Assembly (NCBI RefSeq): GCF_021028975.2
Contig: NC_059428.1
Coordinates: 153,822,001 to 153,886,000, forward strand
Direction of reading: 5' to 3'
Length of the DNA: 64,000 bases
DNA from: Sphaerodactylus townsendi
Lineage: Eukaryota
Part shown: piece after piece, positions 1 to 64,000 of the stretch
How the letters are laid out: every line of letters starts with the position of its first letter
Numbering within the stretch: the stretch's first letter is position 1
The notes under the pieces: generated by a model
Told to the model about the DNA's origin: nothing
Database searches by the model: none
Seen by the model: the letters and a program-made list of their open reading frames with translations, nothing else
Program-made: the position numbers and the translations under genes

Positions 1-667
1 CCTATCTTTTCCAGCTCATTCTCATGAGAATAATGGCGTTTCCCCACTCCCAGTTCCATGGAGATAGCAAATACCGTTTTCCTCCTGCTCTTCCAACTGT
101 GGCAACCCTCTTTCCTGTAACCCGCCGAGCCATCTGTGCCTTCTTGTCACCCGTGAGGGACAAATCCAGAGGGACAGTGCTCTCTGGTATTTTTTTCTTT
201 CAGGGGTGATCCACTAGTCAGCAATTGGTTGTTCTTTGCTCTCAACTGTGTTGCATTCGGGGAACATATTGCCCAACTGAAGCAGTTTGACAATTGTTCC
301 AATTTTACAAACGTTTGAGCCAGGCCCATGTGTCACAAGTGAAGGGTTCCCCATTGCCAGGAAAAGCTTCTCCCTGTTCCTTTTCTGCTTGACAGGTTGC
401 TATTAGAAGCACCAGCACGTGGCCAGCTCTGGACACTAGACCCAGCTGCCTGTATCTCCGCGGCTTCTTTGGATTTCCCTGTATAGTGACTGGGATGATT
501 TGATGTCGTGCATACAGTTCCAGGAATCAACGGTGTCGTGTTGTATCGTGCATCTGACAGGTGTTCTTGGCACAACAGCCACTCAAGGAGTGAGAACAGA
601 GCCCACTTAGCAAGTAACTATGGCAACAGAAGACAGTTTGTGGAATACAGGACCGTTCTGAGGCCAT
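1..667 (-). pseudogene. Long degenerate exon, low-complexity S/T/G-rich tail
   Basis: Acceptor ttttgctgtctttttgtgtgtgtgcag at 669-668; one frame has only 3 stops (TAG 620-618, TGA 335-333, TGA 149-147) in about 221 codons. Confidence 0.45.
614..627. promoter_or_regulatory. RFX X-box motif GTAACTATGGCAAC
   Basis: Close match to the GTNRCYATRGYAAC palindrome; about 1 kb upstream of the + strand pseudogene ATG. Confidence 0.4.
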
Positions 668-738
668 CTGCACACACACAAAAAGACAGCAAAATGTTCA
701 GAAATCAGTTCCTGTAGAAGCCGGGTCCGCTCCCATAC

Positions 739-961
739 TTAACACGCAGGGCCTTCTTCTCAAGCCCCAACCCAGATGCAAAAACTGTAGGCCCATCATT
801 CCTTAGCGAGGCATATGGCAGGTTGATGAAGCAGGAGAACTGGTGGATGCCTCACCAGTGAGATCTAAGCGCTGGATCAGTTCTGTCTGGTGCCGGTCTC
901 CTACCTGTCGGCTGACATTGATGCATAATCTCTTGGTGGCTTCCAGAATGAGATACCCATT
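739..961 (-). pseudogene. Degenerate exon-like segment (GYLILEATKRLCINVSRQ...FINLPYASL...KKALRV)
   Basis: Long pyrimidine tract ending ctctccaa (AG apparently mutated), one frameshift, donor AA|GTATGG followed by a 71-nt intron. Confidence 0.4.
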
Positions 962-1042
962 GGAGAGGGCAGGAGCAGATAAGCATGGGAAAGAGGGGAG
1001 GGGGGAAATGAATGGAGACTTAAACGAGAGGTGAGAGGCTGT

Positions 1043-1350
1043 GAAGAAGAAGAGGAGGAGGAGGAGGAGCAGTTTGGATTTATACCCCACTTTTCTCTCC
1101 TGCAAGGAGACTCAAGGCAGCTTACAAACTCCTTTCCCTTCCTCTCCCCACAACAGACACCTTGTGAGGTAGGTGGAGCTGAGAGAGTTCTGAGAGAACT
1201 GTGCCTAGCCCAAGGTCACCCAGCAGGGATGCAGGAGTGCAGAAACACATCTAGTTCACCAGGTAAGCCTCTGCCACTCAGGTGGAGGAGTGGGGAATCA
1301 ACCCCGGTTCTCCAGATTAGAATCCACCTGTTCTTAACCACTGCACCATG
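1043..1350 (-). mobile_element. tRNA-derived SINE with (CTT)n tail (Squam3-like)
   Basis: Matches the many other copies in the window; tRNA-like head with A/B-box-like sequences. Confidence 0.85.
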
Positions 1351-2914
1351 CTGGCTGTGGAATGTTTTCTGTTGACAAGATGCAAAAAGTGCGTTCCTTG
1401 TGCTTGATAAACTTCATTCTTTGAGTGAGTTGGGAACCCTCGTGTTTCCAAACCAAACGTTTTTGATCTTGCGCTAGGAATTTAAAGTGTGTCACTGCCT
1501 CTTTTGATAAAGCCATTGGCTTAGTCATAGCTACTTCTGGACACTAGTTAGGGGGCCTGGCAGAATTTGACTCTCTTTTCCGCTGTCTCCTTTCGTTACC
1601 TTCCCTTCCTTGGCAATTCCTTCAGCCTGAGAATTGGGCATGCCTTACGACGGATGCTGGCTGCTGCTGCTCCTTCACCTGGTTTGTCAACTAGCAAAAT
1701 GGGCGTGGGGGCAGCCCTTGCTTACATTGTCAACATTTTGAGTCCCTACAGAGGAATTGTTCGAATAGACGGAGCAGCCTGTGCCGATGACCTCCAGGCG
1801 AGAACAAGATGCCTTTGTCCCACCCAGGGCGATGCTGGTGGAATGTGCCGACCCATGTTTTGACTGTAAATCTCAGTCCTTCCCCTCTAGCACACAGAGA
1901 TCACAGCACATTGTTGGCCCAGCAGAAAATGTATCTGGTCAGCTCCCAGAGAAACCCAAAACATGGCTCAGAAGAAGCAGGTGAAGGTTCTGGAGTTTCT
2001 CTTCCTGCATTGTGGGTTTGGAACGGAATAAAGGAAATAGCAAAGCCCTGCAGAACCCTATGCAGCTGTCTCAAGGACTGACTTTACTGACATGAACCTT
2101 CCAGCGTGGTGTAATGGCTAAGAGCAGGTGCACTCTAATCTGGAGAACCGGGTTTGATTCCTCACTCTGCCACTTGAGCTGTGGAGGCTTATCGGGAACC
2201 AGATTAGCTTGTGCACTCCCAGCACATGCAATTTGGAAGTCAGTTTTTATCTGCTGGCTGATCTGTATTCCTGGGTTTTTTAAACAACAACAACAAAGTT
2301 TTAGGCTCTGTCATTTTAGAGGATGTTTTTAATGGTGCCATGAGTTGCCCCGGGCATGTGCCTGAACAGCTAGTATGGTATAAAAGTGTATCAGAAACAC
2401 CTGTCCCAGTCAGGCGATACAGAGAAGCTGCCCCAAAGGAGAGCATGCAGTGGCAAAATGCTTGAGATAATACTGTTACGGTTATCAGTTAGTGAGGCCA
2501 ACTTTTTCTCTAGGATTTTTGGTTTTTAGTTAGCTATAGAGGCATTTCTTCCACTGAACGATAGAAGCTGAGCATGGTTGGAAGAAGGCAGCAATATCTG
2601 TTGAATGTTGAATACCTGAGGGAAATGTAAGGAGAAATTTAAGAACTACACCAAGATATATTACAAAACAGATTAGCTATAGACTATTTACTGGCTGCAA
2701 ACGGAGGACTTTGTCAAATTTTGAAAGGAAGGCCCAGTAAAATTACTTATCATAGTTTAAATAAAGCAATTGAGGGACAATTACAAGATTTATTGATTCT
2801 GGAGACTCATAAGAAAAGAAGAAGGCTTTCACGGCTGGAACACAAACCAATACCTGTTGACTACTTTATGTTATGGATGTAATGTCATGTGTACCTTGAA
2901 TGCAGAAGGTCTGA

Positions 2915-3151
2915 GGTCCCTTCCGCACATGCAGAATAATGCACTTTCAATCCACTTTCACTCCACCAGACCATGGCCACACAGCCCGGAAAACCCACCA
3001 GAACCAGTTGAATCCGCCCATGAAAGCCTTCAACAATACACTTTCACAATTGCTTGCAAGTGGATTTTGTTATTCCGCAGAGTAAAATCCAGCTGCAAAG
3101 GGCATTGAAAGTAGTTTGAAAATGTATAATTCTGCATGTGCAGAAGGGGCC
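2915..3151. mobile_element. Harbinger/Tourist-like palindromic MITE containing a Penelope fragment (~2964-3040)
   Basis: TIR GG(T/C)CCCTTC(C/T)GCACATGCAGAAT; TGA TSD. Confidence 0.7.
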
Positions 3152-3586
3152 TGAGAGCTACAGGTGAGCTAAACCCTGAACTAAAATATACCCAGAATCA
3201 TAAAAACAACAATTAAAGTGTTGTGTGTTGCGTTAACTGATTTTTGTGTTGTCAGATGAAGAAGCTTACTAAGATATCATGAATGCTCTACGGTCTGTGG
3301 AAATACTGGTCCGCAAACACCCTTGGTTTTATTGCTTTCATGGTGAGTACAAGGTGCCTTTGCTTAGCAAGCACTCAAGAACAGGGTAGTATATACAACT
3401 AGTAAAACCCCATAGTAAAAAACAAACAGCTTGAGCAACATTGAGAAAATCCTCAAAAGGATGAAGGCAAAAGTTCATTTATTCAGTGGACGTTTCGTCA
3501 AGGGCCGTCTGACGCATCAGGGGGTAGCGACTGAAAGAGGCCAAAAAGCAGACTTTATGGTTGGCTGCTCTCTTTCCCCTCCTTCA

Positions 3587-3850
3587 GCCTGGTGTAGTGG
3601 TTAAGAGCAGGGGCACTCTAATCTGGGGGACCGGGTTTGACTCCCCGCTCTGCCACTTGAGCTGTGGAGACTTATCTGGTGAATCAGATTAGCTTGTGCC
3701 ACACGTGCCAGTCACAGTTCTTCAGAACTCTCTCAGCCCTACCCACCTCACAGGGTGTTTGTTGTGAGGGGGGAAGGGAAAGGAGATTGTCAGCCCCTTT
3801 GAGTCTTACAGGAGAGAAAAGGGGGATATAAATCCAAGCTCTTCTTCTTC
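3587..3850 (+). mobile_element. Squam3-like SINE
   Basis: GGTGTAGTGGTTAAGAGC head to ATAAATCCAAGCTCTTCTTCTTC tail. Confidence 0.85.
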
Positions 3851-4609
3851 CTGTGTCCAAATAGTGGATCTGGGAGGGGCATTGCAGGATTAGGAAAGCA
3901 AAATTAGACCTCCCTTCACTGTGTTGTCACCCCTATCTAAATCCCTGCCATGGCTATTTGCCAATGAAAACCACTGGAAAGATCTGTTGACAAATCTCCC
4001 AGTTCTTGTCTAGTTTGGTCCCTAGATATTGCTATCCCGCCCCTCTTTCCCTGACATCTACAGCTTTAAGAAGCTTCCTGTGGTATGACACGTTTCAGCA
4101 CGGGGAGTGGAAGACAGTAGAGTTTATGAAATCCTGCTCTCTCGAGGCATTAAAGGGAGGAGGGGAAGAGATTTCCCTGTTGAGCAATTGCTCATGATGA
4201 ACAGTCATGTGATTTCAGTAAATGATATCTTTGAGCACGAGAATGAGGAAGCAGCCGAGGAAACAAGCCGCTACAGTGTGTTTGCTGAGAGGGGTGGGAT
4301 GGGAGGTTTAAACTCAGATGATTTGGCACAAGATCGCCTCCTCGATACGCTGTATTAAAGAAGACAGGATCGCTATCACAGCCAAAGACCTTTGACCCTC
4401 GATACCTGTTTGTGTTACTGGAGAGCCGATTCTTCTGCGACCCGCAGGAAGTTGAATTATAACCCTGGTTGTGCACAACATTTAATATAACCTCAGATTT
4501 GTCTAAACTATTAGCACATTAGTGCAAATTAGAAGCTTAACTTCTTTTTGTTATAGGTGCACGTTCCTGGCATCCGCCTCTAGTTCTCTCCCCCTCCCCC
4601 CAGTTTAAC

Positions 4610-4782
4610 ACTGGTTCAAATATGTGAACGGGGAACATTGTTTCCCAGGTGTATCTTAATGTGTTTTGAGTGCAACTGTTGCTATGAACCAGGTGTGATG
4701 TCTTCCTTTCTCGGGAGAATAGGTGAAAAAAAAATCCATTTTCAGGGATGTGATCCATCCGTCTTGTGCTGAATTCCAAATG
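4610..4782 (-). pseudogene. CIROZ-like remnant exon (IWNSAQDGWITSLKMDFFFTYSPEKGRHHTWFIATVALKTH*)
   Basis: Acceptor tacttctgcag; D/E/W spacing resembles recalled YRVDLSLEFAEMAAPVLWTV; 3' end uncertain. Confidence 0.45.
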
Positions 4783-5250
4783 CTGCAGAAGTACTTGTGG
4801 GTTTTAAAGTACATTTTTATCCTGCCTTCCCTCCAAGGAGTTCAGAATGGTGTGCGTCATTTTACCCCTCCTCCATGTTATTTTCACAGAACCTGGTAGG
4901 TTAGGCTGACTGGCCCAAGGTCACCCACTATGTTTCATGGAAGTTGGGAGGTTTAAATCTGGGTTATCCAGGTCCAAATCCAGCACTCTAACCTGTCTGC
5001 CACACTGTCAAATAAATAGCACATCATCAACCAATCAATCAAGCCTTTATTGGCATAGTAAGCAATACAGTAAGTACAGTAAGAGAAAACTGATTAAAAA
5101 CATGGACATTAAATAGCACATTATTAACAACGTGACTTTTAATTAAATTGAAACACCTTTGTACAAAATCAATGGTTTATGTATAGATCTTTTCACGAGG
5201 GGGATATTGATGGGAGTGTGATCTAACTTACAATTAATAGAAGTTACAGT

Positions 5251-5360
5251 GTATTGTCAAAGGCTTTCACGGCTGGATTCAACTGGTTGTGGTGGGTTTT
5301 CTGGGCTGTGTGGCCGTGGTCTGGTGGTCCTCCACACAGCCCGGAAAACCCACCACAAAC
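5251..5360. mobile_element. Penelope-derived short inverted fragment with 15-bp TSD
   Basis: AATAGAAGTTACAGT at 5236-5250 and 5361-5375. Confidence 0.75.
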
Positions 5361-5399
5361 AATAGAAGTTACAGTTTGTGTGAAGTAAAGATAATCTCA

Positions 5400-6450
5400 A
5401 ATATTGTTGCCAACTTTTTCTCTGCGCACTAGCATTGAAATGTCTTAAACTACAAAAAGTAGCACATTTGTATAATGAAAGAGGAGATTTTATAACGTTT
5501 CCACATCTTATGGAGAAAGGAGGTACAGAGAACTGGTTAGTACTAAGAGGAATTTGGGAAAAGATAAAAGCCTCTAGGATAGAAGGAGATTGTATAATGA
5601 AAAATTGTGTAAAAATATATGATGAAAGGAAAGGAAAAATGTTAGGAGTTTTATATAAATACATGATAGAAGATCAAGAATTTATGGTAAGAGCTGTAAT
5701 GGAAAAATGGCAACAAGATGGAGTAAAAGACACAGATTCTATACAACAAATAATAGATAAGATAAATAAGATAAAAATAGAGAAATATCTTCGCGAGATT
5801 GGAGAAGAAATTAATATTAAAAAATGGTATAGAATCCTTACGAAACAGTTGGCATATATATGATAAAGGAGGGGCTCAGCTCGAAATGTTGGTGCACTTC
5901 GTGGGGGATAAAAATGCAATTTACACCCATATGTGGTTAGAATGTCCAGAGGTAAAACACCTGTGGGAAAATGTTATAATGTATATGGAAAAATATGTGA
6001 ATGTAAAAATAAAGATAAATATAGATCTATTATTTTTAGGCATACTGGATTATACAATAATAGAACAAAGAAAGAGAAAGCTATTTAAACTTATGATCAG
6101 AGCGGCCCATGCAGTAATAGCATTAGGGTGGAAGGACAAAAGAATCTGGACAATACAGAAATGGTTGGAATATATATGGGAACAAATACAATTGGAAATT
6201 TCTGACATAATGTCAAGAAACCAAATATGGCAAAAAAATCCCAAAAAGATATGAAGTGGATTTGGACTGAATTCAAAGACTGGTTAAATGAAATTGGAAT
6301 CACAGAAGAAAACTGGAAAAGAAGATTAGAAAAAATGGACCTGTTCCTGCACATTTAAAGAAGAAAAGAAGGGGGGAAAGGGGGAAATGGATATGGATAT
6401 GGAGGATGAAATATAAAGATGTATAATATAAAACTAACAATCCAAAATAT
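5400..6450 (+). mobile_element. L1/Tx1-clade LINE 3' fragment (ORF2 C-terminus)
   Basis: A-rich sense strand; zinc-knuckle remnant KCW..C...YTHMWLECP; frameshifted ORFs 5435-6254. Confidence 0.75.
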
Positions 6451-6701
6451 CAATTAATTTTTTTTTTAAATGAAAAGTCTTAAACGATAAGCAAGGGCCA
6501 TTCTCCATTGCACTGATTAAAATGTGCCTGCATCAATTTAAATGTATCCTTCCCGATTAATCAATTAAGACACTGATCTCCGGATTAGGTCAGGTAGCCC
6601 TAATCTTGATAGTTTTGATAACCCTCTGTGGGGCCAATGAATCCCAAACATCAAAGAAAGCTCTGCGCTCCTTTTAAAAACGCGGAATGAAAGGCAAACA
6701 C

Positions 6702-6931
6702 CTTCATTTCAGCCACAGGATGCATGGTCTTGGAGTTCCTGAAAGTCACTGTATCTGATCTCCTTTGCTTTGGAGGATTGGTGCACGTTTAAGACAGTTT
6801 TGGCGCTGGAAATATTTAGGCAGATGAGACTGAAGAACCTATGACAGGGAATCATAATAACAAAGCTTATGTTGGCAAGGTCCACAGCTGTGATTTCTGC
6901 CACATGAAATAGCATACACGCTGAAGGCAAA
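6702..6931 (-). pseudogene. CIROZ-like remnant exon (LPSAC...VIMIPCHRF...LNVHQSSKAKEIRYSDF)
   Basis: Strong acceptor atttttctctttctgcag; open for about 73 codons; VHQS at 6786-6775; donor AAG|GTGTTT. Confidence 0.6.
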
Positions 6932-8152
6932 CTGCAGAAAGAGAAAAATCTAATGTTACCGTGCAACTGTGCCAAAAAGGCAAGCTTCCAAAAAATCCGC
7001 TTCCTCTAATTTTTTTTTCAAGTCAAACATGCCAAATGCCCTTTGCTTAGCCTCTGTGACTCTGAACAAGCCTGAACATTAAAATACAGTCCCTTCCTCT
7101 CCTGGTAAACCTTCTGATTTAAAGAAAAATTGAGTCCATTTCCCAACTTCAAGGAATGTATTTCATTAATTGAATCTCCCAGTTGTGAGGAATCATGTGT
7201 TTGTTTCATCGGCGGCGGAGGCAGCAGGGCGGGGTTATTTAAAAAGTCCCCGGAGGACAGCGAGTGTCCTGAAAGCCAAAGTTGTGCAGGAAATCCTTAT
7301 TTTCATTCACATCCTTTAGGTTTCCTGTGCAGTCAGGTGGCACAAAATAACCCTTAAATGCCCCCTGATCACGCTTGCTAGGAAAGCAGCCTTCGTGGAG
7401 TCAAAGATCATGTGTAAAAACTCTCAAAATATTCACGGTTGGCTGGTCAAAAGGAAGAGGTTTAGATTTTGCTCTCTCTGTGTGTGTGTTTCAAGGGCTC
7501 TGTCATTCTGACTCGGAAACCCCACTGCAATAATCCCCGCCGGCCTGTTTGTTTACCGAGGGACTGTCCTACCAGCTGATCTCGTCATTCATTAAAAAAT
7601 AAAATCCAAAATGCCCTCGCTTCCCTCTGCCTGTGTTTCATCCAGCTCTTTTGCCAGACGGAGGGCACAGATATTCCCCTCCCTAGCTGCAGATCAAGCT
7701 GTGTCAAGGTCTGAATGAGCGTAAATCCATCTCAGCAGCAGCAGCAGGCCGGCGGCTTTTAATATGTAGAGGATGGGCTATTAAGATACTGTAATCTCTG
7801 AGGCTCATTCTGCTATATTTTGAACAAGGGGGAAGGGGGGGTGTCGCTCACTGGAAGATGTGAGCCAGCTCTTCTCTCTCTGTGCTAATACAGTCTAAAA
7901 TTAAAAGCCCAGAAGCTGGCAGGAATTGTGAATTGATGATCCCGCTGTGACTATGGCTCTCCCTGGCGACTGGCAGCGGGTGATGGAGGCCGGGTGGCCA
8001 GACCCAGATTTGGAAACAGGTGGGACCTTAGGGATGAGGGGGCCCCCAGTGGGTGGAATACCATAGAGCCCACCTTCCAAAGCCTCCATTTTCTATAAAG
8101 ACAACGCTTTGTCACTAATTTAAAACAAAATTGAACATGTCCCTATTGTGGC

Positions 8153-8443
8153 ACGGTGCAGTGGTTAAAAGCAGGTGGATTCTAATCTGGAGAACTGGGT
8201 TTGATTCCCCACTTCTCCACTTGAGTGGCGGAGGCTTATCTGGTGAACCAGATGTGTTTCCGCATTCCCTACAATCCTGCTGGGAGACCTGGGGCTAGTC
8301 ACAGTTCTTCGGAGCTCTCTCAGCCCCACCTACCTTACAAGGTGTCTGTTGTGGGGAGAGGATGGGAAATGATTGGTTGTAAGCCACCTTGAGTCTCCTT
8401 ACAGGAGAGAAAGTTGGGATATAAATCCAAACTCTTCTTCTTC
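8153..8443 (+). mobile_element. Squam3-like SINE
   Basis: Same family consensus. Confidence 0.85.
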
Positions 8444-8761
8444 TTTACCAAGGACAATCTCTGTTTTTCTAATGCCTGTCCTTGGCAAATGGCTGTTCCT
8501 ATTTTGTCCACCCCCTTTTCTCCCCTCCTATTGATGGTTCATCTCTCTCTGCAGGACCTCAGGAAGTCAAATCTCTTGCTGGAGGCAAGAGCTACAGACG
8601 TGGTCCTCACGAAGCATCCTGCCCAGGCACTGAACAAACTTGGATCTACTTAGCTTAGGCGAGGTTGCTGCATCATGGACTTCCAGGGCATACCAAAGCT
8701 TAGTTTTCCATCTCGGGCTAAAACAAGGTTTGTTTCCAGTTCTGTAAGTGTGTATAAAGTG

Positions 8762-8965
8762 CCGTCGAGTTTCAGCAGCCCTTGCAGCAACTCAATAGGG
8801 CTTTCAAGGCAAAAGGCCAAACAGAGGAGTTTGCCCGTCACCTCCCTCTTCATAGCAAATCTGGTATTCCTTGGTGGTCTCCCCTCCAAATACTAGCCAT
8901 GGCTGACCCTGCTTGGCTTCTGGGATCTGATGAGATCAGGCTAGTCTGGGCCATCTAGGTCAGGC
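8762..8965 (-). mobile_element. 5S rRNA-headed SINE with RTE-like tail
   Basis: Reverse complement reads GATCTCATCAGATCCCAGAAGCCAAGCAGGGTC...GTATTTGGAGGGGAGACC (degenerate 5S) then non-5S tail; a similar decayed copy lies at ~37480-37650. Confidence 0.75.
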
Positions 8966-9083
8966 CTCCAGTTCTACAAGGAACCCATAAACATCTTCAG
9001 TATATTAATTAAGACTGAGGCTTTTAGAGGATCTTCCAAGCAGTTTACATTAATCGCTTTTATAGTTTGTATTATCTGTCATT

Positions 9084-9390
9084 AACATAAGAACATAAGA
9101 ACAAGCCAGCTGGATCAGACCAGAGTCCATCTAGTCCAGCACTCTGCTACTTGCAGTGGCCCACCAGGTGCCTTTGGGAGCTCACATGCAGGATGTGAAA
9201 GCAATGGCCTTCTGCGGCTGGTGCTCCCAAGCACCTGGTCTGCTAAGGCATTTGCAATCTCAGATCAAAGAGGATCAAGATTGATAGCCATAAATCGACT
9301 TCTCCATAAATCTGTCCAAGCCCCTTTTAAAGCTATCCAGGTTAGTGGCCATCACCACCTCCTGTGGCAGCATATTCCAAACACCAATCA
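9084..9390 (-). mobile_element. CR1-type LINE 3' end
   Basis: (AACATAAG)n 8-bp terminal repeat and CR1-like 3' sequence. Confidence 0.65.
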
Positions 9391-10579
9391 CACGTATCTA
9401 AAATGATAAGAGTGAATCATTCTAATCTGGTTACCACTGGCGTACCTGCCTAGGGACAGGGGGTACCCTATGTCCCCGGGCGCCCCCCATTTGACATGGA
9501 GGCAGGCAATGGCGACCCACGTATAAACATCTCCTGCGCTGAAAACCTTACTGGGTTGCCGTATGTCAGCTGCCACTTGATGGCAAAGAAAACTATTTGT
9601 TTTACGCCCTGTCATCCTGCTGTTACTACACTGTTGTCTAGTTTTGTAATTCCTTGTTCTGCGTTGTTGAACATCTCACATCTGACAACTTTCCCCTGGT
9701 CTGTGCTTTGAGTCTCACTGAGAAAGGTGGATTACAGTCAATAAAATAAAAACTTATCTCCAGCAGTCGTGTGTGTAAGTATGTCTGCATGAACATTAAG
9801 GCGCCATATAAGTCCTTAACCTGCTGCATCACCCGTCAGTGAAAGTCATTTTGAAGTGTTGATAATAATCAGGTTGTAGGGAAAGTGTGTGTGTGTGTAT
9901 CTCACACATTTAGCATATCTTTAATCTTAAAAATGAACACCTCCTTGTCTTGTAAAAACAATGCTGGGGATGCTAGTAGCTGTCGAAAGGAATGCAGCGT
10001 CAAACAGAGATTTCAGCCCGTTGCAGTGAGTGGGGAAAGGGGAAAGGGAAGGAATCTCTGGTATGATTCAGGGCGTGACGGGCATGCTCCTATTGCAGTC
10101 CGTGAAATGTTGGAACCTAAAATCAAATGGTTTACAGTAGGAAAAAAGGCAAGAAGGATTGACACATTGCAGGAAAAACAAGCAGGGGTCTTGGTGGCAC
10201 CTTCAAGACCAATATATTCTAGCATACCGTTTTATGGAGACCACTTCATCTGATGGAGGAGGAAAAGAAATATAAAGTCCTGTCAATTTTATTTTTCAAG
10301 TTGAACCAGAGATAGGCCCAGTTGTAGAGTATTTTAAACCTGGACCTGTTAGCCCAGTGAGAATCTGCAGTGCAAGAGAGGCAGCTGTGAACCAGAACAT
10401 AGTTAATTCCTGGCATTTCAGCTTAGAGAAGTTAAAATGGCCCTTTCACAAAATTGCAAAAAAAAAAAAAGATCACAAGGGAGAAAAGATGGACCTCTGC
10501 TGGCCAGGTGGATCTCTGCACTTTGCCTCAGGTGAGGCCTCTCCTGAGAGAGTCTTCACATCTGGTTTTGTAACTAGTT

Positions 10580-10674
10580 GTGAGGGGGCAGACTGCCAGG
10601 ATGGTCAAATGGACTGGACCGATTCAGACTGCAGTGGAAGGGGAGACAGTTTTTTCTGTGATGTTCATAATTTC
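10580..10674 (-). pseudogene. CIROZ-like remnant exon (EIMNITEKTVSPSTAV*IGPVHLTILAVCP)
   Basis: Acceptor tgtttacttcccacttacag; TGA at 10626-10624; G-x4-[TS][IL]xAxCP motif; 3' end uncertain. Confidence 0.6.
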
Positions 10675-11244
10675 CTGTAAGTGGGAAGTAAACACGGCAT
10701 GTGAAGGCCGGGGCTAGAACCTGTCCCTGAGATGGTTGATTTTTGTTATATAGATCATGTTTACATGGGGGAAGTGTGATTCCACCCAGTGGGTTGAGAC
10801 ATTCTTGGAGATTTGGGGATATTGTGAGGGCAGGGTTTTTGGGGACAGGAAAGACCTCAGTGGGTTATAATGTCATCCGACACAGCCATTTTCCTGAGGG
10901 GAGTGATCACTGTTGTCTGGAGGCGAGTCATAATTCCAGGCAATTTTCGGGGCCCGGTGTGAAACTGGCATCCTTAGGACATCGTGCAACATAAATAGCT
11001 GACTTAAGGCAGCTGCTTTCTAGGCCTAGCTGCTTTCTAGGCTTTCTAGGCCTTACCGTTTCTGACTGCACATGAGGATTAATTTTGAACGCCTCTGCGG
11101 AGTCACACACTCCCTACATGTGGTGAACTAGCACCTCAGTAAAGCCCATTTAGTGTAGTTCTCTCCCTGGAATTGTGGTTTTCTACAAGCAGGGAGTTCT
11201 TCCTGTGGTGTGTGTGTGGTGGTGGTGGTGGGGAGTTAGGTTAC

Positions 11245-11455
11245 TCTGGCATGACCTCCGTAGCTGCAATCTGAAATCCAAGGACGGTGATTATGCTCTT
11301 AATGTTTGTGGTTGAAACATTCTCCTGGTGCCTGGGAGAATCCCTGGTTCTGGATGGGATTGTCGCCCTCCTCCCGCAAGGCTCAAAACCAGCACAGATT
11401 TCCGCTGATAACTTAGCAGGGCCACAGTGTGCAAGCGGCTTCATTGTTGCTGCAG
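11245..11455 (-). pseudogene. CIROZ-like remnant exon (MKPLAHCGPAKLSAEI / WF*ALREE / TTNIKSIITVLG)
   Basis: Acceptor ttcgttttgcttag(ctgcag); HCGP motif; internal frameshift and TGA at 11385-11383. Confidence 0.6.
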
Positions 11456-13104
11456 CTAAGCAAAACGAATCACAATGTGGACTCTGGGGTGATTATGAAA
11501 CACATTGAGCAACCGCTGTCTCCTCCAAAGCAGCCTTCTTGTATCTCTCTCTCCACACTCCCATCAGCTGACCGGTAGGAAGTTTGGTAGGGTATTGCGC
11601 TACTGTTGCCCTCTGGCAAATGGCTTGCAAGCGGTTTGGCTTGTCCCCAAACGGAAGTCCAGTTGCAGTGGTTCCCAACCTTTTTGGTATGTAACCTGCA
11701 AGCCCATATTTATTTGCCATGATGACCCACTGTGAAACAACAACAGAGCATGCACAAATCCATCAGACTTCACACTCTTTGCAAGCTGCAGGCTGGGAAA
11801 CTTTGCTGTTGCGCAAGAGTAGCACAGTATTCAACCAGCTCCCAACTCTCTGGAGAATGAACGATTCGAAAGCGAAAACCATCTCAAGTCTTTTGTTACA
11901 TGGGACAGGACAGACGTCCTTAACATCTTTTAAAAGAGAATTTCAACCTGTGAATCAGGGATGGTTTAATTCTTGCAGTTTTACCTGCAACAACCACTCT
12001 TCTCTATGCTGCTTTTAATGATAGAATTTGTATTTATTTACTTCATTTACTCCAATGGGGACTGAAAGGGCCTTTCATCCTTCTCATCTCCTCCATTTTG
12101 AGGGAAGGGGACATTCGAGTGGTAAGATATTTAACCAAGCTCATGGATGTGCAGATGTATGCAAAAGCCAGTGTGGAGTAGTGCCTAAGAGTGCTGAACT
12201 AGTATCTAGGGGTCTGAACCCCCTCATGCCATGGAAGCTCAGTGGGTGACTTTGAGCCTAACCTACCTCACAAGGTTGGTGTGATGATAAAATGGAGATG
12301 AGGATGATTATGTAAGCTACTTCGGGCCCCCATTGGGGAAAAAGGTGGGGTACAAATTAAATAAACAAACGGAGGAAGTGAGCTCTGACATGCAAAAGCT
12401 AATGCTAAACCAAATCATCTCTAAGGTGCTGCCTGACTCCAGTCATAACTGTCACATGGGAGGTTTTCTCACAAACACCCCCCACAGTGTCGATCAGCAT
12501 TTTTAAAACACTGAAGGATTATCTCATGAAATCTCCCAACACCTTTGTTCAACCTTAGCAAACACTTGCAAAACCATGAAATGAGGGATTTCTTAGTAAA
12601 ACAATGTCATTGCAGCCAATAAAATGGTTCAGTTTACAGTAGAAATAGGTACACAGATTAAGAAAAAAAAAGTGATGTACTAATTAACCAGGTATAGCCA
12701 GCCTAGGCAAGGGTTTGACTGTGGCAGAAAACATGAGGGACGCGCAGAAATAGGTACGGGTGAAGGTTATGTGTGTGCCCTATTTCACAACAAAATTAAT
12801 ACGCAAATTGTTTGTAGACAGAGCACACATTTATTTGTTCTTTTTACTCAATTGCCACTGTCCCCAGCAGGTCACAAGTGTGAAATGCAAATGGATTCCT
12901 TTCTTGTATTTAAATAAAGAAACTGATTTGAGTAAGTCAGAGATGTGGGTGGAGAGATGAGGTTGAAAAGCAGAATTTTAAAAGCAAAGTCGGAAATGAA
13001 AGCCCCAGAAATAAAATGGAGGTCATAGAAAATAATTAAGGTTCTTTTGAATATGTAAGAGTAAACAAGCCACTGAGAGCTGTTGTATAAATGGGTGTCT
13101 TTAC

Positions 13105-13383
13105 TTGCCCTTCTTGCAGGGAAAAATGCTTGTCTCTTTACCAGATGTTATTTACCAGATGTTATCATGGTCCCATGCTATGAAAAGCATCCCATTTCCA
13201 CACATTAAGCCTAGTTTAAAGTGACATTTTTCTCCAGATCTCTTGGCTGCCTTCACCACAAATTTAGGATTGGTGTTGGGTAAAAGGCAGGGGCAAAAGC
13301 TGATGATTCTTAACCAGATGAAAAGTCAGTTGACAACTGCATGGTATGGGATCTTTTGCAAATAATAACATTACGGCATTTAA
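13105..13383 (-). pseudogene. CIROZ-like remnant exon (VKCRNVIICKRSHTMQL ... EKCHFKLGLMCGNGMLFIAWDHDNIW*RDKHFSLQ)
   Basis: Acceptor ctccttgatttcaccag; TAA at 13154-13152; a 14-bp tandem duplication (13138-13165) shifts the frame; donor CAA|GTAAAG at 13105/13104 (3' end uncertain). Confidence 0.65.
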
Positions 13384-13697
13384 CTGGTGAAATCAAGGAG
13401 TTGCACACTCAACTATCACTGAACCATATTTATTATTGCCATGATTTACATCATCCCATTATGTGGAGCACTGGGGTAGGTCTGAACTGAACCTACTGCC
13501 CATTGACTATATTATTGGTGGCCCCATATTTTTCTTTGCTAGTATTTCCTGATGATTTGGGGGGGAAACGATGATACTTTGGAGGGCAAAAATCATAATT
13601 GGTGGGGTCCCATCTCCATCTGCTACCTAGGCCCATCCTAGGCCTTAGAGTACCAAAGTAGGCGGGGTTACAGTGGCCCCGCCCCGTCATCGCTCAC

Positions 13698-13809
13698 CTG
13701 AGGAGCGCAGGAAACCGAGACGCTCCCAGCCGACCGAACCACAGTAGCGTGCGCGGAGGGGGGAGTTAAAAAAAAAGACTAGCGACGTTTCGCGTCCAAG
13801 CCAAAACAT
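13698..13809 (-). pseudogene. CIROZ-like remnant, candidate exon 1 (MFWLGRETSLVFFFNSPLRA...FLRSS)
   Basis: ATG 13809-13807, open for 37 codons + 1 nt to a strong donor CAG|GTGAGC at 13698/13697; phase 1 matches the next exon. Confidence 0.5.
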
Positions 13810-13993
13810 CCGAAAAAGCCATATTCTGAACGAAACGACATCCCCCCCGCCGTGTGTACATACATACGTATAAGCTTCGTTTTAATATAAAAGAAGGGTA
13901 AATCCCTCCCCCTTTTTCACCAACTTGGCACGTCCCGGGTCGAGGGGGGAAAAAATGGGGGACCGAGAGAGGAGAAGGAGGAGCCCGCCGCGG

Positions 13994-14003
13994 GTCACGT
14001 GAC
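13994..14003. promoter_or_regulatory. CLEAR element GTCACGTGAC (TFEB/TFE3/MITF)
   Basis: Perfect palindrome within GGGTCACGTGACCC; V-ATPase genes are established CLEAR-network genes. Confidence 0.85.
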
Positions 14004-14013
14004 CCCCGGGCCG

Positions 14014-14025
14014 GCCGCCATTTTG
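14014..14025. promoter_or_regulatory. YY1 site GCCGCCATTTTG
   Basis: Exact YY1 consensus next to the CLEAR site. Confidence 0.7.
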
Positions 14026-14321
14026 TCCTGCGGCGGCTGGGTATTTAGAGCGAGCCGCGGGGGCAGAGGCGGAGGGACGCAGCGGGAGGCCGGCGCGGCT
14101 GCTTTGCAGGGAACAAAAACACAGACCCCAAGATATTGCAACCCAGAAAAAGAAAAGCAACCGCGTCGTTTTTTCTCCGGCCTCTTCCCGGGACGCGTCA
14201 TTGCATTGCGGGCGGAGGCGAGGAGGCGCTGCCCGTCCTGTTCCCGGAGCCTCCCTCGGTCGCGTCGTAGCCGCCCTCCCCTCCTTTCTTTCTTTCCCCT
14301 CCCTCCTTTTTCGCCTCAGCC

Positions 14322-14391
14322 ATGGCCTCCGCTCCGGAATACTCCTCTTTCTTCGCCGTCATGGGCGCCTCGGCTGCCATGGTCTTCAGCG
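14322..14391 (+). CDS. ATP6V0C: V-type proton ATPase 16 kDa proteolipid subunit c, coding exon 1
   Basis: Kozak gccATGg; MASAPEYSSFFAVMGASAAMVFS; donor G|GTGAGG, phase 1. Confidence 0.97.
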
Positions 14392-17300
14392 GTGAGGCTG
14401 GCGAGGGGAGAAGGGGGTCTGGCTATGGGGGGGGGGGGAACCTTGGGCCAAGGCCGGGGGTCGTTGAATTGGGGTGGGGGGGCTGCTTTCCTAAGGAGCT
14501 TCAGTTTAAGGCCCCTGTTCCGCCTGTCATGCATGTTGCTGGGTCATTGGGTGGAAGGGGGGGGTGCTTTTCTATGGAGCTTTCATTGAAGGCTCCTGCT
14601 CCCCCCCCCCCAGAGGACGGCGGCCCTCTGATGGGGGTAATCTCTGGGGAACTGGGGCTGGGTCGTATGGGGAGGGGGCCTTTCCTTTCTGCCAACCTTG
14701 TTCTGTTTCTAGGGCAGGGAGCTTTCACAATCCTGTGAAGGAGAGGAAAATGGCAACAGGGAATGGAAAGGGTTTTTGTGGAAGGCGGGGGGGGGGCTTC
14801 TTGTAAGGTTTTGCAACCCTTGTGACAGCTGTCATTTAAGGCTCCGGTTCCCCCACTCCCCCCCAAATGCATGTTACTAAGGGAGGGGGACTCTGGGTTG
14901 GGAGTAAGCTATGCAAGAGCCACGAGGAACTGGGGTTGGGTGGAATGGGAGGGGGTCACTGTGATGAGAGCAAACTGGCGTTGGGTTTTATTAGGGGGCA
15001 TTTGTGCAAAGGGTCAGCTGCTGGGCTGAGGGTTGGTTTTCCAATGGGACCATCTGGGCTGTTTTTTCCCCCAGGGGAGGGGGTGCAGCCTTGTGGCCAC
15101 TGACCGAGGAGGACACGGTGGCCTCCTCTGAGACACGCTGCATGGATGGTGATGCAGCAGGGGTGGCTTAACTCTTCCCTCCCTCCTTTGCTGGAGATGG
15201 TATTGTTGCAGGGGGGGAAGGGGGGTGAGATGGCAGCGCTTGGCCTTGACCAGCCCTTGAGCCCCTCTGCTGAGGGCATTGCCTTTCTCCCCCTTTAAAA
15301 ACCTTTATTTGATTCGTGACTTTCATCTCGCACGACTTTTGCGTTGGGTGTCCTTTCTCTTCTGGATCGAGTGGTGCTGGAGAATCCATATTCTGTTCCC
15401 TTATGTGCATTGAGATTGGGAGCAATATAAGGCTGGAAAGGGGGGGGGTGTCTCGCATTCTGGCTTATCTCTGGCTTACCGTCTTTCCCTTCCTGAGTCA
15501 CCACCCGGTAGTGATACCGTACCCTTATCTAGCTCAGTACCCCACCCCTCCATATCGGATAGTGCTTAGCATCTAAAGAATTGGGCCTTTACGGAAAAGC
15601 TCATGCTGGTATTTTTTCCCAGTTCTTTTATCTGGCACAAGTTTTACATTCATTTTTCTCCTCCGTAGAGACCCTTTTTTAAAGCAGGAGGTTATTAAAA
15701 AATGGGGGAGATTTTAAGGATTTTGTGTCCAGTCGTCTCCCCTGCCGATCGATGAAGAAAAAAGGAAACTATTTTTAGGGTTATCAGGTGCTTGAAAATG
15801 TTCCTTTCAGAAAAGCGATCCCTTCATATATCTCCGCCTGCTTCCTGCTTTTCCTGCCTGGCTTCTTCCTGGTTCCAGCCTGCCCTAGTTTCAAGGGCTG
15901 GGTTTCCCCTGCAAAGGGCTTGATTGGAGTGGCTTTCCCCACCCGGTGACTGCTGGGGCGATTCCTGCATGGATGGGAAGAGGGAGAGACAGGACAGCAA
16001 TGCGGGGGCGAAATCTCAGCCCAGCTGGGGCAGGGCACAGCACGTTGCTGCAGCCTCGCTCTCTCCCTTCCGAAACCCTTCGGTTCTTTCCGCCTGGCTC
16101 CTGCCGGATGGCCCATCCGGGATATTGGGTTGGCGACGAGAAGGATGCTGCTGCTCGAGAAGGATGCTGCTGCTCGGCAAGCCTTGGGAGAGGAGAGTTG
16201 GGGGGCAGCGAAGGTGACGTCATGTAGGAGTCAGCTGGTGAAGGAGCCCCTGGCTGACCATGTGACTGGATGCGGGGGGGGGGGGAGGTATTCTGTTCTT
16301 CTTCCCTTCCTGCTTTGCCACCCTTGGCTTCTTTAATTGAATCGCAAGATTATGCAGTGCAGTTTTGCTTTCAGGTTGAAGTGCGCTGTCCACCGATGGA
16401 AATCCCCTGCCACGGCTTTATTCTTGCGTAGTGCAGCGATTTGGGCCTGTTTCGCAAAGCCTTGTTTAAGACATTAGAGTTATTCTGAAACAAAATGGTG
16501 GTCCTCTGGTCCAAGTGCCGACAAGGCTCTAATCCAAACATGTGCAGACTACAACCCTTTCCTCTTGGCCAGGGCGGACTTTGGACCTCGAAAGCTTATT
16601 TTGGAATAAAATCTGGACTCCTGGTTCTTGCAGTGGGGCGCAGTGTGATGCCCTGGGCTTACACTGGAGTCACTGGAGCATAGGATGACATTATAAAACA
16701 GCAACCTCTCCAAAATAAGCTGGTGTGTGTTTAACACCGAGAGAAGCCACCCACATACCGAAATGTCTCTGCTGCAGGTGGTGATACAGGAGAAAAAAAA
16801 TCATTTTTGCCTTTCTGGATGGGCTTAGCAAGCAAGTTGTTAAACTGACGGTGACTTCAGAAGTTGAATTTGTGCACTCTGGAGCTGAAACAGTGATACA
16901 ACCTATTGTGTTTTTGAATTGACTTGTTAGTGAGTTAGGACTTTAGGTGGGACTAAACGAGACATGATCCCCAGAACAAACTGTTCCTCTTTACTAAGAC
17001 CCAAACCATGGATATGTTTTTGAGTTGCTGGCAGATCTCCTGTGACACTAAGCCTGATTTGACAGTTGCTGCATGAATCCCGTTAATATGGGGTACGCTC
17101 GATGGCCAAAGAGCGTACAGGCTTATAATTACACCTGTAAGGTTGTTGGACAGAGTAACCCAGTTGATTGCAGCAAATATAAAACTGTATCACAGCTATT
17201 CAAGTCTGCAAGCATATCATGTGTATATGTAACCTTAAGTTGTTTCCAACTTATGGTGACCCTTTCCATTAATTACCTCCAAAATGTCCTATTGTTAACA

Positions 17301-19806
17301 TAGTTGCTTAGGCCTTGCACATTGAGGGCGGTGGTTTCCTCAATTGAGTTGACCGTCTCATGTTGGGACTTCCTCTTTCCCAGCTATACTTGCTAAAAAG
17401 CCCTTTATTGAGAAATCTCTCTCCCCCTCCCCCCCTTGGGACGTAATTATATGGCACAAGTATCGATGCGTCTGTGTGTATAATGTTCCAGTTACAAAAC
17501 GTTCCTTGTTTTAGAGGTGCATCCCTAACTACGTCTTGGGCATGAGTTCCACTTTATTTGGCAGAGCTGGCAAGAGGGCATGGTTTGGGTGGTTGGGGAA
17601 GGCAGTTTGCTTGGAGGCTTTAATTGCTACTCCATGTCTAAAGCCCGACCTTACTGACTTCAATACCGGGAATGTGAGTGGTTTTGTGTACCTGAAGATT
17701 TTTCTTGAACAGTGTGGCAGGCCCAAGTGGCAGACTTCACAGCAAGTTCAGTCATCTGCCAGTGCATTAGGACTGCATTACAATTCTTTACTGTCTTTCT
17801 AAGCAGTCCTGCAGATGGTAACAGCGACGTTTAGTTTGATCCTGCAGGCGTGGCTGGGAATCCCCCTGCTGGTGTGGAGATGTTGGATCCTGTTAGTCTT
17901 CAGGCCTGGTGTAAGCAGAACAGCTGCCTTAGTTCCCGTGCTAGTGCTTGGGTTGTCTACCTGTTGTTCTCCTGTGCCTCTAGAGGAGCATTGGGCAGGG
18001 GACAGTTGGAATGAGAATGTAAATTACTTCTTCCCCTCAAGAGCTGTGGAGTTAGTGAGGTTGGGGAAGTGAACGCTTTTGCAAAAGGGGTCTTTACTGT
18101 CTTTGGAAAGCAGATCAAGTAATGGCACAGAAGCCATCTTCTGAAATCTTCCCTCACTTTACCATGTTTTCCCTGTTCTTGGGTCGTATGCTGAGAGCCA
18201 CACTTAACAAGTCAGATGGGTGCCGTTAGAGGGGACCCCGGAACCCTTTGTGACAGATGTTTCTTGATGTCATGCCAGTGTGTTTGAAATTTTCGATATA
18301 AAATAGTTTGCCAAAAGAACAAAGTGAAAATCAGTGGTCCAGAAATATCCCTGTTCTGTTGTCCAGCGGTACTTAACAGCAAATGTACTCAGATCAAAGG
18401 TGGCCAGGGACAACGGTAGGGTAGAAGGCTGCTCGTTCTGCCCTAGGTAAAAATGGCATGAGTGTGGATGTGGATTGAGAGAACTCTGTTCACTGTGCTT
18501 GTTACCTCTAGATTCTTCGGCGTCGATGTACAGCTCTTGCAGGACATGCTTCCCACCGCCCACAGGCAATATTACCTATTACACACCAGCCGGGATTCCA
18601 TCACTCTGCACAAAGAGACGTCTCGATGCGAATCCTCCCCACATAAAGAGGCAGGGAGCTGGCTCCTCAGAGGCAGCATTAACAACGCCTGGAGATTGAT
18701 GACTTAATGCAGCCGTGCCAGTCTTCCTCGGCTGCCTGGCACAGCTTTCTTCCCCAAGGTGTGCCCCCTTGGTTCCTTGCAAGCTGTGTCAGACCTGTTT
18801 TATTCCCAATAAGATACGGCTTGCTGAGCGCTAGCCAGCTAGATGCTGGAACGATGTTGTATAAACACCCCTATCTTGGGCCTGTCCCTTGCCTTCTGAT
18901 GATGGTAAACAGCTACTGTAGGGCTTGGCTAGTTCTGGTTCCTTGTCCATGCCTACGAACTGCTTGTTGATACGTAAGCTGCAGTACTTGCATATCTCTA
19001 TGCGTAGGGTCACTGTGACCTTCACATTTACATCTGCACTCAGTGACTTCCAGCAAGTCATCTTTTTTTTTCGTTGTTCCACTGGATAAAATGTATGGGT
19101 GGCTGTCAGGTGGTGATGAGTGGTGAGTAGTCTTGCCATGTAAACTGGCTGACACAGCTTACAAGAAGGGAATGAATTGGGCAGAAGGGGATGAATTGAC
19201 AAGGTCACTAGAAATGCCGTGTACTGCTCCCATATCATGTAGTCCGTGGGCCCCTGTCACGGTGCCCACCAACACCGCCAAGTATTTTCAGGAAGTGACT
19301 GGGGGTAGGTAGGGCTTTTGCCTGACAAAGTTCTGGACCTGTGATTGGCTGTGCAGATTTTTTTTGAAAAATGAAGCTTTGGCTTCAGATGCCCCCACAA
19401 CACAAGGATCTGTGCTGTTTTATTGAAGTTACGCTGTAGCAATCGTCATGGGGCTGGGCCCACCTCTTGTGGTAGCCAATTTGTTGCTACGTTCACCATG
19501 CTGTGTCCATTGTAGATATTTCTGCAGGCTCCAATAGGTTGAGGACCCCTGATCTAACCTGTCACCTATACTGGCAATAATAATTATGCAGGGTTTGTTT
19601 AACCAACTGGTTAACCACTCAGACAGATGTTTACTACATTCACTTCACTATGCCTTAAGGCAGGTGTTATTTAGCTGCAAAACAAATTCAGTTTGCAAAG
19701 CGCTTCAGTTGTAAACAACACTCTTCAGGGTCTTCACCTAGTGCAGATGGTCCACACTGAATAGTCTAGCCAGCCAGTTAAGGATCGGGTTTCTCTCAAA
19801 GCAAGT

Positions 19807-20104
19807 AGAAGAAGAGGAGTTTGGATTTATATCCCCCCTTTCTCTCCTGTAGGAGATTCAAAGGGGCTTACAATCTCCTTGTCCTTCCCCCCTCACAACA
19901 AACACCCTGTGAGGTGGGTGGGGCTGAGAGAGCTCCGAAAAGCTGTGACTAGCCCAAGGTCACCCAGCTGGTGTGTGTGGGAGTGCACAGGCTAATCTGA
20001 ATTCCCCAGATAAGCCTCCACAGCTCAAGCAGCAGAGCGGGGAATCAAACCCGGTTCCTCCAGATCAGAATGCACCTGCTCTTAACCACTATGCCACTGC
20101 TGCT
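19807..20104 (-). mobile_element. Squam3-like SINE
   Basis: Full-length copy. Confidence 0.85.
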
Positions 20105-20649
20105 CCAGAGCTTGGTCTGCGCTCCCAACTTTCTAGAAGACAAAGTTCTGTGGCTAGAATTCCACTGTTTCCAGAGTGAGTCTGGATGCACCGTTCAATC
20201 GGCACACTATGCTTAAAGTTGTAGTTCAGCATTCTGTAGTAATGAAGCTTGCTTACTACCAGATGTTCAGGTTAGCTGTTGGTGAAGATGTACTGCCTGG
20301 ACAGTCGGGATCACTGCTGTGACATATGGTTTATGTCAAAGCTGCACTTTGAGGAAAGGATATGGAGGAGATAGTAAGTAAATGCGTCACCTGTTTTGTC
20401 AGAACTCTAAATGTGCCCACAGGCTGAAAAATGTTGGAAACTCTTGCTTTAGAGTATGAAGCCTATTCACTTCTTTAAGGTACTGCAGCTTGCTGGGCTG
20501 ATAAATTAGCTGCCTGGGAATTGTGGCAATGCCTTCCTTTCCATAGGAAGAAATAGATCTTCCTGTTCAGTGGTTTTCAGTGCTCTACTGCCCTTTGAAA
20601 ATAGGTATGTTTGAATTACTTCATTTGTACCTCGCCTTATTCCTGATAG

Positions 20650-20907
20650 GGATCTGGAAAACTGGGTTTGATTCCCCACTCCTCCACCTGCGTGGCGGAG
20701 GCTTATCTGGTGAACCAGATGTGTTTCTGCTATGTTCCTGCTGGGTGACCTTGGGCTAGTCACAGTTCTTCAGAACTCTCTCAGCCCCACCTTTCTCACA
20801 AGGTGTCTGTTGTGGGGAAAGGAAGGGAAAGGAGCTTGTAGGCCACCTTGAGTCTCCTTACAGGAGAGAAAGGGGGGGTATACATCCAAACTCCTCTTCT
20901 TCTTCTT
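20650..20907 (+). mobile_element. Squam3-like SINE, 5'-truncated
   Basis: Same family. Confidence 0.8.
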
Positions 20908-23456
20908 GAGATGCCAGAAGAAACCTGAATGTGTGGCTTACTGTCACTTTCTGTCCAGTGAATGCTGTTCAGGTGAAGGGTGAATACAGGCAGTTTCACT
21001 GCCTGCATGCCTCTGTAATCCTGAGCTCCTATACAAATTATGCAGAAATTCTCTTTTCTTAAATGGCCAGCTCAGAGGTGTTAGGGTTAGGTGAACTTCA
21101 TAAATTCAGGAGTACCAGACATTTTGAATGTCTTTTAGCTGACGAATCTGAGCGTAAGCTTTTCAGTCTTAATTCTCATACTTTCACAGGTCGCCTTGAA
21201 GAAGAAATCGATTTCGTGTTGGTTTGTTTTGCCAGAGGACTAGGCAGAGCTCTGTCATTATGCAACATGGCTTCTCTTCCTCCCAGGGACAACTAACCTG
21301 GCTGAACTTTGTTGTGAGCCGCAAAGGCTAGGGTTTCCTGACTCATTTTGCTCACCACGTTGGTTGGAGCAAAGCCTTGCTTACTAATTTCTGGATGTCA
21401 TTTTGTGGTTAAGTTGGTATCTCCTGTCTCTGTCTCCTGGATGGGGACCAAAGGTGGGCTCCAAAGAAGAAGGAAGCAGGCATGGCCAATGAGCCGTCTG
21501 CATTGTGTGTGCTTTGCAAATCTGGCTGACAACAGGTTCATCCAGCTTCCTTCCAAAGAACAACAGTTACAGCCCAATAACCAAATTCTTCTTTTGCACT
21601 AGCGCTCATCCTGACTCTTTAATGGACTTGAGGCACATGGAAAAAAGCACATGTATTGATTATTGGTTCACCAGTGCTCTAGGAAGTCCACGGTTGATTT
21701 CCTGAGCATTGGCACAGGAGTGGGAGTTGCCAGATGTGCCCAGCCCTGAGTTAAAAGCCTGCCTTTCATTTTTTTAGCCTTTGCAAATAGAGAACCATCA
21801 CATGATAGCTGAAACGATTTGTTCAACCTATGAACTTTCAGGTGATCACATAAAAGCTTGTAAGAGTTTAGGAATGCATCTCAGGCTCATAAGACATCTG
21901 AAGGGTCATCATTTTAATAACCACCTAGCTATAGAGTTGCTGGAACCCTCCCATATGAGAAAAACAAGCAGTTGTTTGCTAAACCGCTGGAACATCTGTC
22001 CCAGCTAACATCAGAGTTGCCGGCATTAACTGGAAGAGGCGTTCATAAGTTCTAAGTCAATAATACCAGTAACCTGGTGCTTACAGCTGTGTATTTTGCT
22101 AAAAACCCTGAAAAAATGGAATCCTTCAAGGTGTTCATGTGTTTTTTTCATATAGTTCTTCAACTGTGGAAAGGAAGTGCTGTGCTCATTGCATCATATC
22201 TTGTTCAACAGGCTTGAGGACTAGAAACGCAGCAGAATAAATGTTGGCTGTCTGGTGCTGGATCGTAGAATCCAGGCGGACACACAAGCAGCCTTCCAAA
22301 GGTTAGCTGTAGAAATGTACCTCTTAAGCCAGCTTTCCAGTTGCGTTCTCCATTCCAACATGATTACCGAATATTGTAAGAAAGAAGAAATGCTCAGAAG
22401 ATTTTGAGCCAGGTGATTTTAAGCAGGGCCATCATCAGTGTAAGCGTAATGCTTTACGGAAAAGCACGTAGGAAAAGCCCGTGCCCTTGGCAGATTTGCA
22501 GTGTGCAAGGGGTAGCCACAACATAAGAATGTAGTGCCTCTTGATGTGGTTATGTTGGGTGATGCAGCCCATCAAAAGGCAAACCGCTTGAGACTCTGGA
22601 GCTATCTGTAGTGCCAGACTTCCAACTTCAGTGGTACAGTGAGCAGACAAGTCTGACTCCAGAGAGCTGTAGTGAGCTTGTTAGGAACAGGTCGGTCTAA
22701 GTAGCTTAGATTACACCGAGGAGTTGAGTATCCTTGTATCTGACAACGGGGCAGCCTGCAGGCCCAGACGAAGATGGGGGTGTGAAGTTTAAGCCTTTTC
22801 AGGGTTGTGAGTGGCTACAGGAGCGGTGATGCTTCTGGGATTGAAAACCACGTCTGCTGCATGCAGCCATTTTGCAGCTGCTCTTGAAATGCCTTTGTCC
22901 GTTAGGTTAGTCATTGCAAGAGCTTCCTCGAACAGCCTTTTGCGCAAGAAGCCTTGCATCAGTTGTGGTTGGCGGCTCCATCGAAGACTCCTGTGCTGCT
23001 CATCCCCGTTTAATTATGGGCTTGCACTTGAGCCTTTCCCACGGTTGTCTTGAATGGGACACATCGCTCACAACATACCTTTCACTCTTCAGGCGTGGCT
23101 GGACTCTACAAAGCAATGCAGTCGCTTCATGAACTCCACAGCGCTGCCAGTCAGAAAATGCGCCCCGGCTTATCTCGGCTGGGAGTGCTTCTCCCATCTG
23201 GACCTTCAGCTACTGAAACAGATCAGAACTTTGCAGGAATATCAGCTGTAAAAGGACATTCTTACTAGTGGCATCACAACTTAAGTGGGGATCTCATAAT
23301 CAAAGGGCTTAATGTGCAGAAATAATTGCCTTGTCATTTAGTTGCAGTTTGCTTTAAGTAGCTCAGGGTTGCCTTCAAGATGCAGAAAGGTAGTTTGTCT
23401 GGTTTTGTCTGATGAATTTCTGTGCTGCCTTTCCACTCCATTAGTGCCCCCAAGGC

Positions 23457-24118
23457 AGCAAGTATCAAAACATGTTACCTCTGCTCTGTGCTTTATGTTG
23501 ACTGTAGCCCCCACTAAACATGTTTGCACAAAAAAGGTGGCACGGTTTGGATGAAGTGGTGTGCTTACTTCATGTTCAGGAGGCTCTTGGATCCCTTGAT
23601 CTTGAACATCATGCTACTTAGTGGGCCTTAGAGACTTCTAGCAGGAAATGCCACTGAGCATATCTTTATGGAGATCCTGTGGGTAAGTCCTTGTATCCTG
23701 GCCATGTCTGAAGGAGTTACAGTGTTGGGATAAGGTCAGAGAGTACCATATTCTATTCCCTTCTCTGCCATGGGAACTCACTGGCTGGTCTTGGGCCGGC
23801 CATTGTTTGTCTCAGCCTAACCTACCACACAAGGTGGCATAGTGGTTAAGAGCAGGTACACTCTAATCTGGAGAACTGGGTTTGATTCCCTGCTTTGCCA
23901 CTTGAGCTGTGGAGGCTTATCCGGGAAACCAGATTAGCTTATGCACTCCAGCACAGGCCAGCTGGGTGACCTTGGGCTAGTCACAGTTCTTCGGAGCTCT
24001 CTCAGCCCCACCCACCTCACAGGGTGTTTGTTGTGGGGGTGGGGAAGGGAAAGGAGTTTGTAAGCCCCTTTGAGTCTCCTTATAGGAGAGAAAGGGGGGG
24101 ATATAAATTCAAACTCTT
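23457..24118 (+). repeat. Left arm of a ~660-bp inverted duplication (pairs with 26525-27190)
   Basis: Reverse complement aligns end to end, including about 250 bp of non-SINE sequence. Confidence 0.93.
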
Positions 24119-24248
24119 GTGTGATGGAGTGCACAGGCCAATCTAGTTCACCAGATAAGCCTCCACAGCTCAAGTAGCAGAGCGGGGAATCAAACCTGGT
24201 TCTCCAGATTACAGTGCACCTGCTCTCAACCGCTACGCCACTGCTGCT
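24119..24248 (-). mobile_element. 5' half of a Squam3-like SINE abutting the inverted-duplication breakpoint
   Basis: Opposite orientation to the SINE at 23835-24118; its 3' half is missing. Confidence 0.8.
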
Positions 24249-26230
24249 TTCCAGTTACCCACTCTTGTACTGTCCATTCAGCAATACTGAGTTCTGCGTG
24301 TGAAATGGGAAGTGTTTATGATGGTCTGTTTTTGCCCCATGGGCACTGCATACTCTTAAAACCCGTGTCTGGCAAGTGCTAATGTGGCATGGTTGAACAC
24401 TGTGCTCTGATGTGCCACATTTATGCTGTGATTTGGTGTGATTTGGCACATGGACTGGTAATGACCTGACTTCTTGGGCATGCCTGACCAGATGGCTTTA
24501 GCTAGGAAATGGGATCAAGGGCCAGCTTGGCTGAAGGAGGGCTGTAAGAGGAGCCACTTCCCTTTCAGTGGGTCCAGAGGTGGAAAAGGAAACACTTGGG
24601 ACGTCCTCTCATCGACTGGAGTCCTAAATGGGGGGAGGGGGGTGTAACAGAACTCCTGTTTTGGTCTGCCGCTGTTTTTTACTGATGCATCCATAGGTTA
24701 CAAGAATGGGCGCCATCATACAGCTGTTTTATGTCGTTGACTTTACCTGTCTAATTTATTGTTGCGCACCACTCTGAGCCCGTTTTACAGGGAGAGCGGT
24801 CTATAAATCAAATAAATCCTAGCAGTTTTTGCCTCTATTCTCTGCCATTCCCCAGTAGGGAAATAAATGGTTTCTCCACTTCCCATACTTTGGGCTTGGT
24901 ACTCAACTCTGAAAGCGAGGGCTGCCAATAAGCTGCATGGTGACGTGCAATGTGTGGCACCTGTTGGCTGTCGCCAGTCCCGCTGTGGCATGATGCCAGG
25001 GCGCCCTTTCCGAAATGCCAACCAGGAGTCAGATGCTGTAGCTCCTGCTCACCCCTCTGTGGAGAAGCAGAGGTCTCTAGTCAAAGCAGGTTTTACAGAC
25101 TATAACGGCGACAGGAAGTGTAGCGCAGCTTTGCCCCTGAACCCCCAGGACATCATGATGCTCTGGATAAATGGCTGCTGAGCTGTAACAGGAAGCACCT
25201 CTTATGAGATTTTTGTTCTTGTACTTCCTGAGTAGGTATTACTGATGCTGGGAATAACGCGTATCCCAGCGCAGGCCCCGTTTGGTCGGGCAGAGCGCAG
25301 TCCCAGGGAATGCCTGGTGTAAACGTCAACATGGCTGGTCAAATGCACAAGCCAGTACCCAGTGGCCTGGCTGCAAAGAGCTCATTTAAAAAAAAAAAAC
25401 CTTTGCTCCAGCAAGTATATGATTATTGACTCAAAGTTCAGCGGCGGAGCATTGCAGTCTATGCAGCAGGTTAGACTTTAAACCGTTGGGCATTGCTGAG
25501 ATAAAACTTGGCTCGAGAAGAATGTAGTGGCGGGGGGGGGGGGGCGTGTTTGGGACTGGCCATAAGATCCCTTTTTCCTAGCATTCCTCTGATGCCCACC
25601 ATGGAGAATGGCCTGGCCTATGGTATCCTTGGCACACCAATACTTTGAAAGCGTTTGCATGCAAAAAGCAAAGCACGGTGGCGTGTAGCGCTTTGGTTGG
25701 GATTGCTGGCAAAACGGTCTTGCTCTTGGCGACATGACTCTTTCCCCTTTTTTTTGCACCGAGAAGGAACGTGATTGCAGAATCCAGGGGATCCTGCCAC
25801 AGAATCGAGCCCGGGCAGTTCGCGAATTCCATAAATGGTATTTCTCTTCAGCCTGGCGTTCACTCGGCTGACATAGTGTTGACTGTTCGGGATTCTGAGG
25901 AAGGGGCTTCCTGAAGCACTGCGAGATGCAAAGTCCATTGTCTGAGTGGCTGGTCTGTTCTTGGAAGGGAACTCCAGTGCTTCAGCCAGACATTGCAGCA
26001 AGCTAATCTTTTCTTTTGGCGGGTGGGGGGGTTGACAAGCAGGCTCTTCGCCACATCTGGAAAGCGATGAGTAGTATCCGTGTTGCAGAGCTAACTGGTC
26101 TGCAGCATGTTGTGGGCCCAGTAAAACATATCTTCAGCATTGTGTGGAGGGGGTGGTGCTGGCTGCCTGCTCCCTGGACGTATGGGAACACCCTGTCCCT
26201 GGGTCTGGTGAGCTCAGTGATTAACCGTGG

Positions 26231-26264
<34 letters not shown>

Positions 26265-26273
26265 TTCTTCCAG

Positions 26274-26457
26274 CCTTGGGCGCCGCATATGGCACAGCGA
26301 AGAGCGGGACAGGTATTGCAGCCATGTCCGTCATGCGGCCAGAGCTGATCATGAAGTCCATCATCCCTGTGGTCATGGCAGGCATCATAGCAATCTACGG
26401 CCTGGTAGTGGCAGTCCTCATCGCCACCTCCCTCACGGTCGACATCACGCTATACAA
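26274..26457 (+). CDS. ATP6V0C: V-ATPase subunit c, coding exon 2
   Basis: (CT)n tract + CAG; [45 protein letters not shown]; donor AA|GTAAGC; 184 nt. Confidence 0.98.
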
Positions 26458-26524
26458 GTAAGCACCTTGGTTGGGAGGCAACTGGAGTTGCTGTGTTCCT
26501 ATTGTCCTCGTTCTAGAGAAGAAG

Positions 26525-27190
26525 AAGAGTTCGGATTTATATCCCCCCTTTCTCTCCCGTAAGGAGACTCAAAGGGGCTTACAATCTCCTTTCCCTTCCC
26601 CACCCCCACAACAAACACCCTGTGAGGTAGGTGGGGCTGAGAGAGCTCCGAAGAACTGTGACTAGCCCAAGGTCACCCAGCTGGCATGTGTCGGGAGTGC
26701 ACAAGCTAATCTGGTTCCCCAGATAAACCTCCACAGCTCAAGTGGCAGAGCGGGGAATCAAACCCAGTTCTCCAGATTAGAGTGTACCTGCTCTTAACCA
26801 CTATGCCACCTTGTGAGGTAGGTTAGGCTGAGACAAACAGTGGCCGGCTCCAGACCAGTCAGTAAGCTTCCACGGCAGAGAAGGGAATAGAATATGGTGC
26901 TCTCTGACCCGGCCTAGCCCAACACTGTAACTCCTTCAGACATGGCCAGGATACAAGGACTTACCCTCAGCATCTCCATAAAGACATGCTCAGTGGCATT
27001 TCCTGCTAGAAGTCTCTAAGGCCCACTAAGTAGCATGATGTTCAAGATCAAGGGATCCAAGAGCCTCCTGAACACGAAGTAAGCCCACCACTTCATCCAA
27101 ACCGTGCCACCTTTTTTGTGCAAACATGGTTAGTGGGGGCTACAGTCAACATAAAGCACAGAGCAGAGGTAGCATGTTTTGATACTTGCT
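26525..27190 (-). repeat. Right arm of the inverted duplication, starting 68 nt after ATP6V0C exon 2
   Basis: Reverse complement of 23457-24118. Confidence 0.93.
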
Positions 27191-28289
27191 ACAGCACTAC
27201 ACCATGCTGGTGGGCCCTTCTGTGCCCGAAGCATACAAGAGTCTGTATTCAGAACAACACTGCCGCGCACTTCTCTGCCATCTGTGGCTGTGCCTGCAAT
27301 GTGCAAGCATATCCATGTGCTGAGTAAACTGAAGCCTTCAGGTGCAGCTGTGTGCTGAGCCAATTCTGTGAATGATGGTCTTTTTTTTTTTTTTTAAGTA
27401 GCGGGGCCCGGCCACACGTTGGTGTGGCAATTGTCCTTCTCATCACAGTCCGCAACCCATACAGATGTCCATGCAGGTCCAATGATCCGCAGCATAGCCT
27501 TTTGGGGTGGTCAAAGGGAATCCCTCTTTCCCTTATCAATTCACAATGTTATATGGTGGTGTGTTGTTTTTTTAGTAAAGGTAACCCTTTCCATTCCACA
27601 GTGGAACTGTCCAGAGTGCGAATCCCGCTGTCCATGAGGCTGGTTGACACGTACAGTCCTGGCTTGGGGAAGGCAGAACTGGGGCTAGGAGGCTATCCTA
27701 GTCAGGCAGCAGAGGCAGGGTGGTGAGGCGCTCAGATTGAGGCCAACTCCCTGGGTTCTTCAAGGGCCATGTGCAAAAGAAGCGGAGCCAGTAGTGTTGG
27801 TTCGCCCCCACCCTGCGGATTTTCTTAGAAGAAAAAGGCAAACTCCAGCTCGCTTTTAGTAAGGTGTGTGAGGATGAGCTGGATGTGTATGAGAATATGT
27901 GTGTTGTGTGGTAGCAGTGGGTGAGGCACAGAGAGTGAAAGTTACCTGCGTGTGAGGGGGGGAACCCCACCTGATGTCTCACACGGCAAAATGTCTATGT
28001 GTTTCACTTCCACCCGTATTACCTAACAGTATTACCTATTTACTGTTTTCAGTGCTCATCTCTGGCCATATGCGTGAACATTGTAAGGGCATACCAACCC
28101 CTCAGGCCACAGACATGGTGCACGAACATTCTAAGTGTAACAGTTAAACACAGTCGGCTTCATGGCCTGGTGTGCCAGGAAAAAGACGTTTTACCTGGCT
28201 CAGGTATGGACTTTCAGCGATTTGAAGGTCCAATTACCTGCCCACAACAGGGAGGAACGAACGTCATGTGAAAATTTGGGGGCAATCTG

Positions 28290-28585
28290 TCCAGCCGTTT
28301 CTCTCCTGCAGGAGACTCAAAGGGGCTTACAATCTCCTTGCCCTTCCCCCCTCACTACAAACACCCTGTGAGGTAGGTGGGGCTGAGGGAGCTCCGAGAA
28401 ACTGGATTTTGAGCCCAAGGTCACTTCCGGCCTGGCGTGATGTAGGTGGAGTGTACAGAGGCTAAATCTGAATTCCTCCAAGATAAAGCCTCAACAGCTC
28501 AAAGGCTGGCAAGAGGCGAGGAATCAAACCCGGTTCCTCCAGATTAGATACACAAGCTCTTAACCTCCTACGCCACTGCTGCTCC
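28290..28585 (-). mobile_element. Squam3-like SINE (insertion-noisy)
   Basis: Family consensus with many 1-nt insertions. Confidence 0.75.
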
Positions 28586-29007
28586 TACATTGATTTTGTA
28601 GGGACAGGATCTTTCATTAAAAGGCACTTTCTGTATTACCCCGACCGGTAGGTGAGGGGAGAATGTTACATCTGGCAAGAGTTAAAGCTCGACAGAGTTT
28701 GGGCCCCATAACCAAACAGAAATATCTAGCTACAGTGTACGGTTTCAATGGAATGCCCAAATACAAAATCGATGTAGTTATAAGAACTTGTTTTTACCTA
28801 TTTAATATATTAGTCCTCCCATGTTTTCACAGAAGGGCACCTGCTGGTTAGTACAGAGCTGTCATAGCAGGTCTTCATTGTTGCACTTTTTCTCATGGAA
28901 AAACGTCGGGATATGTGTGAATTAATCCGCCACACCTTCCTAGTGCCTGCTTCTCCCCCACCCAGGGTCCAATTCTCTTTTAAGATTAAAGAATCTTATT
29001 TTAAGTG

Positions 29008-29172
29008 AAGAAGAAGAGTTGGATTTATACCCCCCTTTCTCTCCAGTAGGAAACTCAAAAGGGCTTACAAACTCCTTTCCTCCCCCCCCCCCCACACACA
29101 CAACAAACACCTGTGAGGTAGGTGGGGCTGAGAGAGCTCCGAAGATCTGTGACTAGCCCAGGGTCACCCAGT
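29008..29172 (-). mobile_element. Squam3-like SINE, 3' part
   Basis: Tail plus body. Confidence 0.75.
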
Positions 29173-29487
29173 CGTGGCTACATCAAAACTTTTGCATTGT
29201 TAAACATAGCACTCCGATAAACGAGCATTTATATTGCTTCAAACAGCTATCAGCAACACTTTTGTTCTTATACAGTCGCACCTGCCATTCCGTAGGCTTG
29301 GTGCTGCCGCAGGATACAAGCCAGCGGTTAAATAAGTTTTTCTAAGGCTAAAAGAGAATCTGTGCTTTGACCCGGTGGGCGTAATTGTTAGCCGACTTTT
29401 GCCGTAAGAACTATCGACGACTTTGCATTATAGGTGTTTCAGTGCGGGGAGAGCAACGTATGGCTTTGCCACTGCAGCAATATAAAC

Positions 29488-29545
29488 TGTAGCAATGGAC
29501 TCAAGCAGCTGGAAATTGTAGCAATGGACTCAAGCAGCTGGAAAT
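29488..29545. repeat. Perfect 29-bp tandem duplication
   Basis: TGTAGCAATGGACTCAAGCAGCTGGAAAT x2. Confidence 0.95.
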
Positions 29546-30491
29546 TGCCAACCTGCCATCCTGGGAATGGATGGGTTGATGAGAGCATTTCCCAAAACTA
29601 CTGTGTGTATTCAGGCCTTGTGTGTATTCAGTGGGGTTTGGAATGGACATGAAAAACAGGAGCCCAGTGTTCAGAGACACACATCTGAAGTCATACAGAA
29701 TAGTGAAGATCAGCCCCCTGCAGCCCTCTCCCCAAATTCTAATACGCCAAACTGGCTCCTTGGATATTTATGCCATCTGGCCAGCCCATTTGGAAAAGAT
29801 TTCCTGGCTTTTTCTACCAAGCTATTCCTGAAACCTTCACTTTGATATGGCAAAAACATGTAAATACGTAATAACTCTGACATGTGTTGCAGCAGCCAAG
29901 TGCTGAATTATTCAGCGATTACTTCTTTTGAAGCTCGCATGTAAACCAATCCTCCGCATACTCTTTCCCTGCGAGCCTGGAAACGGGCTGAAACCCAATC
30001 GGCTTTAAACTTTCATGAGAAGTTGTAGCTGGCCTTTGACTTGTGATGAAAGGATGTACCCAGCCATGACATCTTGCACAACTGTAGATCCAGCTGGCAG
30101 GCTGGATCCAATAAGCTCTCTGCTTGTGGAGATGGATCTTTTCCTACCTTCCCCTCCTATACCCCAGGAAACAAACATTATGCTCAGATAATCCCACATT
30201 CCCTTTTGTGTAGCACCAGCTCTCTTTCTTTGCTAAGGTCTCCTGTCAGATCCAGCCCTGTGCATTTCTCCTTGCTTGATCAAATTAGCATTTGTGTGTG
30301 ACAGGGTAGCAGTTGAAGCCATCTTGGGTGCATGGTCTGAAAGTATCAGGAGAGTTAGAGGACAGATTGTCCAGAACATTCCTTGTTGAGAAGCAGAAAA
30401 AAATCATGTCGAATCTCTCTTGCTTCTATCGGGTGTCGTTGTGGTCCCTATTTTTTGTGCCACTGAATATGGGAAACGTGGCCTTCTAGGG

Positions 30492-30639
30492 CAGTGGTGG
30501 CGAACCTATGGCAGTCCAGATGTTCATAGACTACAATTCCCATCAGCCCCTGCCAGTATGGCCAATGGGCCATGTTTGCAGGGGCTGATGGGAATTGTAG
30601 TCCATGGTCATCTGGACTGCCATAGGTTCGGCGCCACTA
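30492..30639. mobile_element. hAT-type palindromic MITE
   Basis: 8-bp TSD TTCTAGGG. Confidence 0.85.
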
Positions 30640-31604
30640 TTCTAGGGTATTCGGTGGGACCAGCCGTAGGTAACATATACCTGGGTGATAGGAGCCAGAG
30701 ATCCTTTATGGCAACCATACTGGGTTGAGCTTGCCATGTGACACTGAGGAAGTCTAGTAAGTTGAGTGGAGCCCTAGCAAAGCAATATGGAGGCAGATAA
30801 TTTTTTTAATGTTTTGGTAGCAGCGACCAAGGATCTGCACTGTTGTTGAAGTTCAGCTGCAGCAATAATTTCGTGGCTGGCACCTCTTTCTGTGTTGCTG
30901 TGCCCACTATCCCATGTCAGGATTCCAACTGTGCCCTCAAGCTCAGGAAGGTTGGGGGCTCCAGAAGTAGGGAATCGATTTAGTTTCACACTGTCTCTCC
31001 CCACTCCAAAGTATTGTCAGGAACCCATTTGCTGCCTTAGCGACACCTGCCATCTCCCCGCACGTTAAGAAACGTGCACAGACCATTCAGAAATTATTTT
31101 TTCCCTGTGTTTCCTTCATCAAATGCCCTTGTGAACTCTGCTGTTCACTCCTCCCCTTGTCACATCTGCATAGGGGAGATATGCTCATAACATCTGGAAA
31201 AAGTAGGCTGTGATCCGCCTAAAGGTTATGCATCTTGCTAGTCTCAAGATTCTGGTTTGAGTGTTAACTTCCTGGGGACTGACCAAGGCCTTCTTGGGTC
31301 TGTTCCCCTTGGCATAAGCATCGCGTTGTTCCAGGTTCATGGGCCAGTCGAACCCCAAGCCGCACTAGGCCAGGTCTGTATGGAACTGTGTATCCTAGAC
31401 CCAGGTAGTTGGAGCTATAGGAGAATAAATGGGTGAGAATTGTGTGTTGTAAAAAGGGAGAGCAGCCAAAGTGCATTGGCTTATCTGACCATCCAGGAAG
31501 TTGCTGGATTCTGATGCCGCTCTAGGATGGAACAGAGCTCTTTGGTCACAGTTGGGCCACGTTCACTGTTCACTCTTTCTCTCCCTTTGTCTTCCCCTGT
31601 CCAG

Positions 31605-31809
31605 GAGTTTCCTTCAGCTGGGTGCCGGTCTGAGCGTGGGCTTGAGCGGTCTGGCTGCCGGCTTTGCCATCGGCATCGTGGGCGATGCAGGCGTACGGGG
31701 GACAGCGCAGCAGCCCAGGTTATTTGTGGGCATGATCCTAATCTTGATCTTCGCTGAAGTCTTGGGTCTCTATGGCCTCATCGTGGCCCTTATTCTTTCC
31801 ACAAAGTAA
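31605..31809 (+). CDS. ATP6V0C: V-ATPase subunit c, coding exon 3
   Basis: [67 protein letters not shown]; proton-carrying Glu present; total CDS 459 nt. Confidence 0.98.
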
Positions 31810-32466
31810 ATTAAATTTTAAAAAAATGCCACAGAATACGGTGTGTATAAAAAATAATAATAATGAAAAATATTGGAAAAGAAAAACAAAGCTCCAGAAT
31901 GAAAATGGTCTCTCTCTCCTCTCTCTCCTCTCTCCACACCACGTGTACAGTTGTCATCAGTTTGGTAGTTGACCTCCTGTAAATGCGCAATATATGTTAG
32001 TGACTCGTCCGTCCTGTGTGTACTTCAATATTGAAACCAACCAACCAATCCGGATGGGCTCCCCTCAGACCTTTTCTGCAGAGACTCGAGGGGAGCTCAT
32101 GCAATTTTTCATCCATTTTCCCATTAGAGTACTTTATGTATAAATATGAACTAGAATTGTAACTTCCTATCTCTCTCTCTCTCTCTCTTTACTGGATGTT
32201 TTATTTATAAGACTTGACATGTTCATACATTAACGGAGCAGCAGTTGTCCAGTGTCCCATTCTCTCTCTATATTAATCTCATATCTAGGTAGATAAAACA
32301 CTGTGGGGTTAATTGTTTAAAGTGCAGAGAAAAAAAAATTCCTTGGATGTAACTTGATTCTCGAGATTGCTGTTGTGTCCTGGTATTGGAGTGTGAGACT
32401 GTTCGTGTTTATACAAATAACAGCAAAAATGTCTGAGGCACTCCTGTGTTCCCAGTAGTAAAAAAA

Positions 32467-32479
32467 AATAAAAAATAAA
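32467..32479 (+). terminator. ATP6V0C: ATP6V0C polyadenylation signals (tandem AATAAA; another at 32544-32549)
   Basis: AATAAA at 32467 and 32474 followed by GT-rich sequence. Confidence 0.7.
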
Positions 32480-35177
32480 TTGTATGCTCCGGCATCCAAG
32501 TTGTGCACCCAGTGTTGGGTTTCGCAGTTATACGTTTCCGGGTAATAAAATTTCCTCCACTACATCATTGTAAAAGGGGCCGTGTCTTGTGTGAACTGTA
32601 TGCAGTGTCGTTTCTGCTTGCGTGGGGGTTGCAATTGAGGGGAGCTTAAATTGCCTGGCTCTTGCGGCATAACTTTTTCAGCACCCACGGGCATTTTAAG
32701 AACAAATCACCGTTCCTTCCATCTACTGGCTGTGCCTGTGAGCAGAAAGATTTCCGGGCTCTGACTTGACAGCTGGCGAGCAGACCTCTGCGCCTGGAAC
32801 GAAAGGTTGCCTACATTCGTCAAAGGATATTGTGTGAGCCTCCCCGGAATGTTGGAGTAGCTGATGCAGTGCATCGACCATCCAACGTGCTCCTGGCAGA
32901 GTGATCTCACCAGGTCTGGTGTCCCTTTTCAGCGCAGAAACCACCATAACAAGAAAAGCGTGTGTCCCTGGTAATTTTAGAGGCCTGCTTGTGGTGTGTA
33001 CCCTTCTAACCCAGTTGGCCTGAAGTTCTTTTGAACAGCAACTCCTTGGCTGCCAAGTACAAATGTTTATGACAATTAATTTAAAAAGAAGGGGCAGAAA
33101 CTTCAAGCAGTCTGATGTTCTAATAGTAAATTGTGTGGGCTCTCTCTGGAGGGCCAGCAGGGCACTGAAGGCAGCTGAGAACAGGTTTGGTGCTTTTCAG
33201 CCTTTTTGGGGGTGGGGTGTAGCTTGACTATACTGATATGTGTGGCTGAGGAGGCCAAGTCTGGCTGGAGCATTTGTATCCCACCCTCCACACGAAGCAG
33301 CTCAGTGTGTGGTTCGTGATTCTGTCTTTTCCGTTGAACATCACAATGGTCTTGGGAGGTAGGCCAGGCTTGGAGAATATGGCTCAGTCACCCAGCAAGC
33401 ATTACGCAGAACGGGTGGTTCCATCCAGCCCGGCTGTATCCAATTGTAAACCGTGTCTCACTGGACCTTGCTGCTCTACAGAGATGGAAAGCTTTGAGCA
33501 AAGACTCCGTTACTGGCCCTGGTGGGAGGAACTGGTGAATGCTGATTCTCCCCTAATCTGGTAACACGTTCCAAGGAAGTGCAGTGCCCTTCTGTTTTCA
33601 TCCTGATCACAAATAGGACACTCCAGGTGCTCAGCTTTTGGGGGCAGGGGGAGAACACCTACAAACTTAGCCTTTTGAGATATTCACACACAGTTTTAGC
33701 CTGTTTAGAGTTCAGCTGTTTTTTGGAGGTGCTCTCTCAGGTATGTGAAATGACCCCTCCCAGGCAAACATTGTCGTGTCCGGCTGCAAAGCTGACAGAA
33801 TCCTTGAGGGCCCAGCTTTCTTCCTCTTGCAGTGGTGCGCAGTTAGGTAGAGAGAAACACAAGCATGAAATACACATGCATCACGTCAGTTGCGAAGGGG
33901 ATGTGACATACCTGGTTCTTGATTTCTGTTCAGTTGCATAGAGGCAGCCCGTGGGAAGGGCTCAGGCTGCTACTACTGGACATTGATAGGAACAAAAAAT
34001 AGAGCACACGCCTGTTTTTTTAATTTGTGAGAAGCGTGGAGGATGCTGTCGGGGCTGAAACCACAGGCCACATGGAGCGCAGGAAAAGCAGCTGGCAGGC
34101 TGGATTAAGTCTGCAGTTCCCCTGCGCTTTCCCTCAGATTTGGGCTTCCTCCGCACATCCAACGAAGTGTCTCTAGGCTTCCCTGCATTAGCTCAGCAGA
34201 AATCTCTGGCAATTTGGACCATTGAGAATTTATGTGAGTCATTCAGCCTCTCTCCCCCACCCACCCCCACTCCAGTCATGTTGCAGCCTCCAACAGATTG
34301 GCCGAACCTAGGAACATCACCCCCACCTTGGACTGGGAAATATTTGCATGGATTTCCTTGGAGGGGCTGCAGGGATGTTGCAAAATCACAGAATCTGTCC
34401 TGATTACCACCACAAAAGGAGAAGAGTGACAGATACGCTCCCATGTCAAAGAACATCGCCCTGTTCCAGTTTTCTCATCTAAGCTGTGCGTACTGCAGAA
34501 GTGAGTCAGCTCTGCAGAAGGGGAGGGGGGAGCCAGACAAAAGAAGAGGAGCAGAGCCACTCCAATATCTAAGGAGCAACATCAATTAATAGTTACCTGT
34601 TTGGGAAGAGGCTAGTGTGAAGGGGCTGGCCAAGCAGATATGGTTCTTTCCAGGAAGAGTGCCCTTTGTTCATTCAGCTCTTTCTGGTTCCGGGTGGCAT
34701 TTGCCAGAACAAAAGCCGTGCTGTGGAATAAGCCCTTCCCTGGAGAAGTGGTAATTGGTGGTTTGGGCCCAGACTTGCTTCCAGGGTTGGTGGTTTGCGG
34801 GGGGGGGGGGGGTTCTTTTGAGCTGGGGTTAGCCCTAAAATCATGCCTGATTTGCTCAGAAGTGAATTGACGTGGCAGATCTCGTGTTCCAAGTCTTGGT
34901 TGAACTGTAGAGTGACCAAGAAAGAAGGGGGGGGGGGCAGGGCTGTGTGTGTTGCAGTGGTTAAGAGTGGGGGATTCTAATCTGGAGAACCAAGGTTTGT
35001 TTCCCCTCTCTTACACATAAAGCCTGCTAGGTGACCTTGAGCTAGTCACAGTTCTCTTGGAACTTTTTCAGCCCCACCTACCTCACAAGGTGGTCTGTTG
35101 TGGGGAGGGGAAAGGAAGGCGATGGTAAGCTGCTTTGAGACGCCTTGTGATATCACAATTTGGGATCCTAATACACT

Positions 35178-35324
35178 GGCCCCTTCCGCACATGCCGAAT
35201 AATGCACATTCAATCCACTTTCACAATTGTTTGCAAGTGGATTTTGCTCTTCTGCACAGTAAAATTCAACTGCAAAGTGCATTGAAAGTGGATTGAAAGT
35301 GCATTATTCATGTGCGGAAGGGGC
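35178..35324. mobile_element. Harbinger-like palindromic MITE
   Basis: Same TIR family. Confidence 0.7.
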
Positions 35325-37079
35325 AAAGGGAGAATATGGCAAGCAACTCTTCTATATAAATAGGCACAGGCTTGGCTCTGCAGGGATAAAATTAATCCCC
35401 AAAAAGAGGTAGCAGGGGACCAGGTTGGGCTACCTCCGACGAATAAATTGCCTCCCTTGACTGAATTCCCAAAAGGCACTCATAGGAGCCAGGTCAATCA
35501 TTGCTGCAAGAAAATCAAATCTTTATTTATTATTTGGTTTAGTACCCCGCCCTCCCCAGCCAGAGCTGGGCTGAGGGCAGCTGACATACATACCCAATCT
35601 TAAGACACGTATTAATAAATTAACAGTTAAAACGTCTCGCTAATTATTGGTTGCCCACATTCTCAGTCCCATCTCCCAGCTTGATTTTATAGGTCTTACG
35701 AAAGGATCACGCCTTGATCTACCCCTTGGGGATGCTGTTCACCCACCACTCTTGAGTAGGCTGGCCTGCTAGCCCCCCCCCCCCCCGTTTTTTCAGCAGC
35801 AGGAGCAATTTTTTTGGGCGCAAAGCAAGCACAGCTGACTGCAATGAACTTGATTTCCCCCAGGGGGATGCCCCTGTCCCCAGATGTCTTCTGTGACATG
35901 CTGTCACCCGAAAAGCATACATGTGCTGCAAAAAGAAAACAAAAGAGGAAACCTCAGCAGGCCAAATGGAAGGCAGCATCCCTGCATCCTTGTGCCATCT
36001 GAACTGTTCCGCGCCTTTGGAGGATGTGATGTGGATTCAGATCAGGGAGCAGGACTGAAGGGGGGGGGGGGATTTGCTTATTTGCAGTATTCTCCAGGAT
36101 GAGTGACTCAACCATGGGCTGACCGCCTCCCTGGCTGCGTCACTCAGATGTCAGAAGCTTCTCATTAAGATGCCGGTGCTGCGTTCAGGGAACCCTTCAG
36201 CAATGGAGGAGAAACACGGGGGGCAAAGCAGGCTGATGGGTGTAATTTCTTATGGGCGCTGTGACCAGCTTTGTCCTGTCTTGTCGAGGTGTTTCCCTGC
36301 ATTCCTTGTGGGTTTGGTTTTTTTACAACTGCCTGCATAATACGTATTTTCCTCTTAACAAAGCTGCATCATATGGAAAGATGGGTGGTCCGATTGCGTG
36401 GTGTTCAGCACCAGCAGACAGCAGCTGTACCTCAGGAAAGGCTGAAGCTCTCGGCTTTTGTGTCCTATAATCCCCTCGCCCTAATCTCGACTGGGCCAGA
36501 GCTGAAATTGAAGCGGGGAAACAGAACACAACTCTGCCATACAAAGGAGGCGTACCTGCCTCTCCAAGCTAAGGAAAACCATATCTGTTGAATTTCTGCC
36601 GCCTGCACAAATCAGAACAACGCTGCTGTGAAAAGGGTGGCTCTCGGGTGTCTGTTTCTTTTTCTATTAAAAAAATCAACAGAGAGTTACAGAAAAGGAA
36701 AAGAAGGTTAAAAATAAATATCTGTCAGATCTGAAAGGCAGCCAGGCTGGGATCTGCATGAAAACCACCTCAACACATGACAACATCCTAGGCCTCTGGC
36801 TGAGGCTCAAATGGTAATGAAAGGTCAACCACCAGCTAAAGAAATGGCAGCTGTTATATTAAACAAAATAAATATTAATAGATGTTAGGGGTGATTATAT
36901 TAAATGGATCCCGCTTCTGTTTCTTAATGCCATGGCTTAAAGATACAGTGCTTTACCCCAAATTTTGTACATCTGACCTGCACGCTAGTAAATTGGGGAC
37001 TAATAAAAGCATTACATGAATTATGTTAAATTTCCGCCTGCCATTCAAATGAAAGCTTGACCTGTCGGATTGCTGCATG

Positions 37080-37332
37080 ACGAGCGCGCTGCGCCGGCGC
37101 CAAACTGACAGCCCCGCCCCTAAGCCGCGTGACAGCGGTGACCTTCTCAAGATGGAAGCTGCAGTTGCTTCCTTGCTTTTTCCCTTCTGATCATGGCGCC
37201 GCCTCACCGCCAGTCACGTGCTCCCCGTTCCTTTCCGATCAGCTGACAGCCTTCTTGTCATGTGACTGCCCGGGTTGACTGAGGTAGAGGCAGACGTTGG
37301 CCGCCCTGGAACCAGCGGCTGCCGCTGGCGGG
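37080..37332 (+). promoter_or_regulatory. AMDHD2: AMDHD2 CpG promoter and non-coding first exon
   Basis: CpG-rich; GC-box 37111-37120; GTCACGTG 37213-37220; GTCATGTGAC 37257-37266; donor GG|GTAAGG at 37332/37333. Confidence 0.7.
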
Positions 37333-38042
37333 GTAAGGGTGGCCCCGCAGTCCACACTCCCCCGGGGGCTTCCCGAGAGGTGGCACTGGGAGGTTTTCGC
37401 CCTCCCCTCTTTCTCCGGGGCAGAATCTTTACCCGAGGGGATACCTGTCAACCCACATCGATTCGGTCAGAGGCCCTGTAGCGACCCCATATGCTGTTGA
37501 CAGGCTGGTATAAAAGGGAAGGCGTGTGAGAAGCGGAGGTGGTTTGCTTTTGCCTTCTTCTGCAGAGCCTTCTGCAGAGCCTTCCTTGGAGGTTTCCCTT
37601 CCGTGTCCTGACCCTACTTAGCTTCCGAGATCTAACCTGAAGGGGCTATACCACGGGGGCTATACCCTTCCCTCCCGCTATGGCCTTCCCTCCAGATATG
37701 GCCAAAAATTATGCCAAGAATTGGGCTGTGGTTCCCAGGCCATGGGTAACAGCTTTCGATCTGATCAGTGTCTTGTCGTGGCCCTGTGGGGATTCTTTGC
37801 AAGGTGAAATCTTTGACTGAACCCTGAACTGGCGCACTACTACTCGGGTAATAAAATTCTGGAGGGATACTAGACTGCAATTGGTATCTGGGGGAGAAGA
37901 GGAGGAAAGCCCACTGAATCTTCTGAGGCAGGGGGTTTCAAAAGTTTTCCCTCCAAAACCAGTACAACCCCATCTCATGACTTGATGCTTTCTCCTTTGA
38001 GGTAACTTGTCATCCCCTTCTTTGCCCATGGTAGAGGGATCT

Positions 38043-38096
38043 CCCCCCCCCCAACCCCCCCAACCCCCCCCAACCCCCCCCAACCCCCCCAACCCC
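38043..38096. repeat. (C7-10 AA)n repeat, G4/i-motif-forming
   Basis: Six C-runs separated by AA. Confidence 0.9.
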
Positions 38097-38144
38097 GACA
38101 GCTCCTTTTCACTCACATTTTTGCCTTCTCACCTTCAGGCCCCA

Positions 38145-38230
38145 ATGATGCCACCTGACAAATCTGTCTCAGCAGCTCCAGTTTTTCAGTTTACCAACTG
38201 CTGGATTTTGAAGAACCACAAGCTACAGAG
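38145..38230 (+). CDS. AMDHD2: N-acetylglucosamine-6-phosphate deacetylase, coding exon 1
   Basis: Acceptor at 38138; MMPPDKSVSAAPVFQFTNCWILKNHKLQ; donor AG|GTGTGT. Confidence 0.9.
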
Positions 38231-38828
38231 GTGTGTTTTTTTCTTCTTTGTTTCTCTGGTGTCCTTTTCAGTCTTGGCCCCATACTTCTAGAACATGCTT
38301 CTCTTTAGGATCCACCTTGCTCTTTGCTACTTGTGTTGTGGTATGCTTTTCAGATGCTTTTCATCTGGGTTGAGCAATTCCTTTCTTTCTGGGTTATAGT
38401 TTTGGTTTTGTATGATTAATTCACTGCTAGTTGGTTCAGTTCTTTTGTCTTGTCTGTCGATTACTGTTTCAATTCCGTTAATTACTGTTTCAGTTATTAA
38501 GTTTTTGGGGGTTTGATGACTGTGTTAAGCTTGCTGACATTTAGGAAAAAGCATCATAAAAATAATTTAAACATATTAGGAGTACAGGCTACTAAAAGTT
38601 GCCAGTTGTTAGTTTTGTACTTGTGAATTAATCAGTTTCCCCTGTATTTAGGTAGGGATTGTAGTTATTCTTTTGTACATTGCTAGGTGTAGAGGTGGGA
38701 GTAGTCAAATTCTTTAACTAGGTAGTTCTGTTAGGTTTTGCAGCAGTGTAGTTTAATGTGAGGTAGTCTCATTTATTGCTAATGATTTAATTGCACTATT
38801 TAATGTATTGCTTGTTGTTGCATTAGTT

Positions 38829-38966
38829 CAGGGGTCTTCAAACTATGGCCCTCCAGATGTTCATTGACTACAATTCCCATCAGCCCCTGCCAGCATGGCC
38901 AAGTGGTAGGGCTCGTGGGAATTGTAGTCTATGAACATCTGGAGGGCCATAGTTTGAAGACCCCTG
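38829..38966. mobile_element. hAT-type palindromic MITE
   Basis: 8-bp TSD CATTAGTT. Confidence 0.85.
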
Positions 38967-40078
38967 CATTAGTTGATTGTTATGTATTGTTTGTGGAGCT
39001 AAGGTATTGATGCGTTGGAAACATATGGTTGTAAATGTATCAATATGTATTGATTTAATTGTTATATACTGTTCTTCTGATGTTATTGGATTTTTGCTAT
39101 ATTTTTATGTATTATTGCTAATGTATTGACTTATGGTTAATGTCTTGGATATTATGGATTTAGAAGTATACATTAATGAGCTGCAAATGCTGCTGTTATT
39201 GTTCTCCGAAATTGTTTAGTTTGAAATGTTAATCTGTAATCTGGTTCTATTTTAATTTTATGTAATTATGTAATTTATCAGTGTTATATTGGTATAATGT
39301 ATCTGTTTATTATGTTGTTAGCCACCCTGAGCCCTTCAGGGATCGGGCAGGATATAAATATAAAGTGAAATGAAATGAACCAATGCTTAAATCTTCTGCA
39401 TGGGACAGCTATGGAAATAGTTCAGTTTGCTGGTAATTGAATTTTTATTGCTAACTATTTCCAACATAGGGAAAATGCAGGCCCGATGTAGATTACATTT
39501 TTAAAAACGTGTTGTTACTTTTATTGTGCCTGCACTGATCTTTGAACGCAAGCAAAGTACAGAGGTACAAAACGCTATTGAGGGGCGTAGGTCTTGTAAT
39601 ATGATAAAATAAATATTCAGCACCAACCCTGTTACTTGTGCAGTGCAAAAGATTTCACAAGGGCAGGTTTGCAGAGCAGTGGGCCCATCTCTCCCAGCAT
39701 CCCATTTCTCACAGGACCAAAACCTCTCTCTTGTGCCCCCCCCCACCCCCCAAAATCTGATACTCCAAGATATTCCATGCCTCTGAGCATGGAATTTCCA
39801 TTCAACTGTCATAGCAAGCAACATTCTTCGTGTTATCTATTTGTGTGATGAAATAAATGCTCACTACCTCCTGAGGCAGGGTGTTCCGTGAATTATTTAT
39901 GCCCAGTGTGAAGGAGGCCTGTTTTGGGTCTCTCCTTTAACTGAAGTGATGTGATGAATAGACTCCAGAATGCTGGCCATTTTCATTTCCTTAAAGAAGT
40001 GTTCAACCCAGCAGTGAATTAGGCCCAGTGCTGGGCGTTTGGTAAAGAACAGAGCGATGCTCGGGCATGATTTCACTT

Positions 40079-40400
40079 AGAATCATAGAGTTGGAAGAGG
40101 CTCCAGGGGCCATCAAGTCGAACCCCCTGCAATGCAGGAACGCACAATCAAAGCACTCCTGACAGATGGCCATCCAGCCTCTCTTGAAAAACTTCCAAAG
40201 AAGGAGACTCCACCACATTCCACAGTCGAACAGCCCTCACTGTCAGGAAGTTTTTTCTGATGTTTAGGTGGAATCTCTTTTCCTTCACCTTGAACCCATG
40301 ACTCCTGGTCCTAGTCTCTGGAGCAGCAGAAAACAAGCTTGCTCCCCAGCAACATGACATCCCTTCAAATATCTAAACATGCCTGTCATGTCACCTCTTC
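40079..40400 (-). mobile_element. CR1 LINE 3' end
   Basis: AGAATCATAGAGTTGGAAG terminus; reverse complement encodes RTRSHGFK..RFHLNIRKNFLTVRAV. Confidence 0.85.
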
Positions 40401-40555
40401 CTTTGTACCTCACCTACCTAACTTGTACCTTCCTGCCCTCTTCCTCTTCCAATGAACTTCACAGCCCTTTGTCTGTGGGCAAAGCACACCCCCCCCCCCG
40501 TGTTTTTCGCCCAGGGCTTTCAGAGCTTTGTGTGACAGGCTTCTTCTGTTTTCAG

Positions 40556-40692
40556 AGAGGACTTGTGGGTGAGAAAAGGACAGATCTTGAACCCAGAGAA
40601 GCTCTTCTTTGATGAGAAGAGGCCGGCAGACGTCCAACTGGACTGCAAGGGGAGTATCCTTGCACCCGGCTTCATTGACGTCCAAATCAACG
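40556..40692 (+). CDS. AMDHD2: AMDHD2 coding exon 2
   Basis: EDLWVRKGQILNPEKLFFDE...LAPGFIDVQING. Confidence 0.96.
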
Positions 40693-40819
40693 GTGAGGTG
40701 TTCCACAGAAGATCGCTGGGTGGCATCGGGCCAGGAACTCTTTCTTGGCCTAACCTAATAGGGTTGATGTTGTAAGAATAAAATGGAGGATGATGCTGTA
40801 AGCAAAAGCATCATGTAGC

Positions 40820-41055
40820 AGAAGAAGAAGGGTTTGGATTTATATTCCCCCCTTTCCTTCCTGTAAGGAGACTCAAAGGGGCACACCCTGTCTGGCTGAG
40901 AGAGCTCCGAAGAATTGTGACTAGTCCAAGGCCACCCAGCTGGCATGTGTTGGAGTTCACAAACTAATCTGGTTCACCACAGCTCAAGTGGCAGAGCGGG
41001 GAATCAAACCCGGTTCCCCAGATTAGAGTGCACCTGCTCTTAACCACTGCACCAC
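40820..41055 (-). mobile_element. Squam3-like SINE
   Basis: Internally deleted copy about 45 nt before the AMDHD2 exon at 41100. Confidence 0.8.
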
Positions 41056-41099
41056 GCGGGAGCAACCCCCAATTTCTGTGTCTTCTTTGTTTCTTCCAG

Positions 41100-41239
41100 G
41101 AGGTTTTGGAGTGGATTTTTCCGTGGCCTCAGACACCGTCGGAGCAGGCGTCTCACTGGTCAGCCAGAAGATACTGTCCCATGGAGTGACCTCTTTCTGC
41201 CCCACTTTGGTGAGCTCCCCCTCGTCTGTATACCACAAG
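41100..41239 (+). CDS. AMDHD2: AMDHD2 coding exon 3
   Basis: GFGVDFS...HGVTSFCPTLVSSPSSVYHK; AG/GT boundaries. Confidence 0.96.
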
Positions 41240-41499
41240 GTAAGGAATTGTTAGCATTGTGACAAACTTGGTCCCGAGTTCAGATCTCACCTCTGCTGGA
41301 AATTCTCTAGAAGCTTCGGCAGGTTGTTTTCGTCGTTCATGTCCCATCTGCAAACTGGAAGTTATTCCAGTTTCCCAGTCTTAAGCACTACACCACACTG
41401 ACTGTCCTGTCTCTAAGTGTGACTGCCAAAGTATCGTAAAGCCCCAATGTGCTTAAAGAGGAGTGATTGACACAGGCATTTTTGGCACCCTCATTTCAG

Positions 41500-41554
41500 G
41501 TTTTGCCCCAGATCACCATACAAAACGGAGGCCAAGATGGTGCTGGAGTCCTGG
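41500..41554 (+). CDS. AMDHD2: AMDHD2 coding exon 4
   Basis: VLPQITIQNGGQDGAGVLG; 55 nt. Confidence 0.95.
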
Positions 41555-41924
41555 GTAAGTACGAAGCTCACTTATTTCTACCTTGTAATTTAAACATTCA
41601 GCCCAGGCGTGTCAACCATACGGTTAAGGGGCCAGATCCAGCCCCTTGAAAGGGCTTATCAGTGTGAGCCAGCTGAGGCATCCCCCTGCCAATCGGGGGG
41701 GGGGCGGGGGGCTGATAAACCCTTCCAAGATGAGGTAGCCACACACCCTATTGCCAATCTGGGCTGGGGAGGTAGGTGGGGCTGAGAGAGTTCTGAATGA
41801 ACTGTGAGTAGCCCAAGGTCACCCAGCAGGCTTCTTGTGTAGAGAGCAGGAAAACAAATCCCATCCACCAGATAAGAGTCCGCCGCTCATGTGTAGGAAT
41901 GGGGAATTGAATTGCTTGGTAACT

Positions 41925-42352
41925 ATGTATTGTCGAAGGCTTTCACGGCCGGATTCAACTGGTTCTGTTGGGTTTTCCGGGAGGTGTGGCTGTGGTCTGG
42001 TGGATCTTGTTTCTAACATTTCGTCTTCATCTGTGGCTGGCATCTTCAGAGGTGTATCACAGAGGGAAGTCTGTTACACACTGTGTCCGGTGAGAGGGGA
42101 ATGTTTGGGGTATATATTGCCCATGTCCCAGGGTGGGGAACCAAGCAGTAAGTGTTTGGGTGGAACTTGTTATGCAAAGATGTGGTTGATGGTATTGTAT
42201 TGTGGGTGGGGCTTATCACACTTTGGACACAGTGTGTAACAGACTTCCCTCTGTGATACATCTCTGAAGATGCCAGCCACAGATGCAGGCGAAACGTTAG
42301 CAACAAAATCCACCAGACCACGGCCACGCAGCCCAGAAAACCCACCAGAACC
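41925..42352. mobile_element. Penelope-like element end with inverted repeat (arms 41961-42088 and 42225-42352)
   Basis: 128-bp inverted arms; hammerhead core CTGAAGA...GAAAC. Confidence 0.8.
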
Positions 42353-42762
42353 TGCTTGGAAACTATTTGAAAATCATCTCTCTCTCTCTCTCTCTTTTGA
42401 CTTTTTAATAAGGAAAAGGACATTGGAAGGGAGTGAATGTAAACAAGGGAAAATGGCATGGAAACTCAGAAAATAAATAATCCGTGTTGGTTTGGCTGGA
42501 GGTCAGGGGGTGGTTACAGGGAGCAGCCCATCTTAGATTCTCTGGTAATATTTGTGCAGGGAGTCGCTTTGCGTGCATTGGCTCAGTGGCTTTATGTGCA
42601 GAAGGTCCCAGGTGCCGACCCCAGCACCCCCGCTTGACGGATCTCAGGATCTTTTTCTGGCTGGCATCCTGCAAAGCCAGACGGGAAAACCCTCTTGATG
42701 GCCCAGCAGTCTGGCATCTTTGGGAACGCCTTCATGCACCTGTTTCCTTCATCCTGGGGCAG

Positions 42763-42975
42763 GGTTCCACCTGGAGGGTCCTTTCATCAGCAAGGAGAAG
42801 AGAGGGGCTCATCCCGAGAAGTGCCTTCGCACCTTTGAGAAGGAAGCCTTCCAGGACGTGCTCGCTACCTATGGCTCCCTGGAGGGCGTCCGCCTCGTCA
42901 CCCTAGCCCCGGAGCTAAAGAGGAGCGGCGAAGTGATCCAGGAACTGACCAAACGGGGCATCCGTGTGTCACTAG
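42763..42975 (+). CDS. AMDHD2: AMDHD2 coding exon 5
   Basis: HLEGPFISKEKRGAHP (metal-binding Glu motif of the NagA family) and VTLAPE. Confidence 0.97.
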
Positions 42976-43950
42976 GTAGCAATTGTGCTTAGGTGGGGTG
43001 AGGTGTGTGGTCTCTTGAAACCTGGGCATTTGCAAAATAATGCTACCTTAACCAGAAGATGCTCTTAGGAACCATCTTGGAATGCTTCCAGAGCTGGCTA
43101 GGCCCAATGAATGGATTGCCAATGAATGGATTTGCAGAGGCATCTATTCTAGGTGTGGGCATTGTCTTGAAACGCAGGGGAGATCCTAGTTTCCCTCAGA
43201 TCCAGAGAACATGACCCAGCCCTCCCAGAAGATTCTGGGCCGCTCAGTCCAGGCAATAGCTGAGCCGATTAGGAAATGTCTCTGGAGATGTCACTTCTCC
43301 CCTTTGGAAATTTCAAACGTGCAAATCAGGAAGAGGGGAGGGAGGATGAAGATTCTTCATCCTCACGTTCTAGCTGCCGGTGTCACAAAGGTCCTGTCTC
43401 TCAGTCCTGAGTGAACCTTTTCCGAACTGCTTGTTCCAGGGCTGTCTGGCACTTGAGTCTCTCCTAAATGAAAAACTGCATGTTCTCAAAGTGCAGATCC
43501 ATTAGGTTTCACTTCTCACTTGGCCCCACTCTCCTAACCTGGCCAACTCCCTAGACGTGGTTCATGCTTTCTCTCGTTAGCACCCTCAGTTGTTGGATCC
43601 TCTTTCCTTGGCTTCCAGGAAAAGGCAAATAGCTGAGGTGTGTCAAGAGAGTGCATTTCTCAGGGCCCCTGTTGTGGTCAGTCTGCGCAGGGCTGCCAGC
43701 GGGAGATGGTTGGAAAGTCCCTTTTCAGTCTTCCGCTGACCAACAAGAGGCCATGAAGTCGTGGGAGGTGTGTGGGTGCAGGGTCTCGGACAGATGGGAA
43801 ACTGTCAGCAAGGGTGGTATGAATTTGACCCCTGGGGTGCCAATCCCGTGTCCACTAAGAGTGTCTGAATATGTAGATGGCCTCCCCACCCACAGGAGGC
43901 TTGTCGAGAAGGATGTGATTCTTCACATAGCTAGTCCTCTGTGTCCCTAG

Positions 43951-44039
43951 GTCACTCCATGGCCAATTTATCTCAGGCTGAAGAGGCTGTCCGGCAAGGG
44001 GCGACCTTCATCACTCACCTCTTCAATGCCATGCTGCCT
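43951..44039 (+). CDS. AMDHD2: AMDHD2 coding exon 6
   Basis: [30 protein letters not shown]. Confidence 0.97.
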
Positions 44040-44249
44040 GTAAGTAGCGCCAAGCCCTGCATCTTACCCCATAGCCTGCGTTTTGAGAATCTCCACCAGC
44101 CAATTCTTTGTTAGACATAAGGTTAGATTAGAAGCAGGAAGGTACTATTGCTACTTCCGGGGGGGTGGGGGTGGGTGTTGTTCCTCCCAAGCTGGGTAAG
44201 ACCATTTGCTCAGGACCACCCACCCTTATACCTCCAAAGCACTAAGTAA

Positions 44250-44512
44250 AGAAGACGAAGAGTTTGGATTTATATCCCCCACCGAGACTCAAGGTGGCTT
44301 GCACGCTGCTTTCCCTTCCCTTCCCCTCCCCACAACAGACACCTTGTGAGGTAGGTGGGCTGGGAGAGTCCAGAGAGAATTGTGACTAGCCCAAGGTCAT
44401 TCAGCAGGAATGTAGGAGTTCGGAAACACATCTGGTTCACCAGACAAACCTCCGCCGCTCAGGTGGAGGAGTGGGGAATCAAACCCAGTTCTCCAGATTA
44501 ACCACCACACCC
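44250..44512 (-). mobile_element. Squam3-like SINE
   Basis: Same family. Confidence 0.75.
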
Positions 44513-44750
44513 ACGCTGACTGAGACCTTCCCGGCCTGTGATGGTTTATTTATTTGGGACCACTTGAATTTTAACATAACACATTCCTTTTTATGTATCA
44601 CTGTAATTTGTGTCCTTTATCATGTCAGGCACTTCGTGTCCCACGGTGTAGGCAAAAGGTGGGGTAAAACTCATGGGATCATAGAGCTGGAAGGGGGCCA
44701 GACAGGCCATCTACTCCCAGTCCCCTGCTCAATGTGGGATCAGCCTAGAG

Positions 44751-44888
44751 CAGTGGTGGCGAACCTATGGCACTCCAGATGTTTATGGACTAAAATTCCC
44801 ATCAGCCCCTGCCAGCATGGCCAATCAGCATGGCTGATGGGAATTGTAGTCCATGAACATCTGGAGTGCCATAGGTTCGCCACCCCAG
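44751..44888. mobile_element. hAT-type palindromic MITE nested in an old CR1 3' end
   Basis: 8-bp TSD GCCTAGAG. Confidence 0.85.
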
Positions 44889-45237
44889 GCCTAGAGCATC
44901 CTTGACAAGATTTTGTTCGGCCGCTGCTTGAAGATTGCTAGTGATGGAGAGCTCACCTCCTCCCTAGGGAACCCTTTCCTCTGGTACCTTCCCACCTGTC
45001 ATTTAAACCCATTATTGGGAGTCCTACCCTCTGCTGCCAACAGGAAGAGCTCCCTGCCCTCCCCATAGCTTTTAAAATGCTTCCAGAGAGCTCACTGAAT
45101 TAGTATTCCTTTTCCCATCTGTCGGCAGCCATGCAGATTTCTCCACCCATCTTCCACCTGCTGTGGTCTTCCTTGGCTTGGGGCTTCCTGGTAGCCCCCA
45201 ACGTTGTGCTTCACCCTTTGCTTTTCTCTTTACGCAG

Positions 45238-45382
45238 TTCCACCATCGAGATCCCGGCATTGTGGGGCTGCTTACGAGTGACCAGATTCCACCAGGTCGG
45301 CAGGTGTTCTATGGCATGATATCAGATGGGATCCACACGAACCCTGCTGCTCTGCGGATCGCACATCGGGCCCACCCCAAAG
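45238..45382 (+). CDS. AMDHD2: AMDHD2 coding exon 7
   Basis: [15 protein letters not shown]...[21 protein letters not shown]. Confidence 0.97.
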
Positions 45383-46210
45383 GTGTGTCACTGTTGGTAT
45401 GGGGTTAGTTTCTTCAAGGACTTTTTAGGTTTCCTCTCTGGAGATTGACCTGAGACAGCTCAACTAAGGTGACACCTGACTAGCTTAAGGTGTTTTCTAC
45501 TCTTTCCCATAATGCCTTTGTCACCACAAAACAGAGAACTCTGGGATCTTCCATGTCAGGGAAAACGGGAGTATATTCTTATTCATTAAATCATCAGTAA
45601 CTGGTGGGGTTTTTTGGGTGTTTTTGTTTTTTTGGGGGGGGGTTGCTTGCTGGGTGATCTTAAATCCATTATACTTGGAGTCTAATCTCAAAGGACTTTT
45701 CAGGAAGGAAAAACATAGGAGAACCCTTTTTCCTGAGCTCCTTGGAAGAAAGACAGAATAAGATGCAAGAGACACCATCCTGGATAACATTTTCAGTCTT
45801 CATTGAAACACATCCTTTGGGTTGGATTGTCTCTCTTTTAGGCCTTCTTTTATCAGAGATTCTGGTCTGTAAGGAATATCGCCTCCTTTTAAAGGGGGAT
45901 GAATTCATTCTGGACCCCTCCCACCTGACTCTGTTTCATCTGTCACTCCTGCTTTCAAGAAGTTCAGGGACCTCGTTCTCCATTTTATTCTGACAACAGC
46001 CCTGTGCTGCGGGCTAGACTAAGAGCAAGTGACTGTCCGATGTTCACCCATAGATTTTCATAGCACCCTGAAGATCTAAACTATTTGGACATTTGACACA
46101 CGAGGGGATCCCTGCTTTTCTGCTGAAGCCAGAGGAGTGTGTCAGCCTATCCCAGAGTTCTTTGCACTGTTGTTAACAAAGGTATGTTGAGAAAAAGGGT
46201 GTCAGGCTTA

Positions 46211-46361
46211 GGCCCCTTCCGCACATGTGGAATAATGCACTTTCAATCCACTTTCAAATCACTTTGAAGCTGAATGTAACTGTTCGGAATAACAAAATCC
46301 ACTTGCAAACAATTGTGAAAGTGGATTGAATGTGCATTATTCTGCATTGGTGGAAAGGGCC
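46211..46361. mobile_element. Harbinger-like palindromic MITE
   Basis: TTA TSD on both sides. Confidence 0.75.
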
Positions 46362-46483
46362 TTACTCTGGTAACGTGAAAAGGATAGGGTGGTATTTCTT
46401 TGGCTTTGACCTTTGGCTGACCTGGTTTTCACAACTTGTGCTGGGGCAGTGGAGTTAGGCTGAGCCAAATGTGTCTCTCTCAG

Positions 46484-46591
46484 GACTGGTCTTGGTGACA
46501 GACGCCATTGCTGGAATGGGCCTTGCTCCGGGCAGACACACCTTGGGCCAGCAGGTGGTTGAGATGGACGGGCTCAACTCCTACGTGGCAG
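46484..46591 (+). CDS. AMDHD2: AMDHD2 coding exon 8
   Basis: LVLVTDAIAGMGLAPGRHTLGQQVVE (catalytic Asp, VTDA). Confidence 0.96.
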
Positions 46592-46877
46592 GTGAGTGCC
46601 CTGGTGGTTTTTTAAAATATTATTTGCCTCCCACTTTTCTGCACTGAACTTTAATTGCCGCAAGAGACTTTCCCCCGCCTTCTATGAAAAGTGGGATGCA
46701 AATAAAATTGAGGAGGAGGAGGAAAGTCTGTTGCATCAATTAAGGCTCTGTAGACAATACTGGTGAACAGCCTGGTCCTTGGGCAACTGGAGCAGAAAGA
46801 GAGGGAACAACCTGAAGCTCCCTGAAGCTCCCGATTATCTGTCTGGTCTCCTTCTTGCTGGGAGGAAGGAGACCCAA

Positions 46878-47175
46878 GGCAGTGGTGTAGTGGTTAAGAG
46901 CAGGTGCACTCTGATCTGGAGAACCGGGTTTGATTCCTTGCTCTGCAACTTGAGCTGTGGAGGCTTACCTGGGGAATTCAGATTAGCCTGTACACTCCGA
47001 CACACGCCAGCTGGGTGACCTTGGGCTAGTCAGTTCTTCAGAGCTCTCTCAGCCCCACCCACCTCACAGGGTATTTGTTGGGGGGGATGGGGGAAGGGAA
47101 AGGAGATTGTCAGCCCCTTTGAGTCTCCTTCCAGGAGGGAAGGGGGGATATAAATCCAAGCTCTTCTTCTTCTTC
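46878..47175 (+). mobile_element. Squam3-like SINE
   Basis: Full-length copy. Confidence 0.85.
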
Positions 47176-47360
47176 TGTGCCAACGGCTTCCTTTGACAAT
47201 TCTCAAGACGGTTTAGGCCATCTCTTTATGACTGGAAGATACGTCAAAATAGTCTGAGGAACTTTTTAAGCTCTTGCTGATGGCAGGATTTATCCCCCGC
47301 CCCCGCAAAAAACTCACCTTTTCATCTAATGAACTCTGTTTCCCCCACCCCCCACTCCAG

Positions 47361-47429
47361 GGACCAAAACACTGAGCGGAAGCACTGCAAGGATGGATGT
47401 CTGTGTCCGGCATTTCAAGGACGCTACAG
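47361..47429 (+). CDS. AMDHD2: AMDHD2 coding exon 9
   Basis: GTKTLSGSTARMDVCVRHFKDAT. Confidence 0.95.
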
Positions 47430-47514
47430 GTAAGGAGGAGAGGCCATCTTTCCCCCTTGGTAGGGGAAATTCTCCCTAGAAGCTAAAACAACCCAGCAGA
47501 GGCCAGGATAATAT

Positions 47515-47748
47515 GTTGGTCACATTATGAAAAGATAAGAGTCACTGGAAAAGACAGTAATGACAAATTGAAGGCAGCAGGAAGAGAGGAAGACACAACA
47601 TGAAGTGGATTGGCTCGATTAAGGAAGCCGCGACACATGGTGTGCAAGATTTGAGCTAGCCTGTTCGTGCTGGAATGTTTTGGAGTTCATTCATTCATAA
47701 GGTTGCAGTAAATAGGAAGCGACTTGAAGGTACTTAACAAACACACAC
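47515..47748 (+). mobile_element. RTE/BovB-like LINE 3' end (another at ~17226-17385 on -)
   Basis: GHIM..SLEKT..GSRKRGR..W remnant with (CA)n tail. Confidence 0.65.
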
Positions 47749-48638
47749 GATCAAAATGTATCTGGTTATACATTTCTGATGGACAGTGTAGCAGACTTCT
47801 GTACCTCATGATATTCTGTTCAGGCTAAGCTAGTAATGTGTCTGAGCTATGGCACTAATTGGGACTCACACAAGATTTCATTTCATTCATTAATCGATTT
47901 ATAACCCACCCTCCCCTGTAGGGCTCAGGGTGGCGAACAACAATAATATAAACAACAAACATCATGGGTCGTAGTCAGTCAACAAAACATTCAAAAGGCA
48001 TAACATTACAAAATAGTAAGAACATCAATAAACATAAGCAATATAAGCAGCAAATAACAATCATCATAACATTTCACATGGTAAAAATATCATAAGCATA
48101 ACATCCCCAATAAAAACATCAATAAACATGGCATAATAGCATGAAATATGACAGTATAAACAAGATAACAATAGTCATAACAGTACACCTGGCAAAGAAT
48201 ATCACTAAATGTCACATAATAGCATAATCATAATATTGTACCTCTACATTTAAAAAAAGATCCCTGCATATATAAAAGTAGCCTAGTCTTCTCCCTGATA
48301 TACTAGTTTTCTATGTACGGGGATTTTAATTTAGGTGGTAAGGTAGAACATGCCAGTTAGAATTGCCAGTCTTCAGACGGGCTGGAGTTCCTTCCCCTTG
48401 GCGAAAATGGCAGTTTTGGAGGAGGAACTATCCAAGAATTTCCCAACCTAGAGTTGTCAGCCCTGGTTTCCCCGCACACACATTTGCTGTTTGAAGGGAT
48501 GCAACTTTGAGCCAGATGCTGAGGCTTAGTTTAGCCCCCAGGTGTCCAATTCCATTTGTATGGAGGTCTTTTAAGTACGGAAACAGTGAGCTGTCTAGCC
48601 GCCACAGATCAGCAGCACTGATTCTTCTTTCTCGGCAG

Positions 48639-48740
48639 GGTGCTCAGCGGAGGTGGCTCTGGAGGCTGCTTCTCTCCATCCTGCTCAGCTGTTGGGAATC
48701 GAGGACAGGAAGGGGACCTTAGACTATGACACAGATGCAG
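48639..48740 (+). CDS. AMDHD2: AMDHD2 coding exon 10
   Basis: GCSAEVALEAASLHPAQLLGIEDRKGTLDYDTDA. Confidence 0.96.
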
Positions 48741-48858
48741 GTATTCGTGCTGGACAGCAGCACCCCCCAAACAAGAAGTGTCAGTGGCAGCCATGCTGGT
48801 GCAACCTGGTGCCCCCCACTTCCTCTGTCAGTGACATCATTTCCTGCTTCTGCTCCAG

Positions 48859-48947
48859 ATTTCTTGCTGTTGGATGACAGTCTCCACATCAGAGCTACCT
48901 ACATTGCTGGCCAGCAGGTCTGGAGACACGACGCCTTCGTCCTCTGA
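48859..48947 (+). CDS. AMDHD2: AMDHD2 coding exon 11 (stop)
   Basis: DFLLLDDSLHIRATYIAGQQVWRHDAFVL*; total CDS 1233 nt = 410 aa. Confidence 0.95.
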
Positions 48948-49693
48948 AGAGACCTGAGCAGGGATAGCAAGTGGCAGAAGCTTGACCCCAACAGATAGGT
49001 GGCACCTCCAAGCCAAAGGCTGTTCCTCTCTCTCTCTGTCTTTCTCTTGCTCCTCTCTGGGAGGAACTGTCTAGGAATGAACTGAGCCACCACAGATGGT
49101 CCTGACATCTGGCCTGCAACAACTTTTGTGTTCCTGAGAACTTTGTGTCTTCCTCGCTCTGGCCCCACCTGGTGGGCTGGGGGTAGCTGCCTGCTTTGCT
49201 GCCCATCATACACTGACTTGGGAGGCTTTCCACCAATCAAAATGAACCATCTCCCATTCATTATGGGTGGGCAGAGACCTGGGCCTGTCTTGCAAATGGT
49301 GCGGCAGCATGATCAAGGCCACAGCCACAGGGAACTTGGCCATTTTTCACCCTCAGTGCCTGCCTTCTCTGTTAACATCACTTGATGCTCAAATGGCACC
49401 TTGTCAACAATTAAAGCCAGTCTAAGGCATTGCTGTGTGTGGGTCTGATTCTCGGTAGAGGGGACTCTGGCCTTAAAGCGGCTATTCTTCTTCCCTGTCT
49501 TGCTGTCTCTAATTCTTCCCACCCTTTGGAGAATTCATCACCTAACCATGACACCAAGGGATCACCCACTCAATTCCCAGTGCCTTCCCTGTGTCTTCCA
49601 CTGCATCTGCTGTGCTGCTTTGTAAAATGGGCTGAAAGAAAACCCTGAATTAGGTTTTCTATGTTAAAAAAGCTATAATTTAAATACTAAATG

Positions 49694-50001
49694 GGAGCAG
49701 CAGTGGCATAGTGGTTAAGAGCAGGTGCATTCTGATCTGAAGGAACCGGGTTTGATTCCCTGCTCTGCCGCTTGAGCTGCAGAGACTTATCTGGGAAATT
49801 CAGATTAGTCTGTGCACTCCCAACACATGCCAGCTGGGTGACCTTGAGCTAGTCACGGTTCTTCGGAGCTCTCTCAGCCCCACCCACCTCACAGGGTGTT
49901 TGTTGTGAGGGGGGAAGGGCCAGGAGATTGTAAGCCCCTTTGAGTCTCCTTACAGGAGAGAAAAGGGGGATATAAATCCAAACTCTTCTTCTTCTTCTTC
50001 T
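49694..50001 (+). mobile_element. Squam3-like SINE
   Basis: Full-length copy. Confidence 0.85.
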
Positions 50002-51619
50002 ACTTGACACAGATATGTTATCACTATTTATTTTACATAATGTATTCTGTTCCTGCTGATCTGGGAGCTGGGGTTGCTGTTACCTTTGGGACATTCTGCT
50101 CAGTTGCAGTCCTGATCATCAGAGCCTTTTACCCACACCTCTGCAGGATAAAGGACTGGAAACCCAACTGAAAGATACAGGGGAGTGGGATGAGATTCCT
50201 TTAGCCCTTAGTTCCATGGATATATATTGCAAACATCTTGTTTTTTACTTTCTCCTGTTATGTGCTGCTGGAAATTCCTGTTAAGAATCCACATCTGAGC
50301 CTTTCTTTTATTGGACATGTAGTGGCTGGAATGCTGGGCTTAGGAGCTGGAAGACACAGGTTCAAATCAAGAAGCTCTTTTTGATCACCATCTTTTGGCC
50401 TCACCTACCTTACAGGGCTGTTGGGAGGACAAAAGGAGGGAAGAATCAAATATGCCACCCTGAGCTCCTTGACTAAAGGAAGGACTAAACATCTCAGACA
50501 AAGCTTATATTGCAGTTTGTTGGTCTTCAAGATGTGGCAGGTGTTAAGATAAGCTATCTTAAGGGTTTTCTAGTCCTTTCTGATTTTTACTTCTTAGCGG
50601 TTGCTCATAAGAGATTGTCAGGGCGTTCTGCCCATCGCTCTGGACTGAATCTCCTAATATAACAGGATGAAGCCTAGCGAGATTTGGAACATCTACAAGA
50701 AAAAACTGGTTTTGGTTGGGTGAAGAGTTGGAATTTTGTTCATGCAGTGGCTGTGCTTGTGTACTCTTTTCTGGGAGGGGGCACCTGTGATTAATGCACT
50801 CCCACACACATATACAACATACAGCACAAATTCATGAAACAAGTTAATGGTCAAGCATTGAGTCAGTGTTCCCTTTGACTGGCAGTGGCTCTCCAGGGCT
50901 TCAAGAAGTGGTCCTTTGCATCACCGACTAGCTGATCCAATTTGCAGGACACTGAATCTGCCACCATGGGCATGCGAAGCAGATGCTCTGCTATGTGCGG
51001 AGCCATTGCTTCCACTCTATATACTGATACAACCCTTTAAAAAAAGACACACCAGAACAATGTAGGGTACACATCCAGCATTCTACCCTTACATGTATTC
51101 TCTCACGTATTAAGTTCAAAAGGAACCAAGGCATCCTAAAAGTCGTCTAATTTTCCTTTTAGCATCTCCCTTGGTAGAATCATATCCAGAAATAGCTCTT
51201 ATTTGGTTTTCTGACTATGAATCTGCAATACATTATTTTTCTACGTTCCAGCTTGTTACCACTTGATGCCTCTGATGATTAAGCTCTCAAAAGCTTGTAC
51301 CATTAGCACATTTATTAGTGTTAAGCTGCCATAACCCCCCTCTGGTAATTTTGCAAACTTTTCCCAAATGGTAACTCACCTCTTCCCTTTTACAACCATC
51401 CTGGCTTCCAGCACCATGAAGCAAACCAGTGCGTATTGATGTATAGCAGAAAAAGCAGTATAAATGTGGGGTTTATTGAAGATTAAATGAGAAATGCCTC
51501 AGCCCTGTCAGGGAGGGCAGCATATTAATTGAGCTAACTAAATATTTTTAAAATGCCTTTGAAAAGACGACACGTTTTACAGAGGAGGCCCAGGTCAGCA
51601 GATTGGGAAGGCAAAGGGT

Positions 51620-51960
51620 TTACGTTGGCTTCCGCTTGTAGGTGCGGAACGATTTTACACCGGAACTGAAGTCGCGAGAACGAGGGGGGAACAAGTTTCT
51701 TGTCGGAATGGTCCGTCGTCCTTTTCTCCCCGGTCTGAATCTGTGGGCTGTGGGGACAAAGGATAACCCCCCCCGTACCTGTTGCTCCCGTTTACTCGTG
51801 AGTAAGGCTCATTGCGTGTGGTCAAGTAGAAGAATTTGCTTCTGAGGAGCAGGCGCGGCCTACACGGGGCTTCTGAGGAGAAGGCGCGGACTATACGGGG
51901 CGTTGTCACCTCATAATATGATGGTTAATAGAGTTTGAAATGGCTCGGTGCGTGACTGAG
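51620..51960 (+). promoter_or_regulatory. CpG promoter of the C8orf33 homolog
   Basis: Local CpG cluster with ETS-like CGGAA/TTCCG sites and TCGCGAGA. Confidence 0.65.
51708..51797 (+). CDS. C8orf33: C8orf33 homolog, candidate first coding exon
   Basis: ATG at 51708; phase-0 donors at ATG|GTCCGT or CTC|GTGAGT (51797) are both in frame with exon 54177; boundary uncertain. Confidence 0.35.
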
Positions 51961-52799
51961 GGGAGCACAGAGGCTGACTTTGGGGGTCTCTGCTTGACTC
52001 GGGTGCAGAACTTGAACATTTCTGGAAGTTTTAATGTCCCCCCTCCAAAAGGGGATCCCCTTAACGTGTTTCTTTCTTTTTAATAGAAGTTTTGAGGGGA
52101 AAAGCTCAAGGAAAAGCACCCCCCTTTCCCGGCCCAAATATATGCATTAATTCGCAATTAACATATAAAATTCTGCTGTGTGGCTTTCTTACAAAATTAA
52201 AACGCATAAATACCTTTGTTTTCTGCAAGCAGAATGGTCGACATGTCCAATAAAAGATAAAGGATTGTGAACTGCTGCATACTATACTACTTTAATAAAA
52301 CAAGGTTAGGGCTATGTATATAAACCCCTTAACGTTTATTCAATAATAGGTTTGTATGAGTCAGTCATGCATACAATGAAATGTTCACTGACAATGGTTT
52401 ATGTTGGAATAAAATTGGTTAGTCTTTAAAAGCTGCTAGGCTTGTCTTTTATTTTGCTGCATCTGGAATACGGTCCAACATGGCAATTGTCTTTGGGGTG
52501 GAGTGGCTGCCTTGATGGTTGAAATACAGAGGTGTCGGGGTGTGGGAAGGAAAGGTCTTTTGGATCTGATAAGCAGGGAGGTCCAGTAGCAAAATAGCTT
52601 TGGAGGAGGGAAGCTGTTGCTTGTAGATTAGAGAAGATGCCTTCCTTACTGGGAGATCTGGAGAGGAGGATATTGCTTGCTAAGGATCAGGGGTAGAGAT
52701 TTGGTGTAGGAAGTTGGGGTCTGATTACAGAATGAACAAGACACTTGTGTAGTGGGAAGATAAATATAGCACATGTCAACAGATAATCAAGATTGTACA

Positions 52800-53590
52800 C
52801 TGGCTCTGGCGGGTTTTCCGGACTGTGTGGCCGTGGTCCGGTAGATCTTGTTCCTAACTTTTCGCCTGCATCCGTGACTGGCATCTTCAGAGGTGTATCA
52901 CAGAGAGAAGTCTGTTACACATTGTGTCTAGTGAGAAGAGAATGTCCCACGTCCCAGGGTGGGGAACTAATCAGTCAGTGTTTGGGTGGAACTTGCTATG
53001 CAAGGTGTGGTTGAGTGCATTGTATTGCAGGTGGGGTTATCAGTCCATTTACAATTTTACATGTAGTTGCATTTGCATTCCCTGCAGCAGCAGCAGCAGT
53101 ATTGGTGAATGCAAATCCTGTGTCTGGGTGGAGTCCATTGTCCATGATCTTAGCATGCCCTTGGCTTTTAATTCTGGTGTTTTTAAGTACTGGTAGCCAA
53201 GCTCTGTTAATTCTCAGAGTCTCTTCTTTCTTGTTGAGGTTGTCTTGGTGTTTGTGAATTTCAATGGCCTCCCTGTGCAGTCTGATATAGTAACCTTCTG
53301 GATTGTCCAGAATTTCAGTGTTTCCAAATACAATGTTATGTCCAGTTTTGTTCAGAACATGTTATGCTACTGCAGATTTTTCAGGATTGTTAAGCTGACA
53401 GTGTCTTTCGTGTTCCTTAATACGAGTCTGAATGCTGCGTTTTGTGGTTCCTATGTAGACTTTTCACAGCTGCAGGGTATGCGATAGACTCCTGCAGAAG
53501 TGAGGGGGTCACTGTTGTCCTTTGCTGAACATAGCATCTGCTGTATTTTCCTGGTAGGTTCGAAGATGGTTTGTAGGTTATGTTTTCTAT
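52800..53590 (-). mobile_element. Penelope-like retroelement 3' fragment with GIY-YIG endonuclease
   Basis: Reverse complement translates GVYRIPCSCEKVYIGTTKRSIQTRIKEH...SAVA*H...REAIEI. Confidence 0.88.
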
Positions 53591-53837
53591 ATCCCTTTTG
53601 CTTCTAGATGCTTCTCTGCCATCTTGGACTTTGAGGTGAATGGTGACATAAGCTTTTGGGAGTTGTGCATTATAAGCTTGCATCACTGGTCTTCCAGATG
53701 GAAGAGGTAAGAGCCTCATGTACTGTTTTTGGGTTCCTAACATTGTGTAACCCCAGTGTATGTGAAGGACTAGATGTGCTGATTTTGTTTGTGGGTTTGT
53801 TTTTGCATGGAGTTATATGTTGGGAGCCATTGAAAAT

Positions 53838-53871
<34 letters not shown>

Positions 53872-54176
53872 CATGCAGTCTAAAGTGGCATAATCTGTTC
53901 TGCAGCTGCAGGAGTGCACTATTTCATTGTGCTGCAGTGGGGGAAACACTCTTTTATATAGAAAACGTGGCTTCTGTATGCACATACTGGTAAACACCAT
54001 TTTTGTACAACTGCAGTTAAGAGGTATGTGCTGTGACAGTGTCAAAGTGTGTTTTCTTCGTTTTCCCTAGTTTTTGCTACTGTTTGCATGTCCTTGTTTT
54101 GGGCACACACGTGCAACCCTCTCCCTCACTGAAGATCTGCCTCTATGATGTTTCTGTGCTCTGTCCCCTAATCCAG

Positions 54177-54267
54177 GCTCCTCAAGGGACTTTCCAGGAT
54201 GAATTGGAGTGGTGCATCTCCCAGCTGGAGACTGGCCTCCTCCGTCTCAATCCAACTCCAGAGCAAG
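54177..54267 (+). CDS. C8orf33: UPF0488 protein C8orf33 homolog, module-1 exon a
   Basis: APQGTFQDELEWCISQLETGLLRLNPTPEQ; 91 nt, phase 0-1. Confidence 0.88.
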
Positions 54268-55113
54268 GTGTGTGTCTCATCCTTGGCATCCCCTGCCTTC
54301 ATCCTCAGTTCATCCTCAAGTGCCTGCCCTGCCATCTCCTGTGTTCTCTTTTTCCTCTTCTGGGAGAGTGTTACTAAACAGAGCCCATGTGGCACAGTGG
54401 TTAGAGTTCCAAACTGCAATCTGACAAACACAAGGTTCGAACTCCCCCTTTGCTGTGGAAGCTCGCTGGGCAACCTTGGTCCTGTCACACTCTCTCAGTC
54501 TAACCTACCTCACAGCGTTGTTGTGAGGATAAAATGGAGGAGAATGGTGTAAGCTGCCTTGGGTTCCCATTAGGGAGGAAGACCGGGTGTATTGAAGTAA
54601 ATAAATGAATGGAACCCTTTACCATCACGCATCAGAATGTACAGAAGAAATATAAAAGGTAGAGAAACTATATCCAGTCATTAAAACAACTCAAGAATCC
54701 CGGTTTTCATTGTTTCTCTTGGCTTGACTTTGTCTTGGGTGTTTTACACATGGATACCTGGACATCACATTTGCACTGATTTGGTGCCTCCAAATCTGTT
54801 CGTGCAAGTTTACATATTCTGGATCTGAAATCTGGCAAAGTTCTACATTCCCAAATCCTATTGAGGCAAAATCCCTCCATTCCCACTAGGACGCAATCAA
54901 AACATTTGCTATGTTTTAATGATACAATTGACCCAAAGTGGGACTTGTATTGATCTACTACAAGGGAATGCTTGGATGTAGAGCAGGAGAGGGAATCTAA
55001 AACCCACCACAGATGCTATCAAAAAGAAATGTTAGAAGGGCAGGCATCAGGGCTGAGTGATTGGTGAAGGCAATGATTCTTTGTATTCTTTTCCCCCTGC
55101 TTCTGGAGAGCAG

Positions 55114-55251
55114 TGGAGGACTCTCGGTACATCCTCAGGGTGCTCCGCTCGCGCAAGGCTCCTGTTGTGAAAAAGCGACAGGTGATGCACCAGATCTTTG
55201 GCGACTACCGGCTCAAGATGACTGAGGAGTTGAAGAGAGCAGCTAAAGCAG
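55114..55251 (+). CDS. C8orf33: C8orf33 homolog, module-1 exon b
   Basis: VEDSRYILRVLRSRKAPVVKKRQVMHQIFGDYRLKM; phase 1-1. Confidence 0.88.
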
Positions 55252-56187
55252 GTGAGATGGCAAACCTAGTCTTTGGGCATTGTTCAAATATGATTCTTTC
55301 TTGGAGTGTTTTATTCATTTACTCATTCATTCCGACCTCACCCTTCTCCCTGATGGGGACTCAACATGACTTCCATTGTTCTCTCCCCCTTCACTGTATC
55401 CTCACAAAAATTCTGCAAAGTAGATTAGGCAAGATAGATTCCCTACTGAGTGCCCTGGCAGAAAGGGGATTTGTGCCTGGATTTCCCAAGTCCTGTTCCA
55501 ATGCTCTGACCACTACACCACATTTGCTGCCATTTCCCACATGCATCCAAGTGAGATGAGTGTTTACACATACAGGCTGCTGCCTCTTTCTCACAAGACA
55601 CCCCTAACTTACAGCATAGAGAGCAAGTAGTGCTTTGCCGTACCTCTGTAATCCTTCTTCAGTGTTGCCTTGCAGCTTGATCCAAGCTTGCTGAATTTGT
55701 TGTTGGTTAACCAACATGAGCCAGTGATAGCTCTAGCTCAATGAGGTAGCATCCTATCCCTTGACCAGAACAGATTGGCTGTTCCCAAGCACCCTGAACG
55801 CTCAGCTCATGAATGCACACACAGCCCCTGGACGGACTCCCCGTCCCACACAGAACCCCCTCCGCCCTCCTGTCTTCGGAAAAACCCCAACAACAAACCT
55901 TTTTTCTCTGTCTGGGCAGTGCCAGCCGGCAATACACTGGGGGCAGATTCCCACCCACGGTGTGTTGCCAACCAGCGCCACTCAGATGGAGGAAAATATA
56001 TGTTGGGGGATTTTTTGCAGGGGGTGGGGTGGGGCGGAGTTCAGCTGGGGACTGGGCCTTTTGAGGGTTATCTGCTACTGCATACATCTTCATTGCTTGT
56101 CTGACTTTGTGTGTTTGGTCGAAAGTGACAGCAAAGTAACAAACATTAATGATTTAATGAAAACATCAACCCTTACATTCTCTGCAG

Positions 56188-56750
56188 TTGTGAAATCCGA
56201 GAAGATGGAAATTCAGCCTGGTGATGCATTCCCTCTGGGCAGTGTGGTGGTCCACAGGAAACGATCCGACCAGCCCTCTAAGTCTTCATCATGGTTCACT
56301 CCATCCGACAGTAGCTCTCAGTTTCACTTAGATCGTCCTGAGAGAACCCCAGAAGAAGTGAGAACAAGAACCCGCGATGTGAAGCAAGCCCGGGGTAGAG
56401 CCGGCTCTCCAAGAGCAACCGGAGCCGCAGGTGAGCGTTCCCCCGACTTACTTTAAAGGAAGGCCAACGGGAGATGTTTCACTTGTCCACTGGAACGCAA
56501 GGGCCCAAATTTGCTTTCAATTTCACCATCCCTGAGCGTCTCCCCCCTCCTTCCGCTGCTGCAGTTTGGAGGTTTGGACCCCCAGGTGGGAAGGTTGCAG
56601 CAGAAGCAGTCACAGAAAATGACACTCCATCAAGGGAAGCCACAGAGATACCAGAGAGTTTGGTCTCCCCCAAGCCTGATCCATTGGATGCAACGAGCGG
56701 TAGATGTCAAAGAGATGATGGAAGTCCGTCACTGAAGGATGCTCAAGAAG
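56188..56750 (+). pseudogene. Duplicated copy A of the large C8orf33 linker exon, frameshifted as assembled
   Basis: 563 nt versus 540 nt for copy B; the 23 extra nt cluster in 56360-56460; in-frame TAA 56454-56456. Confidence 0.6.
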
Positions 56751-56793
56751 GTAAGAAATGATGACTGCCAGTTGGATTTGGGTTTATATGTAG

Positions 56794-58149
56794 TTTTCTG
56801 TTTGTTTGTTTGTTTATTTCTATACTGCCCTATCCCTGGAGGGCTCTGGGCGGTGTACAACAGAATTCAACAAGGAAATTATAATAACATAAGCACTATC
56901 CATTCAGTAAACTACTAACACACTTTAAAAACAGCGGTTTACAGTAGATTAAAGTAAAGGCGCCCAGTGGAACCCAAATTTAAAACCTCCCCAAAAGGGA
57001 AACGGCGGGTCCCATCAATAAAGAGAGACCCCGAAATAAAAAGAGAAGGAGCAGAATGGGGGGGGGGGGCACCACTCAGCAGCTGGCCACTCCAAAGGCC
57101 CAGTGGAACAACTCAGTCTTACAGGCCCTGCGGAACTCACCCAAATCCTGCAGGGCCCAGACAACTGGAGGAAGAGTGTTCCACCAAGTCAGGACCAGAG
57201 CCATAAAGCGCCCACCTGGCCCGCTGTGGGAGGCTGCCAGCCGCGATTCATTGAGGGGCCGGGGACCACTCAGCAAAATTGGCCTCTGTTGGTGAGCATA
57301 GAGGCTGAGTAAAGGGACATATGGGGTATCATACGGTCCCGAAGGTCACCGAGGGTCCCAGCAAAGGCAGCTGTGAAGGCTCTTAAAGGTCAACACCCAC
57401 ACCTTGAAGATGATTCGGAACTCAACTGGGAGCCAATGCAGCCGGCGCAGGATATGATCTCGGAAGGCGCCCCCTGTAAGTACACTCTCCCACCTGAGTA
57501 CACTGATGACAGATCAGCCCAAAACTCCGTACCAGCTGAGCAAGGGGTCGCATATAGATGTTAAATAACAGCGGGGATAATAATGCCCCCTGGGGTACAC
57601 CGCAGTAAAGCGGGCACTTCTGGGAGGCCTGGTCCTCGCACCACACTTGCTGACTCCAGTCCCGGAGGAACGAGACAGTCCACTGAAGGACAATGCCCCA
57701 CACTCCAGAAGCAGCCAGGCGGTGGGCCAAAAGGTCGTGGTTGACCACATCAAACGCTGCGGTAAGATTTAACAATACCAGCAGTGCCGATCCACCTCGG
57801 TCAAGCTGCATACGGAGTGTATCTGTGACAGCAACGAGAACAGTCTTCCATCCCATGCCCAGTAACGGAAGCTGGACTGAAGGGATCAAGGCCAGTGCGT
57901 CATCCAGGGAAAACCCTGAAGTTGCTCCAACATCAATTTCCTCCCAACTACCATCCCCAGAAACGAAAGATCTGTAAACGGGGCGGTAATTGGCCAGATC
58001 CCCTGGATCGATGGCTCCTTTAAGAGTGGGCAGACCACTGCCTCCTTCAACCCACCCGGAAAGACTCCTTGCTCAATGGAGCACTTCATGTTGTTCAACA
58101 GATGGGGCCGTTCTGGAACAAGCAAGGCTTTATAAGCCAGGAGGGGCAC
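56794..58149 (-). mobile_element. L2-clade LINE fragment inserted only in duplicate unit A
   Basis: RT motifs LVLLNLTAAFDVVNH and GVPQGALLSPLLFNIYM; microsatellite tail at 56800-56819; flanks are contiguous in unit B. Confidence 0.85.
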
Positions 58150-58848
58150 GGAACCTGCTGCTAGACTGCATTTTGTTTCTAGGAAGACGGAAAATGGGCT
58201 GGAGACAGGACAGGATCACTGTCGGGAGGACCTAGATTTGGAGCTTGAAAAAGGGCAGATTTAGGATAACAGGACAGTTCTTAGACAACAGGTTTGGTGT
58301 TGTGGACAAGAGCAGGTTCACTGTATTCTGGGGAACCAGGTTTGCTCAAGAAGCAGGCACTTGAGCTGTGGAGAAACTTATCTGAGAGAACCAAGATTAG
58401 TTTGTGCACTCCAACACATGTCAGCTGGAGTTAGTCACAGTACTTCGGAGCTCTCTCAGCCCCACTCACCTCACAGGGTGTTTGTTGTGGGTGGTGGGGA
58501 AGGGAAAGGACATTGTAAGCCCCTTTGAGTCTCTTTACAGGAGAGAAAGAGGGGATATAAATCCAAACTCTTCTTCATTTTATCCTCATAACAATTCTTC
58601 AAAGTAGATTAGGCAAGATAGATTACCAATTGCACGGTTCAGACGGAGGAAAAGGTATGTTGGGGGATGTTTTGCAGGGGTGGGGTGGGGTGGGGCGGAG
58701 TTCAGCTGGGGACTGGGCCTTTTGAGGGTCATCTGCTACTGCATACATCTTCATTGCTTGTCTGACTCTGTGCGTTGGGTCGAAAGTGGCAGCAAAGCAA
58801 CAAACATTAATAATTTAATTGAAACATCAACCCTTACATTCCCTGCAG

Positions 58849-59388
58849 TTGTGAAGTCCGAGAAGGTGGAAATCCAGCCTGGAGATGCTTTCCCTCTGGG
58901 CAGTGTGGTAGTCTGCAGGAAACAATCTGGCCAGCCCTCTAAGTCTTCATCATGGTTCACTCCATCCGACAGTAGCTCTCAGTTTCACTTAGATCGTCCT
59001 GAGAGAACCCCAGAAGAAGTGAACAGAACCGCATGTGAAGCAAACGGGGTAGACGGCTCTCAAGAGCAGACCGCAGGTGACGTTCCCCCGACACTGGAAG
59101 GCCAACGGGAGATGTTTCACTTTTCCACTGGAACGCAAGGGCCCAAATTTGCTTTCAATTTCACCATCCCTGAGCGTCTCCCCCCTCCTTCCGCTGCTGC
59201 AGTTTGGAGGTTTGGACCCCCAGGTGGGAAGGTTGCAGCAGAAGCAGTCACAGAAAATGACACTCCATCAAGGGAAGCCACAGAGATACCAGAGAGTTTG
59301 GTCTCCCCCAAGCCTGATCCATTGGATGCAGCAAACGGTAGATGTCAAAGAGATGATGGAAGTCCTCCTTTGGAGGTTACTCAAGAAG
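58849..59388 (+). CDS. C8orf33: C8orf33 homolog, large linker exon (intact copy B)
   Basis: 540 nt open, phase 1-1, VKSEKVEIQPGD...PKFAFNFTIPE...VTQE; donor G|GTAAGA. Confidence 0.82.
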
Positions 59389-59559
59389 GTAAGAAATGAT
59401 GACTGCCAGTTGGATTTGGGTTCATTTGTAGATCCCTGCCTGTTTAGACTTTCTTTTGTTTCCAGGAAGATGGAAATTTGCTGGAATATTCTGGGATCAC
59501 TGTCGTTGGGATATCTAGCATGGAAGTATAATAATAAAAACAGCTTAGTGCTTAGCCAA

Positions 59560-59849
59560 CGCGGTGTAGTGGTTAAGAGCAGGTTCGCTCTAATCTGGGG
59601 AACCAGGTTTGGTTCCCCACTCTGCCACTTGAGCTGTGGAGGCTTATCTGGGGAACCAGATTAGTTTGTGCACTCCAACGCATGTCAGCTGGGTGACCTG
59701 GGGTTAGTTACAGTACTTCGGAGCTCTCTCAGCCCCACCCACCTCACAGGGTGTTTGTTGTGGGTGGTGGGGAAGGGAAAGGACATTGTAAGCCCCTTTG
59801 AGTCTCTTTACGGGAGAGAAAGAGGGGATATAAATCCAAACTCTTCTTC
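59560..59849 (+). mobile_element. Squam3-like SINE (also duplicated at 58293-58576)
   Basis: Both copies share diagnostic changes (CAGTACTTCGG, GGACATTG). Confidence 0.85.
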
Positions 59850-60232
59850 ATTTTATCCTCATAACAATTCTTAAAGTAGATTAGGCAAGGTAGATTACCA
59901 ATTGCACAGTTCAGACTGAGGAAAAGGTATGTTGGGGGATTTTTTGTAGGGGTGGGGCGGAGTTCAGCCAGGGACTGGGCCTTTGGGGGTGGTCTGCTAC
60001 TGCATACATCTTCATTTCTTTCTGACTGGGCTTGCATGTAGATCCCTGCCAGTTTGGACTTCCTTTTGTTTGCAGTCTTGAACATAAATTAACCTTGTGG
60101 TAATTGGCAGTTGCTCTTTGCTTACAGCACCTTTCTTTTAGAGCTGCATGTTTAATCGATTTAATTACATTCAGTAAAGAAGTAGATGTTTGATTGGCTC
60201 AAAATTCTTCCATCGGTTGATGTCCATAACAG

Positions 60233-60399
60233 AGAAGAAAGAAGCACCCCCGAAGGAAACAAGTGCCGCAGCTGCTGGCAGATCATCCAAGAGAAAAAAG
60301 AGAAAAAAACAGCCCTCAAAAATAGAACCCAACCAAAATGTGAATGAAGATAACAGACTCCGTGTCAAAGCCACATGTGACCAGACTGAGATGTGTCAG
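60233..60399 (+). CDS. C8orf33: C8orf33 homolog, basic NLS-like exon (SKRKKRKK)
   Basis: Phase 1 start; best phase-0 donor is CAG|GCATGT (GC-AG intron). Confidence 0.75.
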
Positions 60400-60935
60400 G
60401 CATGTAACTGTTCCTTATGAGCAGGAGGGGAGTCTTTTTGTTGGAGATCTTTGTCCAAACTCTGCCATTGATGCCTCCAATTTATATCTTTGGAATCAAT
60501 GATGTGATTGGACAACATGAGCATGTGTTACTTTGCATGCTTGGTTCTGTTGCAAAATGTCAAGGGGAGAAGCATGCAGAATCTAGAACTAATGTGTTTT
60601 AAGCTCTTGTGGGAGGCTTGGAGGCTTTTCCAATGGTTAATTGGGAAAGATCTGAAACGTAGGGCTAAAAAAACTGTGGCTCAGTGGTAGAGCTATGAAA
60701 TTCCATGTTCAGTCCTTAAACGGATCTCCTCTAGTAGGTGATGGGAAAGACCCCAGACTGATTGACTGACTACACAAAAGGCCTTCATTGCTATTGAAGT
60801 CCCTTATCGGCAACTACATTTTTAGCAGTTCATTTGTAAGTGGGTAGAGAACCAAGCTTCACCAGCCCCACCTTTAGAGAGAGTCGCTTGCAAGCCAGGC
60901 CTGTCTTTCCCCTCTTCCTGTTTGTCCTCCTTTAA

Positions 60936-61163
<228 letters not shown>

Positions 61164-61465
61164 TAGGCGTGCTCAGGGTGGATAGATGTTGCAAAGCCCA
61201 GACAACAGCTGCCTGAAAGCCAGGGACACTGCTGAAAAGCCTGAAGGCAGCTCTCTTCCTTATGTCTTCCTGAAAAGGAATTGGCTCTGATGAAAGAGAA
61301 ATGAACAGTCCTCAGTGACGAGCAGGTGGGGTCAGTAAGGAAAAATTTACTTGAGGATCACACCTGTGCATGGGACTGTGTGGGGTGAGACAATCCTGCA
61401 GGCCCCCAGTCATTCCGGGCTTGTTTTACACTCTGTATCGTGATGTATCCTGTGCTTTGCTGCAG

Positions 61466-61612
61466 TGGATGAGATGCTCCGGGCCATCAAGACGTTACGC
61501 AGCGAGAAAGCCATCCTGGCCAAGAAGCGCCAGATCATGCGCTTCATGTTTGGCGATTACAGGAAGAAGATGGCAGAAGACTGGCAGAAACAGCTGAAGC
61601 TCATGCAGACAG
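61466..61612 (+). CDS. C8orf33: C8orf33 homolog, module-2 exon b
   Basis: VDEMLRAIKTLRSEKAILAKKRQIMRFMFGDYRKKMAEDW. Confidence 0.92.
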
Positions 61613-62182
61613 GTAGGGTGGTCAAATAGGGTCCTGGGTAGGAATTTGGAAGTAGCATTTTTAAGCTAGTGCAGCCATGAATTGGGACTTCTCTCTCCCT
61701 CTCCCCAGTTTAGGTTGTGGTCAAGATTAGATATTAGTTTAGCTGTATAGACCCCATTTTCCACCTTGGGTTTTCAGGTACATGCCTACACCCTGCACAT
61801 CTGGTTGCCTCATCCTTTTTTGGATATGTTACCTCTGCCTTTAATTATTTCAGCTTTTGGGCAGGGGGCGGGGGATAGAATTTTGACTCTCTTGAATTAG
61901 AGCTCTCTTTTTTTCTTTTAATTTCAATCTCAGCCTGAAAATATGTTCAGTTGATCACAGCCAGTGGCTGAGGAAAGGGGATCAGTGGATAGAGGGGGGG
62001 AAACTCTTGTTTGCCACGATTTTTTTAGACCACTGGCTGCAGGAATCGGCTTCCCTAAGAAGCTCTGCTTAATGTTAATTGAAAAAAAGCAAATGTTCTG
62101 GCCTTATGGCTGTAAATTGATACTCAGAAGTGTGTGGAGAGTATCTTGGTAACACAGTATAACATACAGAAGCTGTAAATCA

Positions 62183-62297
62183 TAGGTGTCAAACTCGTGG
62201 CCCTCCGGATGTTATGGACTACAGTTCCCATGATGCTGGCAGGGGATGATGGGAACTGCAGTCCATAACATCTGGAGGGCTGCGAGTTTGACACCTG
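62183..62297. mobile_element. hAT-type palindromic MITE
   Basis: TIR AGGTGTCAAACTCG; GGACTACAGTTCCCAT core shared with the other copies. Confidence 0.75.
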
Positions 62298-62604
62298 GCG
62301 TCTAACGAACAAAAGAAGGGACTTCAACCCTTCCCAGAGAAGATGAATATTCTCAAAATGGCAGTTGATGCAGAACGTTCAGTACAGAAGAAGAGAACAA
62401 ATTCAAGCATCAGCTCTAAAATGCCATCCGTTTTTGAAGCCTTTTCTCCCAGGCCAACTGAGCACGGCACATTTTCCTCTGTACGTCAGTTGCTAGGTGG
62501 GCAAATAGGTCTGAGGTGGATTGATGAAAAATGGCATTAAAGATGTTGATTTACATTATACATTGGGATTCAGATCATAACAGTGCTCCTTCTCTCCCCT
62601 GAAG

Positions 62605-62813
62605 CTTCAAAGGCCGCTCGTATCACAGAAGTGACTGAAGATGCCCGCAGAAAGAGCAGCCAGGTTTTCAGGAAGTCTGTGGAAGTGGCTGGGAGAAGTC
62701 AGAACCCCAAGGATCCTCTTCTCAGCCCGGAAAACCCACAACAACCAGAGGCTGATTTTTGCCCTTTTACGTTCACGCCATCTCAAGAAAAGTTCCGGTT
62801 TAATTTTTTCTAA
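62605..62813 (+). CDS. C8orf33: C8orf33 homolog, last exon
   Basis: SKAARITEV...EKFRFNFF*; the C-terminal FRFNFF is typical of C8orf33. Confidence 0.92.
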
Positions 62814-63068
62814 GAACAATGGTTGAACGCTTGTAGGCTGATTTTTGTCAGGTGCTGACAATTCTGGCCACAGTTTGCTTTGAAAGAAGCTTCGGCTTTT
62901 GTTGCACCGTTGCTTTTAAGGGTAGAAACAGATGCAAAAATGTTTAACAAAATACCTGGGAGAGGGGAAGGGGATGATATTTTGCATCCTGCTTGCTACA
63001 GTCTCTGCTTTACATCAAGGCGCCGTTTGGGTGGTTCAGCAGGTGGCTTTGCCATCTCATTTACTGAC

Positions 63069-63074
63069 AATAAA
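63069..63074 (+). terminator. Candidate poly(A) signal of the C8orf33 homolog (second at 63288-63293)
   Basis: AATAAA downstream of the stop codon. Confidence 0.5.
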
Positions 63075-63718
63075 ATGGCCAAATCTATTTATGAACAGAG
63101 GGCTGGAGGAATAATGGCAAGTAGCAAAAGATACCAGCTTCCCTGGGAAGTTGGCCTATGAAGGGAGAGCCCCTCTGTGTTAAATGTACTCTTTGAAAGC
63201 TCTGCTTGAATTGTAGAATCAGGGAGAAGAAAGGGGTGTGTGTGTGGTTGTAATGGAAACTGTATCAAGTGAAGAGCTACAAGAATCAATAAAAATATCC
63301 TCCTGTATATCTCTATCCAGACCTTGTTCTTCTTAATGCAGTTGCTTTCTGCAGCCAATCATTGCTGGAATGGTCTTCTGGTATGGCATTTGACATGGTT
63401 CACTGGAATTGCTCACTAGAAGGAATAAGGCCAGGTCACTTCCATTATTTGGTGTGGAGCTGTAGTGACAGGCAGTCTTCTGGTTTAGCATCTGACTTGG
63501 CTTGACAAATGTGATGTGGATTATGAGGAGTGAAATGGGCAAATGAGGCAACAGGTTCAGCTTCAGGTTTTTGTTCTGGAGATGTTCCTCCATCACCATG
63601 CCCTGACTAGCCAAGTTTCTTTGGTAGTTTGATCCATGAATTTTCCCTGGAATTGGGCGGAATTGGGTCACCTCCGTTGTTTGGTATGGAGCTGTGGTGG
63701 CTGGGTCATGGTCTAGGG

Positions 63719-63908
63719 CAGCGGTTCTCAACCTGTGGGTCGTGACCCCTTTTGGGGTCGAATGACCCTTTCACAGGGGTCACCTTTCACAGGGGTCTCT
63801 GCATCAGTGTTCTCCATCTGTAAATGGATAAATGTTAGGGTTGGGGCTCACCGCAACATGAGGAACTGTATTAAAGGGTCGCGGCATTAGGAAGGTTGAG
63901 AACCACTG
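63719..63908. mobile_element. SPIN (Space Invader, hAT-Charlie) non-autonomous element
   Basis: TIRs CAGCGGTTCTCAACCT / AGGTTGAGAACCACTG; 8-bp TSD GTCTAGGG; internal sequence like SPIN/URR1. Confidence 0.85.
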
Positions 63909-64000
63909 GTCTAGGGAATGGGGCTGGAAAAGATTTCCTGAAGGGATGGAGATGGAGACTTGGACTGCCACCAGCAGCAGATGCTTTGAGAAAGGTGCTG

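Follow-up and report, generated by a model that had tools for sequence, protein, structure and literature searches.

The window analysed here is a stretch of 64,000 nucleotides (G000:C4:153822001-153886000) within the 1.8-Gb genome of the gecko Sphaerodactylus townsendi. From their translations we take the flanking genes to be NTN3, TBC1D24, ATP6V0C and AMDHD2. The end of TBC1D24 lies about 17.3 kb before the window and ATP6V0C starts at position 14318, which places the candidate gene described below inside a 31.6-kb TBC1D24-ATP6V0C gap, in single-copy DNA. A gene for a noggin-2-like protein of S. townsendi, which clusters with other squamate proteins, is found 272 kb upstream. A chicken gene list gives the order AMDHD2; ATP6V0C; TBC1D24; NTN3; NOG2 with no named gene between, the list presenting unnamed genes separately (PMC13735278). 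The literature listed on synteny, on CIROZ paralogs and on gecko unitary pseudogenes yielded, at listing level, no gene in the TBC1D24-ATP6V0C interval.

Three exon-like stretches on the + strand

Within this gap, three + strand stretches with GT-AG ends join in phase 2-2 into one frame of 723 nt (240 codons), and the coordinates given for them in an earlier note on this DNA were borne out. AG precedes 1626, 3256 and 4064, GT follows 1980 and 3342, and the joined frame begins with the ATG at 1640 and ends at TAA 4356-4358. The splice sites were ranked among the 779 GT and 1002 AG sites in positions 1-14000 with a simple weight matrix of general splice-site frequencies, and both donors came out as strong (ranks 4 and 15 of 779).

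Exon-like stretch 1 (1626-1980, + strand; donor rank 15 of 779) carries 14 nt before the ATG, including an in-frame TGA at 1628, and encodes a signal-peptide-like start, a Ser/Pro/Glu-rich stalk with three Cys and an Arg-rich end. It is preceded by a pyrimidine-rich tract with an AG acceptor (1570-1625, + strand), which is weak (rank 164 of 1002); an acceptor before 1626 would imply an unmapped first exon upstream. Exon-like stretch 2 (3256-3342, + strand; 87 nt) has an acceptor ranked 22 of 1002 and the donor ranked 4 of 779, and holds the third premature stop, two Cys and a hydrophobic end of 9-10 residues (3320-3342). Exon-like stretch 3 (4064-4358, + strand; acceptor rank 94 of 1002) continues with Lys-Lys, the fourth premature stop and 89 open codons before the TAA. 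An ATTAAA at 4354 overlaps this terminal stop, and the first AATAAA after it, a possible polyadenylation signal, lies at 5011-5016 (+ strand). Just after that AATAAA come AT-rich open frames (5387-6413, + strand) which, by their look, we take to be the 3' part of a LINE.

The exons are single-copy by depth and by own-genome DNA and protein searches, and the high-copy repeats are confined to the introns. Intron-like stretch 1 (1981-3255, + strand) contains such repeats together with a short env-like fragment (2655-2870, + strand), low in copy number by depth, that resembles the transmembrane region of a retroviral envelope (PF00429, E=0.026, below the cut-off). In intron-like stretch 2 (3343-4063, + strand) the depth places the high-copy repeats at approximately 3520-3950.

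Premature stop codons

Four premature stops interrupt the frame as had been reported, namely TGA at 1739-1741, TAG at 1766-1768, TGA at 3257-3259 and TGA at 4086-4088 (all + strand). Contigs from two runs of the same organism, X1 and X3, were used to assess their fidelity. Neither contained another letter or a gap over 1560-2130 and approximately 3130-3614, so that exons 1 and 2 were free of other letters, and over 3823-4800 they showed 3 and 2 substitutions, respectively, none of them in a stop codon and, among the rows listed, only one synonymous change falling in exon 3. As the X1 and X3 contigs match all four stops, the stops are real and not errors of the assembly, with the reservation that X1 or X3 may be the assembly's own sample. 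At 3918 and 4172 all four of the compared runs differ from the window, which reflects either allele differences or assembly errors.

The comparison with relatives covered four of the five runs carrying the stretch, and included two organisms, B and C, about 2% diverged from the window. None of the five runs is recorded as RNA, which speaks neither for nor against expression. The list for the relatives gives 40 of 148 differences, and a position that is missing from it is no proof of identity. Among the differences listed, stops 2-4 showed no change in organisms B and C. Stop 1 is TGG (Trp) in both organisms, and the origin that had been proposed for three of the stops, CGA>TGA, thus fails for it. 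The broader argument that C>T changes explain all four stops was rejected, since every stop codon is one C>T away from a sense codon.

Predicted features of the putative protein

The predicted signal peptide spans 24 codons (1640-1711, + strand), its Leu run being encoded by a short CTG repeat. By a hydropathy rule the start is signal-peptide-like, as the earlier note had it, with a 10-residue mean of 2.54 and small residues at -3 and -1. The same hydropathy and -3/-1 rule was satisfied by 63 of 15,097 ATGs in 444 kb, and the candidate is without a basic n-region. The furin-like site stands in part, in that R-x-x-R is present as read, while the full R-x-K/R-R requires stop 3 to be read as Arg. 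In exon 3 the Tyr-containing acidic tail was found, with its Tyr motifs, and the Lys-Lys at 4068-4073 provides the basic residues expected just after a helix. The order of the features along the frame is, from the sequence, that of a type I membrane protein.

The membrane helix itself is absent from the DNA as read. The best 19-residue hydropathy after residue 40 was 1.51, in a segment spanning a stop, and the best stop-free value was 0.92, which 12% of random stretches reach. The helix had been obtained by removing three single bases from homopolymers in exon 2, and this raises the hydropathy to 2.14, a value that 2.7% of 57,001 random stretches attain when edited with equal freedom. This score is suggestive. 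It would require that three +1 insertions had occurred in a span of about 15 nt and that the rest of the 723 nt had received none. An excerpt of a survey of 100 vertebrates and 122 insects describes compensating frameshift pairs as rare, with 6 of 624 candidates passing strict filters (PMC8935012). Among the 40 of 148 differences listed, none is an indel at these three homopolymers in either relative. It is possible that a helix was eroded by substitutions, or that the product was a secreted precursor with several basic sites.

Variation in relatives

The ten exonic substitutions listed comprised six missense changes, one stop/Trp change and three synonymous changes, which agrees with the synonymous fraction expected under neutrality, 0.305 (P=0.63). 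Both exonic indels listed were 3 nt long; one of them, a deletion at 1660, accounts for organisms B and C having one unit fewer in the CTG repeat behind the signal-peptide Leu run. Exon 3 had a single listed difference, synonymous and common to all four compared runs. Organism B carried 8 of its 46 substitutions in exons, which make up 29% of the compared bases, a depletion with P=0.046 if the unlisted differences lie outside exons and one that vanishes (P=0.26-0.50) if they fall within them. At 1741, 3270 and 3280 a stop codon is replaced by a sense codon, in a different frame in each case. In exon 2 it is the two frames other than phase 2-2 that are opened in this way (3270 and 3280), so that none of the frames looks specially protected. 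The variation in the two close relatives looks neutral, as would be expected of a dead gene and of a non-gene alike.

Coding potential and chance expectation

Stop codons were not significantly depleted in any of the three stretches (P = 0.18, 0.68 and 0.11 for exons 1, 2 and 3). Composition was scored after training on recognised exons from this genome, 1,249 codons in all. By the amino-acid score exon 1 was average (p=0.47), and exon 2 in the phase 2-2 frame was the worst of its three frames, with p=0.85 for the amino-acid score and p=0.99 for the codon score; neither exon thus resembles coding sequence when read in that frame. Exon 3 contains one stop in 97 codons, and its composition lies in the top 0.28% of 97-codon windows of the real neighbouring DNA. 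A natural open frame of 103 codons (1552-1863, + strand), which overlaps exon 1 but is read in a different frame, scores slightly better for composition (p=0.08) than phase 2-2; Pfam gave it a weak, chance-level match only.

The DNA was then scanned for chains comprising a signal-peptide-like ATG and three exons, with splice sites as good as those of the candidate, at least 230 codons and at most four stops. Such chains numbered 16 in 444 kb of real DNA, and in two of these, the candidate included, the last exon scored at least 9. Simulation of 410 windows yielded 515 such chains; the last exon scored as high in none of them and reached 7 in one. With looser thresholds none reached 8 in 136 simulated windows (732 chains), and a smaller simulation gave 20 chains in 20 windows. 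Chains of this type are therefore common, at 1.3-2.3 per window. The null test was chosen after the data had been seen, and the Markov simulation was free of decayed repeats; we put the chance rate at perhaps up to a few percent per window. The gene-like skeleton is therefore cheap; the support for a dead gene is moderate and comes mainly from exon 3.

The absence of a net frameshift was also considered. Under plain neutral decay, four stops with no net frameshift have a probability of 0.003-0.04 and are thus unusual, given frameshift rates of 0.13-0.05 per substitution, of which the highest was estimated from the comparison of runs and the others were assumed.

Homology searches

Exon 1 was compared with 1.84 billion representatives in a full HMMER scan, which returned two matches only, both of which were rejected as repetitive sequences with poor alignments. 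In word searches with exon 3, none of the 312 candidates of 171-2000 residues and none of the three of 53-170 residues scored. The frame had no Pfam or PDB match, and none of 357 pattern matches in metagenome contigs was usable. Protein and DNA searches of the gecko's own genome revealed no paralog among the best candidates scored, and their five side matches look like chance. The search for an ortholog that the earlier note had proposed thus gave no relative with an open frame in the protein collections. As the collection searched includes annotated proteins of the same gecko and of other squamates, a close annotated ortholog is unlikely. There may be an ortholog which is unannotated or which lies below approximately 40-50% identity, above all for exon 3.

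The putative minus-strand host

The candidate had been described as nested in an intron (962 to ~4600) of a CIROZ-like fossil on the opposite strand. We could not confirm this host, as there was no family match and as neither a minus-strand acceptor at 962 nor a donor near 4600 was among the sites listed. Profiles of DUF4556 and ZP-N had no match in the window, at a sensitivity that short decayed exons can escape. The surroundings of the candidate resemble CIROZ (C1orf127) in that a long minus-strand frame with few stops and several exon-like pieces are found there, and differ in that neither DUF4556 nor ZP-N is matched. The only DUF4556 match in the genome (E=2, contig C5) had no CIROZ-like neighbourhood among the neighbours listed. 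Excerpts of two studies bear on this point: one counts C1orf127 among five genes lost from reptile genomes and reports it absent in the veiled chameleon (PMC11398420), and the other cites the same five-gene loss (PMC12344233). Given that loss, a readable CIROZ-like fossil would have to be a paralog that was lost later.

Some decayed minus-strand gene is plausible nonetheless. The low-stop frame or frames neighbouring the candidate (1-961, - strand), which formed part of the proposed fossil, had no family match. One minus-strand frame extends from position 617 to a point 330 bases upstream of the window; its 316 codons contain 5 stops, a count matched by 2% of windows. A word search with the minus-strand frame of 7215-7949, which may hold little real exon, scored none of 1266 candidates. 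Further along, 11244-11930 (- strand) comprises 229 codons with 2 stops, is single-copy and without family match, and may belong to the same fossil.

Interpretation

The earlier note had proposed a dead + strand gene, and this stands as the most likely single reading, although neither homology nor constraint at the protein level was found for it. We lean, with no great firmness, towards the three stretches being exons of a dead single-copy coding gene, probably a unitary pseudogene. What makes this the most likely reading is the acidic, protein-like exon 3, which lies at an acceptor and in phase with the signal-peptide-like exon 1, a combination seen in none of 410 simulated windows. That the gene encoded a single-pass membrane protein is a fair possibility, which we put forward tentatively; that its product was a secreted precursor seems quite unlikely. 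The candidate resembles vertebrate unitary pseudogenes in being single-copy, in having introns and premature stops, and in its neutral-looking change, and differs from them in that an intact ortholog at the same position was not found here in protein searches.

If the gene was real, transcription on the + strand would have begun at an upstream exon, with splicing from 1980 to 3256 and from 3342 to 4064. Translation from the ATG at 1640 and cleavage of the signal peptide after Gly24 would have delivered a protein of about 240 residues, precursor included, to the secretory pathway. At the exon 1/2 junction, the Arg-rich site may have allowed a furin-type convertase to cut the outer Ser/Pro/Glu-rich stalk. 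The end of exon 2 would have supplied the putative anchor, with Lys-Lys and an acidic inner tail behind it. The Tyr-x-x-hydrophobic motifs of that tail could, judging from the layout, have served sorting or signalling. At present the first stop, at codon 34, would leave little more than the signal peptide, and the DNA would be drifting neutrally; in organisms B and C the first stop would come at codon 43 if they share stop 2.

PIANP and AJAP1 are two small type I membrane proteins whose stalk is cleaved by a convertase. What the candidate has in common with them is no more than a predicted layout, in which a signal peptide, a low-complexity stalk, an Arg-rich site and an anchor precede a tail with Tyr; it differs in having no sequence or Pfam similarity to them and, as the DNA stands, no 19-residue helix. 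TNFRSF12A (Fn14), which lies near ATP6V0C in human, shares with the candidate the small single-pass layout, the short Cys cluster and an acidic motif reminiscent of a TRAF site. Identity with Fn14 was rejected, since PF12191 had no match in the window and its matches over the cut-off were on contig C15.

That an undescribed gene for a convertase-cut single-pass protein with an acidic, Tyr-bearing tail lay antisense within a second unrecognised gene, that both are intact in other reptiles, where they would be unannotated or have diverged too far to be found, and that both died here at about the same time is a fuller scenario which we consider doubtful. The stop densities of the candidate and of its minus-strand neighbour are similar (1.6-1.7 per 100 codons).

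It is a distinct possibility, if a lesser one, that the chain arose by chance in single-copy non-coding DNA, where a CTG repeat mimics a signal peptide and common splice-like sites are joined, exon 3 being a compositional outlier or the relic of another gene. The 16 comparable chains in real DNA and the 515 in simulated windows show how readily this happens, the stop counts are unremarkable, no homolog was found, and among the relatives stops are gained or lost in each of the three frames (1741, 3270 and 3280). Other coding-like stretches of similar score, as yet unexplained, also occur in the same interval. Chance accounts less well for the last exon, which none of the 515 simulated chains equalled in protein-like character, and for features that fall in the order of a membrane protein, with an edited helix matched by only 2.7% of random stretches.

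We regard it as improbable that the splice sites are live and serve a non-coding RNA or another frame. Using the same junctions, a phase-1 frame of 136 codons from 1791 (1791-1980, 3256-3342 and 4064-4196) has one internal stop, at 3270-3272, where organisms B and C carry CAA. Exon 2 scores better by amino acids in phase 0 (p=0.11) and phase 1 (p=0.04) than in the phase 2-2 frame, and exon 3 is almost without change in the relatives among the differences listed. In exons 1 and 3, however, the phase-1 portions do not look coding (p=0.98 and 0.28), the phase-1 frame has no Pfam match, and it is broken in the window's own organism. Hardly credible, finally, is an intact gene whose stops and extra homopolymer bases are long-read assembly errors: single-base excesses at three homopolymers do form a pattern typical of such errors, but the X1 and X3 contigs reproduce the stops of the window and have already largely refuted this explanation.

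Should the dead gene be real, it would represent a protein family missing from current annotation and found only by way of a readable dead copy, and, if an overlapping gene was lost together with it, would point to a function that the gecko lineage gave up. Should the chain be due to chance, it would illustrate that patterns of a signal peptide plus exons arise easily in vertebrate DNA, at one or two per 64 kb.

Other open frames in the window

Two adjacent open frames of coding-like composition lie on the + strand at 9855-10250 (132 codons) and 10276-10677 (134 codons), the second of which contains a strong donor-like site at 10531. Neither frame had a Pfam match, and the second was without a relative in the Atlas or in its own genome. 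They may be later exons of the candidate or belong to a further decayed gene on the + strand. Two natural open frames nearby gave no usable Atlas match, a result that shows neither absence nor novelty.

Towards the far end of the window, two near-identical long frames (55737-56761 and 58608-59399, + strand) are found approximately 2.7 kb apart. They lie downstream of a C8orf33-like gene and represent a local tandem duplication of the last exons of this gene.
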